From positions 10,964-74,963 of the forward strand of contig JALVVK010000001.1 of assembly GCA_027023445.1 (NCBI GenBank): a stretch of 64,000 nucleotides of DNA. The letters are read 5' to 3'. The notes under the pieces were generated by a model. That model did not search any database, was not told the DNA's origin, and saw only the letters and a program-made list of their open reading frames with translations. Positions 1 to 64,000 of the stretch are shown in pieces. How positions within the stretch are numbered: the first letter of the stretch is position 1; each line of letters opens with the position of its first letter. The translations under genes and the position numbers were made by a program. Origin of the DNA: Deltaproteobacteria bacterium. Lineage in GTDB: Bacteria; Desulfobacterota; Dissulfuribacteria; Dissulfuribacterales; JALVPX01.

Positions 1-681
1 GTTACTTACTACACCGGGCATGGACGGTATGGCTCCGGCACTGATTTCGACCGCAACTTTGAAAGCTTCGCGCTCCTGGATCGACACGGAAAGTTGGAGC
101 GCATATTTAAAGATTACAGCCTGTTGCATAAGTTTCTACGAAAAGAGGGGCGCAGGTACGGGCGCAGCGCGTGGAGGCAGTTTCTGTGGAGGGAGAAGCG
201 GGGGCGTATCAGGGTACGTTTGAGCAACGAGGGAAATATTTTTATAAATCCGAAAAATTATCATCCCCATGAATTCGGAGCAAGGCTGATTTACTGGGCA
301 TTAAAGAAGGGGAGCGCCCGTCTGGCCACCGGATCATCCGGTTCCATCGGCCAGGAGATGAAAAAACCAGGCGCGCAACGCTATCGAGTGGTTGTTTTTG
401 CCGGATGCCGCACCAGAGATTACCATGGCAGGCTGCGGGGGACACCCGGGCTTGGAAGGAGAAACGCGCAACTGTTTGAAACCACCAGAACCATAAAAAC
501 CCTTGACGCGGCGCAGATTTTTGGCGCCTTTTTGGATTCACTGCTGGGGCAGTTTTCGGCGAATGCGATTGTAAGGGCCATGGACATCAATCAGGATGTG
601 CAGAGGCGCGTTCATGGTGGCAGGGGTCTGCGGGGAACATTCCGCAGCCGGGGAACCAGGTATGATCCTGTAGTACGCTGA
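1..681 (+). CDS. hypothetical protein, C-terminal part (ORF enters from the left window edge)
   Basis: Frame 1 is open from nt 1 to the TGA at 679-681; the track shows it only from the internal Met at 94. Translation begins VTYYTGHGRYGSGTDFDRNF. It has a TGHG ... FAGCR His/Cys pair, but I cannot name a family. Confidence 0.4.
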   Translation, partial: VTYYTGHGRYGSGTDFDRNFESFALLDRHGKLERIFKDYSLLHKFLRKEGRRYGRSAWRQFLWREKRGRIRVRLSNEGNIFINPKNYHPHEFGARLIYWALKKGSARLATGSSGSIGQEMKKPGAQRYRVVVFAGCRTRDYHGRLRGTPGLGRRNAQLFETTRTIKTLDAAQIFGAFLDSLLGQFSANAIVRAMDINQDVQRRVHGGRGLRGTFRSRGTRYDPVVR

Positions 682-693
682 TGGAGCCAGGCC

Positions 694-1230
694 ATGGATT
701 TTGAGCGCGCGGTTACATTACTGGAATCTCCTGACACATGGGACAGGGGGGCGAAGGCCTTAGCCAGAATCGGGAACCAGAGAGCCCTGCTTCATCTTGT
801 CAAGGCATATGAAATGCCGGAGGAAGCTGACAGGTTATGCCTCCTGGAAGCAATGGAACGGCTTGATCCGGTGGACGGTTCGCACCGGCTTTACGCCTCC
901 ACTGATCCGGAAGTCAGGCTTCGGGGGCTGCATCTCATGGAATTGTTTCCTGACAAGGCCCATCTGCCATTGCTGGCAGAGGCGATTAAGTCCTCAAATC
1001 CGGCGATCAGGCGCCAGGCGGCAAGTTCGGCCTTGTGCCAGCCCCCGTGCGCGCAATGGGAGAGGTTATTATTATCCATGCTGGCAGATGATGATGAACA
1101 CCTGCGTTTGCTTGCGATTGAGGGGTTACAGTACATGGACACACCGTCTGTACATCGGGCGTTGCTGGAGCGGCTTGATTGCGAATCTGATGATATCGTT
1201 AAACAAAGGCTGAAAGAGTCTTTGCGGTAA
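694..1230 (+). CDS. HEAT-repeat (PBS-lyase HEAT-like) protein
   Basis: 178 aa of repeated ~30-aa helical units (ARIGNQRALLHLVKAY, DPEVRLRGLHLM, NPAIRRQAASSAL, DEHLRLLAIEGL), typical of HEAT_2/PBS-lyase repeats. Confidence 0.6.
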   Translation: MDFERAVTLLESPDTWDRGAKALARIGNQRALLHLVKAYEMPEEADRLCLLEAMERLDPVDGSHRLYASTDPEVRLRGLHLMELFPDKAHLPLLAEAIKSSNPAIRRQAASSALCQPPCAQWERLLLSMLADDDEHLRLLAIEGLQYMDTPSVHRALLERLDCESDDIVKQRLKESLR

Positions 1231-1266
1231 GGGTAATGGCTTTAAACCCGGTTTATGCAGCATGTT

Positions 1267-1364
1267 ACCCGGCTACGGCCCGGTGATCTTCGTGAGGCGC
1301 CTGGTACGGACCCGCATGCAGGGTGGTGTGGGGAGGGGGAGAGAAAAACCCCCCCTTACCCGAT
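1267..1364 (+). mobile_element. 5'-truncated group II intron remnant (domain V/VI tail only)
   Basis: About 98 nt align to the 3' ends of the intron copies at 2642-2739 and 4044-4141 (tacccggctacggcccggtgatcttcgtga...ccttacccgat). The domain V region carries extra substitutions. Confidence 0.7.
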
Positions 1365-1390
1365 TGTGCTTTTCCTTAAATTCAAAGACG

Positions 1391-1720
1391 TTAAGGGGCA
1401 AACAGCTCTTGAAGTAATGCAAGTACCCTCGATTGTGCTTTTGGGTTTATAACCCCTAATTTCTTGACAAGTCTTTTCTTATCAATAGTACGAATTTGAT
1501 CTAAAATTATCTGTCCTTTCTTTCCTTGAAAAGAACACGAAATTCGGGTTGGATATCGCTTACCCTTTGTTGTCATTGGTGCCACAATGACTGTAGAAAT
1601 ATGGTGGTTCATTTCATTAGGAGAAATAATAAGGCAAGGCCTTGTTTTTGGTATCTCATGTCCAATACTTGGGTCGAGGTACACTAGAAACACATCAAAA
1701 CGGTTTACCTCCATTCCCAT
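1391..1720 (-). CDS. mazF: type II toxin, MazF/PemK family endoribonuclease
   Basis: 109 aa; the text FDVFLVYLDPSIGHEIPKTRPCLIISPNEMN...VIVAPMTTK...ILDQIRTIDKKRL is a typical PemK/MazF fold sequence. It overlaps the upstream antitoxin gene by 16 nt. Confidence 0.85.
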   Translation of the reverse strand: MGMEVNRFDVFLVYLDPSIGHEIPKTRPCLIISPNEMNHHISTVIVAPMTTKGKRYPTRISCSFQGKKGQIILDQIRTIDKKRLVKKLGVINPKAQSRVLALLQELFAP

Positions 1721-1953
1721 TCTTCCTCATCCCATTGACTTGAAGGAAATTCCAACAATTGATCATCACCATTTTGGGCCATTTTTTCAAACGCTTTTGC
1801 CCAACTTTTACGGACTGAAGTATAAGGTTTAATTACAAGCTTTTTGTCATGCACTTCCAGCTCCACCTCACTATCAAAACCACACTGTTTAAGAATTGGC
1901 TTAGGTATTCTCAAGCCCTGAGAGTTGCCAATTTGAATTATCGATGCTTTCAT
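1705..1953 (-). CDS. mazE: AbrB/MazE/SpoVT-family antitoxin
   Basis: 82 aa; the N-terminal IIQIGNSQGLRIPKPILKQCGF looped-hinge-helix motif and an acidic C-terminus sit upstream of and overlapping mazF. Confidence 0.8.
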   Translation of the reverse strand: MKASIIQIGNSQGLRIPKPILKQCGFDSEVELEVHDKKLVIKPYTSVRKSWAKAFEKMAQNGDDQLLEFPSSQWDEEEWEWR

Positions 1954-1989
1954 AACCTAAATAACCTCCAAGGTATCCTAAATAATTAC

Positions 1990-2018
1990 ATTGTAATTAC
2001 ATCGACATCGTTTGTCAA
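1990..2018 (-). promoter_or_regulatory. sigma70-type promoter of the mazEF cassette with a palindromic operator
   Basis: The minus strand reads TTGACA (2018-2013), a 17-nt spacer, then TACAAT (1995-1990). The -10 is embedded in two copies of the palindrome GTAATTAC (atGTAATTACaatGTAATTAtt). Confidence 0.5.
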
Positions 2019-2035
2019 TCTGGATTTTTTTAGGA

Positions 2036-2103
2036 GCACAACAACCAAGCTCATCAGCGGGAATGAAGCGCAAAGGAATTGCTGTCCGTGTGCATGGCAT
2101 TGT
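2036..2103 (-). other. integron attC site of the 155-aa cassette, interrupted by an intron (remaining 5 nt at 2740-2744)
   Basis: The plus strand has GCACAAC (2036-2042; minus-strand GTTGTGC core) and an imperfect inverted repeat, ending ...cattGT | intron | TAAGC. Rejoined, this gives GTTAAGC (minus-strand GCTTAAC, i.e. RYYYAAC containing the cassette stop codon). Confidence 0.6.
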
Positions 2104-2739
2104 GTACGCCCAGCATGGGCATAGACTTATGAGGTTAAAGTCCTCTATACGTGGATCCCGCTACCTGATTGCGAGGATAGCGAAAGTATTAGCCGAAGGC
2201 AAGGGCGTCGCCGCAAGGCGGGGCCTGAAGGAAGCCGGAGTGCAAAACTGTGAGCCGACGAACAGAAACGTCATATAAGGCCGAGTCTCCGGGTAAGGCA
2301 GCACAACATGTCAAGGCCCTGGATTCAGGAGATTTTGCTTTTAACCTTGAGCTGTTTTCCCGGTAATCTCATTATATGACAGGGAAAATACAGGATGTCT
2401 CCTTTCACGTCCCCTTTCATACATGGAATCCTTGATGATCAAGACTCCGCATTTTCTAACCATTTGTCAAGAATAAAGATTCGACCCTCTTTCCACAGGC
2501 GGACAGCGATACTTACGGCTCTCAGCCGCAAGGGGTACTGGCATCTTGCCCGCACCCTTGCCACTCAAACTGGAATGACCAATAAATGGCTTGCCAGGCA
2601 GGGACTGGTTTCCATAAGGGAAAGGTGGGTCAGGATTCACTACCCGGCTACGGCCCGGTGATCTTCGTGAACCGCCCTGTGCGGACCCGCATGCAGGGTG
2701 GTGTGGGGAGGGGGAGAGAAAAACTCCCCCTTACCCGAT
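2104..2739 (+). mobile_element. group II intron derivative, RT-deleted, 636 nt (copy b)
   Basis: It starts GTACGCCC and ends CCCGAT. Domain V-like hairpin: ccgccctg-tgcg-gacc-cgca-(tg bulge)-cagggtgg. Domain VI-like hairpin has a bulged A (ggggaggggga...ctcccccttAcccgat). About 97 percent identical to copy c apart from a 162-nt deletion. Confidence 0.75.
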
Positions 2740-3206
2740 TAAGCTTTTGTTGCCTTCAAATCCTTATTTGCAATGGTGACCAATCTGTCCAAAGCATCTT
2801 TATGATATTTATACTCTTGATCATAAATTTCCCCCGGAGGCTCCTCATTCCAATTTAGCTTCGGGCGATTTTTTAATTCCCTGAGAACATCAGCAGCATC
2901 TTTCGAAATGACGAATCCACCAATATCTGTGACCTTCTTCAACTTCCAATAAGCTTGGCTATATTTCTCTTGAAATTCTTTTTCCCTTTCTTCTGGCAAC
3001 TTATGGCCTAACTCATAATGGTCTCTTTGAAATTCACAATATTGCATGATGTCGTATAGAGAGGAGATAATGTCAGAGTATGCTCGTTCTTTCCTTTCCC
3101 ACCATTTCTCCGAATATATCTTTTTTAGTGACCATCTTGCAGCAAAATATGAGGCGATAATTGCCGACACTATGCCAGGTAAAAATTTAATAAGAATATC
3201 TTTCAT
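2739..3206 (-). CDS. hypothetical membrane-anchored protein (integron cassette ORF)
   Basis: 155 aa; N-terminal hydrophobic helix (FLPGIVSAIIASYFAARW) followed by a charged helical region. No family recognised. Bounded by attC core sites. Confidence 0.6.
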   Translation of the reverse strand: MKDILIKFLPGIVSAIIASYFAARWSLKKIYSEKWWERKERAYSDIISSLYDIMQYCEFQRDHYELGHKLPEEREKEFQEKYSQAYWKLKKVTDIGGFVISKDAADVLRELKNRPKLNWNEEPPGEIYDQEYKYHKDALDRLVTIANKDLKATKA

Positions 3207-3216
3207 AATAATTTAA

Positions 3217-3343
3217 GCATAACGTCACGGATCAGGGGCGGCAAACAATGCGGAGCAATGAGTCTGGGAATATCGCCAGGCTTCTTGCGGGGCACAGCCT
3301 TGAAAAAAACGCCGCGATGTTTGCCGTCACCTGCAGCCGCTGG
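3217..3343 (-). other. integron attC site of the DUF4145 cassette, interrupted by an intron (remaining 5 nt at 4142-4146)
   Basis: GCATAAC at 3217-3223 (minus-strand GTTATGC). Internal inverted repeat ggcggcaaacaatgcgg / ccgcgatgtttgccgtc. The right end reads ...ccgctgG | intron | TAGAT, matching the cassette's own 5' TTAGAT. The junction is one base off the GT|T seen at the other sites. Confidence 0.55.
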
Positions 3344-4141
3344 GTACGCCCAGCATGGGCATAGACTTATGAGGTTAAAGTCCTCTATACGTGGATCCCG
3401 CTACCTGATTTCGAGGATAGCGAAAGTATTAGCCGAAGGCAAGGGCGTCGCCGTAAGGCGGGGTCTGAAGGAAGCCGGAGTGCAAAACTGTGAGCCGACG
3501 AACAGAAACGTCATATAAGGCCGAGTCTCTGGGTAAGGCAGCACATCATGTCAACGCCCTGGATTCAGGAGATTTTGCTTTTAACCTTGAGTTGTTTTCC
3601 CGGTAAACTCATTATATGACAGGGAAAATACAGGATGTCTCCTTTCACGTCCCCTTTCATACATGGAATTCTTGATGATCAAGACTCCGCATTTTCTAAC
3701 TATTTGTCAAGAATAAAGATTCGACCCTCTTTCCACAGGTATGTCCGTGGCTGGATGAACTACTACGGCATATCTGAATACTACAGGCCCATACCCGCGC
3801 TGGACGAATGGCTCAGGAGGCGGACAAGGATGTGTTACTGGAAACAGTGGCGCAAGACCCGCACCAAGGTCAGGAACCTGATAAGACTCGGGACATACAG
3901 GCGGACAGCGATACTTACGGCTCTCAGCCGCAAGGGGTACTGGCATCTTGCCCGCACCCTTGCCACTCAAACAGGAATGACCAATAAATGGCTTGCCAGG
4001 CAGGGACTGGTTTCCATAAGGGAAAGGTGGATCAGGATTCACTACCCGGCTACGGCCCGGTAATCTTCGTGAACCGCCCTGTGCGGACCCGCATGCAGGG
4101 TGGTGTGGGGGCTGGGGGAGAAAAACCCCCGGCTACCCGAT
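3344..4141 (+). mobile_element. group II intron derivative, RT-deleted, 798 nt (copy c)
   Basis: Same 5' end (GTACGCCCAGCATGGGC) and the same domain V/VI tail as copy b. It retains a maturase (domain X) ORF fragment. It lies antisense to the flanking cassette ORFs. Confidence 0.75.
3635..4063 (+). pseudogene. remnant of a group II intron-encoded protein (maturase/X domain only; RT domain deleted)
   Basis: 142 aa containing YVRGWMNYYGISEYYRP...WKQWRKTRTKVRNLIRLG...GYWHLARTLATQTGMTNKWLARQGLVSI, typical of the X/maturase region and C-terminus of intron RTs. No RT motifs (no YADD-type block) are present. Confidence 0.7.
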
Positions 4142-4147
4142 TAGATT

Positions 4148-4840
4148 CTACGACTTCATGTGCGCTTCATAGGTACCTGTCAAATGTTCCATCATGATCC
4201 AGTGCAGGGTGAGCTCGATGAGGTTCTTTAAGTCCTGCACATCCTTGTCCTTCCATCTCCTATAATAATGGGCCTCGTCGTTTCCAAGCCAAGCTGCTCG
4301 CTGTGCGCATGCTTTTATTCGTGGATCGGAGATATCATCCCTGATACAGTTTCCTAGGAATTTCGATTGATAGTGCTCTTGTTTGCTGGGGTCTCGGTTT
4401 ATTAGGTAATCCTTAACCAGAAATTCCAAAGCCTTTCTGTAGCCTATACCACATATATCTTTTAGGCCGGATTGTTCGGCTTGATATGATTGATTCCACA
4501 GAGAACAGAAAGACGGCGAAAGAGTTTCAATGTATTCGTCAAATGACTTTTTGACTTGCCCTTTGGGAAGAACCCTGACAAAAAAGTAATCATATGTAGG
4601 ATGACCAGGGACCCTTTGATATTGAGCAATGAAGAGGTGTTGACAGTCGTCGGCTGGACATTGAAAAACCGCCTCCAGGTACTCCTCAATGGGTTCAATG
4701 ACACCATCGCAGAAAACGAATGTGACCACGTGCTGACTCTCAGCATGTATCTCGCGACCGCAATAGGGACAATGGTTTGGCAATCGATCGAGGGAGTAGT
4801 GCTGTTCTGAATCCTCAATCCACGTACTTACGTAAGGCAT
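4148..4840 (-). CDS. zinc-ribbon / DUF4145-like protein (integron cassette ORF)
   Basis: 230 aa; N-terminal CPYC...CPADDC Cys pairs. The C-terminal GYRKALEFLVKDYL...CAQRAAWLGNDEAHY...DVQDLKNLIELTLHWI resembles the DUF4145 helical domain. Confidence 0.55.
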   Translation of the reverse strand: MPYVSTWIEDSEQHYSLDRLPNHCPYCGREIHAESQHVVTFVFCDGVIEPIEEYLEAVFQCPADDCQHLFIAQYQRVPGHPTYDYFFVRVLPKGQVKKSFDEYIETLSPSFCSLWNQSYQAEQSGLKDICGIGYRKALEFLVKDYLINRDPSKQEHYQSKFLGNCIRDDISDPRIKACAQRAAWLGNDEAHYYRRWKDKDVQDLKNLIELTLHWIMMEHLTGTYEAHMKS

Positions 4841-4857
4841 TGTTCCCTTTCCTCAAA

Positions 4858-4930
4858 ATCTAACGTTTGAGTTGTGGGGATTTCACGGAGCGCAGCGTAG
4901 TGAAATTCCCACACGAACGATTTGTTAGTG
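4858..4930 (-). other. intact integron attC site (73 bp)
   Basis: The plus strand reads ATCTAAC-gtttgagttgtggggatttcac...gtgaaattcccacacgaacgattt-GTTAGTG. On the minus strand this is R'' (g)CACTAAC ... R' GTTAGAT, with an imperfect inverted repeat between them. It starts 2 nt after the upstream cassette stop. Confidence 0.7.
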
Positions 4931-4932
4931 CT

Positions 4933-5319
4933 TTATGGCTCATATGCTTCAGTAACGATAACGGGTAGCATTGTATAACCCACTGCTAGTGATGCATAAA
5001 ACCGATGATAACCATTTTTTACCTTGTATTTGTAGGTATCAGATTCATGTAGCTGTACTTCTACTGGCGGAAGCTCGCATTCAGGCGATGTAAATGCCAT
5101 AAGAATGGGTACAAGCTTATATTTTTTGAAAGGTGGAATGCCTGAATTTCTTAGAGGTGGCTCAACTACAGATATGCTTACTACCTCAGCATTACTTTCT
5201 GAGTGCTTATATGGGTAATACTTGTACTCACCAATATTAAATTCATCCATATCTGCACAGCTCCACCAATCATTTGGTAGTTCAAATTCTTTATTCATCC
5301 CAGGAATATTAAATTTCAT
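4933..5319 (-). CDS. ParB N-terminal (nuclease-like) domain protein (integron cassette ORF)
   Basis: 128 aa; ...VSISVVEPPL...PPVEVQLHESDTYKYKVKNGYHRFYASLAVGYTMLPVIV matches the ParB/Srx DGxHR-type core. The cassette 5' end GTTAGTGC (rc of 5321-5328) is the exact complement of its 3' R'' box. Confidence 0.55.
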   Translation of the reverse strand: MKFNIPGMNKEFELPNDWWSCADMDEFNIGEYKYYPYKHSESNAEVVSISVVEPPLRNSGIPPFKKYKLVPILMAFTSPECELPPVEVQLHESDTYKYKVKNGYHRFYASLAVGYTMLPVIVTEAYEP

Positions 5320-5408
5320 AGCACTAACAGTGGAATAGGCTGCATGCAGCCTATTCCAATATCCCTGACTTCAGCCTAACCTGTTTTATATCTTGCTTTT
5401 AATTTAAC

Positions 5409-5518
5409 CAAAAACAGGAAAAATTTTGGACACGGATAAACAGGGGCTGCGCACACAGATAAAGAAAAGATCCGCGTAATCTGTGTTCATCTGTGTCCCA
5501 TCATCTCTTAATCCCCCA
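5409..5518 (-). repeat. REP-like hairpin repeat acting as a probable terminator (family R1, copy 1)
   Basis: About 90 percent identical to 8327-8447. On the minus strand it reads ggacacagatgaacacagat...atctgtgtgcg...tttatccgtgtcc followed by aaaattttt. It lies directly after the stop of the 5522-5866 gene. Confidence 0.6.
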
Positions 5519-5521
5519 TAA

Positions 5522-5866
5522 TCAGGCATAATTATGGGTTCCGAGAATAACCTTGATCCCGGTTTTGCCCTCTATCATCCGGGCCTTTTCTTCCGGAGTC
5601 GTATACGGGCAGTCGGGCTTTGCGTTTACCATGCAGCTGCTCAGATAGATTTCATCAGGCTTTATTTCCGCAAGTTTTATCGCCATACCGATATTTGCCA
5701 CAGTCGCCCTGCCAGGGCATTGACATTTGACAAAGGAGATAATCTGTTTCTCCTCTTCAAATTTTCCGTCCCCAAGGGCTGCCGCTTTCAGGCAACGCCA
5801 TTCACCTGGACATCCGTATCCACTGTCCATGTACGATCCGCATGCTACCACCATTACTTTTTTCAT
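5522..5866 (-). CDS. Cys-rich CGGC-domain-like protein
   Basis: 114 aa; MVVACGSYMDSGYGCPGEWRC...VKCQCPGR...SSCMVNAKPDCPY; the pattern resembles the CGGC putative metal-binding domain. Confidence 0.45.
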   Translation of the reverse strand: MKKVMVVACGSYMDSGYGCPGEWRCLKAAALGDGKFEEEKQIISFVKCQCPGRATVANIGMAIKLAEIKPDEIYLSSCMVNAKPDCPYTTPEEKARMIEGKTGIKVILGTHNYA

Positions 5867-6343
5867 AACTCCTCCTTATGGCAACAGACTTTATCCCGGA
5901 TTATGCACTCAAGTGCCTGAGATGTAACACTGGAGGAAACCGCACCTTTTAGGTTAACAAAATATCTGGCTGAATCGCGGCTAACTCTTTAATTATTCGA
6001 CCAAAATCATTTTCTCAGGCATTTGAAGTGCATAATCCGGGTTTATATACCGTGTAATCGACCGTGAGGTCTTTTGCCTTCCAGACCTGCCTGTCGGTTT
6101 TGTATATCAATGGAAAAAGCCTGACAAGTTCTTTTGAATAGTTTATCCGATTTTGATTAGCCATGGACACACAAGGGCATACATGGACAAAAAACAAAAT
6201 GTTCCCAGAGCTGCATAATCCGGGTTCATATTTCGTTACGTCCAGTCTGGGAATAGCGGTTGTCATGAAAATATAATGTTAAATGGTAAGTTCAATTTAC
6301 AATTCACCATTTACAATTCACCATTTTCATGGCCATGGGAGGT

Positions 6344-6907
6344 TCAGGTGCGGCCGATGATATCGTTTCTGGTAAAAAGGGCGGAAAGGTCGTAGCCCGC
6401 CTGTTTTAACCTTTCCCTGCCGCCCTCTTCACGGTCCACCACCGTTAAAACCATGGCGACCCGGTAGCCCTCTTCCTCGGTCCGCTCAATGGCCTTTATA
6501 AGAGTGCCGGCCGTGGTGACCACGTCTTCCACAAGGGCCACCCTGCTACCCTGAGGAATATTGGATTTGCCTTCGATCCAGGAGCCCGTGCCGTGTCCCT
6601 TGGGTTCCTTTCTTATGATAAACGCGGGGATCGGCGCTCCTTCCAGGAAACTTACAACCGATACGGCAGTCACCAGGGGATCTGCGCCAAGGGTCATGCC
6701 CCCGACCCCGGCGATGTCCTTCCCTGCCCGCGCTATGCGTTCATGGAACAGCTTGCCGCACAGGTAGGCGCCCTCGGCGGAAAGGGTGGTCTGTTTGCAG
6801 TCTACATAGAAATCGCTTTTCTTGCCGGATGTCAGGGTAAAGGTGCCCTCCCTGTAGGAACGCTCGCGGATAAGGTCTCTCAGCCTGGCCCATTGAGCAT
6901 CTTTCAT
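6344..6907 (-). CDS. pyrE: orotate phosphoribosyltransferase
   Basis: 187 aa; PRPP-binding motif VALVEDVVTTAGT and type I PRTase architecture. Overlaps the purB stop. Confidence 0.85.
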   Translation of the reverse strand: MKDAQWARLRDLIRERSYREGTFTLTSGKKSDFYVDCKQTTLSAEGAYLCGKLFHERIARAGKDIAGVGGMTLGADPLVTAVSVVSFLEGAPIPAFIIRKEPKGHGTGSWIEGKSNIPQGSRVALVEDVVTTAGTLIKAIERTEEEGYRVAMVLTVVDREEGGRERLKQAGYDLSALFTRNDIIGRT

Positions 6908-8208
6908 GATTCACCCCGTTTAAAAACCCTTTTAAAAATCGTATCCACGTGTTTCAGGTGATAATTGATGTCGAATACCGCCTCGATTTCTTCCTTTGTC
7001 ATGTATTTCGCCAGGTCCTCATCTTCCAGGAGCCTTGACTTGAAATCACCCTTGCCTTCCCATACCTCCATTGCCCGGCGCTGGACAATACGGTAGGCGT
7101 CCTCCCTGCTCACTCCCTTCTGGGTCAGGATAAGCAGTACCTGCTGGGAGAAAATCAGCCCCTTGAGCAGATTCAGGTTCTTTTTCATCCTTTCAGGATA
7201 GACAAGCAGTTTCCCAAGAAGGCCGTTCAGCCTGGCAAGCATGAAATCCGCCGCGATAAAGGCATCCGGCGTGATGACCCTTTCCACAGAGGAATGGCTG
7301 ATGTCCCGTTCATGCCAGAGGGCAATGTTTTCCAGGGACGGGGTGGCATAGGACCGAACCAGGCGGGCAAGGCCGCAGAGGTTTTCAGACAGGATGGGAT
7401 TGCGCTTGTGGGGCATGGCGGAAGAGCCCTTCTGGCCGGGCCTGAAGTATTCCTCTGCCTCAAGGACCTCTGTGCGCTGGAGATGGCGGATTTCAGTCGC
7501 GATCTTTTCCACGGTGCCCGCAAGGATGGCAAGGGCGCAGAAGACCTCTGCGTAGCGGTCCCTCTGGATTACCTGGTTGGATGCGGGAGCGGGCTTCAGG
7601 CCGAGATGTTGGCAGACATACTCCTCCACCCTTGGGTCCACGTGGGCAAAGGTGCCCACGGCCCCTGATATCTTGCCGCAGGCTATGGTCTCCCTGGCGT
7701 TTTCAAGGCGCTTTTTGTGGCGGGCCATCTCGTCGTACCACAGGGCGAGCTTGATTCCGAAAGTAACGGGCTCGGCGTGGATGCCGTGCGATCTTCCCAC
7801 CATGACCGTGTTTTTGTGCTCATAAGCCCTGGTTTTAATGGTTTCCATAAGGGTCTCAACGTCCCCTATGATCATATCCATTGCCTTTTTCATCCTGGTG
7901 GCCATTGCCGTGTCAAGCATGTCGGAAGACGTGAGGCCCCAGTGCAGATAGCGGGAGGAAGCGCCGACATGTTCAGCAACATTTGTAAGAAAGGCAATGA
8001 CATCGTGCCTGGTCTTCTCTTCGATCTCGGCAACCCGTTCGGGCTCAAACGCGGCCTTTTCCTTTATCTCCCTTGCCGCCTCAGCGGGGATCACGCCAAG
8101 CTCAGCCCATGCCTGTGCCGCAAGGACCTCGACCTCCAGCCAGGATCTGTACTTGCTTTCTTCTGTCCATATGGATGCCATTTCAGGACGGCTGTACCGT
8201 TCGATCAT
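6904..8208 (-). CDS. purB: adenylosuccinate lyase
   Basis: 434 aa; MIERYSRPEM...WTEE N-terminus and the fumarate-lyase signature GSSAMPHKRNP. Confidence 0.9.
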   Translation of the reverse strand: MIERYSRPEMASIWTEESKYRSWLEVEVLAAQAWAELGVIPAEAAREIKEKAAFEPERVAEIEEKTRHDVIAFLTNVAEHVGASSRYLHWGLTSSDMLDTAMATRMKKAMDMIIGDVETLMETIKTRAYEHKNTVMVGRSHGIHAEPVTFGIKLALWYDEMARHKKRLENARETIACGKISGAVGTFAHVDPRVEEYVCQHLGLKPAPASNQVIQRDRYAEVFCALAILAGTVEKIATEIRHLQRTEVLEAEEYFRPGQKGSSAMPHKRNPILSENLCGLARLVRSYATPSLENIALWHERDISHSSVERVITPDAFIAADFMLARLNGLLGKLLVYPERMKKNLNLLKGLIFSQQVLLILTQKGVSREDAYRIVQRRAMEVWEGKGDFKSRLLEDEDLAKYMTKEEIEAVFDINYHLKHVDTIFKRVFKRGES

Positions 8209-8326
8209 GATATCAACTCCCTGTGAACATAAATATGATTAATGTTAAATGGTAAATTAAGGTAATAACATATTTCTAAAATAGGTCATAGGTCATGGCT
8301 CATGGGTTATGGGTCATGGTTGGCGG

Positions 8327-8447
8327 CAAAAACAGGAAAAATTTTGGACACGGATAAACACGGGCTTGCGCACACAGATAAAGAAAAGATCCGCGTGATC
8401 TGTGTTCATCTGTGTCCATCTGTGTTCCATCATCCCTTAATGCCCCA
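8327..8447 (-). repeat. REP-like hairpin repeat (family R1, copy 2)
   Basis: Same unit as 5409-5518, with an extra atctgtgttcc duplication. Its end overlaps the last codons of the DegT-family gene. Confidence 0.6.
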
Positions 8448-9576
8448 TGCCCTGCCTGAGCCCGGACTCCATGGCCCGGACGACTTTTGCCTGCTCAGAC
8501 TCGGTTATGAACGGGTGCATCGGAAGGGAAAGGACCTCCCGCGATGCCTGTTCCGCGACCGGCATGTCTCCCGGCCCGTAACCAAGGTACCCGAAAGCGG
8601 GCTGAAGGTGCAGGGGAACCGGGTAATGTATGGCATAGGGAATACCCTTCTCCTGCATGGACCGGATTACCGCATCCCTGGCTCCATTCCTGACGCGAAC
8701 TGTGTACTGCGCGTATACGTGCGTCCTGTCGTCCCGCACGACCGGGGGCACCACGCCGGGCAGTTTCTGCTCGATAAGCTGCCGGTATGTTTCCGCCGCT
8801 TTTTGCCTGGCCCTGATTTCGTCCGGGAAATGGGGAACCTTGGCAAGAAGAATGGCTGCCTGAAGGGCATCCAGCCTGGCATTAAGACCGATTTCCACGT
8901 GATCGTATCTTGCCCGTTCACCGTGAACCCTGAGGCACCTTATCCTTTTGGCCAGGGATTCATCATCAGTAAAGGCCATGCCCCCGTCGCCGTATGCCCC
9001 AAGGGGTTTGGCAGGGAAAAAGGATGTCACGCCTATCTCCGAAAGCGCGCAGGACATGCCGTTTTTGTAAGACGCGCCGAATGACTGGCAGGCGTCCTCC
9101 ACGACGAACAGGCCGTGTTCCCCGGCGATCCGGTTGATCTCGTCCATGTCAGCGCACTGGCCGTAAAGGCCCACGGGGATGATGCCCCTGAGCCTGGCGC
9201 CGGCCTTTTCCCTTTCGGCGATAACGGCCTTGAGCGCTTCCGTATCCATATTCATCGTGGCCTGGTCAATATCCACAAAAACCGGCCTGGCGCCAAGAAG
9301 GGCTATTGCCTCGGCTGTGGCTATAAAGGTGAACGGAGTGGTAAGGACCTCATCGCCCGGACCGACATCCAGGGCCATGAGCGAGAGGATCAGGGCATCC
9401 GTGCCGGAGCCAACCCCTATGGCGTATCTGGAACCGGTGAACTCCGCGAGCGCCTCCTCCAGCCGCTGGACAGGCTCTCCCAGCACAAACTGGCAGCTTT
9501 CAAGCACCTGTGCCACGGCCTGGTCTATTTCGGATTTGTACGCCTTATACTGTCTCTTAAGATCTATAAAATTCAT
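8437..9576 (-). CDS. DegT/DnrJ/EryC1/StrS-family PLP aminotransferase
   Basis: 379 aa; MNFIDLKRQY...FVLG..V..LE..LA...G....IGVGSGTDAL and a SFFPAKPLGAYGDGG block, typical of sugar aminotransferases. Confidence 0.85.
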   Translation of the reverse strand: MNFIDLKRQYKAYKSEIDQAVAQVLESCQFVLGEPVQRLEEALAEFTGSRYAIGVGSGTDALILSLMALDVGPGDEVLTTPFTFIATAEAIALLGARPVFVDIDQATMNMDTEALKAVIAEREKAGARLRGIIPVGLYGQCADMDEINRIAGEHGLFVVEDACQSFGASYKNGMSCALSEIGVTSFFPAKPLGAYGDGGMAFTDDESLAKRIRCLRVHGERARYDHVEIGLNARLDALQAAILLAKVPHFPDEIRARQKAAETYRQLIEQKLPGVVPPVVRDDRTHVYAQYTVRVRNGARDAVIRSMQEKGIPYAIHYPVPLHLQPAFGYLGYGPGDMPVAEQASREVLSLPMHPFITESEQAKVVRAMESGLRQGMGH

Positions 9577-10739
9577 TATATATTTCCTGAAGTTCTGTCT
9601 TTCAGCGACTTGATCGCACGGCCCATGATATCGACCGCGGCAAGGATATACTCCCTGGTGGTGTGCCTGCCAAGTGAAAAACGTATGGTGCCTATGGCAA
9701 TCTCTCTTTCGACCCCCATGGCGGAGAGCACGTGCGAAACCGACACCGACCTGTCATGGCAGGCAGCCCCTGTGGATGCCAGAACGCCCTTCGCCTCCTC
9801 CAGAATCGCGTTGCCTTCAAACCCGGGGAAGCTGACGTAAAGGGTGTTTGGAAGGGTGCGCGCCGGATCTCCGTGGCGATGAATCGGTGCATCAAGGGAT
9901 GAGAGCCCCTGGAAGAGCAGCTCTCGCAGATCCTCCTGCCTGGCAGCCTCCTCTTCCAGGTCCTCTGCCGCCATGCTGCATGCCTCTCCAAGTCCTGCCG
10001 CAAGCGGGACCGGTTCGGTACCGGGGCGTCTGCCGTATTCCTGGCCCGCGCCGAAAAGTATCTGGCCGAATGGCGCGCCCTTCCTCACATACAGGGCGCC
10101 TATCCCTTTCGGGGCATAGAGCTTGTGGCCCGCGATGCTGAGATAGTCCACGTCCAGATCCTTGACGTCCACAGGGATCTTTCCCACTGCCTGGGCGGCA
10201 TCGGCATGAACCGGCAGCCCCTTTTCATGGGCCATCCGGCATATTTTTCTCAGGGGTTGAATGGCCCCTGTTTCATTGTTGGCAAGCATCACGGAAACAA
10301 GGCGGGTGCCCGGGGTCAAGGCCCTTTGAAGGGCGTCAAGATCCACTGTGCCGTCTGGCTTCACCCTTATGAAATCAACATCCCATCCATGTTCCAGGAG
10401 ATGCAGGCAGGGATTCATCAGGGAAGGATGCTCTATCCTGGTTGTAACGATTCGTCCGGGGCCCGGATGCTCATTCCGCGCAAGGCCGAGCACAACCGTA
10501 TTGTTGGATTCAGTCCCACCGCTTGTGAAAACAATTTCCTCCGGCTGACAGTTTATAAGGCCTGCCACCTGCTCCCTTGCTCTCTCCAGCAGCGCCTTTG
10601 CCCTGCGCCCCAGGACATGCCCGCTGCTCGGGTTGCCCCAGCACTCCGCCAGGGCGTATTCAACCCTTTGAACCACCCGCGGCGCCACGGGGGTGGTGGC
10701 ATTGTAGTCAAGGTAAATGATGTCCGGATCAGTTTCCAT
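9576..10739 (-). CDS. cysteine desulfurase (NifS/IscS family, class V aminotransferase)
   Basis: 387 aa; IYLDYNATTP, SIAGHKLYAPKGIGALY (PLP lysine) and STGAACH (active-site Cys) motifs. Confidence 0.85.
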   Translation of the reverse strand: METDPDIIYLDYNATTPVAPRVVQRVEYALAECWGNPSSGHVLGRRAKALLERAREQVAGLINCQPEEIVFTSGGTESNNTVVLGLARNEHPGPGRIVTTRIEHPSLMNPCLHLLEHGWDVDFIRVKPDGTVDLDALQRALTPGTRLVSVMLANNETGAIQPLRKICRMAHEKGLPVHADAAQAVGKIPVDVKDLDVDYLSIAGHKLYAPKGIGALYVRKGAPFGQILFGAGQEYGRRPGTEPVPLAAGLGEACSMAAEDLEEEAARQEDLRELLFQGLSSLDAPIHRHGDPARTLPNTLYVSFPGFEGNAILEEAKGVLASTGAACHDRSVSVSHVLSAMGVEREIAIGTIRFSLGRHTTREYILAAVDIMGRAIKSLKDRTSGNI

Positions 10740-11194
10740 GCCTTATATATACCGTGCACAATTCCCATTCTGATTAAGAATCCCGTGAAAGGCCGTTTTG
10801 CATCGGACCTAAGCTGAACAAGGATTCTTTTCCAACCGTACAACTTAACAGGCTATACCCTAAAAAGCCATAGCCCACGCCCAACCTGTTTAACCTGATA
10901 GCCTTTTACGGCGCATGGTACAAGGTTCACGGTACAAGGAATGGCAGCGCTGCCTGCCTCCTATATGGAAAAGTTGGCTCAAGGCTCAAAGTCGGAAGCT
11001 CAAAGGAGACAGGTCATAGCTCTTATTACTCTGCGGTCTCTGCGTCTCGAGCGAAGCGGGCGTGAGAAAAAAGTCTGCTTTCAGCCCTGAGCTTTCAGCT
11101 AACTTTCATGCTCACGGGCGCAAGGCATCACTTTGCATGAAAGTTGAAACATTGAATCCAGGGTCTGAGACCATGTGCGGATGTCTTCCCGAAA

Positions 11195-11312
11195 GGAGCT
11201 CGCAGGTTTGCTGAATCTGCTGCGTTGTCGCGTAGTTGAACTAACAAGTACGTGTGTGCCCTCTGCCTTGCATCTCAGGCAAACTTGCGAGCTGCATAAT
11301 CCGGCTTTATGG
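11195..11312 (+). repeat. ~120-nt structured dispersed repeat (family R4, copy 1)
   Basis: About 80 percent identical to 34678-34795. The ends are complementary (agctcgcaggtttgc ... gcaaacttgcgagct), and it terminates in the gcataatccgg unit found at many intergenic sites. Confidence 0.6.
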
Positions 11313-11464
11313 GAAATGGCCAGAAGATCCGAACTGATACTCAGTAGGTATAGTTGCACGAGGCCCGGAGAAGTCCGTTAGAGATATATCTATCTGCCGG
11401 GTTAAACGGTTTAATCTTGTTAGAGACTAAATTTTAAGGTAAAAAACTCAAGGGGTATAAGAGC

Positions 11465-12235
11465 ATGATTTCATCAAGATATTTGCCCGCCCTTTTTATC
11501 GCAGGCCTGTTGTTGACCCAGCTTCTTGGCGGGTGCGCGTCTGCGCCACGGTCTGTTCCGCCGTATACCGGAACCATGTACGGGAGCAGGGTTCCTGCCA
11601 CCCAGAGGCCGTACCGCGTGGGCCGTACCTGTTATTATCCTCTTCCGTCCGCCCAGGGTTTTGTGCAGGTAGGTTACGCGTCATGGTACGGAAAAAAATT
11701 TCATGGCAGGTATACTGCCAATGGCGAACGCTATAACATGTACGAGTTTACAGCCGCCCACAGGACCCTTCCAATGAACACCCGCGTTCTGGTTCAGAAC
11801 CTCCGTAATGGAAAATCCGTGGTTGTTCGTATTAACGACAGGGGACCGTTTGTAAAAAATAGAATCATAGATCTCAGTTACGCTGCGGCCAGGAGAATAG
11901 GGCTCGTTGGGCCGGGCACCGCGAAGGTGCGGGTGGTGGCGCTCGCGGAAGGGCGCTACTCTGGTGGTAAGATCTGCTACAAAAAACACCCGAACCTCAA
12001 GAAGGGCAGGTTTTATTTGCAGGTGGGAGCCTTTGAGAACCGGAGTAACGCCTACCGCCTCCGGGACAGGCTGGCAAGGATCTATCCGGACGTGAGGGTG
12101 TTCGTATGCACCCTCAGAAACAGGGTTTTTTACCGGGTCCAGCTATACGCCTCGGATGACTATGACCGGGCAAGGGACATTGAGGCCAGGATGGAAAGGC
12201 GTGGTTTCAAGGAGGCCTTCCTGGTGGCCAGGTAA
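11465..12235 (+). CDS. rlpA: septal ring lytic transglycosylase RlpA-family lipoprotein with a SPOR domain
   Basis: Lipobox LLGGC. DPBB domain: ASWYGKKFHGRYTANGERYNMYEFTAAHRTLPMNTRVLVQNLRNGKSVVVRINDRGPF. C-terminal SPOR-like segment: FYLQVGAFENRSNA...YRVQL. Confidence 0.85.
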   Translation: MISSRYLPALFIAGLLLTQLLGGCASAPRSVPPYTGTMYGSRVPATQRPYRVGRTCYYPLPSAQGFVQVGYASWYGKKFHGRYTANGERYNMYEFTAAHRTLPMNTRVLVQNLRNGKSVVVRINDRGPFVKNRIIDLSYAAARRIGLVGPGTAKVRVVALAEGRYSGGKICYKKHPNLKKGRFYLQVGAFENRSNAYRLRDRLARIYPDVRVFVCTLRNRVFYRVQLYASDDYDRARDIEARMERRGFKEAFLVAR

Positions 12236-12440
12236 CGTCTTGCTGGTTTAGAGGCATAAACCCGGATTATGCAGCTCGCAAGTCTGCCGATGAAGTGCAT
12301 AATCCGTGATAAAAGTTGCCTTTCATGCCTAATGTCTTTTACAAAACAGGTATTATGGTATTATCTCAGGTTATGCACTTCAAATGCCTGAGAAAAGGAC
12401 AGGGGCAATCATCTGTTCCTGAAGCCGGGTTAAGCAGCCT

Positions 12441-12884
12441 TTGCGCGCAGGAGTTTTCATGGACAGAAAAATCAGGAAATCCAACAAAGGTTTCACCTTA
12501 ATAGAACTTTTAATAGTTGTAATCATAATCGGCCTCCTGGCATCCCTGGTGGCCCCGAAATTTTTCAGCAAACTGGGGGCCAGCAGGCAGAAGGTCGCCA
12601 AGGCCCAGATCGAAAATTTGGCGTCTGCCCTGGACGAATTCCGTCTGGACAACGGCAGGTATCCATCCACTGCGGAAGGGCTCGAGGCGCTCAGGGAAAA
12701 GCCCCCAGGCCTTAAGACCTGGGCGGGGCCTTATCTCCCAAAGGACATCCCAAAGGATCCATGGGGCCATGATTACGTATATAAATGCCCTGGCGAACAC
12801 GGGGACTTTGACCTGCTGAGTTATGGCCGGGACGGAGAACCCGGCGGTGAAGGCGAAGACGCGGACATCGTAAGCTGGAAATGA
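12441..12884 (+). CDS. gspG: type II secretion major pseudopilin GspG
   Basis: 147 aa; prepilin leader/methylation motif KGFTLIELLIVV, plus the GspG core AKAQIENLASALDEFRLDNGRYPS..GL.AL and DPWGHDYVY. Confidence 0.85.
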   Translation: MRAGVFMDRKIRKSNKGFTLIELLIVVIIIGLLASLVAPKFFSKLGASRQKVAKAQIENLASALDEFRLDNGRYPSTAEGLEALREKPPGLKTWAGPYLPKDIPKDPWGHDYVYKCPGEHGDFDLLSYGRDGEPGGEGEDADIVSWK

Positions 12885-14395
12885 ACATGAATGCTATTCC
12901 CTCCACGGAGTTTCCTGACAAGCCACCCCTGGTAGACGGCCTTTCCCCGCAGGTCATGCGCCAGTGGAAGGTTGCTCCCATATCCATGGATGAGTCCGGG
13001 ATCCGGGTGGCCATGGCAAATCCACGGGATCTTTATCTGAGGGAGTTGCTGGAATCCGTCTACCAGAAACCGGTGGAGGCACTGGCTGCAAGCGAGGAAG
13101 ACATACTTGCGGCCATATACAGGTGGTATGAGGCCGATGTGGACCTGGAAGGAGAGGACGGGGATGCCGCCAGCCAGGCGGAGGATGAACTCTGGGAAGA
13201 TCCGGAACAGTTGAGGGATCTGGCCTCTGAGGCCCCTGTGATACGCCTGGTGAATCACTTTATCTCCCAGGCGCTTGAGGTAAAGGCGTCGGACATTCAC
13301 TTTGAACCCTTCAAGGACCACCTGAAGGTAAGATACCGCATAGACGGTGTGCTTCACGACATTGAAAGCGTTTCCAGAAAACTCCAGCCTGCCATCACCT
13401 CAAGGCTGAAGCTCATGGCAAAAATGAACATAGCGGAGATGCGCCTTCCACAGGACGGCAGGATCAAGGTCCGTGACGGAAGGAGGGAGATCGATATCCG
13501 CGTGTCATCCCTTCCCACGCTGTTTGGCGAAAGCATAGTCCTGAGACTGCTCAACCGGGATGAGGTAAGGCTGGACCTGGCCTACCTGGGGATGCCGCCG
13601 GATATGCTGGATACCTTTGGCCGGCTTATCCAGAGGCCATATGGGCTGGTACTGGTCACCGGTCCCACGGGAAGCGGCAAGACCACCACCCTGTACGCGG
13701 TGATGAACCGCATAAACGCCCCTGACAAGAAGATCGTCACGGTGGAAGATCCCGTGGAATATCAACTGGACGGCATCAACCAGATCCAGGTCAAGCCAAA
13801 GATAGGGCTGACCTTTGCCTCGGCTCTCAGGACCATTCTCCGCCAGGATCCGGATGTGGTGCTGGTAGGAGAGATCAGGGACGCGGAGACCGCGGAAATC
13901 GCCGTTCAGTCCGCCCTTACAGGCCACCTTGTATTCTCCACCCTGCACACCAACGACGCGGCCAGTGCCATAATCAGGCTTCAGGAGATGGGAGTGGAAT
14001 CCTACCTGCTTTCATCCTCGCTCCTGGGCGTACTGGCACAGAGGCTTGTCAGGCGCATCTGCCATGAGTGCAAAACCGAGTACGAGATGTCGCCTGAACT
14101 TCTTCAGCAGGCGGTTCAGGCCCTTGGTCTTGAAGGGAAACAGGTGCCCGCCAGGGTATGGAGGGGAAAGGGCTGTTCTCATTGCGCGAATACCGGTTAT
14201 TCCGGAAGAACCGGGATTTTTGAGCTTCTGGAGGTGGATGACCGGGTCAGGAGGCGGATACTCCAGGGCGTGGACAGCGAGGGCATTTCCAGGGCCGCCC
14301 GTGCGGCGGGCATGCGCATGCTGCGCCAGGACGGGTTGAAAAAGGTCCTTGAGGGCCTGACCACACCGGAAGAGGTCATGAGGGTCACCAACTGA
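12881..14395 (+). CDS. gspE: type II secretion ATPase GspE
   Basis: 504 aa; Walker A GPTGSGKTT, Asp box, Walker B VVLVGEIRD, His box, and a tetra-Cys CHEC...CSHC motif. Confidence 0.9.
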   Translation: MNMNAIPSTEFPDKPPLVDGLSPQVMRQWKVAPISMDESGIRVAMANPRDLYLRELLESVYQKPVEALAASEEDILAAIYRWYEADVDLEGEDGDAASQAEDELWEDPEQLRDLASEAPVIRLVNHFISQALEVKASDIHFEPFKDHLKVRYRIDGVLHDIESVSRKLQPAITSRLKLMAKMNIAEMRLPQDGRIKVRDGRREIDIRVSSLPTLFGESIVLRLLNRDEVRLDLAYLGMPPDMLDTFGRLIQRPYGLVLVTGPTGSGKTTTLYAVMNRINAPDKKIVTVEDPVEYQLDGINQIQVKPKIGLTFASALRTILRQDPDVVLVGEIRDAETAEIAVQSALTGHLVFSTLHTNDAASAIIRLQEMGVESYLLSSSLLGVLAQRLVRRICHECKTEYEMSPELLQQAVQALGLEGKQVPARVWRGKGCSHCANTGYSGRTGIFELLEVDDRVRRRILQGVDSEGISRAARAAGMRMLRQDGLKKVLEGLTTPEEVMRVTN

Positions 14396-14418
14396 GAGGC
14401 AGGGTATCAGGACAAAGT

Positions 14419-15621
14419 ATGCCGACCTACACCTATCAGGCGCTGGATGCCAGGGGAAAAAGGGTACAGGGCACAGAGGACGCCCGGGACGAAGCCAGTC
14501 TTGTTGACAAGCTCACTGCCAAGGGGTTTCAGCCGGTTGACATAAGGCGGACCAGGGCCTTCAGTTCTCTGTGGAAGCCTACCAGAAAACTGGGCCATGA
14601 TGACCTGCTTTACCTTACCAGTGAACTGGCAGACCTTCTTGAGGCAGGGGTCCCGCTGGAGAGGTCTCTTGCCATAGTCGCCGAGGCATCCGGCATCGAT
14701 CTGGTCCGTTCCGTGCTTCTGGACGTGCGCAGGAAGATACAGTCCGGCCAGGGGCTTTCCGACGCCCTGGCCGCTTATCCTGAGTCCTTTTCCCGGCTCT
14801 ACGTGAACATGGTCAGGGTGGGTGAGCTTGGAGGGGTCCTGCCTGAAGTGCTGCATCGCCTTGGCGGTTTTCTTGAAAGATCCAGGGAAATCAGAAAATT
14901 TATCCTTACCTCATCCATTTATCCCTCAATCCTGGCAGCGGTAGGCATACTGTCCGTGTTTATCCTGGTAACCTTTGTGGTGCCCAAGTTCGGCCAGATA
15001 TTTGAGGATCTCAATCAACCCATGCCTGTAATGACCAGGATAATCGTTCAGGTAAGCATGTTTCTTCATGACTGGTGGCTGGTCATGACCCTTGGGATAA
15101 TTGGGCTTTCGGCGGCCGCATGGTTCTATCTCAGGACCCCTGGGGGAAGGGCCTGGCGGGATGAAGCCGTTCTTAATATCCCCTGGGCCGGGCCGATGGT
15201 CAAAAGAATCGAAATCGGCAGGTTTTCCAGGACTCTCAGCACGCTCCTGGAAAGCGGCGTGCCCATCCTGAAGGGTATATCCCTTTCCAAGGAGGTTGTT
15301 TCCAACGGCGTTATAAGGCGGGCGATAGATGATCTATATGTGGGTGTGAGGCAGGGCAAGGGGATGAGCCAGCTCATAAAAACAATGCCTGTCTTCCCTC
15401 CTCTCATGGTTCATCTCGTGGCGATAGGGGAGGAAACGGGCGCCCTTGGTCCAATGCTGTTGAAGGTGGCAGACGAGATGGAGGACAAGGTGCGCAGTGA
15501 CACCAGGCTGTATCTCTCCCTTGTGGAGCCTGTAACCATTGTAATCATGGGCATACTGATTGGCGGGATAATCCTGTCCATGCTCCTTGCCATTTTTGGG
15601 ATAAACGATATCTCTTTTTAG
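14419..15621 (+). CDS. gspF: type II secretion inner-membrane platform protein GspF
   Basis: 400 aa; two T2SSF repeats (LADLLEAGVPLERSL / LSTLLESGVPILKGI) and three TM segments. Confidence 0.9.
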   Translation: MPTYTYQALDARGKRVQGTEDARDEASLVDKLTAKGFQPVDIRRTRAFSSLWKPTRKLGHDDLLYLTSELADLLEAGVPLERSLAIVAEASGIDLVRSVLLDVRRKIQSGQGLSDALAAYPESFSRLYVNMVRVGELGGVLPEVLHRLGGFLERSREIRKFILTSSIYPSILAAVGILSVFILVTFVVPKFGQIFEDLNQPMPVMTRIIVQVSMFLHDWWLVMTLGIIGLSAAAWFYLRTPGGRAWRDEAVLNIPWAGPMVKRIEIGRFSRTLSTLLESGVPILKGISLSKEVVSNGVIRRAIDDLYVGVRQGKGMSQLIKTMPVFPPLMVHLVAIGEETGALGPMLLKVADEMEDKVRSDTRLYLSLVEPVTIVIMGILIGGIILSMLLAIFGINDISF

Positions 15622-15629
15622 GATCAGGG

Positions 15630-16085
15630 GTGAAGGTCAAAAAAAACAGCAGTTCCGGTTTTACCCTTATTGAACTCCTGGTGGTGCTTGTTCTCCTGGG
15701 GCTCCTCAGTTCCCTGGTCTTCCTGAGTGTGACCGGCGGGATCCTGGGCTCAGAAGAGAAACGGTTTTGCCAGGACTTCCGGTACACCCTTCTGCGTGCC
15801 AGGGCGGCCAGCCTTCTAAGGGGCGAGGCCGTGACCTTTCAGATCAACAGGGGAAAGAGGGCCTATTCCATGGACGGCAGGAAGTGGCTCGAGATACCGG
15901 AGACAGTACAGGTGGAAGGTAATGAGATCACTGAAATGGGCAACGGCCTGTTTGGAATCACCTTTTATCCGGATGGCAGCTCAAGTGGCGCCAGGCTGGA
16001 TCTCAGGTGGTCAGACGGGAATGTGGACAGAATTTTTGTGGGCAGGCTGTTTGGCCAGGTGAAAATGATCCATGCGGCGTCCTGA
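15630..16085 (+). CDS. gspH: minor pseudopilin, GspH-like
   Basis: 151 aa; N-terminal SGFTLIELLVVLV prepilin motif. The assignment relies on position after gspF. Confidence 0.6.
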   Translation: MKVKKNSSSGFTLIELLVVLVLLGLLSSLVFLSVTGGILGSEEKRFCQDFRYTLLRARAASLLRGEAVTFQINRGKRAYSMDGRKWLEIPETVQVEGNEITEMGNGLFGITFYPDGSSSGARLDLRWSDGNVDRIFVGRLFGQVKMIHAAS

Positions 16086-16491
16086 GACCATATTGGGAGA
16101 AAGGGGCTTTACCCTGCTTGAGGTCCTGGTGGCCACGGCAATCATCGGCATTTCCATGGGGGTGCTGATGTCCGGCCTGGCACAGAGTCACAGGCAGGCC
16201 TACAGGGGAAAATTGGCCATGGAAGCTGCCTCAGTCGCGCAGGATCTCCTCCGGCGCTTCCAGGAAAAGGGTTTCCCGGACGCGGCGGATGCCCCGGTGG
16301 AAGGCCGGGAGGGATGGCATTACCAGACAAAAGTACAGGACCTCACCATAAAAGTCAGGACCGGCGGCATGGAGCAGAAGGAACTGGATGTGTCTGATCT
16401 CAGGGAATTCACGCTTACCATACATCCGCCCGAAAATGCCGCGCCTTTTATCCTGACCATGTGGATCAGGCCCTCGGAGGTGCTTCAGTGA
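16072..16491 (+). CDS. gspI: minor pseudopilin, GspI-like
   Basis: 139 aa; RGFTLLEVLVATAI prepilin motif; the assignment also uses size and position. Confidence 0.6.
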   Translation: MRRPETILGERGFTLLEVLVATAIIGISMGVLMSGLAQSHRQAYRGKLAMEAASVAQDLLRRFQEKGFPDAADAPVEGREGWHYQTKVQDLTIKVRTGGMEQKELDVSDLREFTLTIHPPENAAPFILTMWIRPSEVLQ

Positions 16492-17150
16492 GTAGGTTTT
16501 CATGTGCCGGCGCATCTTCCGGGTTTACTCTGATAGAATTGCTTGTGTCCATCACCCTGGTCGCGGTAATCGTCATGATCCTTTCCCTCGGACTCAGAAG
16601 CGGCCTGAGGGCCTGGACCCGGGGCAGGGAAAGCAACCGCCTTATGGCCAGAATCACGCTCGAAAGGCTGCTGGGAGCCCAACTGAGAGCGCTGGCCCGC
16701 AACGAAGGAAGTTCCATGGTGGACATGGCCAGGTTTGAAGGAAATCACAGGGAAATGGTGTTTACCACCACGCATGTACCCATGGGTACGGAGGAAGGAG
16801 GCATATTCAAGGTGGTTTACCGCTATTATCCCGAAGAAAGGCGCCTCCTGTATGCACAGAAACTTATCACCACCCAGGAGGATCTCAGGGAAAATCTGCC
16901 CGATACTGCCAGGGCGGGCGATGAAGACCTGCTGAAGGCCGGCTGGCTGGTTTCCGAGCTGACAGATGTGCCGGCCGCCGGGTTTGATTATCTGGCAAAA
17001 GCAGAGAAAGGCCGTTTTAACGAATGGGAGGAGGAATGGAAGAGACCGGGCGCTGTTCCCGGCAGGGTAGCCCTTTGCTGGGGTAAACAAAATCCAGGGG
17101 AAGATGGGACGGACTGCACGGTTTTCACCACCACGCCCCTTGATTTCTGA
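16488..17150 (+). CDS. gspJ: minor pseudopilin, GspJ-like
   Basis: SGFTLIELLVSITL prepilin motif near the N-terminus. The likely start is GTG 16488, overlapping the gspI stop (GTGA); the ATG at 16461 in the track would add an implausible leader. Confidence 0.55.
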   Translation: MSRFSCAGASSGFTLIELLVSITLVAVIVMILSLGLRSGLRAWTRGRESNRLMARITLERLLGAQLRALARNEGSSMVDMARFEGNHREMVFTTTHVPMGTEEGGIFKVVYRYYPEERRLLYAQKLITTQEDLRENLPDTARAGDEDLLKAGWLVSELTDVPAAGFDYLAKAEKGRFNEWEEEWKRPGAVPGRVALCWGKQNPGEDGTDCTVFTTTPLDF

Positions 17151-17153
17151 ATA

Positions 17154-18071
17154 ATGAAGCAGACAGGCAGGCATCCGGGAAAATCGCGGGCAATGTGGCC
17201 CGCGCGCGCGGCAAGGGGATCCGTGCTCGTCATGGTCCTCTGGGTGCTTACCATACTTTCACTGATAGGCTGCTATTACGCGGTTGATGTAAAAATACAG
17301 AGAAGTTTCGGACAGCAGCTCTGGGATGACGTATCCTCAAGGGCCGCCGCGCGTTCCCTGCTTTTACTGCTGGCAAAGCGAACCGCGCCCCCGGGCATCC
17401 GGCCGGAGGACGCGGAGGAAAAGGGTTTGTTTATCACTGATGGCAGAAAATATCATGTGTATGTGGGCGGGAAAGAAGTAACCTTTGATATTGAAGACGA
17501 AAGGGGCAAGCTGGATCTGAACCACGCGCCTGAGGATCAGATCCGAAGGCTTCTCAGGGGCGTGTTCTCAGAACAGGACACAGAACGCGCGGATACCATC
17601 ACTGACAGCATACTGGACTGGAGGGACCAGGACAAACTGACAAGGTTGAACGGGGCGGAAGACCGGGTGTATGAAGAGAAAAGCCCGCCTTATCATCCGG
17701 CAAACGGCCCATTTCATCTTGTCGAGGAACTTCTGCTGATAAACGGGGTGGATATGAAGGCATATTACGGCCCCCTGGAATGGAAACCCGCTGATTCGGA
17801 TACGGATAATGCCACGTGGAGGGGAGGGCTCAAGGACCTTTTTACCGTGTACAACAGCGCCGGCAACCCCGTGAAGGATCTCGCCCCGCTCCCCATCAGG
17901 GAAATCCTTGGGAATGAACCGGGCGGCCGCACCAATGCCCACCCGGTCTTTCGCGTAAACCTGGCAATGGGAACCAGGAGGCTACAGGTCTTCTGGAGGC
18001 CCGGCGGCGCTGAAACATTCCAGTTGATTCACTGGGGAGAAATGCTATCATCAGGCGAGTTATGGGATTGA
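17154..18071 (+). CDS. gspK: minor pseudopilin GspK-like
   Basis: 305 aa; N-terminal hydrophobic helix (GSVLVMVLWVLTILSLIG) without the conserved Glu5, and a LDLNHAP / helix-hairpin-helix-like region (FHLVEELLLINGV), typical of GspK. Confidence 0.6.
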   Translation: MKQTGRHPGKSRAMWPARAARGSVLVMVLWVLTILSLIGCYYAVDVKIQRSFGQQLWDDVSSRAAARSLLLLLAKRTAPPGIRPEDAEEKGLFITDGRKYHVYVGGKEVTFDIEDERGKLDLNHAPEDQIRRLLRGVFSEQDTERADTITDSILDWRDQDKLTRLNGAEDRVYEEKSPPYHPANGPFHLVEELLLINGVDMKAYYGPLEWKPADSDTDNATWRGGLKDLFTVYNSAGNPVKDLAPLPIREILGNEPGGRTNAHPVFRVNLAMGTRRLQVFWRPGGAETFQLIHWGEMLSSGELWD

Positions 18072-19432
18072 AAATCAGGGGAAAAGAGCTTCTTGGCATA
18101 TACCTGGGAGATTCAGGCATTGAATTCCACTGCCTTAAGGGGGGCATGGGAGGCTGGGAGTCCGTACCCGCCCCGATCACCGCGCACGAAACAGGGAGGT
18201 CAGGCGCGGAGGACCTGAAAAGGCAGCTCGGTTCCCTGCGATATTCAGCAAACAGGACCATATGCATCGGTCTTCCCAGAAGGGCCTTTTTCCTGAGGGA
18301 AATATCCCTGCCACAACTGGCTCCGGAGGAGGCGGAAAATTCCGTGAGACTCGCCATAGGCCTCCACGCCCACCTTGACCCGGAACAGATTTATTTTGAC
18401 CAGATCGCCTTCTCCAGGGACGGGCAGACCACGGTTCTCCTGGCCTACATTAACAGGCACTTTCTTGATCCTTTCCTGCGCGCGATTCAGGATTCGGGCC
18501 ACGGCAGGTCCCTGGGGCCGATTTCTCCGGCCACCCTTGGAATGGACATCCTTATGAGAAACATCCTGAACCTTTCGTCTCTTCCCTGTTTGTTCATGGG
18601 GTTCCAGGGCGGGGATCTTGTGGTATCCCTGCACGGAGCAGATGGCTGGGAGGGTTCCCATTTCATTGGATGGGATAAACAGGATGAAGCCATATCAAGG
18701 CTTGAGGAAATCCTGAGATGCCTGCCCGGGGCCTTTTCCTCACAGGATATTCCTGTGTACTGGAAAGGAGACCAGGCTTCCTGTCCGGAGGGTATTCCGG
18801 TAGGGGTACGGCCCCTGGCCGGCATTTCCGGCCTTGGGAAAGAGCCCCTCGCGCCTTCCTGGGCTCTGTGTTCAGCAGCCCTTGGCCTGAGTGAATATCC
18901 GGCGCTGTCCCTGCAGCCGAAGCCCAGGAAAAAACCCCTGCGAATGAGGATAAAGCCTGTCCAGTTCATGGCAGGCGCCACCGCAGCCGCGCTGCTGCTT
19001 GCTTCGGGTACACTCGGCCTCAGGCTGCACAGTTACTCACATAGGCTTGACGCGCTTCATAAGGAAGCCAGGATGCTTGACCGGCAACTGGCTCCGCTTG
19101 TAAAAATAAAGGCGCAACTGGATCAGGTCCAGGAGAAACTATCCCATATACAATCGTTTAAATCTCAGTATCCGTCGGATCTGGAGGTTTTGAAGATTCT
19201 GGCGCAGCAGACCCCCAGGCAAACATGGATCAAGATCCTGAGCATCAGGAACAACAGGTTGCGCCTTGCGGCTGAGGGGGATTCCGCGGTGGAGACAATC
19301 GCCGCGTGGAGAAAATCTCCCATGTTTTCAGAGGTGAAGATGGTATCTCCTGTTATCAAGAGCAGGGAGCAGAAGGAACGGTTTTCCGTGGAAATAATCC
19401 TGGTCTCTCCAGGCAGTTCCAAGGACGGTTAA
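18062..19432 (+). CDS. gspL: GspL-like (PilM/PilN-like) assembly protein
   Basis: 456 aa; cytoplasmic actin-like N-domain, one central TM helix (GATAAALLLASGTLGL) and a periplasmic coiled-coil/ferredoxin-like tail. Position lies between gspK and gspM. Confidence 0.5.
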   Translation: MGLKIRGKELLGIYLGDSGIEFHCLKGGMGGWESVPAPITAHETGRSGAEDLKRQLGSLRYSANRTICIGLPRRAFFLREISLPQLAPEEAENSVRLAIGLHAHLDPEQIYFDQIAFSRDGQTTVLLAYINRHFLDPFLRAIQDSGHGRSLGPISPATLGMDILMRNILNLSSLPCLFMGFQGGDLVVSLHGADGWEGSHFIGWDKQDEAISRLEEILRCLPGAFSSQDIPVYWKGDQASCPEGIPVGVRPLAGISGLGKEPLAPSWALCSAALGLSEYPALSLQPKPRKKPLRMRIKPVQFMAGATAAALLLASGTLGLRLHSYSHRLDALHKEARMLDRQLAPLVKIKAQLDQVQEKLSHIQSFKSQYPSDLEVLKILAQQTPRQTWIKILSIRNNRLRLAAEGDSAVETIAAWRKSPMFSEVKMVSPVIKSREQKERFSVEIILVSPGSSKDG

Positions 19433-19433
19433 G

Positions 19434-19976
19434 GTGATCAGGACTAAAGGGAAAAATCCTGTTCTGAAATACGGACTTATCATACTGGCTTTCGTCCTGT
19501 GGTACGTTGTTCTGTGGCATCCGCTTGCCACAAAGACCGCGGAGGTCAGGTCAAAGCTGCAGACAGAGGAGGCCCGGATAGAAAAGCTGAAAAAGAAACT
19601 TGAGCAGTACAAGGATTTGGACAAAAGGCTTCAGAAGTCGAGGGCTGAACTTGACAGGGCGATGGCCGGCCTTGTGCCTGGAGACACCCCGCAGCTTGTG
19701 GCGTCCAGCCTGCAGGACATGTTGCTGAAAAAGGCCTCGGAATTAAACGTCGATGTGGTTACATACAAGACCGGGCGCGTCCGAAAATGGAAGGACTATC
19801 ATGTGGCAGTGGTAACATTTACCCTGGACACGAATACCCGCCAGCTGGTCCGGTTTCTTCAGAGTCTTCGCAAGGAAAACAGGCTTTACCGTATCCAGGA
19901 AATGAATATCCTGCGCATCAGGGGAAAGGGATCGCGTCTGAGGGTCAGACTGGAAATTGAGGCCCTTTGCGTGTGA
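19434..19976 (+). CDS. gspM: GspM/PilO-like assembly protein
   Basis: 180 aa; N-terminal TM helix, a coiled coil (EARIEKLKKKLEQYKDLDKRL), then a small alpha/beta domain. GTG start. Confidence 0.5.
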   Translation: MIRTKGKNPVLKYGLIILAFVLWYVVLWHPLATKTAEVRSKLQTEEARIEKLKKKLEQYKDLDKRLQKSRAELDRAMAGLVPGDTPQLVASSLQDMLLKKASELNVDVVTYKTGRVRKWKDYHVAVVTFTLDTNTRQLVRFLQSLRKENRLYRIQEMNILRIRGKGSRLRVRLEIEALCV

Positions 19977-19988
19977 GGGATTGGACAC

Positions 19989-22073
19989 ATGATCAAGCAT
20001 AAATCAACATGGGAAAAGTCAATGCCGGGGAAAATCTGTTTCTGGATGTTTATTCTTGTTCTCTCAGTTATGCCTTCCATGGCATATTCCCAGCAGGATG
20101 CGCCTCCTGCCACAGAGAACCGGAACGCTGCCATCCCGCAGGTGCAGACATCTCCCTTTGAAAATGCCGCGCCCGGTGAGAAAAAACCCATAGAAATCAC
20201 CCTGGACAACATGGATATCTATCCTGTGTTGGATTATATCCTGGGCGGTATCCTGGGGCTCAACTATGTGGTGGATCCGGCGATCAAGGGCACGATCTCG
20301 GTCAAAATCCGGGGAGAATATTCCAGGGCCGAGCTTTTGAATCTGTTGAACTCCATACTCCAGATCCATGGTATAGCCCTGACCAGAAATTCCCAGGGCC
20401 TTTACATGGTGGTGCGCAAGGCAAACAGCGGCAAGGTAGGGGCATCCGATGTTATTCCTCCGGGGCACAGGCCCATGGCCCCTGGAGACGTGGTCCAGGT
20501 CTTTCAGCTTCATTATCTTTCGGCCATACATGCCGCTGCGAATCTCAGGAATTTTGTGTCTCCCGGAGCCACGCTTGTTCCTGTTACCAGCCTCAACTCC
20601 CTTATCCTGGTGGATACGGCGGACAATGTCAAAAAGGTGGGGAAAATCCTCTCCCTCATGGACACCAACCTGTTCAAGGATATTTACTGGCGTGTTTACA
20701 GCCTGGAGTATACGGATGTTGAGGACATGGCTCGTGATCTCAACAAGATATTCGGCAGTGGAGGCCTGTATATGCGCCAGGGCATGGACAGGAAGGGCCT
20801 GCAGATCCTGCCTTTGAAAACCATCAACTCCCTCCTTGTGGTGACCCGGTGGAACGAACTGCTGAAGCTCGTGGATAAGTGGATCAGGGAACTGGATCAA
20901 GGCCAGTCGGATAAGGGCACCAGGGTCTATGTCTATTTTGTGCAGAACGGAAAGGCCTCTGAACTGGCAGACCTTCTGAAGCAGTTGTATACGGGTAAGG
21001 CTGCCTCTGAAAAGGGTCACAAAAAGGTGTTGGTGGAAAAAGTAAAGGAGGCAAGACCTGCCCAGTCTGCCGCAGGTGAACTGAGTGAAAAAGTTGAGAT
21101 AATCCCGGACGAGGCAAACAACGCCCTTCTCATCAAGGCGTCCCCAAAAGATTATAGAATTATAAAGAACGTCCTGGCCAAGATAGATGTGGTTCCAAGG
21201 CAGGTGCTGATTGATGTGTTGATTGCAGAAGTTACCCTGGATAAAACCTTTCAATACGGTGTCGAATGGTTTCTAAAAAGCCATAGCGGGGCATATTCCT
21301 CAGATATAGTGTTGACCGATACTAACATTCAAAAGACCTTATCGGAGAATACCCCGCTTGGCACGGGTCTGGGAGGATTTTCATACACCCTCTATTCAGC
21401 CGGAGACCTTCGAAACTTGATTACCATGCTGGCTTCAAAGACAAAGGTTAACATCCTTTCCGCACCAAATATCCTGGCAGTAGATAACAAGGAGTCCAAG
21501 ATTGAAGTGACACAGGACGTGCCTATTGCGACCAGTTCAACTACCAGCACTACTGAAAGCACCCTTACGCAGTCTATTCAGTATCGTAATGCCGGTGTCA
21601 TTCTTAATGTAACCCCTTCCATCAACGAAAGTGGACTGGTCAGTATGAAGGTGACGCAGGAGGTCAGTGAGCCCACGGAGAAGTTGGTAGAAGTAGGTGG
21701 AAAGGACAATAAATATCCGAGTTTTACGACCCGTAAGGCCACAACCAATCTGGTGGTACAAGATGGTCATACCATAGCAATCGGGGGGCTGATGAAAAAC
21801 GTAAAAAAGAAGGATCGCTCTGGTATCCCCATACTAAAGGATCTGCCGATTTTAGGCCATCTATTTGGCTGGCGAAGTTACAGCAACACCAAGACGGAAC
21901 TGCTTATAACCATAACCCCTCACGTGATAAAATCCATGAAACAGGCCGACGCTCTTACCAGAGAATTCTCCCAGAGGGTGAAAGCCGTGCAGGAAATGCT
22001 GAAAAAGAACCAGGATATTGCCAAGAGGCCCGGATTCTACAAAAAAGACAATAAGAAGGGTATGAATGAGTAA
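19989..22073 (+). CDS. gspD: type II secretion secretin GspD
   Basis: 694 aa; signal peptide, N0/N1-type repeats, and the C-terminal secretin core (NILSAPNILAVDNKES...VQDGHTIAIGGL...GIPILKDLPILGHLFG). Confidence 0.9.
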   Translation: MIKHKSTWEKSMPGKICFWMFILVLSVMPSMAYSQQDAPPATENRNAAIPQVQTSPFENAAPGEKKPIEITLDNMDIYPVLDYILGGILGLNYVVDPAIKGTISVKIRGEYSRAELLNLLNSILQIHGIALTRNSQGLYMVVRKANSGKVGASDVIPPGHRPMAPGDVVQVFQLHYLSAIHAAANLRNFVSPGATLVPVTSLNSLILVDTADNVKKVGKILSLMDTNLFKDIYWRVYSLEYTDVEDMARDLNKIFGSGGLYMRQGMDRKGLQILPLKTINSLLVVTRWNELLKLVDKWIRELDQGQSDKGTRVYVYFVQNGKASELADLLKQLYTGKAASEKGHKKVLVEKVKEARPAQSAAGELSEKVEIIPDEANNALLIKASPKDYRIIKNVLAKIDVVPRQVLIDVLIAEVTLDKTFQYGVEWFLKSHSGAYSSDIVLTDTNIQKTLSENTPLGTGLGGFSYTLYSAGDLRNLITMLASKTKVNILSAPNILAVDNKESKIEVTQDVPIATSSTTSTTESTLTQSIQYRNAGVILNVTPSINESGLVSMKVTQEVSEPTEKLVEVGGKDNKYPSFTTRKATTNLVVQDGHTIAIGGLMKNVKKKDRSGIPILKDLPILGHLFGWRSYSNTKTELLITITPHVIKSMKQADALTREFSQRVKAVQEMLKKNQDIAKRPGFYKKDNKKGMNE

Positions 22074-22076
22074 GTA

Positions 22077-22754
22077 ATGGCCTTTATTGCAGGTTACATC
22101 AGAAAGTTGAATCATCTGTCTTGTAAGGCCGTATGTGTGGTGCCCCTGACCTTTATGCTCTGTGCCGTCCAAGCCGTAATCGCGGCCGAGGGAACCAGGG
22201 GACAGGGCCAGTATGATATCATCATAAAACAAGACCCTTTTAATCCGGACCGGGGTTCCGGGGGCGAGACGGCAGGTGGCGGTTTTACGTCTGACAAAGG
22301 TCTTGGGGAACATTACCAAATTTATGGTATTATAACCGTTGGAGGAAAGAAAAGGGCCTTTGTAAAGGTGAGACCCTCTTCTGGAGTCGTTTTCAAGAAA
22401 GCCGGAGGGGCTACCAGGCCATCAAACTTCAGGACCGTTTCCATAGGGGACCTGATAGATGGTTGGAAGGTGGCGGATATAACTCCCAGGGGAATAATAC
22501 TGGAATCTGGAAATGAACGGGTCTTCGTGGGGATTTTTGAATCCCCAAAGAGGGAGAGGCAGGCTGGCAGGCCGGTCAATGTCTCTTCGCCCTCAACACG
22601 GCCCGTGCCTGTATTTCCAAAACCTGGCCAGGGCCGGCCTGCACGTGGCGGAACCAGGAAGGTATTTTTCCCGCAGGGTTCCCGGTCCAGGATTTACAGG
22701 GGTAATGTAAACGCGACCGGCCTAAAACCTGTCGCACCTCACCGAGTAAAGTAG
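22077..22754 (+). CDS. T2SS-associated protein, GspC/PilP-like (tentative)
   Basis: 225 aa; N-terminal TM/signal segment and a short beta-rich segment (YQIYGIITVGGKKRAFVKV...IGDLIDGWKVADITPRGIILESGNERVFV) resembling the secretin-interacting HR domain of GspC/PilP, followed by a Pro/Arg-rich tail. Confidence 0.4.
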   Translation: MAFIAGYIRKLNHLSCKAVCVVPLTFMLCAVQAVIAAEGTRGQGQYDIIIKQDPFNPDRGSGGETAGGGFTSDKGLGEHYQIYGIITVGGKKRAFVKVRPSSGVVFKKAGGATRPSNFRTVSIGDLIDGWKVADITPRGIILESGNERVFVGIFESPKRERQAGRPVNVSSPSTRPVPVFPKPGQGRPARGGTRKVFFPQGSRSRIYRGNVNATGLKPVAPHRVK

Positions 22755-22913
22755 ATATTCCAGTCGCTCATCAAGCTGATCCGCATATTCCGCTATGGAA
22801 TAGACCTTGCCGCAACCCTTACACCTAAGGGTTACACTCCTTCAGGTCCTGCATATTTCAAGCGGGCTGTCGCAGAGTCGGCATTTGAGATTGCTTTCTC
22901 CGGAGGATTTCAT
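22722..22913 (-). CDS. small Cys-rich selenoprotein candidate (63 aa, in-frame UGA at codon 24)
   Basis: My own translation of the minus strand: MKSSGESNLKCRLCDSPLEICRT-U-RSVTLRCKGCGKVYSIAEYADQLDERLEYLLYSVRCDRF*. The ATG overlaps the fabD stop (ATGA). The TGA at 22842-22844 sits in a C-x-x-U motif, with CRLC and CKGC pairs on either side. A SECIS-like hairpin follows. The ORF is absent from the track because of the TGA. Confidence 0.55.
22812..22835 (-). promoter_or_regulatory. SECIS-like stem-loop downstream of the in-frame UGA
   Basis: The mRNA reads UGA-AGGAGU-GUAACCCUU-AGGUGU-AAGGGUUGC. This is a 9-bp stem (one G-U pair) and a 6-nt apical loop containing GGU. The loop starts 18 nt after the U of UGA. 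Confidence 0.5.
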
Positions 22914-23842
22914 TTTTTGATCTCCCGCACGCATAATTCAAGGCCTTCAGGATCCTCGACCTGATATGTTTTTACCGGCCGGTCAACCGATTTTTTTATA
23001 AGATTTGTAAGCACCTTCTTTGGGCCCAATTCCACAAAGTTTTCCACTCCTGTCTGGGAAAGGGCTGAGATTATCTCATACCAGCGGACCGGGTTACACA
23101 TCTGGTCTTTCATAAGCGACCTGATCCTGTCAGGATCGGTTTCCGCCCGGGCGCTTACATTGCTGAACATAGGGACGTCGGGCCGTCTGAAGTCCGCCTG
23201 GTCCAGCGCCCTGGCAAATTCCTCTGATGGCTCTTTCATGAGGGGGCTGTGATAGGCTCCTGCTACCTTTAACGGAATGGCCCTGCCACCTTCCTCTTTT
23301 ACAAGGGCGCAGGCACGGTCAATAAGGGGTTTCTCTCCGGTAATTACGATCTGTTCAGGTGAGTTGTGGTTGGCAAGGCTGATAATTCCATCCGCCTTAA
23401 GCGGTTTTATGAGGCCCTCAAGCCTGTCACGGGCAAGGCCGATCACCGCGGCCATCGCCCCGCTGCCTGTCCCGCCGGCCTGCTCCATCAATCTGCCTCG
23501 CAGGTGCACCAGCCTGAAGGTATCCTCCAGGGAAAGTGCCCCACAGGCCCAAAGGGCCGGATATTCACCAAGGCTGTGACCTGCCACGGCATCGGGTTTC
23601 AGGCCTTTTTCCATGGCGGCCGAGCCGCAAATTATATCCATTGCGGTCAGACACGGCTGCAGATTCGCGGTCTTTGTAAGTTCCCCCATGGGCCCTTCCG
23701 TTATAAGCTTCTCAAGAGGGATGCCCGTGACCTCGGCACCTGTTTTCAAAATTTCCCTTGCCTTGGGCAGGGATTCGATAAATGCCTTTCCCATTCCCAC
23801 GTATTGGGAACCCTGGCCTGGAAACACAAAGGCGGTCTTCAT
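22910..23842 (-). CDS. fabD: malonyl-CoA:ACP transacylase
   Basis: 310 aa; FVFPGQGSQYVGMG, active-site GHSLGEY, and the overall FabD pattern. Confidence 0.9.
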   Translation of the reverse strand: MKTAFVFPGQGSQYVGMGKAFIESLPKAREILKTGAEVTGIPLEKLITEGPMGELTKTANLQPCLTAMDIICGSAAMEKGLKPDAVAGHSLGEYPALWACGALSLEDTFRLVHLRGRLMEQAGGTGSGAMAAVIGLARDRLEGLIKPLKADGIISLANHNSPEQIVITGEKPLIDRACALVKEEGGRAIPLKVAGAYHSPLMKEPSEEFARALDQADFRRPDVPMFSNVSARAETDPDRIRSLMKDQMCNPVRWYEIISALSQTGVENFVELGPKKVLTNLIKKSVDRPVKTYQVEDPEGLELCVREIKK

Positions 23843-24285
23843 TCCTCCAGGTCCTCCATGAAATCCATATCATCTTCCTCTTCTTCTTTATCCTTGAGGC
23901 GATGTTCTTCCACAAAAATCGTATAGTCATCCGGGGACAGGAGATCATCCAGTTCACCTGGTTGTGCCAGCTTCATCCGGATGATCCATCCGTCATCATA
24001 AGGGTCTTCGTTGATAAGGGCCGGGTTGTCCAGTATTGCGGTGTTTGTTTCGAGAACAGTACCAGTGACAGGGGAATAGAACTCCATTTCTTTGTCAAGG
24101 GTCTCGACAAATATTATCTCGTCTTCCCTGGAAAGTTCATCTCCTTCGGCTGGGGCATCTACCGAGGTGATGTTACCGAGCCTTTCCTGGATATAGTCGC
24201 TAAGACCTATTATGGCCTCGTTTTTGTTTTCTATTCTCAACCACAGATGGTCCTCGGTGTATAACAGGTCTTCCAGTATCAACAT
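23839..24285 (-). CDS. glycine-cleavage H-protein-like (lipoyl-domain) protein with an acidic tail
   Basis: 148 aa; YTEDHLWL...AIIGLSDYIQERLGNITSVD.P..G and ...VETLDKEMEFYSPVTGTVLETN...DPY.DGW match the GcvH fold. The C-terminus is KDKEEEEDDMDFMEDLEE. The stop overlaps the fabD start (ATGA). Confidence 0.7.
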   Translation of the reverse strand: MLILEDLLYTEDHLWLRIENKNEAIIGLSDYIQERLGNITSVDAPAEGDELSREDEIIFVETLDKEMEFYSPVTGTVLETNTAILDNPALINEDPYDDGWIIRMKLAQPGELDDLLSPDDYTIFVEEHRLKDKEEEEDDMDFMEDLEE

Positions 24286-24294
24286 GAGACCAAT

Positions 24295-24476
24295 CTCCTC
24301 AAACTTTCATGCTAAGTGGTGCTTCGCACCCCTGGCCATGAAAATGTTGAATGATAAATGGTGAATTGTAAATTATGGCAAGCAAATTTTTATTAAATTC
24401 AAGAGGATATAATCCCGGATCATAATTTGGCACCTTAATTTAACATTCATAATTTACCATTTAACATTGTATTTTC
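24295..24476 (+). repeat. ~180-bp composite dispersed repeat (family R2, copy 1)
   Basis: About 85 percent identical to 44826-45000 in the same orientation. It begins with the hairpin aactttcatgctaagtggtgcttcgcacccctggccatgaaa and continues with AT-rich taaatggtgaattgtaaatt / ttaatttaacattca-aatttaccatttaacatt units. Confidence 0.65.
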
Positions 24477-25485
24477 ATCCACCTATGCTTGACATGGTTC
24501 TCCTGCAGCCTAAGTGGCCATTTTCCAGCGCCTGGTGTCCCTTTGGTTTCATATGGACAGCCCTTCGGAAGAACGAGCCCAATTCTTTAGGGGAAATGCC
24601 CCTGCGAAGGACCTTTTTTACGTCGATTTCATGGTCTGAGAACAGGCAGAGGCGAAGCCGCCCATCAGCGGTCAGGCGGATACGGTTGCATGATGCGCAA
24701 AAATGGTTACTGAGCGGGCTGATAAAGCCTAATGTTCCCGGCGCGCCATCCAGTGAGTATATGGCCGCAGGCCCTGAGTCCGGCCCTGAGTCCTGTTTTG
24801 TGAGTGTGCCAAGGCCCGATTCAATCCTTTGCATGATTTCTTCACACGTGACGAGCCTGTCTTCTGACCAGTTTGAATCACTTCCGACAGGCATAAATTC
24901 AATGAAGCGAATCTGGATGGCATACCTGGTGCTCAGCTCTGCCAGCCGTTCTATTTCATGGTCGTTGATTCCCTTCATTATGACCGCGTTAATCTTGATT
25001 GGATCAAAGCCCTGGTCAAGCGCGGAAAGTATTCCATTCCATACCTGTCCAAAAAGGTTTCTGCCGGTAATGGTGGCAAAAAGAGCCGGGTCCAGGGTAT
25101 CGAGGCTGATGTTTATATGACGCACGCCAGCCGCGTATAGTTCAGGGGCAAGGTCTGCCAGGAGCACGCCGTTTGTGGTCATGCAGACCTCCCTTATACC
25201 CGGTAGTTGGGCCAGGTCCCGGGCCAGGTCAAGGATGCCGTATCTTACCAGCGGCTCTCCTCCTGTAAGCCGTATCTTCCTCAGTCCCATTTTGCCCAGT
25301 ACCTGTGCGATCGTGAGGATTTCCTCGTAACGCAGCACTTCATCATGCGGCATCCAGGAAAATGCCTGCTGGGGCGCACAGTATATACAGCGCAGGTTGC
25401 ACCTGTCTGTCACGGACAGACGGAGGTAGGTAAGCCTTCGGCCGTACTGGTCCATGAGAATGGATTCTGAAGCCTGTTTTTTCAA
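24475..25485 (-). CDS. moaA: GTP 3',8-cyclase MoaA (radical SAM)
   Basis: [16 protein letters not shown] radical-SAM motif, a C-terminal [13 protein letters not shown] cluster and a GG tail. The track start at 25485 is a TTG; an ATG at 25455 (MDQYGRR) is an alternative. Confidence 0.85.
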
Positions 25486-26768
25486 AAGAGCTGTCCTGTC
25501 TTCTCCCGCAAGATTTTGGCTCCAACGCGGGACAATTTTTCCTCTATCTTTTCATAACCCCTGTCCAGGTGATAGACCCTGGATATGGTGGTGGTTCCCT
25601 TTGCCGCGAGACCGGCGAGAACCAGGCAGGCGCTTGCCCTAAGGTCCGTGGCCATGACCGGCGCGCCCTTCAAGTCTTTAACTCCCTTGATTATGGCGGA
25701 TCTGCCCTCAACATTTATATTTGCCCCTAAGCGCCTCAGCTCAGCCACATGCATGAAGCGGTTTTCAAAGATTGTTTCGGTAATGACGCTTAATCCCCCG
25801 CTGAGCGCCATGAGCACCATTATCTGGGCCTGAAGATCCGTGGGAAATCCGGGATAAGGCGCTGTTTTTATGTCCACGCTTTTGAGTTGTCCTTTTTTGG
25901 AGACCGATATGGAGCGTCCACTGATATCTATCTTAAGGCCCGTGCTCCTGAGTTTGGATATTACGGCCTGGAGGTGATCCGGCATGCAACCATCAAGAAT
26001 AAGCTCTCCGCCCGAAGCGCCCACGGCCATCATGAAGGTGCCTGTCTCTATCCGGTCCGGCATGATCTCCCAGTCTACCGGGGACAAGTCATCAACTCCC
26101 TCGATGGTAAGGGTGTCTGAGCCCAGTCCCCTGATTTTCGCCCCCATCTTGTTCAGCATCTCTCCCAGGGAGACGATCTCAGGCTCTCTGGCGGCGTTCT
26201 TGATGATGGTGGTGCCCTTTGCAAGAGAGGCTGCCATCATGAGATTCTCCGTGCCGGTTACAGAGGGGATATCAAGATATATCTGTGCCCCTTTCAGCCT
26301 CCTTGCTTTTGCATCCACATAACCTTCCCGCAATTTAAGCCTTGCGCCCATAAGCTCAAGCCCCTTTAAATGCAGGTCTATGGGCCTTGCGCCAATGGCG
26401 CATCCCCCGGGAAGGGAGACCCTTGCCCTGCCTGACCTGGCAAGCAGCGGTCCCAGTACCAGGATCGAGGCCCTCATTGTACGCACAAGGTCGTATGGGG
26501 CCTCATAGCTTTTGAGGCTTGTGGAGTCCACTTCAAGGACAGGCGCGTTCCGATCGGTGGAGGCGTCAGTTTCTTCAATAGTTACCCCAAGATCGGTAAG
26601 GAGTCTTTTAAAGGTATAAATATCCCTGAGCCGGGGAAGGTTACGGATGGAAAAGGTGCCTCCCGTGAGAAGGGTGGCAGCCAGTACGGGCAGCGCGGCA
26701 TTTTTTGCGCCGCTCACCCGTATATTGCCTCTCAGGCGGTGCCCGCCTTCTATTGTCAGTTGATCCAT
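25482..26768 (-). CDS. murA: UDP-N-acetylglucosamine 1-carboxyvinyltransferase
   Basis: 428 aa; [31 protein letters not shown], active-site [23 protein letters not shown]. Confidence 0.9.
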
Positions 26769-26792
26769 ATATGAACTCGATCCGGGGGCGCC

Positions 26793-29366
26793 TTACCTTG
26801 GCGCCTTGCCCTTGTGCCAGATATATACTATGGGGCTTGCTACAAACACCGAGGAGTAGGTTCCCACTATGACCCCTATCATGAGGGCAAAGGCGAAATC
26901 ATGGATAACCACCCCGCCCAGGAAGAACAGGCACAGTATAACAAAAAGAGTGGTCAGAGACGTGATGACGGTGCGGCTCAACATCTCATTTACGCTTTTG
27001 TTGATTATTTCCGCAAAAGACAGTTTTCTTTGCTTCCGCATATTTTCCCTTATACGGTCAAAGACAACCACCGTGTCCGTAAGGGAGTAACCCGCGAGAG
27101 TCAGAAGCGCGGTCACGATAAGCAAGGTGATTTCCTTGTTGAAGATATAAAACATGCCAAGGACCGCGAGTACATCATGGAAGGTGGCTATGGCGGCCGC
27201 TACACCGAAACTGAGATTAAACCTGAAGGCAAGGTAGCCGATTATGCCCGCAAGGGATATGGCGATGGCGAGCATCGCCTTGTTTCTGAGTTCCCCGCTT
27301 ACCTGTGATCCAATCTCCGCCTTGCTTTCCATGGTGAACTTCAACCCGGGAAGCCCTTGCTTCAGGGCCTTGCTTATGGTGGTTTCGACATCGGTCACTG
27401 TGGCAACCGACCGTTTGACCCTTATGATGAACATATTCTGCCCGGGGATATCCTGAAGGCTGTAACCCTTTATGCCCGCCTGGTTGAGCACCTGTCTTAC
27501 TTTACCCAGCTTGAAGGGTTTATCGGCCTTGTAATAGACCATGGTCCCGCCTGAAAAATCCACTCCCAGGTTGGCTGCGCCGCGCGAAATCTGGATAAAG
27601 GCCACGATACCCATAGCTACCAGTACGCCGGAGATGGCAAAGGCTATCTTTCTAAGGCCTATAAAGTCGAAATTGGTTTTTTTGACGACCTGCAGGAAGG
27701 TAAGATCCTTCAGGAGCCTTTTTGACAGCATCCAGTCGTATACCATCCTGGTGCCGAAAATAGCGGTAAAGAGGTTGATTATGATGCCGGCAGACAGGGT
27801 AACGGCAAAACCCTTTATGGGGCCTGTGCCGAAGAGAAACAGGGCCATGGCCGTGATAAGCGTGGTTACGTGGGCGTCAACAATAGTCCAGAATGCCTTG
27901 TCATAACCCCCGTCGATAAAGGCCTTAAGCGGTTTGCCAAGCGCCTTTTCTTCTCTCATTCGCTCGAATATAAGCACGTTTGAATCCACGCCCATGCCGA
28001 TGGTAAGAATTATACCGGCGATACCTGGCAGGGTCAGGGTGGCATGGAACAGGGAGAGTACCGCCATGAGGAACAGAAGGTTCAGGATCATGGCTATGTC
28101 GGCCACAAGACCGGAAAACATGTAATAGATGATCATGAACACGATTACTACTGCCGCACCCAGCAGGCCTGAATACAATCCCCTCTGGATAGAGTCCTTG
28201 CCAAGGGAGGGGCCCACGGTGACGTTTTGAATGATCTTGACCGGGGCAGGCAGGGCACCAGCCCTCAGAACGATGGCGAGGTCAGATGCCTCTTCATGGG
28301 TGAATGATCCTGTGATCTGTGCGTGGCCGCCGCCGATTCTTTCCCGGATTACCGGGGCGGAACGGACAACTCCATCAAGGATGATGGCCAGACGTTTGCC
28401 CACGTTTTCCCCTGTAATTTTTTCAAACAGCTTTGCGCCCCTGTCTGTGAATTCAAGGGCCACATAGGGTTCATTGTACGTCCCTCCGATGCGGACATGC
28501 GCTGTTTTGACCGCGTCTCCTGTCATGAGGACCTTATCCTTTAAAAGGATGGGGCGTTTAATTATCCTGCCTGTTTTTGAATCCATGTCCTTCAGGAAAT
28601 ATATGCGGTCTCCGCTGGGGATCTGGCCTTTGAGGGCCTCATTAATGGCCTTGATGTCATTCGCGTTGGTCAGCCTTCCGTCTTCAATGGCTTTGCGGAT
28701 AAGCGCGTTGAGATCTAAGCCTGCATCATCATCCACCAGCTTGAACTCCAGCTGAGCGGTCTGCCCGATGAGTTTAAGGGCCCTCTTGGGATCCTTTACG
28801 CCTGGAAGCTGTACGACTATCTCGTTTTTCCCCTGGCGTACAATTACGGGTTCGGTAACTCCAAATTGGTCTATCCGGTTGCGGATAATCTCAAGGGACT
28901 GATCAACTGAATTTTCTTCTATGAATTTACGTTCCTTCTGTGCGAGTGCCAGGGTAATAACAGGGAAATTCGTATTGTCCTTAACATTAACCAGCTCCAG
29001 GTTGGGAAAATTTTCCTCCAGAACCTGTTTCACCTTGTCCAGTGCAGATTTGTTGGGCAGGGCAAAAACCACCTGGTCAGGGACCTGGCTTTTTCTCCTC
29101 ACAAGGGTGATATGTTTCTCGGCCATCGTGTCTTTGAGATCCCTTGCCGCGAGATTCGTGGCATTCTCTATGGCCTTTTCCACGTCAACCTTGAGAATAA
29201 GATTCATGCCTCCCTGGAGATCCAGGCCGAGCTTGAGCCCCTGGCTGTATACGTATTTCTTGAACCACTGGGGCGTGCCTTTATAAAAGGCCGGGAGCAC
29301 AAGGATAACGGATAAAATGATGAGCGATATCATCAATGCGAATTTCCAGCGCAGTCCTTTAGGCAT
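26793..29366 (-). CDS. secDF: protein translocase subunit SecDF (fusion)
   Basis: SecD periplasmic domain with LGLDLQGG, followed by 12 TM segments with the duplicated SecD/SecF motif. I prefer the ATG at 29366 (MPKGLRWKF), which is preceded by GGAGAAGGA, over the track start at 29423. Confidence 0.85.
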   Translation of the reverse strand: MPKGLRWKFALMISLIILSVILVLPAFYKGTPQWFKKYVYSQGLKLGLDLQGGMNLILKVDVEKAIENATNLAARDLKDTMAEKHITLVRRKSQVPDQVVFALPNKSALDKVKQVLEENFPNLELVNVKDNTNFPVITLALAQKERKFIEENSVDQSLEIIRNRIDQFGVTEPVIVRQGKNEIVVQLPGVKDPKRALKLIGQTAQLEFKLVDDDAGLDLNALIRKAIEDGRLTNANDIKAINEALKGQIPSGDRIYFLKDMDSKTGRIIKRPILLKDKVLMTGDAVKTAHVRIGGTYNEPYVALEFTDRGAKLFEKITGENVGKRLAIILDGVVRSAPVIRERIGGGHAQITGSFTHEEASDLAIVLRAGALPAPVKIIQNVTVGPSLGKDSIQRGLYSGLLGAAVVIVFMIIYYMFSGLVADIAMILNLLFLMAVLSLFHATLTLPGIAGIILTIGMGVDSNVLIFERMREEKALGKPLKAFIDGGYDKAFWTIVDAHVTTLITAMALFLFGTGPIKGFAVTLSAGIIINLFTAIFGTRMVYDWMLSKRLLKDLTFLQVVKKTNFDFIGLRKIAFAISGVLVAMGIVAFIQISRGAANLGVDFSGGTMVYYKADKPFKLGKVRQVLNQAGIKGYSLQDIPGQNMFIIRVKRSVATVTDVETTISKALKQGLPGLKFTMESKAEIGSQVSGELRNKAMLAIAISLAGIIGYLAFRFNLSFGVAAAIATFHDVLAVLGMFYIFNKEITLLIVTALLTLAGYSLTDTVVVFDRIRENMRKQRKLSFAEIINKSVNEMLSRTVITSLTTLFVILCLFFLGGVVIHDFAFALMIGVIVGTYSSVFVASPIVYIWHKGKAPR

Positions 29367-29666
29367 AGTTTCCTTCTCCCTGAAATTGTGAATGATTTTA
29401 AATGTCGCCCTTTTTCTGGGCATGCCTGTCGGCTAATTTTAAAAATACTTCCAAAACAAATTCTTTTAGTAAAATACTCAGGACTTGGCAAGACCTGAGT
29501 CTGTCCGGAATCCAGGGAAACTAATTCCCATCACATAGGCAAACAATTCCCCGGGGCCTTATAGTTCCCTTGGGAAATCCGGATAAACTGTTTTTACGCT
29601 TCATGAACTATCTGTTTTCCCAGAAGAAATATTTTTGGGCCCAGGCGCTTCCTTGCTTGGGGGCAA

Positions 29667-29682
29667 AGGCACGCGTATTGCG
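29667..29682 (+). promoter_or_regulatory. sigma54 (-24/-12) promoter upstream of fliK-flgD-flgE
   Basis: aGGCACGcgtaTTGCg matches TGGCACG-N4-TTGCW at every position except the first T. It lies about 50 nt upstream of the fliK ATG. Confidence 0.6.
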
Positions 29683-29731
29683 TAAAAAAAACGGCGAAAG
29701 AGGTGTGATAACAGAAAAGGAGTCTCTTGTA

Positions 29732-31504
29732 ATGAATTTCACCCTCCTTATAAATGATGCTGGACCTGCCGTACAGATGCCAGGCATCCAGGCAAAGGCG
29801 TCCGGCAGCCTGGTCCGGCAGCCGGGAAAATCCGCCTTCAGGGCGGTGCTGAGACAGGTGGGCCAGGAACACGGGCATTTTGCCTCGTCCCAGATCCGGG
29901 CGCTGGATGGGGAAGGAAAGATAATTCCGGGCCAGGTGACGGCATCTGAGGCTCAAAAACTTCTTGTCAAGATACAGGGGCTTCTTTCCTCAATCAAGGG
30001 TTCTGGGCTCGTTGCCGGTAAGGTAGATCCTGCAATTGAGAAGGATCTGATATCAAAATTGAAGGAGTTGCTCGGCGGTGACGGGCAGGCAGAGGTAAAT
30101 GCCGACCTGATGTCCCTTCTGGCGGCGCTTACAGGCATTCAGCGGGAATCCGGATCTACTTCCTTCTGCCTTAATGCCGGGCGTGGAAATCCTGATGATC
30201 TCCAGGTCCTCCTGGAAGATATTTCCAGGGGGTTTTTGAGTTGTGCCGGGGCGGGAGATAAAAACAGGTCCCTTGCCGCCAAGAGGCGTATCCAGGCGAA
30301 TAATAAGAACCAGGTTTTCAGTTTTGGAGGCGGGAAGAGTGTCCTTTCGGGCGGTAAAAAAGGGGAGCAGGGAGCGGATATTCAGAAGCAAAAGGCGGCG
30401 GCGGAGAAAATAAAGTCCGGAGACAGGGGGGCCGCGTCCATGGAGAGTGCGGACAAGACAGATTTCCCTTTCCCTGGTCCATTTTCAGTGGATGAAATGC
30501 AAAGAAAACAGATTTCAGGCTTTTCGGGTCTGAAAAAAGGATCAAAAAAAGAATCCCAAAAGCGGGATGTGACGCCTGCTTTAAAGGACAGGGGGGCGCT
30601 GCATAAACATTTCCGGTCAGGGCAACCCCAGGTTGCCGACGGGATCCGGTATGCGAAGCAGGAGGCGAAGATACATAGGGACAATAAAGGGGAAAGTGGC
30701 AGCCCCCAGTCTTCTTCTGGTGTTGCGGAACAGGTTACAAGCAGGATGTATGGCAATTCCGCAACGCCGAGGCCGGGCAAAAAGGCGGCGCACGGCCCGG
30801 GCAGGCCGGTAACGGTAAGACACTCCGGTCCTGAGGAGAAGGGTATGGATAGCGGGTTAAATACGCCGCTGAAACCCGGAGGCGCGGAGATAAGGGAAAA
30901 AAGTCCTTTGTGGAAGGCCTCCGGCCATGCGGCGCCTGTGTCAGCGGATGTAAATCCGGGTCATATGGGGCATCAGGTTCATTCCGGCATAAATGATGTT
31001 TCTATACCCGGCTCCATGAATGTCTCCCCTTCCCTGGCAGCGGCTGGCCCGGTGATTGAAAAAATCCATGAAAATAACACCTTGAGAACAGAGGTAATAA
31101 CCCAGTTAAAACATACCATGTTGGGTGCCATGAACATGAACCGGAACCGGGCGGTGTTACAACTGCATCCGCCGGAACTCGGCAGCGTGCGAATAGAGAT
31201 AACGGTTCACCAGCAGGGCGAGATCCACGCGAGTTTTTTGGCGGGCACTCACGAAGTAAAACATATTATCCAGGCAGGGTTGAATGATCTGCGGGACCAG
31301 CTTTCAAGCAATGGATTCCATCTTGGAAGTTGCAATGTTGATGTAAGCGGACAGGGCGCGGAACAGCAGGCACAGAAAAACTGGGACGGGCCTGTTTTCC
31401 CTACTGTAGGGCATCGTGCGGAACAGCAGTCGGATGGGCCTATCTTTACATCCAGGGCCGCTTCGGCATCAGGACATAAGGCTGGCGTACATATTGTGGT
31501 GTAA
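29732..31504 (+). CDS. fliK: flagellar hook-length control protein FliK
   Basis: Low-complexity Ser/Gly/Lys/Pro-rich centre and a C-terminal Flg_hook domain (AVLQLHPPELGSVRIEITVHQQGEIHASFLAGTHEVKHIIQAGLNDLRDQL). ATG 29732 is preceded by AAAGGAG; the longer 29570 start in the track spans the sigma54 promoter. Confidence 0.75.
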   Translation: MNFTLLINDAGPAVQMPGIQAKASGSLVRQPGKSAFRAVLRQVGQEHGHFASSQIRALDGEGKIIPGQVTASEAQKLLVKIQGLLSSIKGSGLVAGKVDPAIEKDLISKLKELLGGDGQAEVNADLMSLLAALTGIQRESGSTSFCLNAGRGNPDDLQVLLEDISRGFLSCAGAGDKNRSLAAKRRIQANNKNQVFSFGGGKSVLSGGKKGEQGADIQKQKAAAEKIKSGDRGAASMESADKTDFPFPGPFSVDEMQRKQISGFSGLKKGSKKESQKRDVTPALKDRGALHKHFRSGQPQVADGIRYAKQEAKIHRDNKGESGSPQSSSGVAEQVTSRMYGNSATPRPGKKAAHGPGRPVTVRHSGPEEKGMDSGLNTPLKPGGAEIREKSPLWKASGHAAPVSADVNPGHMGHQVHSGINDVSIPGSMNVSPSLAAAGPVIEKIHENNTLRTEVITQLKHTMLGAMNMNRNRAVLQLHPPELGSVRIEITVHQQGEIHASFLAGTHEVKHIIQAGLNDLRDQLSSNGFHLGSCNVDVSGQGAEQQAQKNWDGPVFPTVGHRAEQQSDGPIFTSRAASASGHKAGVHIVV

Positions 31505-31527
31505 TTTTTTTGCAATGCGAGGTTAAA

Positions 31528-32208
31528 ATGATTTCAGGCACAGGAGCGTCATCACCTCAACAGACCCAGGACAATGGGATTAAGTTTGTGTCGCCGGAAA
31601 AACATGCAAGTCTGACAAAGGATGATTTCATGAAGCTGTTTGTGACCCAGCTTCAGTATCAGGATCCCATGAATCCCATGAATTCGGCTGATATGTCTTC
31701 ACAAATAGCCCAGTTCAACATGGTTGATCTCATGTACAAGAACAACGATGCCATGAAACAGCTCGTGGAATCGGATCAATCCAGGACAAGGCTTGAGGCG
31801 GTTTCCTACCTTGGACATGAGGTGCGTTACAAGGGAAATGAGCTACAGGTTACAAAGGACGGCCCGCTTCCCTTTGATATAAAAAATACCGATCCGGTCG
31901 CGTCCTGCGTAGTCACCATCAAGGACGCGAACGGCGCGCTGGTGAAGAGGTGGAACATGGGAGCTCTTTCTCCCGGGAAGCACGATCTGGGATGGGACTG
32001 CACCAATATGTCCGGGGATGCCGTTAAGCCTGGTAGCTATAAGGTAGATATAAAGGCGCTGGATAAAAAAGGAGAAAAAGTTTCGGTGACCACTTGGACA
32101 TCGGGCAAGATTTCCAGGGTGGAATATCCAGACAAAGGCCTCCCGCTTTTGTCGATTAAGGATGGCCCTGAAGTTGCGTTAAATAAAATACGGATGGTCG
32201 GTCCTTAA
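31528..32208 (+). CDS. flgD: flagellar hook assembly/capping protein FlgD
   Basis: LTKDDFMKLFVTQLQYQDPMNPM signature plus a FLgD Ig-like C-terminal domain. ATG 31528 is preceded by GAGGT. Confidence 0.85.
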   Translation: MISGTGASSPQQTQDNGIKFVSPEKHASLTKDDFMKLFVTQLQYQDPMNPMNSADMSSQIAQFNMVDLMYKNNDAMKQLVESDQSRTRLEAVSYLGHEVRYKGNELQVTKDGPLPFDIKNTDPVASCVVTIKDANGALVKRWNMGALSPGKHDLGWDCTNMSGDAVKPGSYKVDIKALDKKGEKVSVTTWTSGKISRVEYPDKGLPLLSIKDGPEVALNKIRMVGP

Positions 32209-32237
32209 ATTTTCCGGCTGGTCAAGGAGGTAGATAA

Positions 32238-34325
32238 ATGGGGCTTACAAGTTCGCTTTATTCCGGTGTTAGCGGCCTGGTTAACATGGGAACCGCAATG
32301 CAGGTTATTGGCGATAATATCTCAAATGTGAATACTACTGGTTTTAAGGCATCGAACGCTACCTTTCAGGACATAATGGCTCAGTCCATAAATACCGCCA
32401 GGGGAGGATCTCAGGTGGGCAGGGGCTCATCAATAGCGGATGTCAGCCCGCTTTTTACCCAGGGGTCCTTTGAGAGCACCTCTTCCCCTTTGGATCTTGC
32501 CATTGCCGGAAACGGTTTTTTCATGGTTACAAACCCAAAAATGGAAAACAGCCAGTATTTTACCCGGGCGGGGCAGTTTCATCTCGATCAGTATGGATAT
32601 ATGGTAAATCCCGCCGGAATGCGGGCACAGGGCTGGGCAATGGAGGTGCAGCCATCAGGCAACTCGGAAATCGTGGGTTCGATAAAAGACATACAGATAA
32701 CAAATTCTTCTCCCCCTGTTGCCACCTCCCAGAGTACCATAGCAGTGAACCTTGATAGCCGGACAACAAGTCCGGTGGATGCGAGAAGCCTTGAAAAGGC
32801 CTGGATCCAGAAAGCAGGAACCCTTTCCCCGAACGTGGACTATGAATACAAAACTACCCTGAATGTCTATGACAGCCTTGGCAATGTCCATGAACTCACC
32901 GTGTTTTTTGACAAGGCGCAGGGTGAACGGGAATGGGAATTCCTGGTAACCATGCCGCAGGATGAGGACAAGAATATCTTCGCAACTATGCCAAAAGCCG
33001 CTCCGGATGACCGCGGCCTCCTCATGAGGGGATACATACATTTTACCCCGCAGGGTAATATAGACAGCATATACAGTAAATATTGCCCGGGAATAGGTGA
33101 TATAGACCAGACGATAAGCGGAACTCCGTCGGCCAACTATGCGAACACCAAGTTTTATGCCTCAGCCAGCACCACTGAACTCAAATTCAGGATAGAGGAT
33201 ATTGAGGATCTGCCTGCCGCGCCTGAAATGGACAGCACCACGGGAGATTATGTGCTGACCGACAAGCCCTCCGTTTACCTGGACAATGATGGAGACGGCT
33301 CAGGTGATGACCAGTATTATATCGTTGCTTACGATCCATCCACACAAGAGATAACTCTCACGGATAATGCCGATCCTGCTTCAGCTGATGCCTTCATCGC
33401 CAAGCTGACCACTTCCAACACGGAAAATGTTCAGCGTTTTGGCACCAGGGTAAATAGTTTTTACGACCCGTCAGGCCCCAGTACCCTTACCCTGGATGAT
33501 ACCATAGGCAACGAACTCGAACTGGATACGCTGTATAAAATTGATCCAGAGGATGAGACCACCTACGCTCATTTTCTTTCCGGAGGCGATCCCTATACTG
33601 TAACCTCGTTTGACTATGATAATATGACCGCAGTGGTGCGCAATGATACCACCCTTGCGGAAACTACCTATTCTATCCGTTCATCTGATATCCAGGGGGA
33701 CTGGTTTGATGCCTCGTATGGTGACCATAATTACCCGGAGTTGAAGGCCTATTTCCTGCCTCCTTCGGGCTCCGTCGAGCAGACCACGGGATGGGATACA
33801 TCTTCCCAGCTTATTGAGATTAATTTTGGCGCGTCTCCGGATACCGTGACGCGAAACAGTGACGGAAGTTTTACCGTATCTCCCAACTGGAATTCCGAGG
33901 CAATAACCACTACCCAGTACGCGAACAGGTCCAGTACGCTGTTTTATGATCAGAACGGATTTGGTCCGGGTTTCCTTGAATCTGTTAATGTTGACTCGGA
34001 AGGGGTTATCTCCGGCCATTATTCCAATGGACGTATTATTGAATTGGCACAGTTGGCCCTCGCACGTTTCAGCAGCCCCACTGACCTTTCCAAGGAAGGC
34101 GGAAACCTGTGGGCGGAGACCACTTCTTCAGGTACGCCCGTCACCGGTCCTCCGAGAACCAATGGCCTTGGTTCCATTGCGGCGAACGCGCTCGAGCAAT
34201 CTACCGTGGATATGGGTACGGAATTCGTTAAACTCATAACCACCCAGCGGGCCTTTCAGGCCAACTCCAAGGTTATTACCACTACGGATAACATGCTAAA
34301 TGATCTTATCAACATGAAACGGTAG
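32238..34325 (+). CDS. flgE: flagellar hook protein FlgE (large form, 695 aa)
   Basis: N-terminal SGLVNMGTAMQVIGDNISNVNTTGFK and C-terminal GSIAANALEQSTVDMGTEFVKLITTQRAFQANSKVITT rod/hook motifs, with a long acidic insertion between them. Confidence 0.9.
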   Translation: MGLTSSLYSGVSGLVNMGTAMQVIGDNISNVNTTGFKASNATFQDIMAQSINTARGGSQVGRGSSIADVSPLFTQGSFESTSSPLDLAIAGNGFFMVTNPKMENSQYFTRAGQFHLDQYGYMVNPAGMRAQGWAMEVQPSGNSEIVGSIKDIQITNSSPPVATSQSTIAVNLDSRTTSPVDARSLEKAWIQKAGTLSPNVDYEYKTTLNVYDSLGNVHELTVFFDKAQGEREWEFLVTMPQDEDKNIFATMPKAAPDDRGLLMRGYIHFTPQGNIDSIYSKYCPGIGDIDQTISGTPSANYANTKFYASASTTELKFRIEDIEDLPAAPEMDSTTGDYVLTDKPSVYLDNDGDGSGDDQYYIVAYDPSTQEITLTDNADPASADAFIAKLTTSNTENVQRFGTRVNSFYDPSGPSTLTLDDTIGNELELDTLYKIDPEDETTYAHFLSGGDPYTVTSFDYDNMTAVVRNDTTLAETTYSIRSSDIQGDWFDASYGDHNYPELKAYFLPPSGSVEQTTGWDTSSQLIEINFGASPDTVTRNSDGSFTVSPNWNSEAITTTQYANRSSTLFYDQNGFGPGFLESVNVDSEGVISGHYSNGRIIELAQLALARFSSPTDLSKEGGNLWAETTSSGTPVTGPPRTNGLGSIAANALEQSTVDMGTEFVKLITTQRAFQANSKVITTTDNMLNDLINMKR

Positions 34326-34390
34326 TCCCGGACAGCGTTTTTCCCTTTTTCCGGAACGCACCTTTTATAGATACAGGGTTTATTTTTGTA

Positions 34391-34423
34391 GCCCCATGCG
34401 CCGAAAGGCGCATGGGGCTTTTG
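34391..34423 (+). terminator. rho-independent terminator after flgE
   Basis: Perfect 12-bp stem gccccatgcgcc-gaaa-ggcgcatggggc followed by tttt. Confidence 0.8.
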
Positions 34424-34677
34424 GCATGCTACTAAAGCAGTACCGCATGTCCGGATGGTATGCCATGCTGATGTTGAATCAAAATTGTGGCACGCAACCA
34501 GCCATTCCTTCCGACAACAAGGAAATTAAACGATTATCCCTGATTATGCGCTTCAAATGTCTGAAGAAAATAATTTCATTGAATTATTACATGGTTAGCA
34601 TGTGTTTGTTCCCGTTGTGCCTTCACCCAAAAGGTGAAGTTCAATCCATGATAAATCCTCAGGCATTTGAAGCCGCA

Positions 34678-34795
34678 AGGGGCTCTCAAGTTTACCGAAT
34701 CTGCTGCGTTGTCGGGCAGTTGAAGTACCAAAGTACGTCTGTGTGCCCTTCGCCTCGCATCTTCGGCAAACTTGCGAACTGCATAATCCGGGATT
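34678..34795 (+). repeat. ~120-nt structured dispersed repeat (family R4, copy 2)
   Basis: Aligns with 11195-11312 (ggggctctcaagtttaccgaatctgctgcgttgtcg...ggcaaacttgcgaactgcataatccggg). Confidence 0.6.
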
Positions 34796-34837
34796 ATGTT
34801 AAGCAATTGTTGGATAAGAGTGTTAATAAACTGGAAT

Positions 34838-36607
34838 TTAACCGAAAAGGTGGCAGAGAGCAGCTGATACAGCAAAAAACAGAGGTATAAGAAGGAGGAA
34901 AAAACTGCCCTCCACCAATGATTCCAACCTCAGGTTCTGCCCGATACGTCCCCGTAGAAAACGCTTTGATAGCCATATCATGTACAGACTGGGAATGGCC
35001 AGAATAAGGCCGCGCGCTGGCAGCAGGCCTGTTGCCCATGAAAAAATGGAAGCAACCACCTCACCCCAGGCCATTATGGTTACAAATCTTACCACCCTTT
35101 TTTCCCCGATCAGTACGGCAAGGGTCTCTCTTCCAACAATACGATCTCCCTGGACGTCCAGCACCTCTAAGAGTGCCGTCCTGAGATATACCAGGGTTCC
35201 TACCAGGAAGAATACCATCCATTGATCCAGGCGTATTTCAGAAGGCCATTTGTCCGGAACTGCCAGCACGCAGACCGCGGCCCAGGCAAGGGACACGAAA
35301 AGGGTCTTTGAGCCTGGAAGATTTCTCAGGCTGTTTGGAGAATGCCTGCCCGGCAGAATTGGCATGGCGTACAGTACTCCGAACAGGGAGAGTAATACCA
35401 GCAGGATAAAGGAGGGCATCCCTATTACCCACGCCAGAAGCATGCTGCATGACATGGCCGCAAGGGAGGTAAGCACAAAAACCATTCTATGCCTTGCCAT
35501 AAATTTGGCCCGCAGGGGATCATTGAATTCCCCTGCCTTCCTGTCTATCAGGCGATTCAGGGTGTGCATGGCATAGATATAACAGAAGGCCGCTGGGACG
35601 GACGGCGAAAAGGAGAGGAACGAAGCAGCGGAATCACGGGCCTCCAGGATAAAGGCAGACGCCCACGCAAGGACGCCTCCCGCAAGGGCGGTGAGCAGAT
35701 TGGTCTCGTGCAGGAACCTGACCAGTCTGTACATAAATTTATACCAGACCGGTTCGTGGGCACCGGGCAGGGACTGAATTTCTCTGACGATTCTGTTTAT
35801 AACCCAGTTAGGAGTTGAGGCACCGGCCGTAATGCCCACATTCCTGAAATTCGCAAGTACCTCTCTGTCCAGATCATCTTCGGTCTCCACAGGAATTGAG
35901 GTCTTGCCGCATTCAACAACGATTTCGGCCAGCCTGTGCGTGTTTGCGCTCTGTTTTCCGCCAACCACAACGACAGCATCTGTCTCGGATGCGAGCCTTT
36001 TTACCTCGGCCTGGCGTTTATGAGTAGAGTTGCAAATGGTGTTAAAGACCTTTCCTCCGGGAAATCTGTCCAGAATCTGCCGTGACCACCGGGCGAACCG
36101 TTCCTGGTCCTGGGTCGTCTGGGCCAACAGGATATAAGGTCCGGGATCAGGACCGGACAGGAAAAGCCGCAGGTCCTCGTCGTTCGCGATCAATGTGCCC
36201 TGGGCACCTGCGTAGCCCATAATGCCTAAAACCTCGGGATGTCCCCTGTCCCCCACGAGCAGAACCTGCAAACCCCTTCCGGCATAGTGCCGGGCAAGCA
36301 TCTGGACCTTTATCACCCTTGGGCAGGTGGCGTCCAGAACCTTGAATCCCGCTTTGAGAATGCGTGCCTTGTCATCCGGACAGACACCATGTGCCCTGAT
36401 GATAACCGTGCCATGGCCGTGATCCGGGATTTTCTCGAGGACATGAACGCCCCTTGCCTCAAGCAGCATCAGGGCAGATGGATTGTGGATAAGGGGTCCG
36501 TATGTAAAGACCGGCGGTTCGGCCTTCTGGGCTGCATCAAGGGCCATGGACATGGCCCTTCTGACCCCCATGCAGAAACCGGCCACTTTGGCAATCTGAA
36601 GATTCAT
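34838..36607 (-). CDS. ispH: IspH (HMBPP reductase) fused to a polytopic UbiA-type prenyltransferase-like domain
   Basis: The N-terminal ~285 aa look like IspH, with three cluster Cys (GFCMGV, DATCPRV, NTICNST) and ITAGASTP. The C-terminal ~300 aa are hydrophobic with several predicted TM helices and carry LNRLIDRKAGEFND and LDVQGDRIVGRETLAVLIG motifs resembling the two Asp-rich UbiA motifs. Confidence 0.75.
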   Translation of the reverse strand: MNLQIAKVAGFCMGVRRAMSMALDAAQKAEPPVFTYGPLIHNPSALMLLEARGVHVLEKIPDHGHGTVIIRAHGVCPDDKARILKAGFKVLDATCPRVIKVQMLARHYAGRGLQVLLVGDRGHPEVLGIMGYAGAQGTLIANDEDLRLFLSGPDPGPYILLAQTTQDQERFARWSRQILDRFPGGKVFNTICNSTHKRQAEVKRLASETDAVVVVGGKQSANTHRLAEIVVECGKTSIPVETEDDLDREVLANFRNVGITAGASTPNWVINRIVREIQSLPGAHEPVWYKFMYRLVRFLHETNLLTALAGGVLAWASAFILEARDSAASFLSFSPSVPAAFCYIYAMHTLNRLIDRKAGEFNDPLRAKFMARHRMVFVLTSLAAMSCSMLLAWVIGMPSFILLVLLSLFGVLYAMPILPGRHSPNSLRNLPGSKTLFVSLAWAAVCVLAVPDKWPSEIRLDQWMVFFLVGTLVYLRTALLEVLDVQGDRIVGRETLAVLIGEKRVVRFVTIMAWGEVVASIFSWATGLLPARGLILAIPSLYMIWLSKRFLRGRIGQNLRLESLVEGSFFLLLIPLFFAVSAALCHLFG

Positions 36608-36658
36608 GATGTAGCGCTACCGGAGCGAATCCTTCCCTTCAATCCGGGAATGACGCCC

Positions 36659-38776
36659 TTACTCATTCACCACGATGGCTGAAAGATCTCCTATCCGGAG
36701 GAAAAGCCGTGAAATCTGCCACAAAAGAGCCCTCCTGTTGTTTCTGACCCTTTCATCTTCAGCCATAACGAGCACATTATCAAAAAAATTGTCCACATGG
36801 GGCCTGATGGTGAGCAGCTGGACAAAGGCCTTTTCATATGCGGCCTCATCCACCGCTTCGCCGGCGCTCTCGCCCTTTTCAGCCCCTAACAGGCTGTTCA
36901 TCGTCTGTTTCAGGGAGACCGCAGCATTATAAAGCCTCTTTTCTTCATCAGCCTCCATGAGTTCGGGAGAGACTTCACCGCCTTCATAGTCCTTGAGGAT
37001 ATTCATTACCCTTTTAAAGGCGAGACTGAGGGATTCAAATTCGCCTCTTTTCCTTACAGCCGAAAGGGCCTTGATCCTGTACAGACAATCCAGCGGATTT
37101 TCGAACCCGGCCCTGATGGCGGCCTCGATTATATCCTGCCGGAAGCCCCTGGCTATTAAATCGAAGACAAATCTGCGCTGGAAAAACCCGATTATTTCCT
37201 CGACCAGCCCGTCTTCAGCCTCGGACCGGATGTCATAAATCAAACCAAGCGCCTGGCGCGTCAGTTCCGTCAGGGACAATGACCAGGATCTCGATTCCAG
37301 AATGGAAAGGATTCCCAGCGACAGGCGCCTCAGCCCGTAAGGATCGGCCGTGCCCGACGGCCTGAAGCCTATGGTGAAGGTTCCGCAGATGGTATCTATC
37401 TTGTCCGCAATGCTGCATATGGCCCCCGCCGCGGTTGCGGGAAGATCCCCGCCCGAACGCACCGGCAGGTAATGTTCCTCTATGGCCCTGGCGGTTTCCG
37501 GAGATTCTCCGGAGACAAGCGCGTAAACCCGGCCCATTGTTCCCTGAAGCGTGGGGAATTCCCCTACCATTTCCGTAAGGAGATCCGCCTTGCAGAGGAA
37601 CGCGGCCCTCCGGACGACATCAAACTGATCCGGAGCCAGCCGTTCAGCAAGGTGTCCCGCCAGGGTCCGGACCCTTTTTGTCTTGTCAAGCAGGCTGCCT
37701 AATTTTTCATGAAAAACAACTCCGGATAACTCAGGCACAAAGGCCTCGAGGGGCCTTTTTTTGTCCTCCCTGAAGAAAAATGCCGCGTCACTCAGCCTGG
37801 CCCGTATCACCCTCTCATGCCCTTCCCTGACCAGCTCTACCCTGGGTGAAAGTGTGTTGTTAACCGCTATAAAATTGGGAAGCAGATTCCCTTTATCATC
37901 CACCACGGCAAAATATTTCTGGTGCTCCCGCATGGCTGTTATCAGCACCTCTTTGGGCAGTTCCAGAAAAGAACGGTCAAAGGAACCGCAGACAGCGGAA
38001 GGAAATTCCGTGAGATAGGTGTTCAGTTCCAGAAGCCTCTGGTCCGGGAGAATGCGGCCTTTTTCAACTCCGGCGGCCCGTTCAGCGGCATCCAGCACCA
38101 TTTTTTGCCGTTCGTCCGGGTCAGGTATCACATGTGCCTTTCTCAGGGTCGACAGATAGGCGTCACAATCCGCATTTTTCAGTTCTATCTGCCCCGGAGC
38201 CATGAATCTGTGTCCTCTGGACTGCCTGCCTGATTCCACGCCGGCCATGGAAAAAGGCACAGGGTCCTGACCATACAGGGCAACTATCCAGCGAATCGGC
38301 CTTGCGAACCTGAGCCCGCTCGCCTCCCAGCGCATGGTCTTTGGAAACGGTATGGAAGTAATGATCTCAGGCAGGATCGTTTTTAGCAGCTCACTGGTGT
38401 CCCTGCCCGAAACAATCTTTCGCAAAACAGCATAGGGACCCCGCTCCGTGTCCTTTACCGAAAGGTCAGCCACATCAACGCCATGCTTTTTTGCAAAACC
38501 TTCGGCCGCCCTTGTTGGCGAACCGTCTTTGGCAAACGCGACCTTGGCGGGAGGTCCGACCTGGATTTCCTCTCTGTCCGGCTGCCTGTCAGCCAACCCG
38601 TTTACAGAAACGGCTAATCTCCTTGGCGTACCAAATACCTTTATGGAATCCAGGGATAGAAAATTTTTCTCCAGGCGTCCCCGGATCGAGGACTCAAGAT
38701 ATTTCAGGGCAGGTGGAATAAAGGAGGCGGGAATTTCCTCTGTGCCGATTTCGAGGAGCAAATTATTTTTATTCAT
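36659..38776 (-). CDS. glyS: glycine--tRNA ligase beta subunit
   Basis: [18 protein letters not shown]-terminus and GlyS-length body. The ATG at 38776 overlaps the glyQ stop (ATGAATAA); the track's upstream extension is unlikely. Confidence 0.9.
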
Positions 38777-39641
38777 GTCCACAGCCCTCCCTTTCCCGTT
38801 CGGCCAGGGCCTGCACGTAACGCTCTGCCGATCGCCGGGCAAGTTTTCTGACCCGGCCTATATGGGCGGTTCTCTCCGCTACGCTGATGGCCCCCCTTGC
38901 ATCCAGGAGGTTGAAGTAATGTGAGCATTTTAAACACTGGTCATAGGCCGGAGAAACCAACCCAAGATCCAGAAGCCTGTGGCCTTCCCTTTCGCAAAGT
39001 TGAAACATCTGCCTGAGCGTGTCCACGTCTGCCGCCTCGAAGTTGTATCGTGAGTACTCCACCTCATCCCTGTGATGCACGTTTCCGTAGAGTACCTTTT
39101 CGTTCCACTTGAGGTCAAAGACATTGTCTATGCCCTGGAGATACATGGCGATACGCTCCAGGCCATAGGTAAGCTCCACGGAAATAGGGTTGACATCTAT
39201 GCCCCCCACCTGCTGGAAATAGGTAAACTGGGTAATCTCCATGCCATCCAGCCATATCTCCCATCCAAGCCCCCATGCGCCAAGGGTGGGAGACTCCCAG
39301 TCATCCTCAACAAATCTGACATCGTGTTCCGTGAGATCCAGTCCGAAACTGGAAAGACTGTTAAGATACAGATCCTGTATGTTTTCCGGGGCGGGCTTCA
39401 GGACAACCTGATACTGGTAATAATGCTGAAGCCTGTTGGGGTTTTCACCATAGCGTCCGTCTGTGGGCCTCCTTGACGGCTGCACATACGCCACCCTCCT
39501 GGGGTCTGGCCCAAGAGATCCAAAAAAAGTGGCCGGATGAAAGGTGCCTGCCCCGACCTCCATGTCATACGGGTGCAGAAGCAGACAACCCTGTTTTGCC
39601 CAGTAATGGTTCAACGCGGTAACAAGTTCCTGAAAGGTCAT
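38769..39641 (-). CDS. glyQ: glycine--tRNA ligase alpha subunit
   Basis: 290 aa; [19 protein letters not shown]...[26 protein letters not shown] is highly characteristic. Confidence 0.95.
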
Positions 39642-39864
39642 AATCCTTTTCCTTAATCAGTAATCAATAAGTAGAATGCAATGGAAACTGAAAAGTTATA
39701 ATCTTTTAGCCGCGTATTGCAAGACCGGGATTTAGTTCCAGTGGAAATTTTGAGTGGGCGGCGTTGCCAGATTTTCCTGGCAGGGCCTTGCTGTCAAGTC
39801 CTCCGGCCGTTCAAACCGCAGTAGGCACAGAGTGAAGGAACGGGGAATTCGTCCGTATCAGGTG

Positions 39865-41127
39865 TCATTCGAGTCCAAGACTTTCCCCATCTGAAAGTTT
39901 ATATGGAATCTGCCAGTCTTCTTCCCTGATTCCCGGCGCGACAATGCAGTTAATTCCCACCCTTGCTTCCCCGGGAACAGAAGCCCATTTCCCGAGCAGG
40001 GTGAGGCCAGCTGAGAGATGCCCCGGATAACGCCGGTTTGAGACCTGCTCATTGCCTTTCCCTACCACCGACATATCGCCTATTTTTACCTTTTTGTCAG
40101 CGATTGTTTTGTGCACCTCGGCCCTTCTGCCCACTACGGTATCGTGCATTATGACGGAGTCCTCGACCCTGGCCCCCGGCTCCACCACAACACCAGGGGA
40201 CAAGATAGACCCTTTCACCTCGCCGCCTATTACACATCCAGGGGCCACCGCGCTGTTTACCACCCTGGCACCGGGAAGGATCCTTGCGGGCGGTCGATCG
40301 TACACCATCCCGTCTCCCTCGACATTGGTGGCGATACCCCACATCTCGGGTGACAGTCCGCTGGCTTCATCCAGCAGATCCATGTTGGCATCCCACAGGG
40401 CTTTTACCGTGCCCACGTCTCTCCAGTATCCATGGAATCTGTATGCGTAAAGTTGTCCGTCCTTCATGGCGGCGGGCAGAATATGATGCCCGAAGTCCAC
40501 TTCCTTGCCGGCTCTCAAAGAGCTCAGGAGATAATCCGTGTCAAAGACGTAAATTCCCATTGACGCCAGATTGGACCGGGCCTTCGCGGGCTTTTCTTCC
40601 CATTCGACTATGCGGTTTTTTTCATCCACTATCCCAATGCCGAATTGTGAGGTCTGCTCCCAGGGGACCTCCATCATGGCCACGCTGACCTTTGCCCCAG
40701 ATTCCCTGTGGCGCTTTACCATGTCCCTGTAATCCATATAATAGACATGATCACCGGAGAGTATCAGAACCTGCCTTGAGGATCGGGCCTCAATAAAATC
40801 CATGTTCTGTCTGACCGCGTCCGCCGTGCCCTTATACCAGTCTGAATCCTTTTCCCCGGTACGCGGAGGCAGTATTTTTACCGCCCTTGTCCGCCCCACA
40901 AAATCCCAGGCGGCCCCTGTGCCAATATGCCCCATAAGAGACAGGGGTTTATACTGGGTCAGAACCGCAACCTGGGCGAGCCCGGAATTCATTACGTTGG
41001 ACAGTGCGAAATCGATGATTCTGTATATTCCTCCAAAGGGCACCGCTGGCTTGGCCCTGTGCTTGACAAGGATATTAAGCCTGCTTCCCACTCCGCCTGC
41101 AAGGATCATGGCTAGGGTATCACGCAT
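39865..41127 (-). CDS. glgC: glucose-1-phosphate adenylyltransferase
   Basis: 420 aa; LAMILAGGVGSRLNILVKHRAKPAVPFGG.YRIIDFALSN, followed by a left-handed beta-helix C-terminus. Confidence 0.9.
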   Translation of the reverse strand: MRDTLAMILAGGVGSRLNILVKHRAKPAVPFGGIYRIIDFALSNVMNSGLAQVAVLTQYKPLSLMGHIGTGAAWDFVGRTRAVKILPPRTGEKDSDWYKGTADAVRQNMDFIEARSSRQVLILSGDHVYYMDYRDMVKRHRESGAKVSVAMMEVPWEQTSQFGIGIVDEKNRIVEWEEKPAKARSNLASMGIYVFDTDYLLSSLRAGKEVDFGHHILPAAMKDGQLYAYRFHGYWRDVGTVKALWDANMDLLDEASGLSPEMWGIATNVEGDGMVYDRPPARILPGARVVNSAVAPGCVIGGEVKGSILSPGVVVEPGARVEDSVIMHDTVVGRRAEVHKTIADKKVKIGDMSVVGKGNEQVSNRRYPGHLSAGLTLLGKWASVPGEARVGINCIVAPGIREEDWQIPYKLSDGESLGLE

Positions 41128-41454
41128 ATTCGTCGCCTCATCATGGAATTTTTATGCCTGTGAACAATGTAGATCGTATAAGAATAACACAGGAAACAGA
41201 ACTGTAAAACTCGAAGACTCACCGTTTCGCCTGGATCATCGTTTGTTTTGTCTAAGCGGGATTTCGCGGGAAATATCACATGGCCTGTGGATTCGTTTTA
41301 TACCACGCCGGGCCGGGGCGCCGGGGACAAGGCCTCCGGCTTCAGGGATAACGCGGCCTGCATGGGAATACTTTCCACACAGATTCTTTGGGAGATCTTC
41401 GTAAAACAACGGTCTTCGTTTCTGTAAAACCTGCGGGATGCCAGCGGGCCCGCG

Positions 41455-41832
41455 CTATTTTTTTCGGACCGTAATTTTTTCAACGATTTTCCTGTAGTAA
41501 ACCTGGTGTTTTTCCAGGTTTATCGGGCTTCTCCGCAGCATGTTGGCCTTGGTGACCAGGAGATTCAGTTTGCGGGCCTGCCTGTAACGCTCACGTTCGT
41601 CCTCCATGTTCGCCAGCAGGTCGGTTGCGTCCCTTATCTCCTTTTCCGCCAGGAGTTCAGGAGGCAGGAACCCGGCGTTTTTGAGAATTTTATAGGCCAT
41701 CCTGAGATCCGGCGGGACAAAGGAATCATCCTCAAAGACAAGGGGTTTGCCACGGCCCTCCAGGTTTTCAAATTCTCCCTTGTTTATGGCCTCCTCTATC
41801 CTCATTTCCGCAATCCGGGTAAAATCATACAT
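41455..41832 (-). CDS. DnaJ-like DUF1992 protein
   Basis: IAEMRIEEAINKGEFENLEGRGKPL...YKILKNAGFLPPEL is the DUF1992 (DNAJC28-like) signature. I prefer the start at Met18 of the track ORF. Confidence 0.7.
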   Translation of the reverse strand: MYDFTRIAEMRIEEAINKGEFENLEGRGKPLVFEDDSFVPPDLRMAYKILKNAGFLPPELLAEKEIRDATDLLANMEDERERYRQARKLNLLVTKANMLRRSPINLEKHQVYYRKIVEKITVRKK

Positions 41833-41982
41833 GGTCAACCCCGAAATCCAGGCACTGAAGCCACACAGACACGAGGATCGCACTTCAGGCCTTGAGTTAT
41901 GTGGATGAAACTAATAGGTTAAGGCAACCCGTGAATATGAATCTAACATTATTTATTGTGAAAATACAGTCTTGAATGGTAA

Positions 41983-42111
41983 AAGCTCAAAGCTCAAAGC
42001 TCAAGGCTGAAAGCTGAAAGCTCAAGGCTGAAAGCTCAAGGCTCAAGGTAAAAGATTAAGGATATGATTTTTGCCTTATCCCTTTGAGCTTCCGACTTTG
42101 AGCTTTGAATC
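41983..42111. repeat. heptamer microsatellite (AGCTCAA/AGCTGAA units) with an inverted partner
   Basis: 41983-42049 consists of about nine tandem agctcaa/agctgaa/ggctcaa units. 42082-42111 (ctttgagcttccgactttgagctttgaatc) is their reverse complement. The same unit occurs at about 10975-11010. Confidence 0.7.
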
Positions 42112-42156
42112 AACCTTCATGCTCAGCATGAAATTTTAGGCGGGATTCATAAAAAC

Positions 42157-43821
42157 ATGCTCTTGGAATTAAGTCTGAAAGACTTTGTGCTCATTGACCA
42201 GGTATCCATAACCTTTCCGAAAGGCCTCAGCGTGATGACCGGTGAGACAGGCGCGGGGAAATCCCTGCTGGTCGGAGCCATCAAGCTGCTGTTAGGAGCC
42301 AAGGCCAATTCCGGGATGGTCCGGCCCGGCGCGGATCAGGCCGTGGTCCAGGGGGTCTTTGAGGCGCGCCGCGACACACAGAAAATGATGGAACAGATGG
42401 GGATCCCGGCAGACGAAGAGCTCATCGTCCGCAGGATCGTCTCTGTTACCGGCAGGGGCAGGACATATGTAAATGGCGCCATTGTAACCCTGCAGGACCT
42501 GAAAAGGCTGACCGGCGCCCTGTCCAGCATTGCCAGCCAGCACGATTACCAGGCCCTTTTGAAAAAGGATTTCCACAGGATCTGGCTTGATAGCTTCTGT
42601 GGTATAGAAACCCAGGTGGGCGACCTGGCCCTGCTTTATGACAGGCTGAAAAAATTACGGAAACAGATCTCGGAGTTGAAATCCGGCAAGGACCTTATCC
42701 AGGCGGAAATCCGGGAGCTGGAGGACCAGGCCCGCAGGATAGACCAGGTCTCACCCGTGGCCGGGGAAGACCAGGGACTTGAGCAGGAACTCAGGGTGCT
42801 CAGGTCGGCCGAGGACCTGAGAGACCTGGGATCGTCATGTTTTCAGAACCTTTACGCCGGCAGGGGCTCTGTGCACGAAACGCTTCACCAGTGCGCCCAG
42901 GACCTTGAACGCATGAGCCGGCTTGACCCATCCCTTTCCACCGCCACGGAAGAACTCCGGGCCGCCATGTATCAGGCCCAGGAGGTCTCCTTCACGCTCA
43001 GAGATTACCTGGGATCCCTGGATTCCGACCCAGCAAGGTTGAAAAAGGTGGAACAGCGCCTTTATGAACTGAGAGAGCTGATCCGGGACCATGGCCCAAC
43101 CATCGAAGACGTCCTTGCCTATAGAGACGAAATCGAAGAACGTCTCGCACGGCTGACAGCAGGGCAGGACGACCTTCCAAGGCTCGAATCCCAGAGAGAA
43201 GATGCGGAAAAGGAACTTTTGCAGGCCGCCGGAGATGTATCCGGTAAGCGCGTCCGGGGAGCCGTCCGGCTGTCAAAAGCGGTGCAGATCGAGCTGAGGG
43301 GCCTTAACATGCCTCAGGCGGCGTTTGAGGTGTCGGTAAAGGCACCCGGGCATCCTGTGCCGGAAGATGTGGGCCCCAACGGCATGGACCGGGTGGAATT
43401 CCTGTTCAGCCCTAATCCGGGCCAACCGCTGAAACCACTTTCAGCCATTGCCTCCGGCGGAGAGCTCTCCAGGGTCATGCTGGCCATAACCGTGGTCCTC
43501 GCGGGCAGGGCCCGGGTTGAAACCATGATATTTGATGAAATAGACGCGGGCATCGGGGGAGAGGTGGCCAACCGGGTCGGGGAACGGCTGGCGCGTCTTG
43601 CCCGTTCCGGGCAGGTTATAGCCATAACCCACTTTCCCCAGATCGCATCCAGGGCGGATTTTCACCTGAGGGTAAGCAAACAGGTGTCCAGTGGCCATAC
43701 CAGGACCTCGGTCAGCGTACTGGACCAGGATGGACGCCTGAGAGAACTCACGAGGATGCTCGGAGGGGAGGGCGACGAGGCCACGCGGTATGCCCGGAAA
43801 CTTCTGGGCATGGAGGGCTGA
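42157..43821 (+). CDS. recN: DNA repair protein RecN
   Basis: 554 aa; N-terminal Walker A GETGAGKS, a long coiled coil, a C-terminal signature SGGELSRVMLA and Walker B MIFDEIDAGIGG. Confidence 0.9.
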   Translation: MLLELSLKDFVLIDQVSITFPKGLSVMTGETGAGKSLLVGAIKLLLGAKANSGMVRPGADQAVVQGVFEARRDTQKMMEQMGIPADEELIVRRIVSVTGRGRTYVNGAIVTLQDLKRLTGALSSIASQHDYQALLKKDFHRIWLDSFCGIETQVGDLALLYDRLKKLRKQISELKSGKDLIQAEIRELEDQARRIDQVSPVAGEDQGLEQELRVLRSAEDLRDLGSSCFQNLYAGRGSVHETLHQCAQDLERMSRLDPSLSTATEELRAAMYQAQEVSFTLRDYLGSLDSDPARLKKVEQRLYELRELIRDHGPTIEDVLAYRDEIEERLARLTAGQDDLPRLESQREDAEKELLQAAGDVSGKRVRGAVRLSKAVQIELRGLNMPQAAFEVSVKAPGHPVPEDVGPNGMDRVEFLFSPNPGQPLKPLSAIASGGELSRVMLAITVVLAGRARVETMIFDEIDAGIGGEVANRVGERLARLARSGQVIAITHFPQIASRADFHLRVSKQVSSGHTRTSVSVLDQDGRLRELTRMLGGEGDEATRYARKLLGMEG

Positions 43822-43822
43822 C

Positions 43823-44845
43823 ATGCAGGGGAACAGGCCTGCCCTCTGCCTGGTACTTTTCTCCGGGGGCCTGGACAGTATCCTTGCCTGCAGGATATTG
43901 CAGGAACAGGGCATCAGGACCACGGCCCTGAGATTCATCACCCCGTTTTTCGGCTATGATCTCAAGGGACGCGAGGCTGTGGCCGAAGCCGAGATCCTTG
44001 AAAAGTACGGCATCGACATGAGGGTTATAGACATATCGGAGCCGTACCTCGCCATGCTCAAAAGGCCGCCGCATGGTTTTGGCAGGTACCTTAATCCCTG
44101 CATCGACTGCAAAATACTCATGCTCCGCCAGGCCATAACCATGATGCCCGCCTTCGGAGCGGATTTTCTGGCTACAGGAGAGGTGTTGGGGCAAAGGCCA
44201 ATGTCCCAGCGCAGGGATGCCATGGACATCATTGAACGCGACAGCGGCGCCAGGGGCCTGCTGCTGAGGCCCCTTTCCGCCCTCGGCCTGAAACCCACCC
44301 GGATGGAGGAATCCGGTATGGTTGATCGTTCCAGGCTCCTTGGCATTACCGGGCGTGGCAGAAAGGAGCAGATCGCCCTGGCATCGCGTTACGGCATAAA
44401 GGATTATCCTGCTCCGGCCGGGGGATGCGTGCTTGCGGACCGCATCTTATCCTGTCGGTTCAGGAAGCTGTTCAAACACTTCGGTGACATCCCGGACATC
44501 AATTCCCTGCTTCTGGCCCAGGCGGGAAGGCATTTTATCCTGCCAGACGGATCGTGGCTTGTCCTTGGAAGGGACGAGAAAGAAAATCAGCGGATTGAAG
44601 GTCTGGTAGGGAAAAATGACATCATGCTGAGGCCTTCCGGTATCCCCGGTCCGCTGGGCCTTCTAAGGGGTCTTAAAGATTACCAATCCGTTGAAACCGC
44701 CTCCAGGTTACTTCTGCGCTATTCCAGGGCCAGAGGCAGGGAGGCAGCGGTCAGGGCCATCTGCCGGGATAACGGTTCCTCCCGGATTCTGAAGGTATCC
44801 AGCGCGTCCGCGAGGCTGACGGAATCCCTTAAACTTTCATGCTAA
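43823..44845 (+). CDS. PP-loop ATP pyrophosphatase superfamily protein (ThiI/MnmA-like tRNA thiolation enzyme, tentative)
   Basis: LFSGGLDS PP-loop, NPCIDCK and ATGEVLGQRPMSQ motifs. The ATG at 43823 lies just after the recN stop. The last codons lie inside repeat R2. Confidence 0.6.
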   Translation: MQGNRPALCLVLFSGGLDSILACRILQEQGIRTTALRFITPFFGYDLKGREAVAEAEILEKYGIDMRVIDISEPYLAMLKRPPHGFGRYLNPCIDCKILMLRQAITMMPAFGADFLATGEVLGQRPMSQRRDAMDIIERDSGARGLLLRPLSALGLKPTRMEESGMVDRSRLLGITGRGRKEQIALASRYGIKDYPAPAGGCVLADRILSCRFRKLFKHFGDIPDINSLLLAQAGRHFILPDGSWLVLGRDEKENQRIEGLVGKNDIMLRPSGIPGPLGLLRGLKDYQSVETASRLLLRYSRARGREAAVRAICRDNGSSRILKVSSASARLTESLKLSC

Positions 44846-45000
44846 GTGGCGCTTCGCATCCCTGGGCATGAAAATGTTGAATTGATAAATGGTGAATTGT
44901 AAATTGTGGCAAACCAATTTTTACTGAATTCAGAAAGATATAACGACTTAGTACCTTAATTTAACATTCAGAATTTACCATTTAACATTGTATTTTCAAC
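44826..45000 (+). repeat. ~180-bp composite dispersed repeat (family R2, copy 2)
   Basis: Aligns with 24295-24476. It is followed at 45003-45062 by a further unit (ctctgggaacatgttgctttttatccatgtatgtccttgtgtgtccatggct), whose reverse complement occurs at about 6157-6215. Confidence 0.65.
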
Positions 45001-45224
45001 GCACCTCTGGGAACATGTTGCTTTTTATCCATGTATGTCCTTGTGTGTCCATGGCTGATCAAAAAATGCATTTTCGGATAAAATATGACAGTTTGATGAA
45101 TAGATGCTAACTTTCATTGACTTGCGGCAACTTGACGGTATGTTAATTTCGTTCTGACTCAAACCGGTATAGAGGCCACCATGAGGCCTTGACCCGGTGA
45201 TACCAGGCTTGGGGAGATTTCAAG

Positions 45225-47111
45225 GTGTTAGATTTTATAAGGCAAAATGTCGGGTCCTGGATGGTCAAATTCATTCTGGGCGCAATTGTACTGGTTTTCG
45301 TCTTCTGGGGAATAGGCAGTTTCCGATCCAGCCGCATGGATGTAGCGGCCAAGGTAAATGGAGAAAAGATCCTGTTCGAAAAATACAGGGAGGCCTATTC
45401 TCGCGCGTTGGAAAATTACCAGAGAATGTTTGGAGGCACCCTGCCTGCATTCATAAAAAAAGACGCAATCAAGAAGCAGGTGCTGAATGATCTGGTCAAC
45501 AGTGCCCTTATCAAGCAGGCTGCTGCCAGGATGGGTGTTATGGTCAGTAACGAAGAAATCCGTCAGACAATAAGCCAGATCCGCGCTTTCCAGTCAAACG
45601 GAAGTTTCAGCCAGGACCTGTACGAGCGGCTGCTCAGGCAGAACGGGCTCACCCCGGCAAAATTCGAGAACTCTGTGAGGGAGGAGCTGCTCCTTAAAAA
45701 GATAAAGTCGCTTCTGGCGGCAGGCCTGGACGTGCCGGACAGCGAGATCCTGAATCGGTACAAATATGAAAACCAGCAGATAAACCTGCAATACATAACA
45801 ATGGATCCGGACGACTGCAAAAGGGACGTGAAGTATACTGAAAAGGATCTTAAAAGCTGGTACGAGGCGCACAGGGATTCCTACAGGACAGAGCCACTCA
45901 GAAAAATCCGGTATCTCATATTTAAAAAGGCCGATGAGATGAAAAATGTCTCTGTGCCGGCTGATAAAATATCTGCCTATTACAGGGAGCACATAAAGGA
46001 ATTCACCGTAAAAGAACAGAGAGCTGCCCGACACATACTTCTCAGGGTGCCGCCGGAGGCGACGGAACAACAGGTCAGGGCGGTAAAGGCAAGGGCGGAC
46101 CGGCTATATAAACGCCTGCGCAAAGGGGAAAGCTTTATCAAGCTGGCAAAAAAGTATTCAGAGGACCCTGAGACCGCCAAGAATGGCGGATACCTTGGTT
46201 TTTTCAGCAAGGGAACCATGATAAGGCCCTTTGACGAAAAGGTTTTCTCCATGAAAGAGGGTGAAATAAGCCATCCGATCAGGACAAAATTCGGCTGGCA
46301 CATAATAAAACTTGTTAAAATCAAACCGGGAAGAACCAAATCCCTGAAAGAGGTCAGATCACTCATAGAGGCTAAGCTAAGGTCCCAGGAGGCGGGGAAA
46401 CTCATGTGGAAAAAGGCCAACAAGGCCTACGATGAAATAATCGGGTTGGGTGGACTGGAGGCATACGCGAAGAAGCATGGTATCAGGCTGGCCACAACCG
46501 GATTCTTTTCCCGCAGCAATCCGCCAAAGATCCTTGGTTCTTCCCCGGATGTAGTAAACACTATTTTTTCTTTGGGTCAGGGGGAACTTAGTTCTCTCCT
46601 TGAAGTTCCCCAGGGCGTGCTTATAGCGCAGATCCTAAAGGTGAAACCCTCGCGTGTGCCGGAATTTAAGGAGATTGAGGCCAGGGTCAGGAAAGATTAC
46701 GTAAAGGAGAAGGCACGGGAACTTTGTGCTTTAAAGGCCAGAAAAATCCTGAAAGAGATCCGCAAAAAGGGAATCCTCGCGGTTGCCAAAGCCAGGAAGT
46801 TGAAGGTCAGGGAAACGGGCTTTTTCAGGCGCAGCGACAAGACCGCGGGAGGCAGGCTCCCCGCCCAGGTAGCCGAAGTCGCGGTGTCTCTTTACAAAAA
46901 CAATCCATGCCCGGAAAATGTAATAAAGGCCGGGGGCAAACTGTTTATCCCGGTGTTCAAGCAGGCCAAGGCAGCGGAACTGAAAGACTTTAAAAAGGAA
47001 AAAGACATGCTTAAAAAACGCCTCCTTGCCAGGAAACAACAGACCGTGTTCCAGGATTGGCTGAATCATCTGAGGGCCAAGGCGACCATAGAAATAAACA
47101 AAAATATATAG
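45225..47111 (+). CDS. ppiD: periplasmic chaperone PpiD-like peptidyl-prolyl isomerase
   Basis: 628 aa; GTG start, N-terminal membrane anchor (WMVKFILGAIVLVFVFWG), SurA_N-like region and a parvulin domain (ARHILLRV...GGYLGFFSKGTMIRPFDEKVFSMKEGEIS.PIRTKFGWHIIK). Confidence 0.8.
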   Translation: MLDFIRQNVGSWMVKFILGAIVLVFVFWGIGSFRSSRMDVAAKVNGEKILFEKYREAYSRALENYQRMFGGTLPAFIKKDAIKKQVLNDLVNSALIKQAAARMGVMVSNEEIRQTISQIRAFQSNGSFSQDLYERLLRQNGLTPAKFENSVREELLLKKIKSLLAAGLDVPDSEILNRYKYENQQINLQYITMDPDDCKRDVKYTEKDLKSWYEAHRDSYRTEPLRKIRYLIFKKADEMKNVSVPADKISAYYREHIKEFTVKEQRAARHILLRVPPEATEQQVRAVKARADRLYKRLRKGESFIKLAKKYSEDPETAKNGGYLGFFSKGTMIRPFDEKVFSMKEGEISHPIRTKFGWHIIKLVKIKPGRTKSLKEVRSLIEAKLRSQEAGKLMWKKANKAYDEIIGLGGLEAYAKKHGIRLATTGFFSRSNPPKILGSSPDVVNTIFSLGQGELSSLLEVPQGVLIAQILKVKPSRVPEFKEIEARVRKDYVKEKARELCALKARKILKEIRKKGILAVAKARKLKVRETGFFRRSDKTAGGRLPAQVAEVAVSLYKNNPCPENVIKAGGKLFIPVFKQAKAAELKDFKKEKDMLKKRLLARKQQTVFQDWLNHLRAKATIEINKNI

Positions 47112-47118
47112 TTTTGAT

Positions 47119-48966
47119 ATGAAGGCACCCTTTCTTGAGGCATTAAACCAGCGTGTAATCCTGGGCGACGGCGCCCTTGGTACCCTTTTTTATGACGAGG
47201 GGATCGAACTGGGCCAGAATGTTGAGGTCCTGAATCTTTCAGATCCTGACCTGGTTTTTTCAGTTCACCAGGAATATGTACGGGCAGGTTCTGACCTTAT
47301 CGAGACAAATACCTTTGGCGCCAACCGCTTCAAACTCAAGGGCCAGGGTGACGTGGCAGGGGTGAACCGGGCAGGGGTTGAGATCGCCCGTCGCGCGGCA
47401 GGTCAGGATATCTATGTGGCAGGGTCTGTGGGGCCTTCCGGCCAACGCCCCAAGAAAGAAGGAAAAGCCAGGGAAATCACGGATGCTGAGGTTGCAGACG
47501 CCTTCAGGGAACAGATAGGCGTGCTTGTAGAGGCAGAAGTTGATCTTATAATTGCCGAAACCTTCACCCACCTGGATGAGTTGATTCTGGCCATAAAGGC
47601 AGCAAAGGAAATCGCCCCGGATCTTCCGGTGGTAGCGCAGATGGTTTTTCCGTCCAGAGGACGCACTGCCACGGGCGTTGACGCCCTTGCCTGCGCGGAG
47701 GCTGCCATAGATGCCGGGGCATCTGTTTTCGGGTCCAATTGCGGCAGGGGAGTTAAGGCCATGCTTGCCGCCATGGAGCGGTTGTCCCTGCTGAAAGACA
47801 GGATCCTGCTTTCGGCTTTTCCCAACGCGGGCCTTCCCGAGGTGGTTGAACACCGCACCATATATTCCGCCAACCCCTCATACATGGCAAGGGGCCTTGT
47901 GGAAATGATCAAGTTCGGCGCAAGGTTGGTGGGGGGATGCTGCGGCACTACACCGGAACATATCCACGAATTCAAGCGTGTGCTGCACCTGAAAAGATCA
48001 TCCATACATATGGATACGGGAAAGGAATCCCAAAAGTCAGGGGCAGACAAGCCGGACAGCACCTGCCAGTCCAGGGGAGGCATGCTGGAAGGCCTTGAAC
48101 CCGGCCGCCTGCCCATCCTGGTCGAACTGGACCCTCCTCCTCATCTTGAGGTAGAGGGAGTTCTGAAAGGGGCCAAGTCCCTTGCCGCTGCCGGGGTGGA
48201 CGCAATTACCCTGGCTGAAAATCCTCTTGCCGTTCTGAGGTCCGATAACCTGTCCCTGGCGCACCTCATCCGGGAAAAAATCGGCGTTCATACCGTTTTG
48301 CACCTGACTTGTAGAGACCGCAATGTCCTTGGGCTTCAGGCGCAGATCATGGCCGCGCATATACTGGGCATACGTGCCATACTGGCCGTGACGGGAGATC
48401 CGGCCAATGCCAGCGATCAGCCAGGCGTAAGCGGGGTATTCGATATGGATTCCATAGGCCTTGTCCGCATGATTAACCTTTATAACCAGGGAATGAACCT
48501 GGCGGGCAGGGATATGAGGCAGAAAACCAATTTTTCCATAGGTGTCGCGTTCTGTTTCAGGCCGTCCAACCCGGAACTTCAGATAAGGAGGCTGGAAAAG
48601 AAGGCCGCCACGGGCGCCCATTTTGTCATGACCCAGCCACTTTTTTCTCCGGGCCAGGTAGAGGCCATGCTGGAGCACACAGCATCCTTGGATCTGAAGA
48701 TATTCCCAGGGATATTTCCATTGATTTCCGCGAGAAATGCGGAATTTCTTCACAACGAGGTGCCTGGTATTTCTGTACCCTCTGAAATCCGGAAAAGGCT
48801 CTGGATATATGAAAAGGCTGAAGACCAGAGAAAGGCCGCCATGGAGATAACACGAAAACTTGTCGTGGAAATTTCAGGCTATGTTGACGGCTTATACATT
48901 ATAAGCCCTTTGAATAAATGGGAAATTTCGAAAAAACTCGTGGAGCAGGTACGAGGGGAAAGCTGA
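47119..48966 (+). CDS. metF: bifunctional homocysteine S-methyltransferase-domain / methylenetetrahydrofolate reductase protein
   Basis: N-terminal Hcy-binding domain (ILGDGALGT...AGSDLIETNTF...GGCCGTTPEHI), then an MTHFR TIM barrel (ILVELDPP...VDAITLAENP...HLTCRDRN...ILAVTGDP). Confidence 0.8.
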   Translation: MKAPFLEALNQRVILGDGALGTLFYDEGIELGQNVEVLNLSDPDLVFSVHQEYVRAGSDLIETNTFGANRFKLKGQGDVAGVNRAGVEIARRAAGQDIYVAGSVGPSGQRPKKEGKAREITDAEVADAFREQIGVLVEAEVDLIIAETFTHLDELILAIKAAKEIAPDLPVVAQMVFPSRGRTATGVDALACAEAAIDAGASVFGSNCGRGVKAMLAAMERLSLLKDRILLSAFPNAGLPEVVEHRTIYSANPSYMARGLVEMIKFGARLVGGCCGTTPEHIHEFKRVLHLKRSSIHMDTGKESQKSGADKPDSTCQSRGGMLEGLEPGRLPILVELDPPPHLEVEGVLKGAKSLAAAGVDAITLAENPLAVLRSDNLSLAHLIREKIGVHTVLHLTCRDRNVLGLQAQIMAAHILGIRAILAVTGDPANASDQPGVSGVFDMDSIGLVRMINLYNQGMNLAGRDMRQKTNFSIGVAFCFRPSNPELQIRRLEKKAATGAHFVMTQPLFSPGQVEAMLEHTASLDLKIFPGIFPLISARNAEFLHNEVPGISVPSEIRKRLWIYEKAEDQRKAAMEITRKLVVEISGYVDGLYIISPLNKWEISKKLVEQVRGES

Positions 48967-49069
48967 ATATCCCTTAGTTTATCCCGGATAATGGACTTCA
49001 AATGCCGAATAAATAGAATTATGCTTACAGCATAATGATTGTATGGATTGTGTTCCATTGGAAAAGAGA

Positions 49070-49099
49070 AGGGCGCTGTGCTGAAATGCGCAGCGCCCT
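49070..49099 (+). terminator. hairpin downstream of the metF fusion (possible terminator)
   Basis: agggcgctgtgc-tgaaat-gcgcagcgccct; a strong stem but only a weak T tract (gtaatt). Confidence 0.4.
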
Positions 49100-49103
49100 G
49101 TAA

Positions 49104-49137
49104 TTAAAAGGGGAACCCTGCCGTTACAAAGGCAGGG
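49104..49137 (-). terminator. rho-independent terminator of the por operon
   Basis: The minus strand has ccctgcc-tttgtaac-ggcaggg followed by ttccccttttaatt, immediately after the porB stop. Confidence 0.6.
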
Positions 49138-49145
49138 GAACCGTG

Positions 49146-50084
49146 TCAGGCCATTTCGGATAATTTCACCAGTTTGTCGTATTCCGCATCCACACGTCTT
49201 TGTATGTACTCAATATGATCCTCAGTCAGATGGCGGAAGCGTCTTTGTCCCTTGAAATATTCTTCCACGGGTTTTGGTTTGGAGATCTTCCTGCTCATGA
49301 AATATCTGCCTTCAATAACTTCGTAGAGAGGAAATACCTTGGTTTCAACCGCCAGCTTGGCTATTTCAATAGACCGTTCACCAGCCGAGCCCCATCCCGT
49401 TGGACACGGTGAAAAGATATGGACATAGGCAGGTCCCTTGACCAGGGCGGCCTTTTTGACCTTATTCATGAGGTCCAGGAAATAGGCGGGAGATGCCGTT
49501 GCCACATAGGGAATATTGTGAGCGACCGCGATGGCCGGCACATTTTTCTTCCATGTGACCTGTCCAAAGCTTTTCTTCCCGGGAGGGCTGGTGGTGGTCA
49601 TGGCACCGTAGGGCGTGCATCCTGACCTCTGGACGCCTGTGTTCATGTAGGCTTCGTTATCCAGACAGACATAAACAAAGTCGTGGCCACGCTCAAACGC
49701 GCCGGAGATCCATTGCAGACCGATATCTCCTGTGGCTCCGTCGCCGCCAACGGCCAGTATGTCAACGTGCTTCTTGGGAATTTTGCCCTTGCGCTTCAGG
49801 ACCTTCATGGCGGATTCCACGCCTGATGCAACGGAAGCAGCGTTTTCAAAGGCGACGTGTATCCACGGCACTGTCCATGAGGTATATGGGTATGGAGAAC
49901 TGATTATCTCCATGCAGCCCGTTGCGTTGCATACTATGACGTTCTTACCCAGGGCCTTCATGACCATCCTCAGGGCCAGGACCTCGCCGCATCCCTGACA
50001 TGCCCTGTGGCCGGGGGCCAAGGGCTCCTCTTTTGGTAAATTTTTAGCACTAAAACCTTTAAATTTTTCGAATTCAGGTATCAT
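49146..50084 (-). CDS. porB: 2-oxoacid:ferredoxin oxidoreductase beta subunit (TPP-binding)
   Basis: 312 aa; CQGCGE..., GGDGATGDIG TPP motif, and a POR/VOR beta pattern. Confidence 0.85.
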   Translation of the reverse strand: MIPEFEKFKGFSAKNLPKEEPLAPGHRACQGCGEVLALRMVMKALGKNVIVCNATGCMEIISSPYPYTSWTVPWIHVAFENAASVASGVESAMKVLKRKGKIPKKHVDILAVGGDGATGDIGLQWISGAFERGHDFVYVCLDNEAYMNTGVQRSGCTPYGAMTTTSPPGKKSFGQVTWKKNVPAIAVAHNIPYVATASPAYFLDLMNKVKKAALVKGPAYVHIFSPCPTGWGSAGERSIEIAKLAVETKVFPLYEVIEGRYFMSRKISKPKPVEEYFKGQRRFRHLTEDHIEYIQRRVDAEYDKLVKLSEMA

Positions 50085-51259
50085 TTTTCCCGCACCCCGA
50101 TTACTTCGTAGAGTTCCTTCGGACGTTTTTTGGCATAGGCTGCTGCCTTATCTGCCATTTCCTCAAAGCGTTCAACCGTTACATCCCGGCCGCCAAGGCC
50201 AGCAATGAAGTTAAAGACCTTGGGAGCCCCAGGCACCTTGTAGAACAAGGATCTGATTTCTTCTCCCACGGGGCCGCAGACAGCTCCGGGTGGCAGGCAA
50301 CGGTCTATTACTCCCAGAACCTTTGCGGATTTGGCAATCCGGCGGAATTCAAGGGACGGGAAGGGCCTCCATAACCTGAGTTTTAAAAGACCGACCTTTT
50401 TCCCCTCATCCCGCATCTTGTCAACCGCGGTCATGGCAGTCTCGGAAATACTGCCCATGGTTACAAGCATGATTTCGGCGTCTTCTGTGCGATATTCTTC
50501 AACCGGATTGTACTGACGGCCGAATATGTCGGCAAATTCCTGCCATGCCTTCAGGATGATCTTGCGCGACGCCTTCAGTGCCTGGTCATGCGCTACCTTG
50601 GCCTCTGTATAGACCTCCGGGATACCCACAGGACCCATGGTTATGGGCTTTCTCGGGTCCAGCCTGCGTCTGGGTTTGAAGGGAGGGAGATACTTGTCCA
50701 CTTCTTCCTGATCAGGCAGCTCAATGGGCTCTATCATGTGACTCAGGGTAAATCCATCAATGTTAACGATCATTGGCAGGGAGACACGCCGGTCTTCAGC
50801 CACCCTGAAGGCATGAAGGGTAAGGTCAACAGCCTCCTGGCCGTTTTCGGCAAAGGTCTGAATCCATCCGATATCCCTCTGGACCATAACGTCCTGATGA
50901 TCGTTCCAGATGCTGATAGGGGCTGAAAGCGCCCTGTTGGCAAGCACCATGACTATGGGAAGCCTCATGGTGCTTGGTATATAAAGAATCTCACTCATCA
51001 GGGAAAGACCCTGGGAGCTTGACGAGGTAAAGGTCCTGGCGCCGGCTGCCGCGGAACCACAGCAGCAGCTCATTGCCGCGTGCTCGGATTCCACTGGTAT
51101 GAACTCGGCGTCCAGATCTCCATTTGCTATGATTTCTGAGAGATGTTCCACGATATGTGTCTGAGGCGTAATGGGATATGCCGGGATTACCTCGGCCCTG
51201 GCAAGCTTGACCGCCTCGGAGACAGCTATTGAAACCTCAATTCCTACGCGTTTGGCCAT
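50081..51259 (-). CDS. porA: 2-oxoacid:ferredoxin oxidoreductase alpha subunit
   Basis: MAKRVGIEVSIAVSEAVKLARAEVIPAYPITPQTHIVE is a typical N-terminus. I prefer the start at Met22 of the track ORF, 2 nt after the porD stop. Confidence 0.85.
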   Translation of the reverse strand: MAKRVGIEVSIAVSEAVKLARAEVIPAYPITPQTHIVEHLSEIIANGDLDAEFIPVESEHAAMSCCCGSAAAGARTFTSSSSQGLSLMSEILYIPSTMRLPIVMVLANRALSAPISIWNDHQDVMVQRDIGWIQTFAENGQEAVDLTLHAFRVAEDRRVSLPMIVNIDGFTLSHMIEPIELPDQEEVDKYLPPFKPRRRLDPRKPITMGPVGIPEVYTEAKVAHDQALKASRKIILKAWQEFADIFGRQYNPVEEYRTEDAEIMLVTMGSISETAMTAVDKMRDEGKKVGLLKLRLWRPFPSLEFRRIAKSAKVLGVIDRCLPPGAVCGPVGEEIRSLFYKVPGAPKVFNFIAGLGGRDVTVERFEEMADKAAAYAKKRPKELYEVIGVREK

Positions 51260-51261
51260 GA

Positions 51262-51552
51262 TTACTCCTCCGGGACCATTGTTATGGCATCCTTGGGGCA
51301 TTCGTGGGCGCAGATGCCACAACCCTTACAGTATTCCATGTTCGCCTCGAAATACCCCTCTTCTGTCTGGACATAGGCCATGTCAGGGCAGTACACCCAG
51401 CACATGCCGCACTTGATACATTTGTCTTTATCCAAAACCGGCCTCTGGGAGCGCCAGTCTCCGGTCCTGAATTTGACCGAATTTCCGGGTTCCAGAATGT
51501 CGCAACCGAATGTTATGGTTTTCCAGCCGACAATGGCATCTACATTAGCCAT
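51262..51552 (-). CDS. porD: 2-oxoacid:ferredoxin oxidoreductase delta subunit (2x[4Fe-4S] ferredoxin)
   Basis: 96 aa with CIKCGMCWVYCP and CKGCGICAHECP motifs. Confidence 0.85.
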   Translation of the reverse strand: MANVDAIVGWKTITFGCDILEPGNSVKFRTGDWRSQRPVLDKDKCIKCGMCWVYCPDMAYVQTEEGYFEANMEYCKGCGICAHECPKDAITMVPEE

Positions 51553-51582
51553 ATTTAGAACTCCTCTGTGTGATTTGATAAC

Positions 51583-52131
51583 CTATCCAGTGATCTGAGT
51601 CTCTGCAAAGGCCCTTTTCAGCGCGGCCTTGTTTTTGGCTGAAAGACGTCCGAATCTCCGATCCAGCGCGTCTTCCAGTGCCTCCATGCCCACGATGCCT
51701 GTTGCCTTGACGAGGGCGCCCAGCATGGTGGTATTTGTGATGGGCAGACCCAGCACCTCGCGCGCTATCACGTTGGCATCCACAAGGGCCAGTCTGCAAT
51801 CCAGATTGAATGTTTTCCTGACAGTGGATTCGTCCATGTGGGTATTTAAAATCACTATGCCGCCGTCCTTAAGGCCCTCGGAGACCTTTACAAGGGCTGG
51901 CAGCGAAGGATCAAGGACCACAACGATGTCAGGATGATACACCTTTTCCCTGGTACGGATACGCGAATCGCTCACCCTTACGAAAGCCATTACCGGCGCG
52001 CCTCTTCTTTCCGGGCCAAAGCTGGGAAATGCCTGGGCATACTTTTTTTCGTCTATGACCGCCGTTGCAACGAGTTCCGCAGAGGTTACACCTCCCTGGC
52101 CGCCTCGGCCATGAATTCTGATTTCTTTCAT
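51583..52131 (-). CDS. porG: 2-oxoacid:ferredoxin oxidoreductase gamma subunit
   Basis: 182 aa; IRIHGRGGQGGVTSAELVA...SFGPERRGAP motif. Confidence 0.85.
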   Translation of the reverse strand: MKEIRIHGRGGQGGVTSAELVATAVIDEKKYAQAFPSFGPERRGAPVMAFVRVSDSRIRTREKVYHPDIVVVLDPSLPALVKVSEGLKDGGIVILNTHMDESTVRKTFNLDCRLALVDANVIAREVLGLPITNTTMLGALVKATGIVGMEALEDALDRRFGRLSAKNKAALKRAFAETQITG

Positions 52132-52200
52132 TTGGCTGTGGTCTCCTCTTGTATTTTTACAGCTGCTATGTGTTGTGTTAACATTGATGAAATCTTCTTG

Positions 52201-54117
52201 TCAAGGCTTGTATATAGTTCTTTTCGGCACAAACTGTCCTGTTTTTCCGCGGTTATACAGTTCCTCAAGGAGCCTTGCCGTTGTCCTGTCCATTGATCCC
52301 GACTCCATTGCCTTGGCGGCCAGGTGTCTGCCTGTCTCCTCATCCCCTTCTTCCTGCCAGTAACCATGGGCCAGCAGAGCAAGAGCCTTATGATCAGAGG
52401 GATTAAGGCGAAGCGCCCTTTCAAGATATGCCTTTGCCCTGGGCCAGTCTCCCGTCTGGCGGAATGCGCGGGCAAGGATTCTCAGGGGAGCGCCAATGCC
52501 GGCCTCCCCGGTATCTGCAAGCAGGGGGACAAGAAGGTTTATAACCTCCTGCGGACGTCCGGACCTGAAAAGAAACTGGGACAGGCGCGTGGCTATGGTC
52601 AGATTGCCCGGACACAGATCCATTGCCCTCTGGAGCGCGTCCAGCGCCTCGGAATTCCTGCCGGACTCCTCGTATACACCGGCAAGATTGTAAAGGGCCA
52701 TGTAGTGGTCCGCCTTAAGCTCCACGGCCTTTATAAAGGCCTGCTCGGCCTCTTTCTTCCTGCCTGTCTGACCGAGACACACTCCCAGGCTGTTCCAGAG
52801 GTTGGCGTCTTTCCGGTCTATCCTGAGCCCCTTTCGATAGGCGTCCATGGCCCCGGCAATATCTCCCCATGCCATGTACTCGTCTCCGGTAACGTTCCAG
52901 CTCAGGGCGTCAAAGGCAACATGGGAGCCCTGGCCGAGAAGGCTTGCGTGGATGTAGGCCCACAGGCTGGCCCTTACTGATTTCGTTCCCCTGGTCGTGG
53001 GTTCGGCAGAAGAAGCCGCTCCCATGGTCAACAGGGCGTCTCCCTCCGCGGGGAACATTGAACATACCGTCTGGATGGCTTCATCCGGCCGCCCTGTTCC
53101 CTCCAGAACGAAAAAGGCGGAGTCTTTTCCCGCCTGAAAGATATGTACGGTCTGAAGGCCGTTGCCAGTATCGTGACTGGCAGGATGCACCGGTCTGGCA
53201 AACACTACGCTCTTGCGCACTGATCCATGTCTCCGTACCGCCTGGCTGACCTGCTCCAGGATTTCACACAGGCAGTCGATCCCCAGGCGTTTCTCAAATT
53301 TCTGGAGCTCCGGCGTGCCCATGACGTTGATTCCAAGGTCTGCCGCCGCCTTTTCCAGGCACCTGATGCGGTTTAAAGCCTGTTGTGAGCCGGTACCCCG
53401 GGGCAGTACGTGCATATACGCCCTGAGGAGCCCTGTTTTTTTCTTCCTTGCCAGGCGGGCTATCCTCTTTAATCCCTCGAAGGCATGATCGCCATTGCCT
53501 GGGGATATCCCGATCCATAGTTCGGACGCACCCATACCCATAAGATGCGGGACGCGGCCAGGAAACGCCTTTGCGCAAATTTCAAGAACCACGGGCAGAA
53601 CGTGATCCAGGGAATGGGATCGTCTGAATAAAAGGTGCAGCAGGGCCGCAGGCTCCATGGTATCTGACAGGCGATCAAGCCACTGCAAAAGGTAGCGTGG
53701 GTGCCTGCCCGCTTCCGGGGCTATCGTCTGGTTTTTAAGAAGTAAAAGGCCCTGATCGGCCACGGCCTTGAGAAGGGGCAGCACGCGCTGTGATTCCTCC
53801 GGCCCCACCACCCTGCTTATCCCGGACAGGACAAGTGTGCCCGGAGAAGCTGAGCTGGCACCGTCAAGGGGAATCAGCACCTGGCTGGAAACCCTGTCCC
53901 AGAAAGGCCTGCCGTTACTGAGCGCCTCCCGGGCCCTTGGTCTCTGACGCTCCGAGAGCCTTACCGGGGGAAGTCCGTCTTCATGCGCATGCGCGGGGAA
54001 GATCGCGCCCGAGGAAAACGAGAAGACTTCCTGCAGTTTCTGTATCAAAAGAGGGCCAAGGATCTCCAGGTCCCTTGCAAGGAGAGATTTTTGCGGGTTT
54101 AAAATCCTGCCGCTCAT
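52201..54117 (-). CDS. TPR-repeat protein with an uncharacterised N-terminal ~400-aa region
   Basis: 638 aa; the C-terminal ~230 aa hold six or seven TPR units (AMDAYRKGLRIDRKDANLWNSLGVCLGQTGRKKEAEQAFIKAVELKADHYMALYNLAGVY...). The start overlaps the selA stop (ATGA). Confidence 0.65.
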   Translation of the reverse strand: MSGRILNPQKSLLARDLEILGPLLIQKLQEVFSFSSGAIFPAHAHEDGLPPVRLSERQRPRAREALSNGRPFWDRVSSQVLIPLDGASSASPGTLVLSGISRVVGPEESQRVLPLLKAVADQGLLLLKNQTIAPEAGRHPRYLLQWLDRLSDTMEPAALLHLLFRRSHSLDHVLPVVLEICAKAFPGRVPHLMGMGASELWIGISPGNGDHAFEGLKRIARLARKKKTGLLRAYMHVLPRGTGSQQALNRIRCLEKAAADLGINVMGTPELQKFEKRLGIDCLCEILEQVSQAVRRHGSVRKSVVFARPVHPASHDTGNGLQTVHIFQAGKDSAFFVLEGTGRPDEAIQTVCSMFPAEGDALLTMGAASSAEPTTRGTKSVRASLWAYIHASLLGQGSHVAFDALSWNVTGDEYMAWGDIAGAMDAYRKGLRIDRKDANLWNSLGVCLGQTGRKKEAEQAFIKAVELKADHYMALYNLAGVYEESGRNSEALDALQRAMDLCPGNLTIATRLSQFLFRSGRPQEVINLLVPLLADTGEAGIGAPLRILARAFRQTGDWPRAKAYLERALRLNPSDHKALALLAHGYWQEEGDEETGRHLAAKAMESGSMDRTTARLLEELYNRGKTGQFVPKRTIYKP

Positions 54118-55520
54118 GGCCAGATCCTGGAAAAAGCGCTGGTTATGATATCTTTTTCCTCTTCCCTTACCGTTCTCATGTCCATAAGAATGGCATTATC
54201 CTCCATCCTTGTTATCACCGGGGGGTCATGTGCCCTGAGCCCGGCCTCGATCTTCGAGATGGATATTTTTTTGGGGTCAGTGACCCGGACGCGCACAGCC
54301 CTGGATCTCAGCTCCTGAAGGGGCAAGGCTCCGCCTCCCACCCTTGAGACGGTATCCGCGGTGTCGATGGAGGCCCCGTTAAGCCCGAGTCCGTCCAGCA
54401 GTTGCCTCAGGGACTCGGCCCTTTCTTTCAGTGCGGCATAGGGCATTGTGAGCATTTTGAGCACGGGAAGCTGCTTGACCGCATTTTCAGGCTCCCTGTA
54501 AAACCTGAGCACCTGCTCCAGGGCGGCCAGTGTCAACTTGTCTATGCGGACCGCGCGGTTCAGCGGATTGGTCTTGATTTTATCGATATATTTCCTTTTT
54601 CCCAGGATTATCCCCGCCTGGGGGCCTCCGAGAAGCTTATCTCCGCTGAAGCTTACGATATCCGCGCCGGCTTCAAGCGCCTCCTGCACCGTAGGCTCGT
54701 GAAGCATGCCGAACCTGGTAAAGTCCACAAAATTTCCGCTGCCAAGATCTTCAAAGACCGGTATGCCGTGTTTTGCCCCGAGTTTTGCCAGCTCTCTGAC
54801 GGAAACAGATCTGGTGAACCCCACGATCTGGAAATTGCTCTGGTGTACCTTCATCAGGAGAGCGGTCTGATCCCCGATTGCCCCGGCATAGTCCCTGAGA
54901 TGGGTGCGGTTGGTGGCCCCAACCTCCCGAAGCAGGGCGCCGCTTCTGGCCATCACGTCCGGAATCCGGAAAGATCCACCGATTTCAACCAGCTCTCCAC
55001 GGGAGACGACGACCTCCCTGTCCCTGGCGAGGGTCTCAAGGGTGATCAGTACGGCGGCCGCGTTGTTGTTGACCACAAGTGCCGCCTCGGCGCCCGTGAG
55101 TTCACGGAGCAGGTCTTCCACATGGCTGTACCTGCTTCCCCTTTCGCCTTTTTCGAGGTTATATTCCAGATTACAGTATCCCTTTGCCACCCGCGCGATA
55201 ACATCCAGCACAGGTTCTGGGAGGGGCGAGCGGCCCAGATTCGTATGGACCACGACCCCCGTGGCATTGATAACCGGCTTGAGTGAAGGGGAAAGAAGCC
55301 CGGCTGCCCGGCTGCTGAGTTCGGCCTCGATATTTTCCCGGCTCAGCAGGTCATGGCAGGGTTCATCGGATGAGAGTATCCTTTTACGCAGGGCGTCCAC
55401 TGTGAGCCGGGCTGCCCGCAGCCTGACCGACCAGGGCATGTCCGCGGGCAGGGCCTCTGCAAGCAGATCAATCTTGGGCAGATTTTTCAGTAATTTCCGC
55501 TGGATATCGGAGTAGGTCAT
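54114..55520 (-). CDS. selA: L-seryl-tRNA(Sec) selenium transferase
   Basis: 468 aa; VINATGVVVHTNLGRS, FSGDKLLGGPQAG (PLP lysine), and a SelA-length and N-terminal tRNA-binding region. Confidence 0.9.
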   Translation of the reverse strand: MTYSDIQRKLLKNLPKIDLLAEALPADMPWSVRLRAARLTVDALRKRILSSDEPCHDLLSRENIEAELSSRAAGLLSPSLKPVINATGVVVHTNLGRSPLPEPVLDVIARVAKGYCNLEYNLEKGERGSRYSHVEDLLRELTGAEAALVVNNNAAAVLITLETLARDREVVVSRGELVEIGGSFRIPDVMARSGALLREVGATNRTHLRDYAGAIGDQTALLMKVHQSNFQIVGFTRSVSVRELAKLGAKHGIPVFEDLGSGNFVDFTRFGMLHEPTVQEALEAGADIVSFSGDKLLGGPQAGIILGKRKYIDKIKTNPLNRAVRIDKLTLAALEQVLRFYREPENAVKQLPVLKMLTMPYAALKERAESLRQLLDGLGLNGASIDTADTVSRVGGGALPLQELRSRAVRVRVTDPKKISISKIEAGLRAHDPPVITRMEDNAILMDMRTVREEEKDIITSAFSRIWP

Positions 55521-55992
55521 GTTAAGTATTCACCTGATATGGGTTGAAAAAACCAGGAAGCCCTGGCTTAAAAAGGGTATCGATTTTTATCTCGATCGCC
55601 TGAAACACTATCTTGCGGTGAGGGTGTCAGAGGTGAGGCCCCGGAAAAAAACGGGCGGAATGAGACCCGGGGAAGCCATGCGATGCGAGGCCGAGGCGCT
55701 TCTCCGGGCCGTATCCGATCGGGCCTTCGTTATAGCGCTGGACGCCGGGGGCAAGATGATGGATTCCCCACGGCTCGCGGGGCTGCTCACAAGGATGGAA
55801 GAGACGGGTACAAGGGATCTGGCCATGATTATAGGAGGCAGCATGGGCCTTGCCCCGGAGATCCTTTCCCGCGCGGATATGACCCTTTCCCTTTCTCCCA
55901 TGACCTTCACCCACGACATGACAAGACTCATTCTCCTGGAACAGCTTTATCGGGCCTGCACCATCCGCTCCGGCCAACCCTACCATCACTGA
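55519..55992 (+). CDS. rlmH: 23S rRNA (pseudouridine1915-N3)-methyltransferase RlmH
   Basis: 157 aa SPOUT fold; ...YLDRLKHY...IIGGSMGL...LSLSPMTFTHDMTRLILLEQLYRA. Confidence 0.85.
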   Translation: MLSIHLIWVEKTRKPWLKKGIDFYLDRLKHYLAVRVSEVRPRKKTGGMRPGEAMRCEAEALLRAVSDRAFVIALDAGGKMMDSPRLAGLLTRMEETGTRDLAMIIGGSMGLAPEILSRADMTLSLSPMTFTHDMTRLILLEQLYRACTIRSGQPYHH

Positions 55993-56026
55993 AATATGAT
56001 CCGCGCGTTTTTTGCGGCCCCGTCGT

Positions 56027-56266
56027 TCACGCGGATTCTACGGAGCTCACCCCCTGGACCTCGCTTTTCAGGTATCGTTCGATCCCGGCCTTGAGCGTCA
56101 TCTGGCTCATGGGGCATCCCTTGCACGCGCCTGTCAGTCTTACCTTGACCACGCCGGTGTCTTCATCCACGTCCACAAGTTCCACGTCCCCGCCGTCACG
56201 TTGAAGCATGGGCCGTACCTGATCCAGGGCCTTCTTTACTTCTTGTTTCATGATTTCGCACCTCAA
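56027..56266 (-). CDS. NifU C-terminal-domain (Nfu-type) Fe-S scaffold protein
   Basis: 79 aa; [17 protein letters not shown]...[20 protein letters not shown]. Confidence 0.85.
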
Positions 56267-56325
56267 ATGTCTAAGTCAGGCAATAAAAGCGTTAGATTTT
56301 GAATCTAACCCCTTTTAATCTGGAG

Positions 56326-57339
56326 TCAAATCTTTATTCTTGATGATTGAATCAGCCGACAGCGTAAATTATTAAATTTTTTTTTCAGCTCAGGTTCATG
56401 TCCCAGCCTGATTCGCAACCTTTTCCTGGCCTGGCTGACTGAACTGTAATCTATTCCCCCAACCAGCCGCCCAATTTCAGCTTGGGTAAGCTGACAGAGG
56501 CGGTATAGCAATTCCATCAGCATCGCTCTTTCCACGAGATTTTTGCCGCGTCTACATATTTCCTCTCTGCCTATCCCGGTCAAATGGGTGAAATGATCGA
56601 TCAGATCTTCCGGGTCAGGCGTTTTCTCCAATTTTCTCAAGGCAGGCTGCTCCCTTTTGGAGGCCTTCTCGCCTAAGAATTTCTCTCTGATCCCCTGCAC
56701 AAAGTCAGCACTGCCTACAATCCCGGAGCCCTTACCCAAGCCCAATGGATTCTCTATCTTCTGCTCAATGCCCTGTAGTATAAACTTGCGATAGCCCAGC
56801 CTTCCCTTTCGGGTATCCCCGCCCATATATTCCAGGACAGTCGTATAATTTACAAAGTCTGTTCTTTTGCCAGCATGGAGATACCCTGGTAAACTGCTGT
56901 TTTTATATTTTAAGAGCATATCCAGTTTTTCCTTAACGGTGTTGTCGGGCGATCCCTTGATTCGGATCGGGTTGAGGTGGATATAACGGGACACCTCCAG
57001 AAGATAATTATCAGAATCAATCAGAAAGGCTTTGTATCTTCCCTGATAAAGGTGCCCGACACGGTTGTGTCTGTGATTGAAGGCAGATGTGTAGGAGATG
57101 TTGAAGTGGCGCATGAACTCAGAAAGATTGCCTTCAGGAGTGGTTACCAGCAGATGAAAGTGGTTTGGCATGCAGACATGCGCCAAAAGGGAGACGTTAT
57201 AGATATCCAGGGAAAGAGAAAGCCTGTCCGTAAAAATTTTGTAGTCTTTTTTGTCCAGGAAGATATTTTTACGCCCGTTTCCACGGCAGGTAACGTGATA
57301 GCAGGCACCAGGATACTGGATTCTCAAGGGTCTGGCCAT
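56326..57339 (-). mobile_element. IS200-like / REP-associated Y1 (HUH) transposase with a C-terminal DnaA-C-like HTH domain
   Basis: ARPLRIQYPGACYHVTCRGNGRKNIF...NHFHLLV (HUH)...GHLYQGRYKAFL (catalytic Tyr region), and C-terminal ERAMLMELLYRLCQLTQAEIGRLVGGIDYSSVSQARKRL. I saw no clear terminal inverted repeats. Confidence 0.7.
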
Positions 57340-57474
57340 GCCTAATAATCGACAAGAGTCGATCATTTGTCAAGAAAAAAGATTTGACCCCCAAGAGCAG
57401 GATTCTTGACATAAGTAAGAGTTGGTGCGTACATTGCGGTACATTGTCCATAATTCATGCAAAAGGGGACTTTC

Positions 57475-58782
57475 ATGTTGAAGCCACTTTTTTTGAACTC
57501 TGAGGAAGGACGGGCCAGGTTGTCCGCCCTGACACAAAGAAAATTCGAGCTGCCCGATGAACTGGAAGCCCGCGTAAAGGGAATACTTTCTGATGTAAGG
57601 AATCGTGGGGACCAGGCCCTTGTGGAGTATACCCGCCGTTTTGACGCGCCCGAGTTTGAGGCGGACGCGCTCAGGGTAACCGGGGACGAAATTGAGCAGG
57701 CATACGAACTGGTGGACAGAGATTTCCTGAACAGCCTGCGGAAGGCCATCGGTCATATCAGGGAATTCCATTCCATGCAGGCGCCAAAGTCCTGGTTTAC
57801 CACAAGGGAAAACGGGGTCATTCTGGGCCAGAAGGTAAGCCCGGTGGATGCCGCCGGCCTCTATGTCCCCGGAGGACAGGCGGGCCAGACCCCTCTTGTT
57901 TCCTCCGTGCTTATGAACGGGATTCCAGCGGGCATTGCCGGGGTGAAAAGGCTCGTGCTGGCCACCCCTCCGGGTCCTGATGGAAAAATCAGCCCTTATC
58001 TCCTGGCTGCGGCCGCTGAAATCCAGGTGAGGGAAATCTACAAAATGGGAAGCGCCTGGGCCATAGCCGCCTTGGCCTATGGCACGGAAAGCGTGCCACC
58101 GGTGGACGTGATTGTCGGCCCGGGGAATATCTATGTCACCATGGCAAAAAAGCTGGTTTCCGGCCTCGTGGGCATTGACATGGTGGCAGGCCCAAGCGAG
58201 ATCCTCATACTGTCGGACGCATCCCAGAACCCGGCCTTTATCGCGGCTGACCTGCTTTCCCAGGCGGAACACGACCCAATGGCAACATCCGTGCTGGTAA
58301 CCGACTCGCCTGAATTGGCAGATAAGGTCTGCGGTGAGCTGGAACGGCAGCTTGGCAGGCTGGCCCGTTCCGAAATCGCGGAAAAATCGCTGGAACAGAA
58401 CGGCCTGATTCTGGTGGTTGAGGATATGGATGAGGCGGCAAAGGTTGCCAACCAGATGGGCCCTGAACATCTGGAGGTGCTTACGCGGGATCCGTGGTCA
58501 ATGGTTCCGCGATTGCGTCACGCGGGTGCACTGTTCCTCGGATCTTACACCCCTGAGCCAATAGGGGATTATATCGCGGGGCCGAACCATGTCCTTCCCA
58601 CCATGGGCACGGCCAGGTTTTCCTCAGCCCTCGGGGTGGAGACTTTTATCAAGAGAACCAGTATCATATCATATTCCGGGAAGGCCTTTTCCGCAGACGC
58701 GGAGGACGTGATAAGGCTTGCCAACATAGAGGGGCTGGGCGCCCACGCAGGCTCTGTGGAGGCGAGGATCAAAAAGGGCTGA
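57475..58782 (+). CDS. hisD: histidinol dehydrogenase
   Basis: GLYVPGG.A...SSVLM, AGPSEILI, SQAEHD and PEHLE motifs. I prefer the start at Met7 of the track ORF. Confidence 0.9.
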   Translation: MLKPLFLNSEEGRARLSALTQRKFELPDELEARVKGILSDVRNRGDQALVEYTRRFDAPEFEADALRVTGDEIEQAYELVDRDFLNSLRKAIGHIREFHSMQAPKSWFTTRENGVILGQKVSPVDAAGLYVPGGQAGQTPLVSSVLMNGIPAGIAGVKRLVLATPPGPDGKISPYLLAAAAEIQVREIYKMGSAWAIAALAYGTESVPPVDVIVGPGNIYVTMAKKLVSGLVGIDMVAGPSEILILSDASQNPAFIAADLLSQAEHDPMATSVLVTDSPELADKVCGELERQLGRLARSEIAEKSLEQNGLILVVEDMDEAAKVANQMGPEHLEVLTRDPWSMVPRLRHAGALFLGSYTPEPIGDYIAGPNHVLPTMGTARFSSALGVETFIKRTSIISYSGKAFSADAEDVIRLANIEGLGAHAGSVEARIKKG

Positions 58783-58844
58783 GCATCGGCATCAGAATCG
58801 GATTTTTCTCCAGAGAACGGCAGGTGGCCCACTGATCAGCCCGT

Positions 58845-59450
58845 CTATCCCATCTCGTGTCTGGCTTCAATCGCGCGCTGCAGGGTCATGCCGTCCGCGT
58901 ACTTGATGTCCATGCCCATGGGTATCCCGCAGGCAATGCGGCTCACCCGCACCGGCAGACGGCCCAGCACATCGGAGAGATAGGCGGCCGTGGCCTCTCC
59001 CGCCACGGTGCTGCTGGTGGCAATGATTATCTCTTTCACGCCGGTTGCCTGAATCCGCCTGATCAGCTCCTTGATCTTGAGTTCATCCGGCCCCATGCCG
59101 TCCATTGGCGCAAGTGCCCCGTGCAAAACATGATATACGCCCCTGAACCCGCCGGCCTTTTCCAGCGCGAGCAGGTCTCCCGGATCCTCCACCACGCAGA
59201 TTGACGTTCTGTCCCTCTTTGGATCAGAACAAACCGGGCACGGGTCCTGCTCGGAAAAGGTAAAACATGAGGAGCAGAGCCTGATCCTGCCGTGGAGTTC
59301 GGCAATGGATGCCGCCAGTTCCCCTGCCCGGTCTTCAGGCCATCTGAGTATGCTCATGGCCATCCGGGTGGCGGTTTTTTCCCCCACTCCCGGAAGCCTG
59401 GACAGATTTTTAACCAGCCTCACAAGGGCTGGAGGGAACGCGCCTGGCAT
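58845..59450 (-). CDS. recR: recombination protein RecR
   Basis: 201 aa; LPGVGEKTATRMA helix-hairpin-helix, CSSC...CPVC zinc finger and a Toprim domain. Confidence 0.9.
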   Translation of the reverse strand: MPGAFPPALVRLVKNLSRLPGVGEKTATRMAMSILRWPEDRAGELAASIAELHGRIRLCSSCFTFSEQDPCPVCSDPKRDRTSICVVEDPGDLLALEKAGGFRGVYHVLHGALAPMDGMGPDELKIKELIRRIQATGVKEIIIATSSTVAGEATAAYLSDVLGRLPVRVSRIACGIPMGMDIKYADGMTLQRAIEARHEMG

Positions 59451-59456
59451 AAGCGG

Positions 59457-59771
59457 TTAAAACATTCCCGGGATCTTGAGCCCCCCGGTTACCTTGGCCA
59501 TTTCTGTATCAAGCATTTCCTTGGCTCTCGTCAGGGCCTCGTTAACAGCGGCAACCACCAGGTCCTGCAGCATTTCCACGTCTTCCGGGTCAACCACTTC
59601 CTTTTCAATGGTGACGGATACTATCTCCGGTTTGCCATTGGCCACCGCCTTTACCATGCCGCCGCCAACAACGGCCTCTACCTTTTTCTCGGCAAGTTCT
59701 TCCTGGACCTTGGCCATCTTATTTTGAAGGCGCTGGGCCTGTCTCATCATTTCCTTGATGTTTGGATGCAT
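59457..59771 (-). CDS. ybaB: nucleoid-associated protein YbaB/EbfC
   Basis: 104 aa; MMRQAQRLQNKMAKVQEEL...GGGMVKAVANG...PGMF tail. Confidence 0.9.
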   Translation of the reverse strand: MHPNIKEMMRQAQRLQNKMAKVQEELAEKKVEAVVGGGMVKAVANGKPEIVSVTIEKEVVDPEDVEMLQDLVVAAVNEALTRAKEMLDTEMAKVTGGLKIPGMF

Positions 59772-59789
59772 ATTTTCTCCTTTTTTTCG

Positions 59790-61502
59790 TTAATTCCGGA
59801 TCTTGACGTCAGCAACCCGTGCCTGAAAAATTTTTAACGCCTCCTGGACAAGCGGTTCCTGAACAAGTTGCTCCCTGGGAGAGACCCTGGCCTTCTGACG
59901 CCCGGGCCGTTCCCTGAGTACTTTTCCATCCGTTTTTATGTTTATTTCCATCTCTTCTCTGAAAAAATTCCTGAGAAGCTCCCTCAGACGTTCCATATTG
60001 ACCTTATCCGTCAATACATCATGATTCATCCCGGGCGCGCATTTCAGGCTGACCTTGCCCCGGCCTATTTTAAATTCTTTGCAGGCCCTGAGCGCTGCGG
60101 CAAGGGCAGGCCTTGACGCCTTGACAAAATCCATGAAATCCGCCCAGCCGCCTTCATCCGGTTTGCCGCCCGTCCTGCTTTTGGCAGAGGCCTCTCTGAC
60201 AGAAGGTTCGGGAGGATTCTCCCCGGCATTCCGGGGCGGAGACGTATAGGCCACGGAGGGGGCGGGGGAAGGATCAGGTGAGGTCTCCGCATCTGAGCGG
60301 GACAAAACAGGCCCTTTCCGGAAAGAAGTGGAAGATGGTGAAGACGGCGAAGATGCACCAACAGAACGTATAAGCTCATTTACCCGCTGACACAACCTGT
60401 CTATGCCGACCAGCTCGCCGGTGCTTGCCACCTTTATGAGGAGCATCTCCAGGGCAAGTCTCGGTGTTGCGCTCTTTTGCACGGAATTCTGGCCGGTCAG
60501 GAGTATTTCCATGGCCTGGTATAACCTGTGGGAAGATAGCCCCTCCATTTTCTCCGCAAGTTCCTGTATTTCTTCGGGGCTGAGATCCACAAGGCCCTTT
60601 GCGCCCTTTACACCAACGGCCTTCAGTATGGCAAGGTCTCTCATAAAGCCAAGAAGATCCATCGCAAGGGTCTGGATGTCTATGCCGAACCCATAGGCCT
60701 CGTCAACCACTCTGAGAGCGGTTGGCAGCTCGCCCCGCAGGATGGCCAGGGCCAGGCCCTTTAAAATCTCGGTGCCTACCACCCCCAGGGCCTCGCATAC
60801 CTCCCGCACCGTGGTGGCCCCGTAGGCCGTTACCTGGTCCAGAAGGCTCAGGCTGTCCCTGACCCCGCCCCTGGCCTCTCTGGCCAGCAACGATATTGCC
60901 TGGCTGTCAATATCCAGCCCCTCGGCAGTGACTATTTTCTGCAGATGGTCCGCAATCGCCGTGGCAGAAAGGCGCTTGAACTCATAGTGCTGGCACCGGG
61001 AATGGATTGTGGGCGGTATTTTCTGGGGCTCGGTGGTGGCGAACATGAAATACACATGCGCCGGAGGCTCTTCCAGGGTTTTCAGGAGGGCGTTAAAGGC
61101 CTCCTTGGTAAGCATGTGGACCTCGTCAATTATGTATACCCTGAAACGGCATCTTGTGGGGCGAAATCTGATGTTTTCCCTGAGCTGCCTGACCTCGTCT
61201 ATCCCCCGGTTGGATGCGCCGTCGATCTCCTGGACATCCACCGAGGCGCCCGAGGTAATTTCCCTGCATATTCCGCACTGGTTGCATGGCGCAGGCCCGG
61301 GACCGGACTCGCAGTTGATCGCCTTGGCAAGGATTCTGGCCACGGATGTCTTGCCAACCCCCCTGGGACCACTGAAAATCAGGGCATGTGCCAGCCGGTC
61401 CTGGCGGATAGCATTCTGTAGAGTTCTTGTGACGTGCCCCTGGCCTATAACATCTTCAAAGGTCTGCGGGCGCCATTTCCTGGCCAGTACCAAGTAAGAC
61501 AT
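59790..61502 (-). CDS. dnaX: DNA polymerase III subunit gamma/tau
   Basis: MSYLVLARKWRPQTFEDVIGQ.HV...GPRGVGKTS, a Cys4 zinc module (CESGPGPAPCNQCGIC) and DEVHML. Start at ATG 61502; the longer track ORF would run into the SRP RNA gene. Confidence 0.9.
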   Translation of the reverse strand: MSYLVLARKWRPQTFEDVIGQGHVTRTLQNAIRQDRLAHALIFSGPRGVGKTSVARILAKAINCESGPGPAPCNQCGICREITSGASVDVQEIDGASNRGIDEVRQLRENIRFRPTRCRFRVYIIDEVHMLTKEAFNALLKTLEEPPAHVYFMFATTEPQKIPPTIHSRCQHYEFKRLSATAIADHLQKIVTAEGLDIDSQAISLLAREARGGVRDSLSLLDQVTAYGATTVREVCEALGVVGTEILKGLALAILRGELPTALRVVDEAYGFGIDIQTLAMDLLGFMRDLAILKAVGVKGAKGLVDLSPEEIQELAEKMEGLSSHRLYQAMEILLTGQNSVQKSATPRLALEMLLIKVASTGELVGIDRLCQRVNELIRSVGASSPSSPSSTSFRKGPVLSRSDAETSPDPSPAPSVAYTSPPRNAGENPPEPSVREASAKSRTGGKPDEGGWADFMDFVKASRPALAAALRACKEFKIGRGKVSLKCAPGMNHDVLTDKVNMERLRELLRNFFREEMEINIKTDGKVLRERPGRQKARVSPREQLVQEPLVQEALKIFQARVADVKIRN

Positions 61503-61517
61503 TGCATTAAAAAAGAT

Positions 61518-61619
61518 GATAGCCAGGCACCCCCGCGGCACACGAAGGGCCCTACTGCCGTTGCTTCCTTCCGGACCTGGCGGGGTTCGCAGGGTTTCGT
61601 TGCGCAGGACCCGGCTATC
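61518..61619 (-). ncRNA. ffs: signal recognition particle RNA (small/4.5S type)
   Basis: The minus strand reads ...ccgCCAGGUCCGGAAGGAAGCAacggcag...gugugccgcggg..., which is the conserved domain IV motif. The ends pair (gatagccgggtcctgcg / cgcgggggtgcctggctatc). It is located just upstream of dnaX, as in many bacteria. Confidence 0.85.
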
Positions 61620-61642
61620 AAAAGGAAATAATTATCATTGAA

Positions 61643-61735
<93 letters not shown>

Positions 61736-61960
61736 GCAGACTGCGCATAGATTATCCGATTCCCTTGAATATGCAACAGGGAAATGTAAACGGAAACGAA
61801 AGTTACAGGTCCTTGCCCTCTTTGGTTCACCCAAACTCTCATGTAAGTGGTGCTTCACACCCCTGAGCATGAAAGTTGGCTCATAGGTGATAGCCGCAAT
61901 AAATCACCTTGTTTCTTAAGCCATAAGCCATGACCCATCACCCATGACCCATCACACCAT

Positions 61961-62030
<70 letters not shown>

Positions 62031-62054
<24 letters not shown>

Positions 62055-62561
62055 GCATTGATTTATGGCGGGCTGCCGCTTTTTTTTGAAAAATTCCCTT
62101 ATAAGGCCCTGACATTCAGCCTCAAGGACCCCGGATATCACCTCTACCCGGTGGTTCAGCCGTTCATCGCTGACAATATTAAACAGGCTGCCGCATGCCC
62201 CTGATTTTGGGTCCATGGCACCTATAACCAGCCTTGCCACCCTGGCATGTACCAGGGCGCCGGCGCACATGGCGCACGGCTCAATAGTAACATACAGCAT
62301 ACATCCCGTCAGCCTGTAGTTACCGGTCATGGACGCGGCTTTTCTGAGTGCCAGTATTTCCGCGTGCGCCGTGGGGTCGCACAGGCCTATGGGGCGGTTG
62401 CATTCCCGCGCGAGGAGTTTTCCACGGGCGGAAAAAAGCGCCGCCCCCACCGGGACCTCGCCCAATTTACAGGCCTTTCCGGCCATTTCAAGGGCAACCC
62501 TCATATTTTTTTCATGAAGGGCCATGCCGGGTCTATCCGATGTATCCATTGTATCCATCAT
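62031..62561 (-). CDS. tadA: tRNA adenosine(34) deaminase TadA
   Basis: CDA-fold motifs HAEILALR and PCAMCAGAL. The probable start is Met19 of the track ORF (62561). The stop codon lies inside the tRNA-Ser(CGA) gene. Confidence 0.85.
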
Positions 62562-62562
62562 A

Positions 62563-63288
62563 TCAGCGCGCGCAGGCTTTTGCCCTGAGAGATGCCATGA
62601 GTCCCTGTTCCTCAAAGCTGTAATAGTCGCCCAGCCTGCCTATGATGATATGATCCAGCACGTTCATGTCAAACAGTCGTGCCGCACGGTAAAGCCGCAG
62701 GGTAATCCTTTTGTCGTGATCTGATGGCTCTATGGCCCCTGAGGGATGATTATGGGCGAAGATCATGGAGGCGGCATGGAGATCCAGTGCCCTTTTCATT
62801 ACCTCTCTTGGATACACGGCACTGCAGTTCAGTGTCCCCTGGAACATTTCTTCAACGGTAATAATGCCGTTTCGTGCGTCCAGGAACACGACAACAAAGA
62901 TCTCCTTATGTTCAAAGGAGAGGCTGTGCCACAGATAATCCACCACGTCACCTGCCGCCTTGACCAGGGGCCGTCCCTTGACACGCTCCTTGAGGAATTT
63001 CCTGGCGACCTCGTGGATGAATTTTATGGCAAAGGCGTTTTTGGGGCCTATGCCGCGCACCTCCTGGAGGCGTGACAGCGGGGCCTCCAGGACCCCGCTG
63101 AAAGAGCCGAAATGTTCAAGGGCCTCGCGCGCCCGCAACTTGCAGTCCTGCCTCGGTGTGCCGAAGCTTAACAGAAGTTCCAGGATTTCCGAATCGGTAA
63201 AAGAGGCAAGGCCGTGTTCCAGGAACCTGTCCCTGAGACGCTGCCTGTGACCTGCTGCGGCCTGCCTTCCGCGATCTTTTCCTCGCAC
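62563..63288 (-). CDS. radC: RadC-family JAB/MPN-domain protein (UPF0758)
   Basis: 241 aa; N-terminal HhH region (GHRQRLRDRF...LSDSELLELLL-type) and a C-terminal JAMM motif (FAHNHPSG...PSDHD). Confidence 0.85.
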   Translation of the reverse strand: MRGKDRGRQAAAGHRQRLRDRFLEHGLASFTDSEILELLLSFGTPRQDCKLRAREALEHFGSFSGVLEAPLSRLQEVRGIGPKNAFAIKFIHEVARKFLKERVKGRPLVKAAGDVVDYLWHSLSFEHKEIFVVVFLDARNGIITVEEMFQGTLNCSAVYPREVMKRALDLHAASMIFAHNHPSGAIEPSDHDKRITLRLYRAARLFDMNVLDHIIIGRLGDYYSFEEQGLMASLRAKACAR

Positions 63289-63294
63289 TTGCCT

Positions 63295-64000
63295 TTACAG
63301 GTTTATTGCCGCTTCCAGGGCGTCAAAGTCCATGGTTTCCTCCAGCAGCGCCTCGAATCTCTGTATCTTTCTCTCCTGCTGGAACCTGGTCTTGCCAAAA
63401 AAGGTCTCGATGATCTCAACGGCCGTCATGGTATCGTGCCTGGTCAGGATAATGGGTACGCCCGCCTCCTCGGCCCTGCCGATAATCATGGGATTGGGCC
63501 GTAGATTCCCGGTAAGGATAAGGCATTTTGTGGATGTCTCGAGGGCGGCTATCTGTATGTCTGGCCTGTCACCTCCGGTGATAACCGCCTTGTTGGCCTT
63601 TCGTCTGAAATAGGTAAGGGCGCTCTCAACGCCCATGGCCCCTACCATCAGATGTTCCACGAGTTCATCCATGTGATCCTGCGCGCACAGCACTTCTCCT
63701 GCCAGGCCGTCCTTGATTTCCTGGACACTCGCGGCGTAAAGGATACGCTTTCTGGGGAGGATCGCAAAGACCTTGACCCCCTTCCCGGACACAAAGGGCA
63801 CAACCCGGTCCTTTACAAGGTCCATCTTGTGTGGAGGCACCCTGTTTATGACCGCGCCAAGCAGGGATGATCCAAGCCTTATCCTGGCGGTGATAAGATC
63901 ATCCACCAGTTGCAGATCCGTTATGTAGGGGACCACGACCAGCTCCGGGACCCCTAAAAGTTCGCTTACCTGGGGCGGAGACAGGTTCACGATCCAGCCT
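63295..64000 (-). CDS. DRTGG-domain / BioD-like (phosphotransacetylase N-terminal-like) protein, partial (N-terminus outside the window)
   Basis: ...KAVITGGDRPDIQIAALETSTKCLILTGNLRPNPMIIGRAEEAGVPIILTRHDTMTA is the DRTGG domain. The ORF is still open at the right window edge. Confidence 0.6.
   Translation of the reverse strand, partial: GWIVNLSPPQVSELLGVPELVVVPYITDLQLVDDLITARIRLGSSLLGAVINRVPPHKMDLVKDRVVPFVSGKGVKVFAILPRKRILYAASVQEIKDGLAGEVLCAQDHMDELVEHLMVGAMGVESALTYFRRKANKAVITGGDRPDIQIAALETSTKCLILTGNLRPNPMIIGRAEEAGVPIILTRHDTMTAVEIIETFFGKTRFQQERKIQRFEALLEETMDFDALEAAINL

What the first reader, a model, noticed from the sequence alone, without database searches (positions are those of the whole stretch)
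1267..4141. Group II intron derivatives in three consecutive attC sites, antisense to the cassettes, at the same core-site position
Three plus-strand copies of one element (1267-1364, 2104-2739, 3344-4141) end in a domain V-like hairpin (ccgccctg/tgcg-GACC-cgca/tg-bulge/cagggtgg) and a domain VI-like hairpin with a bulged A, finishing ...CCCGAT. The two longer copies start GTACGCCC. The longest retains a maturase (X-domain) ORF fragment. Each copy abuts the 3' end of a minus-strand cassette ORF. Removing the element restores an attC inverse core: ...TTGT|TAAGC at copy b and (GT)|TGTGC at copy a. At copy c the junction reads G|TAGAT, one base off. So the intron sits inside the complement of R'' on the strand opposite to cassette transcription, after the attC hairpin. 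From memory of the literature, this is the behaviour described for class C 'IIC-attC' introns such as S.ma.I2 of Serratia marcescens, which use the attC bottom-strand stem-loop in place of a terminator hairpin and a TTGTT-like target. Three occupied sites in a four-cassette array, in a Desulfobacterota-like genome, is unusual. It bears on the proposal that such introns take part in cassette genesis.
Basis: partly seen in the sequence, partly recalled or inferred. Interest (0 to 1): 0.8.

Follow-up and report, generated by a model that had tools for sequence, protein, structure and literature searches.

The report
Decayed group IIC-attC intron relics

Summary
Three plus-strand copies of one group II intron lie at 1266-1364, 2104-2739 and 3344-4141. 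Each sits at the GT|T position of the R'' box of an attC site and is antisense to minus-strand cassettes (mazEF, orf155, orf230, orf128).

A covariance model built from the 5' exons of 50 related introns finds only three significant sites in the 64 kb. Two lie directly upstream of copies b and c. The third is the one unoccupied attC (4845-4925). The same model recovers the known attC sites of a class 1 integron.

The protein remnant matches only group IIC reverse transcriptases among solved structures. The RNA ends are 86-90% identical to introns in arr-2 and blaIMP-4 attC sites.

All three copies are dead. Copies b and c keep intron nt 1-230 and the last ~400 or ~240 nt. About 1.38 kb is replaced by ~165 nt of unrelated filler; the lost part holds distal domain I with EBS1, domains II-III and RT motifs 0-7. 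Copy a is a 99-nt tail with a mutated domain V. Copy c's "one base off" junction is a lost T.

No integrase gene is in the window, so the array is a CALIN. Multiple occupancy and deletion derivatives are frequent among relatives. This is a new member of a known kind, of modest interest.

The parts
1266..1364 (+). Copy a: 5'-truncated intron tail, comprising the last codons of the intron protein, a mutated domain V, and domain VI
   Evidence: 93/99 nt identical to copy b and 86/99 to copy c. Rfam Intron_gpII scores only 24.2 bits. The 5' strand of domain V reads GGCGCCTGGTACGG where copy b has ACCGCCCTGTGCGG.
1365..1369 (+). 3' exon TGTGC: the remaining part of the R'' complement (GT|TGTGC) of the mazEF cassette's attC. 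The rest of that attC is deleted.
   Evidence: Read from the sequence. It fits the T-RRRY pattern seen at the 3' junctions tabulated in relatives.
1391..1953 (-). mazF (1391-1720) and mazE (1705-1953) toxin-antitoxin cassette, with its own promoter-like site at 2018..1990
   Evidence: Pfam PemK_toxin E 7.7e-29 and MazE_antitoxin E 3.5e-8. TTGACA-17-TACAAT, 11 of 12 matches.
2023..2103 (+). attC bottom strand (R' complement GCACAAC at 2036-2042, L boxes, ...ATTGT) of the orf155 cassette; forms the 5' exon of copy b
   Evidence: Model R1: 29.7 bits, E 1e-4. The hairpin is weak, -11 kcal/mol.
2104..2739 (+). Copy b (636 nt): intron nt 1-230, filler at about 2334-2498, then the C-terminal ORF remnant (2395-2661, 88 aa), domain V and domain VI
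   Evidence: It carries an extra 162-nt deletion relative to copy c, between ACAGG repeats.
2739..3206 (-). Cassette orf155, function unknown. Its stop codon overlaps the R''/intron junction; TAAGC at 2740-2744 is the rest of the R'' complement.
   Evidence: No Pfam or NCBIfam match.
3194..3343 (+). Long attC bottom strand (R' complement GCATAAC at 3216-3222; bulged hairpin at about 3228-3339) of the orf230 cassette; forms the 5' exon of copy c and has lost its final T
   Evidence: Model R1: 20.1 bits, E 0.022. DNA fold -28.8 kcal/mol. Homologous 5' exons in L020 and L089 end GCAGCCGCTGGT|.
3344..4141 (+). Copy c (798 nt): intron nt 1-230 (3344-3573), filler (about 3574-3738), X-domain and C-terminal ORF (3635-4063, 142 aa), domain V (4073-4104), domain VI with bulged A at 4135
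3414..3442 (-). P1out-like motif TTGCCT-17-TATCCT on the strand complementary to the intron (intron nt 99 to 71). The same motif lies in copy b at 2174-2202.
   Evidence: Pattern search. The position matches the published P1out, at 73-105 of domain I (PMC3001079). It falls below the threshold of the generic promoter scan. Function is inferred only.
4142..4840 (-). TAGAT (4142-4146, rest of the R'' complement) and cassette orf230 (4148-4840)
   Evidence: Weak Pfam DUF4145 match, E 0.0048, below the family cut-off.
4845..4931 (+). Unoccupied attC bottom strand: ATCTAAC at 4858-4864, L-box hairpin, ...TTTGT|TAGTGC at 4921-4931. The TTGT|T target is intact.
   Evidence: Model R1: 31.6 bits, E 3.6e-5, the best hit in the window. 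Fold.
4933..5319 (-). Cassette orf128, function unknown; first cassette of the array
   Evidence: No family match.

Best explanation
Positions about 1266-5320 hold a four-cassette array on the minus strand with no integrase gene nearby (a CALIN). It lies in a chromosome whose intron relatives are mostly from Desulfobacterota.

**How the introns got there (inferred from established group IIC biology).** A group IIC-attC intron invaded three of the four attC sites by retrohoming. The intron RNP recognises the folded bottom-strand attC hairpin. A 4-nt EBS1 pairs with T(T/G)GT and EBS3 pairs with the next T. The RNA reverse-splices between GT and T of the R'' complement and is copied into DNA.

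**What the copies are now (shown).** All three are dead.
- Copies b and c descend from one already-damaged copy. In it, about 1.38 kb was replaced by about 165 nt of unrelated DNA. The lost part held distal domain I with EBS1, domains II and III, and RT motifs 0-7.
- Copy b then lost a further 162 nt.
- Copy c lost the T at its 5' junction.
- Copy a keeps only 99 nt and has a mutated domain V.

**How one lesion came to sit in two attC sites (inferred).** Such an RNA cannot reverse-splice, so the shared lesion is best explained by DNA-level exchange between neighbouring intron copies: gene conversion or homologous recombination.

**Present effects (inferred).** The relics split three R boxes. 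They place structured antisense DNA between cassettes and may supply a weak outward promoter.
For: **Intron identity.** Rfam domains V-VI and D1-D4 hits. GIIM domain in the ORF.

**Class C.**
- The 142-aa fragment hits only GsI-IIC RT and the 7UIM maturase in the PDB, both at E 3e-15.
- The closest full-length relative, L087 (2013 nt, 446-aa protein, 84% identical to the fragment), scores 469 and 362 bits against those two proteins. It scores 157 bits against LtrA and 141 against the T.el4h protein.

**attC lineage.**
- Domains V-VI are 86-90% identical, and the first 178 nt 70-72% identical, to introns in the arr-2 and blaIMP-4 attC sites of class 1 integrons, which have the same orientation and the same TTGT| junction.
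- In relatives, most of the 61 5' junctions end T(T/G)GT, and the 3' junctions tabulated almost all start T-RRRY.
- Three related loci have an intI homologue on the expected side and strand.

**attC sites.**
- The 5' exons of relatives share YAACG...GTC...TTGT and a covarying hairpin; six of eight predicted pairs show compensatory changes.
- Model R1 hits only 4845-4925, 2023-2103 and 3194-3344 in the window; the next-best hit has E 2.4.
- R1 also finds the qacG2, aacA4 and blaIMP-4 attC sites in an integron that was not used to train it.

**Decay.** Alignments to L006 and L087 show the deletion. The filler has no homologue in any relative. The candidate EBS1 (RYAR, about nt 250) lies 20 nt beyond the breakpoint.

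**DNA-level exchange.** Copies b and c share the identical deletion and filler. They are 147/149 identical over the first 149 nt of their shared 3' segment but only 87/96 over the last ~100 aligned columns, where domain VI differs. In domain VI, copy b matches copy a at all but one position.

**No integrase.** tblastn with IntI1 finds nothing in the window.

**Foreign DNA.** GC is 0.37-0.45 in the cassettes and 0.52-0.60 in the flanks.
Against: - No phylogeny with class-labelled intron proteins was built. Placement inside the IIC-attC clade rests on similarity and on target-site behaviour.
- The attC upstream of copy b folds weakly, and the one upstream of copy c scores only 20 bits.
- The mazEF cassette's attC is represented by 5 nt only.
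- The gene-conversion step is inferred from sequence mosaicism in three copies. A segmental duplication followed by cassette replacement is not excluded.
- Only 64 kb of the genome was seen, so an integrase gene or a full-length intron could exist elsewhere.
- The retrohoming mechanism itself comes from the literature and was not tested here.
Confidence: 0.85

Rival explanations
1. Copies b and c are functional non-autonomous (ORF-less) introns. A full-length intron protein mobilises and splices them in trans, and this is how the same deleted form reached two attC sites.
For: Copies b and c share one deletion but sit in different attC sites. Both keep intact domains V-VI, scoring 47 bits. A 713-nt contig from a sister sample (L004) carries the c-type element next to a different 3' exon. 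ORF-less bacterial introns served in trans are known (PMC4424553).
Against: They lack about 290 nt of ribozyme, including the candidate EBS1, the end of domain I, and domains II and III. Copy c's 5' splice junction has lost a base. No protein carrying an RT domain and more than about 82% identical appears among the top hits from 5.8 billion proteins. The window holds no full-length copy. L004 is a short repeat contig, half b/c-like and half d-like, so it may be chimeric.
Confidence: 0.04
2. The relics have been exapted. The retained 5' 230 nt supplies an outward promoter (P1out) that drives the next cassette in an array with no Pc promoter, and this is why these stubs persist.
For: Both copies have TTGCCT-17-TATCCT on the complementary strand at intron nt 71-99. 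That is where functional P1out promoters were mapped in G.s.I1, Sh.ba.I2 and N.e.I1 (PMC3001079). Many deletion derivatives in relatives also keep the first 57-287 nt.
Against: The motif scores 8 of 12, below the threshold of the generic promoter scan. Only 18 of 63 sequences checked (61 relatives plus copies b and c) show a TTGCCN-16/18-TANNNT motif there. The mazEF cassette downstream of copy b has its own much stronger promoter. Keeping both ends is also what random internal deletions would leave. G.s.I1 P1out was weaker than Pcweak in E. coli.
Confidence: 0.1
3. The flanks are ordinary terminator-type hairpins rather than attC sites, and this is a generic class C intron behind terminators in a variable gene island.
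For: No integrase gene in the window. The hairpin upstream of copy b is weak. IIC-attC introns can also use terminators (PMC7923331); one relative, L010, appears to sit behind a GC-rich hairpin that is not an attC.
Against: The introns are antisense to the adjacent genes, the opposite of insertion behind a terminator. RYYYAAC and GTTRRRY boxes lie at both ends of each site. The attC model is significant at exactly these sites and at one unoccupied site between two cassettes, and it was validated on a class 1 integron. Gene packing, a toxin-antitoxin cassette and low GC are typical of cassette arrays.
Confidence: 0.03

Closest known systems
Group IIC-attC introns of integrons: S.ma.I2 of Serratia marcescens, the arr-2 intron of K. 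pneumoniae (AJ971342), the blaIMP-4 intron, G.s.I1 of Geobacter sulfurreducens
   Same: Same target: attC bottom strand, at R'', TTGT|T. Same orientation, antisense to the cassettes. Same intron termini (GTACGCCC...GGCTACCCGAT), with domains V-VI 86-90% identical. The proteins of close full-length relatives are 49-52% identical. A P1out-like motif lies at the same place in domain I.
   Different: The window copies are deletion or truncation relics with no RT, no EBS1 region and no domains II-III. They lie in an integrase-less chromosomal array, not in a mobile class 1 integron.
UHB.F1, a 5'-truncated IIC-attC intron in a cassette array from a soda-lake metagenome (PMC7923331)
   Same: A defective IIC-attC intron, antisense, in an environmental cassette array that also carries toxin-antitoxin cassettes and may be a CALIN.
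   Different: UHB.F1 is a single copy that keeps nearly all RT domains. Here there are three copies, two of them sharing an internal deletion with filler DNA.
Ordinary group IIC introns behind transcription terminators (B.h.I1, GsI-IIC, the E. rectale IIC intron solved with its DNA hairpin target)
   Same: Class C protein, with GsI-IIC RT as the best solved-structure match. A short IBS1 plus an upstream DNA stem-loop serves as the target. No endonuclease domain; the protein of relatives ends where GsI-IIC RT ends.
   Different: Those introns lie in the sense orientation after terminators. These lie antisense inside attC recombination sites.
ORF-less bacterial group II introns spliced or mobilised in trans (reviewed in PMC4424553)
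   Same: Short copies lacking the RT, in lineages where full-length relatives exist.
   Different: True ORF-less introns keep a complete ribozyme. Copies b and c lack about 290 nt of it.
CALIN (cluster of attC sites lacking an integron integrase)
   Same: Several attC sites and promoterless-looking cassettes on one strand, with no intI within reach.
   Different: Only one of the four attC sites is still intact. Three are split by intron relics, and one of those has also lost its hairpin.

Membership tests
Group II intron (ribozyme) | Domain V and domain VI with a bulged branch-point A near the 3' end | tested here: met
   Rfam Intron_gpII scores 46.9 and 47.2 bits for copies b and c. Copy a scores 24.2 bits, below threshold. 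The bulged A at 4135 lies 7 nt from the 3' end.
Group II intron (ribozyme) | Complete domains I-III, including the exon-binding site | tested here: not met
   Only nt 1-230 are colinear with the full-length relatives L006 and L087. Nt 231 to about 1610 are replaced by filler. The full-length relatives do have these parts.
Group II intron (retroelement) | Intron-encoded protein with RT motifs 0-7 plus the X (maturase) domain | tested here: not met
   Only the X domain and C-terminus survive: GIIM in copy c, and no domain in copy b. Relatives encode 446-aa proteins with an RT.
Class C (IIC) group II introns | Protein groups with class C reverse transcriptases | tested here: met
   The 142-aa fragment hits only GsI-IIC RT and the 7UIM maturase. 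The L087 protein scores 469 and 362 bits against them, versus 157 (LtrA, IIA) and 141 (T.el4h, IIB). The class labels of the PDB entries other than GsI-IIC come from my own knowledge. This is a similarity ranking, not a tree.
Class C (IIC) group II introns | Target is a DNA stem-loop followed by a short (3-4 nt) IBS1, with no IBS2 | tested here: met
   The 5' exons of relatives share a covarying hairpin followed by T(T/G)GT. One intron sequence is found at both TTGT and TGGT sites (L009, L010, L012).
Group IIC-attC lineage | Inserted in the attC bottom strand at R'', consensus TTGT/T | tested here: met
   Copy b: ATTGT|...|TAAGC. Copy c: GCTGG(T lost)|...|TAGAT. Copy a: 3' half only, |TGTGC. 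attC identity from model R1.
Group IIC-attC lineage | Oriented opposite to cassette transcription | tested here: met
   Introns are on the + strand and all four cassette ORFs on the - strand.
Group IIC-attC lineage | Protein falls in the monophyletic attC subclade of class C (PMC3001079) | tested here: inconclusive
   After one Methylocalor record, the best plasmid-borne matches to the L006 protein are the integron introns (52.4% and 48.7%); other introns score 47.5% or less. No tree with labelled references could be built.
Group IIC-attC lineage | Outward promoter (Pout) in domain I or II | tested here: inconclusive
   TTGCCT-17-TATCCT at intron nt 71-99 on the complementary strand. It is not picked up by the generic scan, and activity was not tested.
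Integron / CALIN | attC sites with R' and R'' boxes and a paired L box on the bottom strand | tested here: met
   R1 hits of 31.6, 29.7 and 20.1 bits, all on the + strand between cassettes. The model was validated on the qacG2, aacA4 and blaIMP-4 attC sites.
Integron (complete) | intI integrase gene and attI next to the array | tested here: not met
   tblastn with IntI1 gives no hit better than E 2.8 in 64 kb. The genes beyond the array are a CGGC-domain gene, pyrE-like and purB-like genes. The array is therefore a CALIN as far as the window shows.

The most novel reading that the evidence does not exclude
Intron copies lodged in neighbouring attC sites recombine with one another at the DNA level. 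Here this would have spread one deletion-plus-filler allele to two attC sites and moved a domain VI patch between copies a and b. The surviving stubs (5' 230 nt with a P1out-like promoter, plus a structured 3' end) would be retained because they act as expression or insulation modules in arrays that have lost their integrase. That would give natural evidence for the inter-intron recombination step that the Leon-Roy cassette-formation model needs.
Probability: 0.12. Interest if true: 0.55.

Novelty: new member of a known kind. Interest (0 to 1): 0.27.

Why it matters
The finding adds a clean, well-delimited example of IIC-attC introns in an environmental chromosomal cassette array, probably from a Desulfobacterota genome.

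Together with the 80 related loci it shows three things about this lineage:
- It is abundant in such genomes.
- It often occupies several consecutive attC sites.
- It leaves many truncated or internally deleted relics, about half of the copies surveyed.

This bears on two questions. One is how long non-mobile intron derivatives persist in bacteria. The other is how intron insertion at R'' may freeze cassettes in place.

The shared deletion and the mosaic domain VI hint at recombination between intron copies. That step is assumed, but not documented, in the cassette-genesis hypothesis. The evidence here is circumstantial.

Tried and rejected
1. **Integrase or full-length intron in the window.** tblastn with IntI1 and blastn with copy c found nothing.
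2. **Origin of the filler (about 3574-3738).** It has no homologue in any related locus. Only a 24-nt motif resembles a sequence beside an IS200-like gene at 57367-57390. Its origin is unresolved.
3. **N-terminus of the 142-aa ORF.** I first read the tblastn matches to residues 8-142 as homology of the ORF's N-terminus. The BLASTP alignment shows almost no identity there, so the N-terminal 35 residues are translated filler.
4. **Metagenome scan for the domain I/filler junction.** No hits, so there is no evidence that the deleted form occurs elsewhere in JGI metagenomes.
5. **EBS1 assignment by covariation with IBS1.** The loop aligns as RYAR, complementary to UUGU when wobble pairs are allowed. 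It does not covary with the TGGT variants; identical introns use both targets. The assignment stays an inference.
6. **Functions of the cassettes.** orf155, orf230 and orf128 gave no significant Pfam or NCBIfam match. Cluster look-ups returned no names and no organism.
7. **Key papers.** Leon & Roy 2009 (PMC2747902 and PMC2714756) are not held. Their content is cited through PMC3001079 and PMC7923331.
8. **Contig L004.** It suggests a further site for the c-type element, but it is a 713-nt repeat contig and may be chimeric.

Full report

Yes. Rfam with gathering thresholds reports domains V-VI of a group II intron at 2670-2739 and 4072-4141 (46.9 and 47.2 bits). It reports the D1-D4 family group-II-D1D4-3 at 2207-2364 and 3447-3604 (65.5 and 67.6 bits). 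All hits are on the + strand.

The short copy at 1266-1364 reaches only 24.2 bits. It is nevertheless 93/99 identical to copy b. Its low score comes from substitutions in the 5' strand of domain V.

Copies b and c start GTACGCCC, and all three end CCCGAT. The ORF 3635-4063 carries the maturase-specific GIIM domain (E 7.9e-12).

An independent metagenome scaffold (L003) matches window 1-4143 at 99.78% identity. The triple arrangement is therefore not an assembly artefact.

**2. The surroundings.**

Four ORFs lie on the minus strand between about 1391 and 5319:
- mazF and mazE (Pfam E 7.7e-29 and 3.5e-8)
- orf155
- orf230 (weak DUF4145 match)
- orf128

GC falls to 0.37-0.45 in this stretch, against 0.52-0.60 in the flanks. 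The flanks hold a HEAT-repeat gene on one side. On the other side are a CGGC-domain gene, pyrE-like and purB-like genes.

No integrase is present. tblastn with IntI1 gives nothing better than E 2.8 in 64 kb.

**3. Are the flanks attC sites?**

I collected 80 loci from GTDB genomes that encode relatives of the ORF and extracted their intron junctions.
- Most of the 61 5' exons end in T(T/G)GT.
- The 3' exons tabulated almost all begin with T followed by RRRY. Together this is GT|T-RRRY, the complement of an R'' box.
- The 80 nt upstream share YAACG (the complement of R'), a covarying hairpin and a conserved GTC. Six of eight predicted pairs show compensatory changes.
- Three of these loci have an intI homologue (40-52% identical to IntI1) on the expected side and strand.

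A covariance model (R1) built from 50 such 5' exons, none from this genome, was run over the whole window with filters off. It gives exactly three significant hits, all on the + strand:
- 4845-4925 (31.6 bits)
- 2023-2103 (29.7 bits)
- 3194-3344 (20.1 bits)

The next-best hit has E 2.4. Two hits end precisely at the 5' ends of copies b and c. The third is an unoccupied site between orf128 and orf230, reading ...TTTGT|TAGTGC.

As a control, R1 was run on a class 1 integron that was not in the training set (L085). It finds the qacG2, aacA4 and blaIMP-4 attC sites and nothing else.

**4. What intron is it?**

The closest full-length relatives are L087 (2013 nt) and L006 (1975 nt).
- L087 is 92% identical to copy c over intron nt 1-234. 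Its intact 446-aa protein is 84% identical to the copy c fragment.
- L006 was aligned.

Against solved structures, the L087 protein matches as follows:

| PDB protein | Bits |
|---|---|
| GsI-IIC RT | 469 |
| 7UIM group II maturase | 362 |
| LtrA | 157 |
| T.el4h protein | 141 |

The window's own 142-aa fragment matches only the first two, both at E 3e-15. This supports class C.

Among plasmids, and after one Methylocalor record, the best matches to the L006 protein are introns sitting in class 1 integrons:
- intI1-blaIMP-4-intron-qacG2, 52.4% identity
- intI1-arr-2-intron-aacA4, 48.7% identity

The second is the arrangement published for AJ971342 as a IIC-attC intron (PMC3001079).

Those introns begin GTACGCCC after ...TTGT and end GGCTACCCGAT|T. 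Their domains V-VI are 86-90% identical to copy c.

The literature defines IIC-attC introns by three features:
- insertion in the attC bottom strand at R'' (TTGT/T)
- orientation opposite to the cassettes
- a monophyletic protein clade

It also records them in CALINs, Geobacter and Desulfurivibrio. The first two features are met here. The third is only supported by similarity, because no tree with labelled references could be built.

**5. The state of the copies.**

Alignment with L006 and L087 shows that copies b and c keep intron nt 1-230. Then come about 165 nt with no homologue in any relative (about 3574-3738). Homology resumes at the X domain.

About 1.38 kb is missing. The lost part holds the distal part of domain I, domains II and III, and RT motifs 0-7.

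The loop that aligns across relatives as RYAR is the likely EBS1. It reads ACAA in L006, GCAG in L087 and the arr-2 intron, and GCAA in the blaIMP-4 intron, and it is complementary to UUGU. It lies about 20 nt past the breakpoint. This assignment is an inference, helped by my recollection of the Oceanobacillus IIC structure.

The other defects are:
- Copy b has a further 162-nt deletion between ACAGG repeats.
- Copy a is a 99-nt tail whose upstream attC hairpin is gone. It abuts chromosomal DNA.
- The first 35 residues of the 142-aa ORF are translated filler.

None of the three can be an active ribozyme or retroelement.

**6. The "one base off" junction.**

Homologous attC sites in L020 and L089 end ...GCAGCCGCTGGT|GTACGCCC. 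Copy c reads ...GCAGCCGCTGG|GTACGCCC.

Copy c has therefore lost the last T of its 5' exon. With the T restored the site reads GGT|TAGAT, that is GTTAGAT. TGGT is a common variant of the target among the 61 junctions.

**7. How did one lesion get into two attC sites?**

Copies b and c share the identical deletion and filler. Yet they sit in different attC sites (81 and 151 nt long) next to different cassettes.

Over the first 149 nt of their shared 3' segment they are 147/149 identical. Over the last ~100 aligned columns, where domain VI differs, they are 87/96 identical. In domain VI, copy b carries the variant found in copy a, while copy c carries the variant of L001, L006 and L087. The two variants differ by compensatory changes.

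An RNA without EBS1 and domains II-III cannot reverse-splice. The simplest account is gene conversion or homologous recombination between intron copies that had entered neighbouring attC sites independently. This is inference. Duplication followed by cassette turnover is not excluded.

**8. Is it unusual?**

No.
- Ten of the 80 related loci carry two or three intron copies within 12 kb, often spaced like consecutive cassettes (L033, L047, L070, L082).
- Of 89 related intron 3' ends, 41 belong to full-length copies. Ten have internal deletions with both ends kept, and about 27 appear 5'-truncated. Eleven are cut by contig ends.
- The same genome has a second array (L001) that ends in a 5'-truncated copy next to a HEPN/AbiV cassette.
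- A truncated IIC-attC intron in an environmental array with toxin-antitoxin cassettes has been published (PMC7923331).
- Introns in the last cassette are said to be the commonest case (PMC3001079).

**9. Likely present-day effects (inferred).**

Each relic separates GT from T-RRRY. This splits the R box of its attC and probably hinders integrase-mediated excision.

Both long copies keep TTGCCT-17-TATCCT on the complementary strand at intron nt 71-99. Functional P1out promoters were mapped at that position. The motif is weak, however, and is missed by the generic scan. The mazEF cassette also has its own strong promoter at 2018..1990.

**10. Verdict.**

It is a new member of a known kind: IIC-attC introns in an integrase-less cassette array, in an advanced state of decay. 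The claims of rarity and of relevance to cassette genesis are not borne out. The one exception is the circumstantial sign of recombination between copies.

Noticed in passing
window 1362-1373 and 1431-1442: The 12-mer GATTGTGCTTTT occurs only twice in 64 kb, 69 nt apart. One copy is at the junction of copy a with its 3' exon. The other lies inside the 3' coding end of mazF. With flanks, TACCC(TC)GATTGTGCTTTT matches at 17 of 17 positions apart from a 2-nt indel. This may be a trace of a microhomology-mediated rearrangement; it is unexplained.
   Followed up: partly
window 2464-2487, 3704-3727, 57367-57390 (inverted partner near 56321-56343): A 24-nt motif in the filler of copies b and c (TTGTCAAGAATAAAGATTCGACCC) recurs with 2 mismatches just upstream of an IS200-like Y1 transposase gene (56356-57342, minus strand). 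A similar sequence lies in inverted orientation at the gene's other end. The filler may derive from such an element.
   Followed up: partly
window 5467-5498 and 8386-8417: An intergenic repeat, AAGATCCGCGTAATCTGTGTTCATCTGTGTCC (31 of 32 nt identical, part of a longer repeat), occurs just past the cassette array and again about 2.9 kb further on. Function unknown.
   Followed up: no
L001:9900-11400 and L002:9900-13300: A second locus exists in the same metagenome sample and in a sister assembly, downstream of coaE. In L001 a 5'-truncated intron copy is followed by a HEPN_AbiV cassette and an attC-like site. In L002 the relic is cut inside domain VI and is followed by Cas2-Cas2-RT-Cas1. The boundary inside the intron argues for a rearrangement that was not site-specific.
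   Followed up: partly
L004 (713-nt contig, sister sample): This contig carries the c-type deleted intron with the identical 142-aa ORF, but next to a different 3' exon (TATGCGAAGCC...). It is either a further occupied attC site or a chimeric repeat contig.
   Followed up: partly
L070, L082, L033, L047 (related genomes): These are arrays with two or three full-length or deleted IIC-attC introns in consecutive attC sites. In L082, for example, two identical 1.9-kb introns lie about 700 nt apart. Relatives occur across many Desulfobacterota MAGs and in a few other phyla.
   Followed up: partly
window 61518-62054: Bacterial small SRP RNA (61518-61616) and two long-variable-arm tRNA genes (61646-61735 and 61964-62054) lie on the minus strand. 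These are ordinary housekeeping RNAs.
   Followed up: no
window 5320-5420: A perfect 26-nt palindrome, GGAATAGGCTGCATGCAGCCTATTCC, lies just upstream of orf128 at the head of the array. The attC model does not recognise it. It could be a terminator or a remnant of the array boundary.
   Followed up: no

What the first reader, a model, noticed from the sequence alone, without database searches (positions are those of the whole stretch)
2104..4141. Shared RT deletion plus a 162-nt microhomology deletion: ORF-less intron relics at two different attC sites
Copies b and c are about 97 percent identical (about 10 substitutions in the first 390 nt) and share the same junction where the RT domain should be (...IRPSFHR|YVRGWMNYYG). 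Copy b additionally lacks exactly 162 nt (54 codons; 3740-3901 of copy c), flanked by the 5-nt direct repeat ACAGG. Because both share the primary RT deletion yet sit in different attC sites with intact 5' and 3' termini, independent decay of two full-length insertions is unlikely. The alternatives are these: the deleted form was mobilised in trans by a helper IEP; it was copied by gene conversion between intron copies; or it moved together with cassette DNA. The 5' ribozyme part before the ORF remnant is only about 290 nt. That looks short for domains I-III, so catalytic competence is doubtful. Three direct repeats of 100-800 nt also create substrates for recombination that would delete whole cassettes.
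Basis: inference. Interest (0 to 1): 0.6.

Follow-up and report, generated by a model that had tools for sequence, protein, structure and literature searches.

The report
Dead group II intron relics in attC sites
Two neighbouring gene-cassette recombination sites each hold the same badly damaged copy of a self-splicing mobile intron; it most likely spread between the sites by ordinary recombination rather than by jumping, which makes this a well-documented case of decay, not a new kind of element.

Summary
Copies b (2104-2739) and c (3344-4141) are group IIC-attC introns, antisense to the cassettes, each bounded exactly by intron ends in a different attC site. A 99-nt 3' stump (a, 1266-1364) sits in a third site.

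The damage is larger than "RT deleted". Measured against a full-length 2013-nt relative (L083), both copies keep only intron nt 1-230 and the 3' end. About 1,380 nt are replaced by a 166-nt AT-rich filler found in none of the related loci compared. The lost stretch holds the 3' strands of domain I, domain II, J2/3, domain III, domain IVa and RT0-7. Copy b also lost 162 nt between ACAGG repeats.

The ribozyme core is therefore gone, and mobilisation of this form in trans is very unlikely. Flanks differ right up to the intron ends, so co-duplication with cassette DNA is excluded. Domain VI differs between b and c by four fully compensated base pairs, while the rest differs by 1-2.5%. The copies are therefore mosaics, and recombination or gene conversion between intron copies is the best explanation.

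This is ordinary decay of a known element, with a modestly interesting recombination signature. Repeat-induced assembly errors remain a caveat.

The parts
2104..2739 (+). Copy b: a 636-nt internally deleted group IIC-attC intron relic in the attC of the 155-aa cassette. The target is GGCATTGT|intron|TAAGC (TTGT/T).
2104..2333 (+). Copy b 5' arm: intron nt 1-230. This is the 5' two-thirds of domain I and includes the EBS1-like loop ACAA.
   Evidence: 92% identical to full-length L083 nt 1-230 and 99% to L092.
2334..2499 (+). Copy b filler: 166 nt, 38% GC, without significant similarity to intron sequence.
   Evidence: No significant match in the 82 related loci or in the full-length L083 intron. 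It carries an IR-like motif at 2467-2485 on the - strand.
2500..2739 (+). Copy b 3' arm: the last 53 codons of the X/maturase domain, plus D5 and D6 of type 1 (GGGGAGGGGGAG...).
3344..4141 (+). Copy c: a 798-nt relic in the attC of the 230-aa cassette. The target is GCCGCTGG|intron|TAGAT, and one T of the TGGT/T target is missing.
3344..3573 (+). Copy c 5' arm: intron nt 1-230. It has a unique A-to-T change at 3546 in the EBS1-like loop.
3574..3739 (+). Copy c filler: 166 nt. It supplies the ATG (3635) and the first 35 codons of the 142-aa ORF.
3740..4141 (+). Copy c 3' arm: X-domain codons from YVRGW (107 aa), plus D5 and D6 of type 2 (GGGGGCTGGGGG...). It is 99.3% identical to a 5'-truncated third-site copy (L001).
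3740..3901 (+). The 162 nt present in c and absent in b. It is bounded by ACAGG direct repeats at 3735-3739 and 3897-3901.
1266..1364 (+). Copy a: a 99-nt 3' stump at the chromosomal edge of the array. D5 no longer folds. D6 is of the b type.
2030..2103 (+). Bottom-strand remainder of the attC interrupted by copy b. The candidate R' box GCACAAC lies at about 2036-2042.
   Evidence: Read directly from the sequence and folded. The family-wide 5' exon pattern is.
3212..3343 (+). Bottom-strand remainder of the long attC interrupted by copy c (GCATAAC ... stem ... GCTGG).
   Evidence: A related attC occurs in L001 and L085.
4855..4932 (+). An unoccupied attC (TCTAACG...TTTGT/TAGTG) that shows the empty TTGT/T target.

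Best explanation
Copies b and c are non-functional relics of a group IIC-attC intron. That lineage inserts antisense into the R'' box of attC sites at TTGT/T.

Inferred sequence of events:
1. Full-length introns of two closely related sub-lineages, which differ in domain VI, retrohomed into consecutive attC sites of this integrase-less cassette array.
2. In one copy, about 1.38 kb (intron nt 231-1610) was replaced by a 166-nt foreign filler. The filler may be a remnant of a small element related to the inverted repeats that flank a Y1-transposase-like gene elsewhere in the window. This event removed the 3' strands of domain I, domain II, J2/3, domain III, domain IVa and RT0-7, and so killed both the ribozyme and the IEP.
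3. The dead allele was copied into a neighbouring intron copy by homologous recombination or gene conversion. The recombination used the 230-nt 5' arm and the roughly 240-400-nt 3' arm, and it left a different domain VI at the 3' end.
4. Copy b then lost a further 162 nt by slippage between ACAGG repeats. Copy c lost the last exon T and mutated its EBS1 loop.

Shown: the anatomy, the breakpoints, the loss of the core, the unrelated flanks and the compensated D6 mosaic.
Inferred: the order of events, the conversion mechanism and the origin of the filler.
For: Breakpoints. A full-length 2013-nt relative (L083) and eight others align to b and c only at nt 1-230 and from YVRGW onward.

Loss of the core. 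Intact relatives score 111-140 bits on RF02001 and also hit RF01998, the D3 region. Copies b and c score 65-68 bits with the 3' half of the RF02001 model unpaired, and have no RF01998 hit even at E<=1. The covarying partner of the D1 basal stem (CCCAG/CTGGG in L083) lies in the deleted part.

Flanks. They are unrelated up to the intron termini.

Mosaic D6. D5-D6 of b and c fold identically, yet D6 differs at 8 positions that form 4 fully compensated pairs. The remaining roughly 610 shared nt differ at 6-13 positions. b's D6 type is shared with fragment a, and c's type with L001, L003 and L083. Compensated pairs are not expected to arise neutrally in a dead ribozyme, so they predate the lesion.

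Further signs of recombination. Fragment a's D5 has the 5' strand of the L092 type (CCTGG) and the 3' strand of the b/c type (CAGGG). A sister MAG contig (L092) joins the b-site flank to a different derivative and to a different downstream cassette.

Other derivatives. Internally deleted copies with other breakpoints are common in this clade: L047, L060, L080, L026 and P0014.

Known biology. TTGT/T insertion in R'', antisense orientation, occurrence in CALINs, and the frequency of fragmented copies are all documented (PMC7923331, PMC3001079).
Against: 1. The three reproducible b/c differences in the 5' arm (nt 187, 203, 212) lie within 43 nt of the left breakpoint. A conversion tract from c into b would then have to end within about 18 nt of the heterology, unless these differences are later point mutations. 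Two of the three are derived in c, which allows that reading.
2. All sequences come from short-read metagenome assemblies. The 230-nt 5' arm and the roughly 200-nt 3' arm are near-identical repeats, and two assemblies phase 7 SNPs differently. Some flank-to-core links could therefore be wrong.
3. No donor or recipient intermediate was found, such as a full-length copy at either site.
4. The origin of the filler rests on 26-29-nt and 12-nt matches only.
Confidence: 0.6

Rival explanations
1. The deleted form is a non-autonomous mini-intron that a helper IEP from a full-length copy mobilised in trans, by reverse splicing, into both attC sites.
For: Both copies end exactly at intron termini, in typical attC targets, with unrelated flanks. 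D5 and D6 are intact, with a bulged A. In bacteria, ORF-less introns usually sit in genomes with related IEPs that may act in trans (PMC4424553). A ribozyme-complete ORF-less derivative exists in a sister MAG (L092).
Against: Reverse splicing is catalysed by the intron RNA itself, and b and c lack the 3' strands of D1, J2/3 and D3. RF01998 is absent and the RF02001 score is halved. The filler shows no significant similarity to the missing parts. No intact IEP closer than about 84% nt identity was found. The D6 mosaic still requires recombination. c's exon junction is imprecise.
Confidence: 0.05
2. The lesions are independent in the two copies. A small target-specific element inserted at the same intron position (after nt 230) in each copy. 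This would be an element related to the inverted repeats of the Y1-transposase-like gene, of the REP/PATE type. Adjacent deletions then ran rightward from the element's end to different distances, reaching nt 1610 in c and about nt 1772 in b.
For: b and c share the left junction and the filler, but their right junctions differ, and both start at the same filler end. The filler contains GGGTCGAATCTTTATTCTTGACAAAT and ATTCTTGATGAT, which match the 29-nt inverted repeats flanking the Y1_Tnp gene at 56387-57339. The core motif occurs 4 times in the window against 0.02 expected. IS200/IS605-type elements insert at specific short sequences (general knowledge).
Against: The ACAGG microhomology at both ends of the 162-nt gap would be a coincidence of about 1 in 1000 under this model, whereas slippage predicts it. 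The motif is not found elsewhere in the 64-kb window or in the first 86 fetched loci, so there is no sign of an active multi-copy element. A scan of viral contigs gave about chance-level hits.
Confidence: 0.12
3. It is an assembly artefact. Only one site truly carries the filler core, and the assembler threaded the near-identical 5' and 3' arms of several intron copies onto the wrong flanks.
For: ENA and window assemblies assign 7 of 13 SNPs differently between b and c. ENA scaffolds break at intron c. Many related contigs end inside these introns. L092 joins the b flank to a different core.
Against: b and c have distinct unique junctions (filler|CGGACAG in b, filler|TATGTCC in c) and distinct D6 types. 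The 3' end of c, from the second half of D6 into the 230-aa cassette, is confirmed in contigs from other runs (L089, L090). The link from the b-site flank to the filler is reproduced in four other assemblies (L087, L094, L095, L096). Identical stretches between b and c are at most 71 nt in the window version.
Confidence: 0.1

Closest known systems
Group IIC-attC introns (S.ma.I2, E.c.I7, Kl.pn.I-type) of integron cassette arrays
   Same: GTACG...GAT termini. D5 with the class C CGC triad, and D6 with a bulged A. Insertion in the bottom strand of attC at R'', at TTGT/T, antisense to the cassettes. Occurrence in arrays without an integrase. The nearest full-length relative's IEP is 56.8% identical to the ltrA of the intron lying between blaIMP-4 and qacEdelta1 in a Klebsiella class 1 integron (PMC3001079, PMC7923331).
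   Different: b and c lack the 3' part of D1, D2, J2/3, D3, D4a and the RT. They carry a 166-nt foreign filler. No outward promoter (Pout) was predicted in them.
Bacterial ORF-less group II introns that splice with an IEP supplied in trans
   Same: No functional IEP, and related IEP-coding introns exist in relatives. A true example may be the roughly 806-nt derivative in L092, which has nt 1-658 plus D5-D6 and matches both RF02001 and RF01998.
   Different: ORF-less introns keep a complete ribozyme. b and c do not.
Fragmented or truncated group II introns in CALINs (UHB.F1, H.ha.F1 and H.ha.F2 in PMC7923331)
   Same: Decayed intron copies antisense in cassette arrays, next to toxin-antitoxin cassettes, with no intI nearby.
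   Different: Those are 5'-truncated single copies, as fragment a and L001 are here. b and c keep both termini and share one internal lesion at two sites.
The Léon and Roy model of homologous recombination between IIC-attC intron copies in cassette formation (as cited in PMC7923331)
   Same: The mosaic D6, the chimeric D5 of fragment a and the L092 arrangement are the kind of inter-copy recombination the model requires.
   Different: No newly formed cassette is demonstrated here. The evidence is indirect and comes from metagenome assemblies.

Membership tests
Group II intron, bacterial class C, attC lineage | Domain V-VI with catalytic triad and bulged branch A; 5' GUNYG and 3' AY termini | tested here: met
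   RF00029 scores 46.9 and 47.2 bits (gathering score 40) at 2670-2739 and 4072-4141. Both fold identically with a bulged A. The termini are GTACG...GAT.
Group II intron, bacterial class C, attC lineage | Complete domain I (closed basal stems, EBS1 loop) | tested here: not met
   Only nt 1-230 are present. RF02001 scores 65-68 bits, against 111-140 in intact relatives, with the 3' half of the model unpaired. The CTGG partner of the basal stem is deleted.
Group II intron, bacterial class C, attC lineage | Domains II-III and J2/3 | tested here: not met
   RF01998 matches L004, L007, L055, L069, L083 and L092, but not the window, even at E<=1.
Group II intron, bacterial class C, attC lineage | Intron-encoded RT/maturase in domain IV | tested here: not met
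   c retains 107 aa of the X domain (GIIM, 45 bits) and b retains 53 aa with no Pfam hit. Full-length relatives encode IEPs of roughly 440 aa (446 aa in L083).
Group II intron, bacterial class C, attC lineage | Insertion in the attC bottom strand at R'' (TTGT/T), antisense to the cassettes | tested here: met
   b sits at GGCATTGT|...|TAAGC. c sits at GCTGG|...|TAGAT, where L085 has GCTGGT|. Most of the roughly 55 relatives' 5' exons end in TTGT, with TGGT the commonest variant, after a stem-loop. The cassette ORFs are on the opposite strand.
ORF-less but splicing-competent group II intron | All six ribozyme domains present apart from the ORF | tested here: not met
   As above: the 3' part of D1, D2 and D3 are absent.
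Integron cassette array / CALIN | Series of promoterless short ORFs, each followed by an attC with R''/R' boxes and an imperfect palindrome | tested here: inconclusive
   Five same-strand small ORFs or operons lie between 1391 and 5319. Folded imperfect palindromes with CTAAC/GTTAG-type boxes lie at 4855-4932, 3212-3343 and 2030-2103. No dedicated attC model was available.
Integron cassette array / CALIN | Integron integrase adjacent to the array (present = integron, absent = CALIN) | tested here: not met
   The genes next to the array are CGGC, pyrE-like and purB-like on one side and HEAT on the other. None of ten ORFs of 256-441 aa scanned is a tyrosine recombinase. Not every ORF in the window was scanned.
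REP/PATE-like non-autonomous element of a Y1 transposase (for the filler) | Multi-copy, bounded by the transposase's end hairpins, found in non-intron contexts | tested here: inconclusive
   There are two motif matches to the inverted repeats of the Y1_Tnp gene. There is no further copy in the window or in the first 86 fetched loci.

The most novel reading that the evidence does not exclude
The array records homologous recombination between group IIC-attC intron copies in nature. A dead deletion allele was homogenised across neighbouring attC sites. Domain V and VI segments were exchanged between copies. In a sister genome (L092), an intron-to-intron crossover joined the mazEF attC to a different cassette. 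This would be direct natural evidence for the proposed role of these introns as portable homology that rearranges or builds cassettes. A second possible layer is a Y1-transposase-related mini-element that targets and inactivates the intron.
Probability: 0.25. Interest if true: 0.5.

Novelty: new member of a known kind. Interest (0 to 1): 0.3.

Why it matters
Group IIC-attC introns have been proposed to help build and reshuffle integron cassettes by providing homology between attC sites. Natural examples of recombination between copies are scarce.

This locus offers a small, testable case. Two dead copies share one lesion yet carry different, structurally compensated domain VI sequences. A sister genome may show a crossover product.

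In itself the finding is decay of a known mobile element. It does not reveal a new mechanism or a functional mini-intron. It also shows that an apparently ORF-less intron with intact ends can hide loss of the catalytic core.

Tried and rejected
1. The filler as a diverged remnant of RT4 (SPLLANILLDD) or of RT7 (FxRGKIRWSxKAFxEFKRRIRL). The DNA local score against L083 is 14, while shuffles average 13.6. The protein similarity is weak, and the flanking arms are 84-92% identical. I rejected this as chance.

2. The recurrent hit lengths of 117, 183 and about 225 aa as a conserved maturase-only family. They merely start at conserved Met or Leu codons after truncation or at contig ends.

3. The filler as an outward promoter (Pout). 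It contains TTGACA on the - strand, but no sigma-70-like site passed the scan.

4. The MFE fold of the whole of copy c was uninformative.

5. Looking for the filler elsewhere:
   - BLAST against the 82 related loci and against the full-length L083 intron found nothing significant.
   - The window outside b and c shares only the inverted-repeat motif.
   - A motif search of the first 86 fetched loci found nothing.
   - A motif scan of viral contigs gave chance-level hits.

6. Cassette polymorphism next to the 230-aa cassette. The 105-aa and 128-aa calls turned out to be the same ORF with different start calls.

7. L092 as a clean orthologous-site copy. I downgraded it to 'recombinant or chimera', because b's diagnostic bases are simply the family consensus, L092 differs from b at nt 158 and 184, and its far flank is absent from the window.

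8. The paper PMC2714756 is not held.
Full report
**What is there**

Positions 1230-5400 of the window hold a short array of small genes on the minus strand:
- mazF (1391-1720) and mazE (1705-1953);
- a 155-aa ORF (2739-3206);
- a 230-aa ORF (4148-4840);
- a 128-aa ORF (4933-5319).

Each is followed by an imperfect palindrome with CTAAC/GTTAG-type boxes. No integrase lies next to the array or among the ORFs I scanned, so it looks like a CALIN.

Three plus-strand repeats interrupt consecutive attC-like sites: copy a (1266-1364), copy b (2104-2739) and copy c (3344-4141). Rfam identifies b and c as group II introns. RF02001 matches 2207-2364 and 3447-3604, and RF00029 matches 2670-2739 and 4072-4141. 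Copy a reaches only 24 bits on RF00029.

Copy b sits at GGCATTGT|...|TAAGC. That is the TTGT/T (IBS1/IBS3) target inside R'' used by group IIC-attC introns, which insert antisense to the cassettes (PMC7923331, PMC3001079). In the roughly 55 relatives I collected, most 5' exons end in TTGT, with TGGT the commonest variant, after a stem-loop.

**Check of the observation**

The alignment of b and c gives 10 substitutions in the first 396 nt and a single 162-nt gap in b, flanked by ACAGG at 3735-3739 and 3897-3901. It also gives 3 substitutions between 3902 and 4110 and 8 clustered in domain VI. Homology stops exactly at the intron ends.

The c ORF (142 aa) matches only the maturase domain GIIM, and the b ORF (88 aa) matches nothing. 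The architecture recurs in other assemblies of related samples and MAGs.

Only 6 of the 13 non-D6 differences are reproduced in the ENA assembly. Part of the divergence is therefore polymorphism or mis-phasing.

**The real extent of the lesion**

A protein search returned only short or truncated relatives. Their recurrent lengths simply reflect conserved Met or Leu codons downstream of truncations.

Scans of genome and metagenome contigs produced many full-length relatives of 1.9-2.05 kb, mostly in Desulfobacterota MAGs. The closest is L083 (2013 nt, IEP 446 aa). It is 92% identical to b and c over nt 1-230 and 84% identical over the last 403 nt.

Every full-length relative aligns to b and c only at nt 1-230 and from the codon of Y in AEYVRGW onward. 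The 166 nt between (3574-3739 in c, 2334-2499 in b; 38% GC) has no significant similarity to any related locus or to L083.

The lesion is therefore loss of about 1,380 nt (L083 nt 231-1610) with gain of foreign filler.

The lost part contains:
- the 3' strands of domain I, including the covarying partner of the basal stem (CCCAG/CTGGG in L083, CCCGG/CCGGG in others);
- domain II, J2/3 and domain III;
- domain IVa and RT0-7.

The Rfam scores agree. Intact relatives score 111-140 bits on RF02001 and also match RF01998. Copies b and c score 65-68 bits on RF02001 and have no RF01998 match even at E<=1.

The copy in L001 comes from the same metagenome. It is 99.3% identical to c in the 3' arm and retains ...RSRYVPMDCRLKKLAE before YVRGW, which confirms the right breakpoint.

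**Further decay**

- Copy c lacks the last T of its target: GCTGG|GTACG, against GCTGGT|GTACG in the related site L085.
- Copy c has a unique A-to-T change in the loop ACAA, which I read as EBS1 because it is complementary to TTGT (the assignment is an inference by analogy with the Oceanobacillus iheyensis intron).
- Copy a is a 99-nt stump whose D5 no longer folds.

**How the same dead allele came to be at two sites**

Movement with cassette DNA is excluded, because the flanks are unrelated right up to the termini.

Retromobility of the deleted form requires the RNA to catalyse reverse splicing. Without J2/3, D3 and a closed domain I, that is very unlikely.

The informative feature is domain VI. 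D5-D6 of b and c fold into the same structure with a bulged A. D6 nevertheless differs at eight positions that form four fully compensated pairs, while the other roughly 610 shared nt differ at 6-13 positions. b's D6 type is shared with fragment a. c's type is shared with L001, L003 and L083.

Compensated pairs are the mark of selection on a working ribozyme, so the two D6 variants predate the lesion. Two elements with the same dead core but different D6 must therefore be recombinants.

Fragment a's D5 also looks chimeric, with an L092-type 5' strand and a b/c-type 3' strand.

My best model is that related full-length introns occupied the sites and one suffered the lesion. Homologous recombination or gene conversion through the 5' and 3' arms then spread the lesion. 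Afterwards b lost 162 nt by slippage.

One weakness remains. The three reproducible differences in the 5' arm (nt 187, 203, 212) lie close to the heterology. This is awkward for a simple c-to-b conversion tract, unless they are later mutations; two of the three are derived in c.

**The filler**

On its minus strand the filler carries GGGTCGAATCTTTATTCTTGACAAAT, and on its plus strand ATTCTTGATGAT. Both resemble the 29-nt inverted repeats that flank a Y1_Tnp gene with a weak DnaA_C HTH match at 56387-57339. The core motif occurs four times in the window against 0.02 expected.

This suggests, but does not show, that the filler is a remnant of a small element related to that gene's ends.

A rival model has target-specific insertion in both copies followed by adjacent deletions. 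It would explain why both right junctions start at the same filler end. It would, however, make the ACAGG microhomology a coincidence, so I rank it lower.

**Context in relatives**

Internal-deletion derivatives with other breakpoints are frequent in this clade:
- L047, 888 nt;
- L060, 912 nt;
- L080, 1439 nt;
- L026, 489 nt, whose right breakpoint falls within a nucleotide or two of the window's;
- P0014.

A sister MAG contig (L092) joins the mazEF-side flank to a roughly 806-nt derivative. This derivative keeps nt 1-658 and D5-D6, matches both RF02001 and RF01998, and is followed by a different cassette. It is either a natural crossover product or an assembly chimera through the 230-nt arm.

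The IEP of L083 is 56.8% identical to the ltrA of the intron lying antisense between blaIMP-4 and qacEdelta1 in a Klebsiella class 1 integron. This ties the lineage to the classical IIC-attC introns.

**Verdict**

The breakpoint was misplaced and the damage underestimated.

These are decayed members of a known family. [quoted passage not shown]

The recombination signature between copies is the only moderately interesting aspect, and it needs long-read confirmation.

Noticed in passing
window 56322-57391: A Y1_Tnp (IS200-like) gene with a weak DnaA_C HTH match lies at 56387-57339 on the - strand. It is flanked by 29-nt inverted repeats (56322-56350 and 57363-57391, 83% complementary). Their core motif recurs only inside the filler of intron copies b and c.
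   Followed up: partly
window 1990-2018 (- strand): A near-consensus sigma-70-like site, TTGACA-17-TACAAT (11 of 12), lies just upstream of mazE. It sits inside the cassette and downstream of the attC, so this toxin-antitoxin cassette probably has its own promoter.
   Followed up: no
window 1352-1372 and 1424-1442: The sequence TACCC(TC)GATTGTGCTTTT is duplicated 70 nt apart. It consists of the last nucleotides of intron stump a plus its 3' exon. The second copy lies inside the 3' end of the mazF ORF, which hints at a small rearrangement at the array edge.
   Followed up: no
window 4855-4932: An intact attC with a perfect TTGT/T target is unoccupied, although the next three attC sites all carry intron remains.
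   Followed up: no
L092 2903-3708 (- strand; GCA_054029895.1, JBPNSX010000001.1): A roughly 806-nt ORF-less derivative keeps intron nt 1-658 (D1-D3, D4a and 13 IEP codons) plus D5-D6. It scores 111 bits on RF02001 and 51 bits on RF01998. It may be a genuine ribozyme-complete ORF-less IIC-attC intron. It is joined to the same mazEF-side flank as copy b but to a different downstream cassette, so it is either a recombinant or an assembly chimera.
   Followed up: partly
L026 3916-4402; L047 3523-4410; L060 3504-4415; L080 2968-4406; protein P0014: These are independent internal-deletion derivatives of the same intron clade in other genomes. L026's right breakpoint (and, within 4 codons, P0014's) falls at almost the same place as the window's, at AE|YVRGW. 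This may mark a deletion hotspot.
   Followed up: partly
L077 1-2001: A head-to-tail intron junction (…ACCCGAT|GTACGCCCAGC) with a unit length of 1860 nt. The contig is either a tandem intron pair or a circularly permuted assembly of an intron circle.
   Followed up: no
L002 10001-13301 (GCA_054005795.1): A damaged intron fragment, with X domain and D5 but D6 replaced, lies next to two Cas2 genes and an RT-Cas1 fusion.
   Followed up: no
protein P0001 (245 aa, JGI contig of 1090 nt): The top-scoring homologue contains two tandem X/maturase domains separated by an RT7-like segment. It is another rearranged intron ORF.
   Followed up: no
window 2171, 2224, 2571, 2629, 3454, 3670, 3886, 3973, 4062: These are the nine positions where the window differs from ENA scaffold_146 over 1-4143. 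Eight of them are b/c-variable sites, which points to strain polymorphism or SNP mis-phasing between the repeat copies in short-read assemblies.
   Followed up: yes

What the first reader, a model, noticed from the sequence alone, without database searches (positions are those of the whole stretch)
22722..22913. Unannotated small selenoprotein candidate: CxxU motif, SECIS-like hairpin, translationally coupled to fabD
A 63-codon minus-strand frame starts at an ATG that overlaps the fabD stop (ATGA) and contains one in-frame TGA (22842-22844). Reading through gives MKSSGESNLKCRLCDSPLEICRT-U-RSVTLRCKGCGKVYSIAEYADQLDERLEYLLYSVRCDRF. The TGA falls exactly where a redox CxxC would have its second Cys (C21-R-T-U24), flanked by CRLC and CKGC pairs (a zinc-ribbon-like 4-Cys set). 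Starting 7 nt after the UGA there is a 9-bp stem with a 6-nt AGGUGU loop, a geometry compatible with bacterial SECIS elements. selA is present in the same window, so the organism probably decodes UGA as Sec. The ORF is invisible to stop-to-stop ORF calling. Its last 33 nt overlap the convergent 3' end of the T2SS gene at 22077-22754.
Basis: partly seen in the sequence, partly recalled or inferred. Interest (0 to 1): 0.7.

Follow-up and report, generated by a model that had tools for sequence, protein, structure and literature searches.

The report
Known small selenoprotein gene behind fabD
The stop-codon-interrupted mini-gene after fabD is a genuine selenocysteine-containing protein, but it belongs to a family catalogued in 2007 (OS_HP3, NCBIfam NF041197) whose function is still untested, so it is a correct call and not a new discovery.

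Summary
A 63-codon minus-strand frame (22913..22722) starts at an ATG overlapping the fabD stop, carries one in-frame TGA (22844..22842) and ends at TAG.

With U written as C, the product matches NCBIfam NF041197, "dual CXXC motif small (seleno)protein", at 65.7 bits (cut-off 40). This is family OS_HP3 of Zhang & Gladyshev 2007.

A degenerate DNA pattern found 72 homologous loci, almost all Desulfobacterota/Thermodesulfobacteriota. 67 have TGA at this position and 5 Desulfovibrionaceae have TGC/TGT. An upstream CxxC that was not in the pattern is conserved 72/72, so the frame runs through the TGA.

The hairpin after the TGA (11 bp, GGUG loop, 16-nt spacing, -13.9 kcal/mol) meets all published bacterial SECIS criteria. 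Only 0.3% of window TGAs have an equally stable one. It shows compensatory changes across relatives and is absent from the Cys forms. selA is in the window.

A Cys-form model (pLDDT 86) is zinc-ribbon-like, with the Sec position in the beta2-beta3 turn. The function is unknown, and a redox role is inferred.

Verdict: real but already known; low interest.

The parts
22722..22913 (-). Coding sequence of the small selenoprotein (63 codons including Sec24; TAG stop at 22724-22722). Member of NCBIfam NF041197 / OS_HP3.
   Evidence: 65.7 bits against cut-off 40; profile 1-53/53 on aa 11-63; 72 homologous loci with the frame conserved on both sides of the TGA.
22842..22844 (-). Sec codon UGA (codon 24), inside the conserved R22-x-U24 motif.
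   Evidence: TGA in 67 of 72 loci and TGC/TGT in 5; the review lists motif RxU for NF041197.
22811..22836 (-). SECIS hairpin: 11-bp stem (UGUAACCCUUA / UAAGGGUUGCG) closing a GGUG loop at 22825-22822, with 16 nt between the UGA and the loop. It encodes V27-C34 and so overlaps the second CxxC.
   Evidence: passes all four bSECIS criteria; compensatory changes at 5 of 11 pairs across 24 relatives; the criteria.
22922..22925 (-). Shine-Dalgarno-like GGAG, 8 nt upstream of the ATG at 22913, lying inside the fabD 3' end.
   Evidence: Read directly.
22932..22934 (-). Alternative upstream in-frame ATG (would add MRAGDQK). It is conserved in L045 but is less consistent with family N-terminal lengths.
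   Evidence: 30-aa ORF 22842..22934; alignment with L045; relatives L001, L024, L026 have M plus 9 residues before the first Cys, as with a start at 22913.
22910..23842 (-). fabD (ACP S-malonyltransferase). Its stop overlaps the small gene's start (ATGA).
   Evidence: TIGR00128, 299 bits; same arrangement, fabD stop about -8 to +45 nt from the likely start, in 17 other loci.
54117..55520 (-). selA, L-seryl-tRNA(Sec) selenium transferase. It shows that the organism has Sec biosynthesis.
   Evidence: TIGR00474, 588 bits against cut-off 268.
22077..22754 (+). Convergent 225-aa ORF downstream of gspD. Its last 33 nt overlap the selenoprotein gene's 3' end. No family assignment.
   Evidence: no NCBIfam hit; gspD at 19989-22070 is TIGR02517, 436 bits; 31-33% identical homologues after gspD in L001, L013, L051.

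Best explanation
Window 22913..22722(-) is a functional gene for a 63-residue selenoprotein of the family 'dual CXXC motif small (seleno)protein' (NCBIfam NF041197, originally OS_HP3).

Shown here: the UGA at codon 24 lies in one conserved reading frame. It is followed at the canonical distance by a bacterial SECIS hairpin that covaries among relatives and is missing where the codon is Cys. The organism encodes SelA.

Inferred: SelB with Sec-tRNA(Sec) binds the GGUG-loop hairpin, which is itself the coding sequence of the second CxxC, and inserts Sec. The gene is co-transcribed with gcvH-fabD and probably translationally coupled to fabD through the ATGA overlap.

Proposed mechanism of the protein (inferred, about 35% confidence): C11/C14 and C31/C34 form a structural four-Cys metal site of a zinc-ribbon fold. 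This scaffold displays Sec24 on the exposed beta2-beta3 turn, flanked by the invariant Arg22. There Sec24 acts as a redox-active or chalcogen/metal-handling selenol that cycles through a selenenylsulfide with a nearby Cys: C60 in the C-terminal tail in most members, C21 in the window's clade, and both in the window.
For: Family membership: (65.7 bits, cut-off 40, full profile). Literature: OS_HP3 described in 2007; motif RxU; a known member in Desulfosarcina widdelii.

Reading frame: 72 loci were found with a pattern expected about once by chance. C11 and C14, which were not in the pattern, are 72/72 conserved upstream of the TGA. 67 loci have TGA and 5 have TGC/TGT. Database entries are mostly fragments that start just after the TGA, or TGA=Trp mistranslations.

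SECIS: (all four criteria met; 0.3% of background TGAs are as good). 53 of 68 Sec forms pass against 0 of 5 Cys forms. Compensatory changes, some synonymous on both sides, appear.

Sec machinery: selA.

Fold: AlphaFold2 model of Cys form P0009, pLDDT 86.3, with four strands and two helices. The CxxC motifs lie in the beta1/beta2 and beta3/beta4 loops, and the Sec-equivalent Cys lies in the beta2-beta3 turn. The weak top structural and sequence hits are all zinc ribbons.

Extra Cys: 65 of 67 Sec forms have C21 and/or C60.
Against: There is no experimental evidence for Sec insertion, metal binding or redox activity in any family member.

selB, selC and selD are not in the window.

The model is of a 40%-identical Cys form and not of the window protein. 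No structural match is significant (best E = 0.26).

The C21/C60 complementarity rests on about one or two evolutionary events, so the Fisher p-value is inflated.

No functional partner is conserved next to the gene across clades.

15 of 68 Sec forms fail my strict no-bulge SECIS implementation.
Confidence: 0.92

Rival explanations
1. Sec24 is itself a metal ligand (for example of a five-coordinate or alternative Cys3Sec site) and not a free redox selenol. The protein would then be a small metal-binding or metal-trafficking selenoprotein.
For: Five invariant Cys/Sec positions. The weak profile match to the second zinc ribbon of YfgJ (2jrp, E = 0.013) aligns a Cys to the Sec position with identical CxxC-x9-C-x6-C spacing. 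Pfam Zn_ribbon_6 is the best, though sub-threshold, Pfam hit. Sec acts as a metal ligand in other selenoproteins such as [NiFeSe] hydrogenase (abstract of PMC13582414).
Against: The AlphaFold2 model puts the Sec-equivalent Cys in the beta2-beta3 turn, separated from each CxxC knuckle by a whole strand. The YfgJ and Pfam matches are not significant. A classical CxxC...CxxC ribbon already supplies four ligands.
Confidence: 0.25
2. The TGA is a true stop (or a pseudogene lesion or sequencing error). Only a 23-residue peptide is made, and the downstream conservation has another cause.
For: Stop-to-stop ORF calling ends at the TGA. Public databases hold only fragments for most members.
Against: TGA is at the same codon in 67 independent genomes and Cys in 5 others. 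Both halves are conserved as protein, including an upstream CxxC outside the search pattern. There is no start codon for the downstream half in the window. A covarying SECIS is present only in TGA forms. The match is to a curated selenoprotein HMM.
Confidence: 0.02
3. The protein is a dedicated accessory of the gcvH-fabD (lipoyl carrier / malonyl-ACP) genes with which it is packed in this clade.
For: murA-moaA-gcvH-fabD-selenoprotein order, same strand, in 17 other loci. The fabD stop lies -8 to +45 nt from the small gene's likely start, and the window has an ATGA overlap.
Against: The closest relative, L045, has the gene (about 90% DNA identity over about 240 nt) behind a sensor kinase, with unrelated flanks. 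Another clade of 18 loci has argJ, an AEC transporter and truA around it, and the Desulfovibrionales have pcnB/uvrC. All of these neighbours are housekeeping genes.
Confidence: 0.08

Closest known systems
NCBIfam NF041197 'dual CXXC motif small (seleno)protein' = hypothetical protein OS_HP3 (Zhang & Gladyshev 2007, PMC1976440; review PMC13188914)
   Same: Full-length HMM match above the curated cut-off, two CxxC motifs, Sec in an R-x-U motif, about 60 residues, SECIS directly after the UGA, and deltaproteobacterial (Desulfobacterota) distribution.
   Different: Nothing defining differs. The window member additionally has C21, which gives a local CxxU, and sits directly behind fabD. In 2007 no Cys homologues were known; here Cys forms are seen in Desulfovibrionaceae.
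Classical four-Cys zinc ribbons (e.g. RNA polymerase subunits RPB12 and RPA12/RPC10, primase and TopoI ribbons, ZifS)
   Same: Two CxxC knuckles 16 residues apart, and a predicted four-stranded beta fold with the knuckles in the beta1/beta2 and beta3/beta4 loops. These ribbons are the top, though weak, sequence and structure hits.
   Different: No significant match to any of them (best E = 0.007 by sequence and 0.26 by structure). This protein has an invariant Sec/Cys in the beta2-beta3 turn and a C-terminal two-helix extension ending in a conserved C-D-R.
YfgJ / Pfam PF07191 Zn_ribbon_6 (double zinc ribbon)
   Same: The second YfgJ ribbon has CxxC-x9-C-x6-C, the same spacing as C11-C14-U24-C31. 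It is also the best Pfam hit.
   Different: 16.4 bits against a gathering score of 25, and E = 0.013 against PDB, so neither is significant. YfgJ has two ribbons and no Sec.
Thioredoxin-fold CxxU/UxxC selenoproteins (Sec-containing Trx, Grx and similar)
   Same: The window protein has a local C21-x-x-U24, and a redox role is plausible.
   Different: The fold is not thioredoxin-like. C21 is absent from two thirds of the family and from the closest relative.
E. coli fdhF-type bacterial SECIS (bSECIS consensus model)
   Same: A hairpin within the coding sequence, G at the first loop position followed by G/U, 16-37 nt from the UGA, and MFE at or below -7.5 kcal/mol.
   Different: The spacing is at the lower limit (16 nt). 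Within this one family two registers about 6-7 nt apart are used: a GGUG loop at +19, or an (A)GGUC loop at +25/26.

Membership tests
NCBIfam NF041197 / OS_HP3 dual CXXC motif small (seleno)protein | Score above the curated HMM cut-off over the whole profile | tested here: met
   65.7 bits against 40; profile 1-53/53 aligned to residues 11-63 (U entered as C).
NCBIfam NF041197 / OS_HP3 dual CXXC motif small (seleno)protein | Two CxxC motifs flanking the Sec/Cys position | tested here: met
   C11-R-L-C14 and C31-K-G-C34. Both motifs are 72/72 conserved in relatives, and the first was not part of the search pattern.
NCBIfam NF041197 / OS_HP3 dual CXXC motif small (seleno)protein | Sec (or Cys) in the R-x-U motif | tested here: met
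   R22-T23-U24. The motif is given as RxU in PMC13188914. 67 relatives have TGA and 5 have Cys codons.
NCBIfam NF041197 / OS_HP3 dual CXXC motif small (seleno)protein | Actual incorporation of selenium into the product | not testable with these tools
   Needs 75Se labelling or mass spectrometry. No such data were found for any member.
Bacterial SECIS element (bSECIS consensus, PMC13188914 Fig. 2) | Apical loop of 3-9 nt on an upper stem of 4-16 bp | tested here: met
   GGUG loop (4 nt) and 11-bp stem.
Bacterial SECIS element (bSECIS consensus, PMC13188914 Fig. 2) | G in one of the first two loop positions, usually followed by G or U | tested here: met
   The loop starts with GG and then U. Columns 26-29 (GGTG) are invariant across the 24 class-A relatives.
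Bacterial SECIS element (bSECIS consensus, PMC13188914 Fig. 2) | 16-37 nt between the UGA and the apical loop; MFE at or below -7.5 kcal/mol | tested here: met
   16 nt and -13.9 kcal/mol.
Bacterial SECIS element (bSECIS consensus, PMC13188914 Fig. 2) | Binding by SelB | not testable with these tools
   selB is not in the window, and a binding assay is needed.
Sec-decoding trait of the host (selA, selB, selC, selD) | All four genes are present in the genome | tested here: inconclusive
   selA is present. No tRNA-Sec and no selB or selD were recognised in the 64-kb window, and the rest of the genome was not available.
Zinc ribbon fold | Two Cys knuckles on a beta-hairpin scaffold that bind one metal ion | tested here: inconclusive
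   The sequence pattern and the AlphaFold2 topology of a Cys form fit. The matches to solved ribbons are not significant, and metal binding is untested.
Pfam PF07191 Zn_ribbon_6 (YfgJ) | Score above the Pfam gathering threshold | tested here: not met
   16.4 bits against 25.
CxxU/UxxC thiol-selenol oxidoreductases of the thioredoxin fold | A conserved CxxU (or UxxC) motif in a thioredoxin fold | tested here: not met
   C21 occurs in only 24 of 72 distinct family sequences and is Arg in the closest relative. The predicted fold is a beta-ribbon plus two helices.

The most novel reading that the evidence does not exclude
The family is a distinct kind of selenoprotein: a zinc-ribbon scaffold that displays a lone Sec on a beta-turn, with an interchangeable resolving cysteine (C-terminal C60, or C21 three residues upstream). 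In the window's clade it has been recruited into the gcvH-fabD operon as a dedicated redox partner. Its SECIS has also moved between two registers inside the same coding motif.
Probability: 0.12. Interest if true: 0.5.

Novelty: already known. Interest (0 to 1): 0.22.

Why it matters
For annotation, this is a real gene that ordinary ORF callers miss or truncate. Most public database entries for the family are 32-38-residue fragments or TGA=Trp mistranslations, and a recent deep-learning predictor missed a member. So a correct call here improves the selenoproteome count of this organism.

For biology, the family has been catalogued for nearly twenty years without any functional or experimental data. 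The observations made here give concrete handles for a first experiment:
- Cys forms are restricted to Desulfovibrionaceae.
- The Sec position lies on a predicted beta-turn of a zinc-ribbon-like fold.
- An extra Cys is nearly always present at position 21 or 60.
- Two SECIS registers occur within one family.

None of this changes current understanding of selenoproteins.

Tried and rejected
- The word-indexed protein search with the full U-to-C sequence found nothing.
I replaced it with a hand-made degenerate DNA pattern.
A natural Cys form at 40% identity was modelled instead.
- A search for other selenoprotein genes in the window gave only two weak candidates that overlap a long ORF on the other strand, which I rejected.
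- The promoter/terminator scan gave nothing above chance.
- Conserved-neighbour analysis gave no family-wide partner.
- The Fisher test on C21 against C60 was set aside as evidence after clustering showed it reflects about one or two events.
- P0001, a 330-residue repetitive protein, was dismissed as a spurious hit.

Full report
**1. Observation**

- The ATG at 22913-22911 shares three bases with the fabD stop TGA at 22912-22910.
- The in-frame TGA is at 22844-22842 and the TAG stop at 22724-22722.
- The read-through product is MKSSGESNLKCRLCDSPLEICRT-U-RSVTLRCKGCGKVYSIAEYADQLDERLEYLLYSVRCDRF.
- There is a 33-nt overlap with the convergent 225-codon ORF 22077-22754.
- A GGAG lies 8 nt upstream of the ATG.
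- A second in-frame ATG lies at 22934.
- Between the TGA and codon 58 there is no ATG, GTG or TTG, so the downstream half has no start of its own.
- fabD (TIGR00128, 299 bits), gcvH and selA (54117-55520, TIGR00474, 588 bits) are confirmed.
- ARAGORN and Rfam find no tRNA-Sec in the window.

**2. Identity**

With U entered as C, the protein matches NCBIfam NF041197.2, "CxxC_Se_CxxC, dual CXXC motif small (seleno)protein". The model is an equivalog. The score is 65.7 bits against a curated cut-off of 40, and the whole 53-position profile is covered. Pfam gives only sub-threshold zinc-ribbon hits.

[quoted passage not shown] That paper (PMC1976440) described OS_HP3 from two TGA-containing ORFs of the delta1 and delta4 symbionts of Olavius algarvensis. 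It showed a predicted SECIS and reported no Cys homologue. A 2025 paper mentions a member in Desulfosarcina widdelii that its predictor missed. No functional or experimental data turned up.

**3. Relatives**

The word-indexed protein search found nothing. An exhaustive HMMER search with the 39 residues after the TGA returned seven true hits. Nearly all are 36-38-residue fragments that begin just after the TGA position, as gene callers would produce.

I then wrote a degenerate DNA pattern from the invariant columns: R-x-[TGA/TGC/TGT]-x4-L-R-C-x2-C-x3-[YF]-x4-Y-x11-L-x5-D. It has zero chance matches in window shuffles, and by my own arithmetic about one is expected in the whole collection.

The pattern found 72 loci in one-genome-per-species contigs. 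All are labelled Desulfobacterota, Thermodesulfobacteriota or "Deltaproteobacteria", except one Hyphomicrobiales MAG bin (L063).

Translating each locus through the variable codon gives TGA in 67 and TGC/TGT in 5. The five are L007, L027, L035, L038 and L060, all Desulfovibrio, Desulfovibrionaceae or Oceanidesulfovibrio.

Upstream of the TGA, every locus continues in frame with C-x2-C-x6-(x)-R-x. These two cysteines were not in the pattern, yet they are conserved in 72 of 72 distinct sequences. This is the strongest single argument that the two halves form one protein.

A profile search then returned more entries:
- Full-length Cys forms of 66-75 residues (P0009-P0014, P0016).
- Two entries with W at the Sec position and W at the TGA stop, i.e. 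translated with a TGA=Trp code (P0015, P0018).
- 32-35-residue fragments, two of which NCBI itself names "dual CXXC motif small (seleno)protein".

**4. SECIS**

The published bacterial model requires four things (PMC13188914):
- a 3-9 nt apical loop on a 4-16 bp stem;
- a G in the first two loop positions;
- 16-37 nt between the UGA and the loop;
- MFE at or below -7.5 kcal/mol.

The window hairpin (22836-22811) has an 11-bp stem, a GGUG loop, 16-nt spacing and -13.9 kcal/mol, so it passes all four. The 61-nt region folds at -22.7 kcal/mol, z = -2.7. Of the 2215 TGA triplets on both strands of the window, 3.8% pass the criteria and 0.3% have a hairpin at least as stable.

Across the family, 53 of 68 Sec forms pass a strict no-bulge implementation, and none of the 5 Cys forms does. 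Mean fold energies differ as well (p = 0.014, with only 5 Cys forms).

Two registers exist.
- Class A, which includes the window, has the GGUG loop at +19 on the codons of L29-R30-C31.
- Class B has an (A)GGUC loop at +25/26 on C31-x-x.

On the ungapped class-A alignment, 5 of 11 pairs show changes on both sides (25 cells; 0 of 500 shuffles reach this, and slid controls give 0-3). Two examples:
- Leu29 CUU/CUG/CUC is paired with codon 32 AAG/CAG/GAG.
- Leu29 CUG-to-UUG is paired with Gln32 CAG-to-CAA, which is synonymous on both sides.

Class B shows weaker but similar support.

One caveat applies. Class members were selected for having at least 6 pairs in the register, so the percentage paired is inflated. 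The compensatory changes are not a direct product of that selection, but they are shared among related sequences.

**5.

- C21, which makes the "CxxU", occurs in 24 of 72 distinct sequences. It is confined to the window's wider clade plus L019. The closest relative, L045, has Arg there through a single base difference. The family motif is R22-x-U24.
- Placement directly behind fabD recurs in 17 other loci, with the order murA-moaA-gcvH-fabD-gene. The fabD stop lies -8 to +45 nt from the likely start. This is compatible with co-transcription and sometimes with translational coupling.
- L045, however, carries the gene at about 90% DNA identity over only about 240 nt, behind a sensor kinase and with unrelated flanks.
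- Another clade of 18 loci has a divergent argJ, an AEC-type transporter and truA around the gene. The Desulfovibrionales have pcnB and uvrC. There is no family-wide functional neighbour.
- The start codon is not fully settled. ATG 22934 is conserved in L045. However, L001, L024 and L026 have M plus 9 residues before the first Cys, as does a start at 22913.

**6. Protein architecture and likely mechanism**

An AlphaFold2 model of the Cys form P0009, built with a 14-row alignment, is confident: pLDDT 86.3 and pTM 0.71. It has strands 10-16, 23-28, 33-37 and 42-45, and helices 46-52 and 55-63.

On the P0009 sequence, the first CxxC (C17, C20) lies in the beta1/beta2 loop and the second (C37, C40) in the beta3/beta4 loop. 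This is the topology of a zinc ribbon. The Sec-equivalent C30 lies in the beta2-beta3 turn, and C66 (window C60) lies in the tail after the helices.

Foldseek against the PDB gives no significant match (best E = 0.26). The weak top hits are zinc-ribbon modules: T4 primase, the ATCase regulatory-chain Zn domain, RPA12/RPC10, TopoI and ZifS. A profile search of PDB sequences likewise gives only weak zinc-finger and ribbon hits.

Among Sec forms, 41 have C60 only, 19 have C21 only, 5 have both (including the window) and 2 have neither. Clustering shows that C60 is ancestral. C21 arose in one super-clade, and C60 was then lost inside it about once or twice. This hints at an interchangeable second redox residue but does not prove it.

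My preferred mechanism is a structural four-Cys metal site that presents a reactive selenol on an exposed turn. The selenol would cycle with C60 or C21 as a selenenylsulfide. I put this at roughly 35%.

The main mechanistic rival is Sec as a metal ligand. A non-significant alignment to the second ribbon of YfgJ, with identical CxxC-x9-C-x6-C spacing, prompts this idea. I put it at about 25%. The remainder is unknown.

**7. Comparison, novelty and verdict**

The gene passes every sequence-level membership test for NF041197/OS_HP3 and for the bSECIS model. It fails membership of Pfam Zn_ribbon_6 and of thioredoxin-fold CxxU proteins.

It is an ordinary member of a family that is already curated and that NCBI's annotation pipeline names. 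The finding is therefore correct but already known. Whether this particular copy is annotated in its source record could not be checked.

Residual interest lies in the family's complete lack of functional data and in the small additions made here: Cys forms in Desulfovibrionaceae, the predicted position of Sec on a beta-turn, the C21/C60 pattern, two SECIS registers, and relocation of the gene as a compact unit.

- Interest: 0.22.
- Confidence that this is a genuine Sec-encoding gene of this family: about 0.92.

Noticed in passing
window 22700-22945 (-) and L045 5848-6090 (+): The selenoprotein gene, with about 35 nt upstream and about 15 nt downstream, is about 90% identical at DNA level between the window and MAG contig JALTHV010000014.1. 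The flanks are unrelated: fabD and gspD-side genes in the window, a PhoR-like sensor kinase in L045. The gene seems to have relocated or transferred as a compact unit of about 240 nt.
   Followed up: partly
L001-L072 (SECIS regions, 60 nt from 6 nt before the TGA): One protein family uses two different SECIS registers inside the same conserved LRCxxC coding motif: a GGUG loop starting 19 nt after the U of UGA (24 sequences) and an (A)GGUC loop starting at 25-26 nt (30 sequences). Each register has compensatory changes.
   Followed up: yes
proteins P0002-P0008, P0015, P0017-P0023 (public databases): Most database entries for this family are mis-called. They are 32-38-residue fragments that start after the UGA (two of them named by NCBI as the family), or translations with TGA=Trp that also run through the TGA stop.
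   Followed up: yes
protein P0006 (66 aa, metagenomic): This is a Cys-form relative with R-T-C at the Sec position, but its first CxxC is degraded to C-K-S-R. It may be a decaying or functionally shifted member.
   Followed up: no
L063 6826-6945 (-), contig JBLMXM010000387.1: This is the only family member outside the Desulfobacterota labels. It sits in a Hyphomicrobiales MAG bin, but its sequence and neighbours (argJ, truA cluster) group with Desulfobacterales members. It is probably a mis-binned contig and not a transfer.
   Followed up: partly
window 2207-2739 (+) and 3447-4141 (+): Two Rfam group II intron signatures lie about 1.2 kb apart on the same strand: D1-D4-3 at 65.5 and 67.6 bits, each followed by an Intron_gpII domain V/VI hit at about 47 bits. 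This suggests two intron copies or a tandem arrangement.
   Followed up: no
window 61518-62054 (-): A bacterial small SRP RNA (78.8 bits) lies immediately next to two tRNA-Ser genes (GGA and CGA anticodons). No tRNA-Sec is in the window.
   Followed up: no
window 22077-22754 (+): A 225-residue ORF after gspD has no NCBIfam family, but it is conserved at 31-33% identity after gspD in L001, L013 and L051. Its last 11 codons are simply the antisense of the selenoprotein's conserved C-terminus.
   Followed up: partly
window 56329-57366 (-): A 346-residue ORF has an N-terminal match to REP-associated tyrosine transposase (NF047646) at 75.6 bits, just under the cut-off of 80. It lies about 800 bp from selA.
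   Followed up: no
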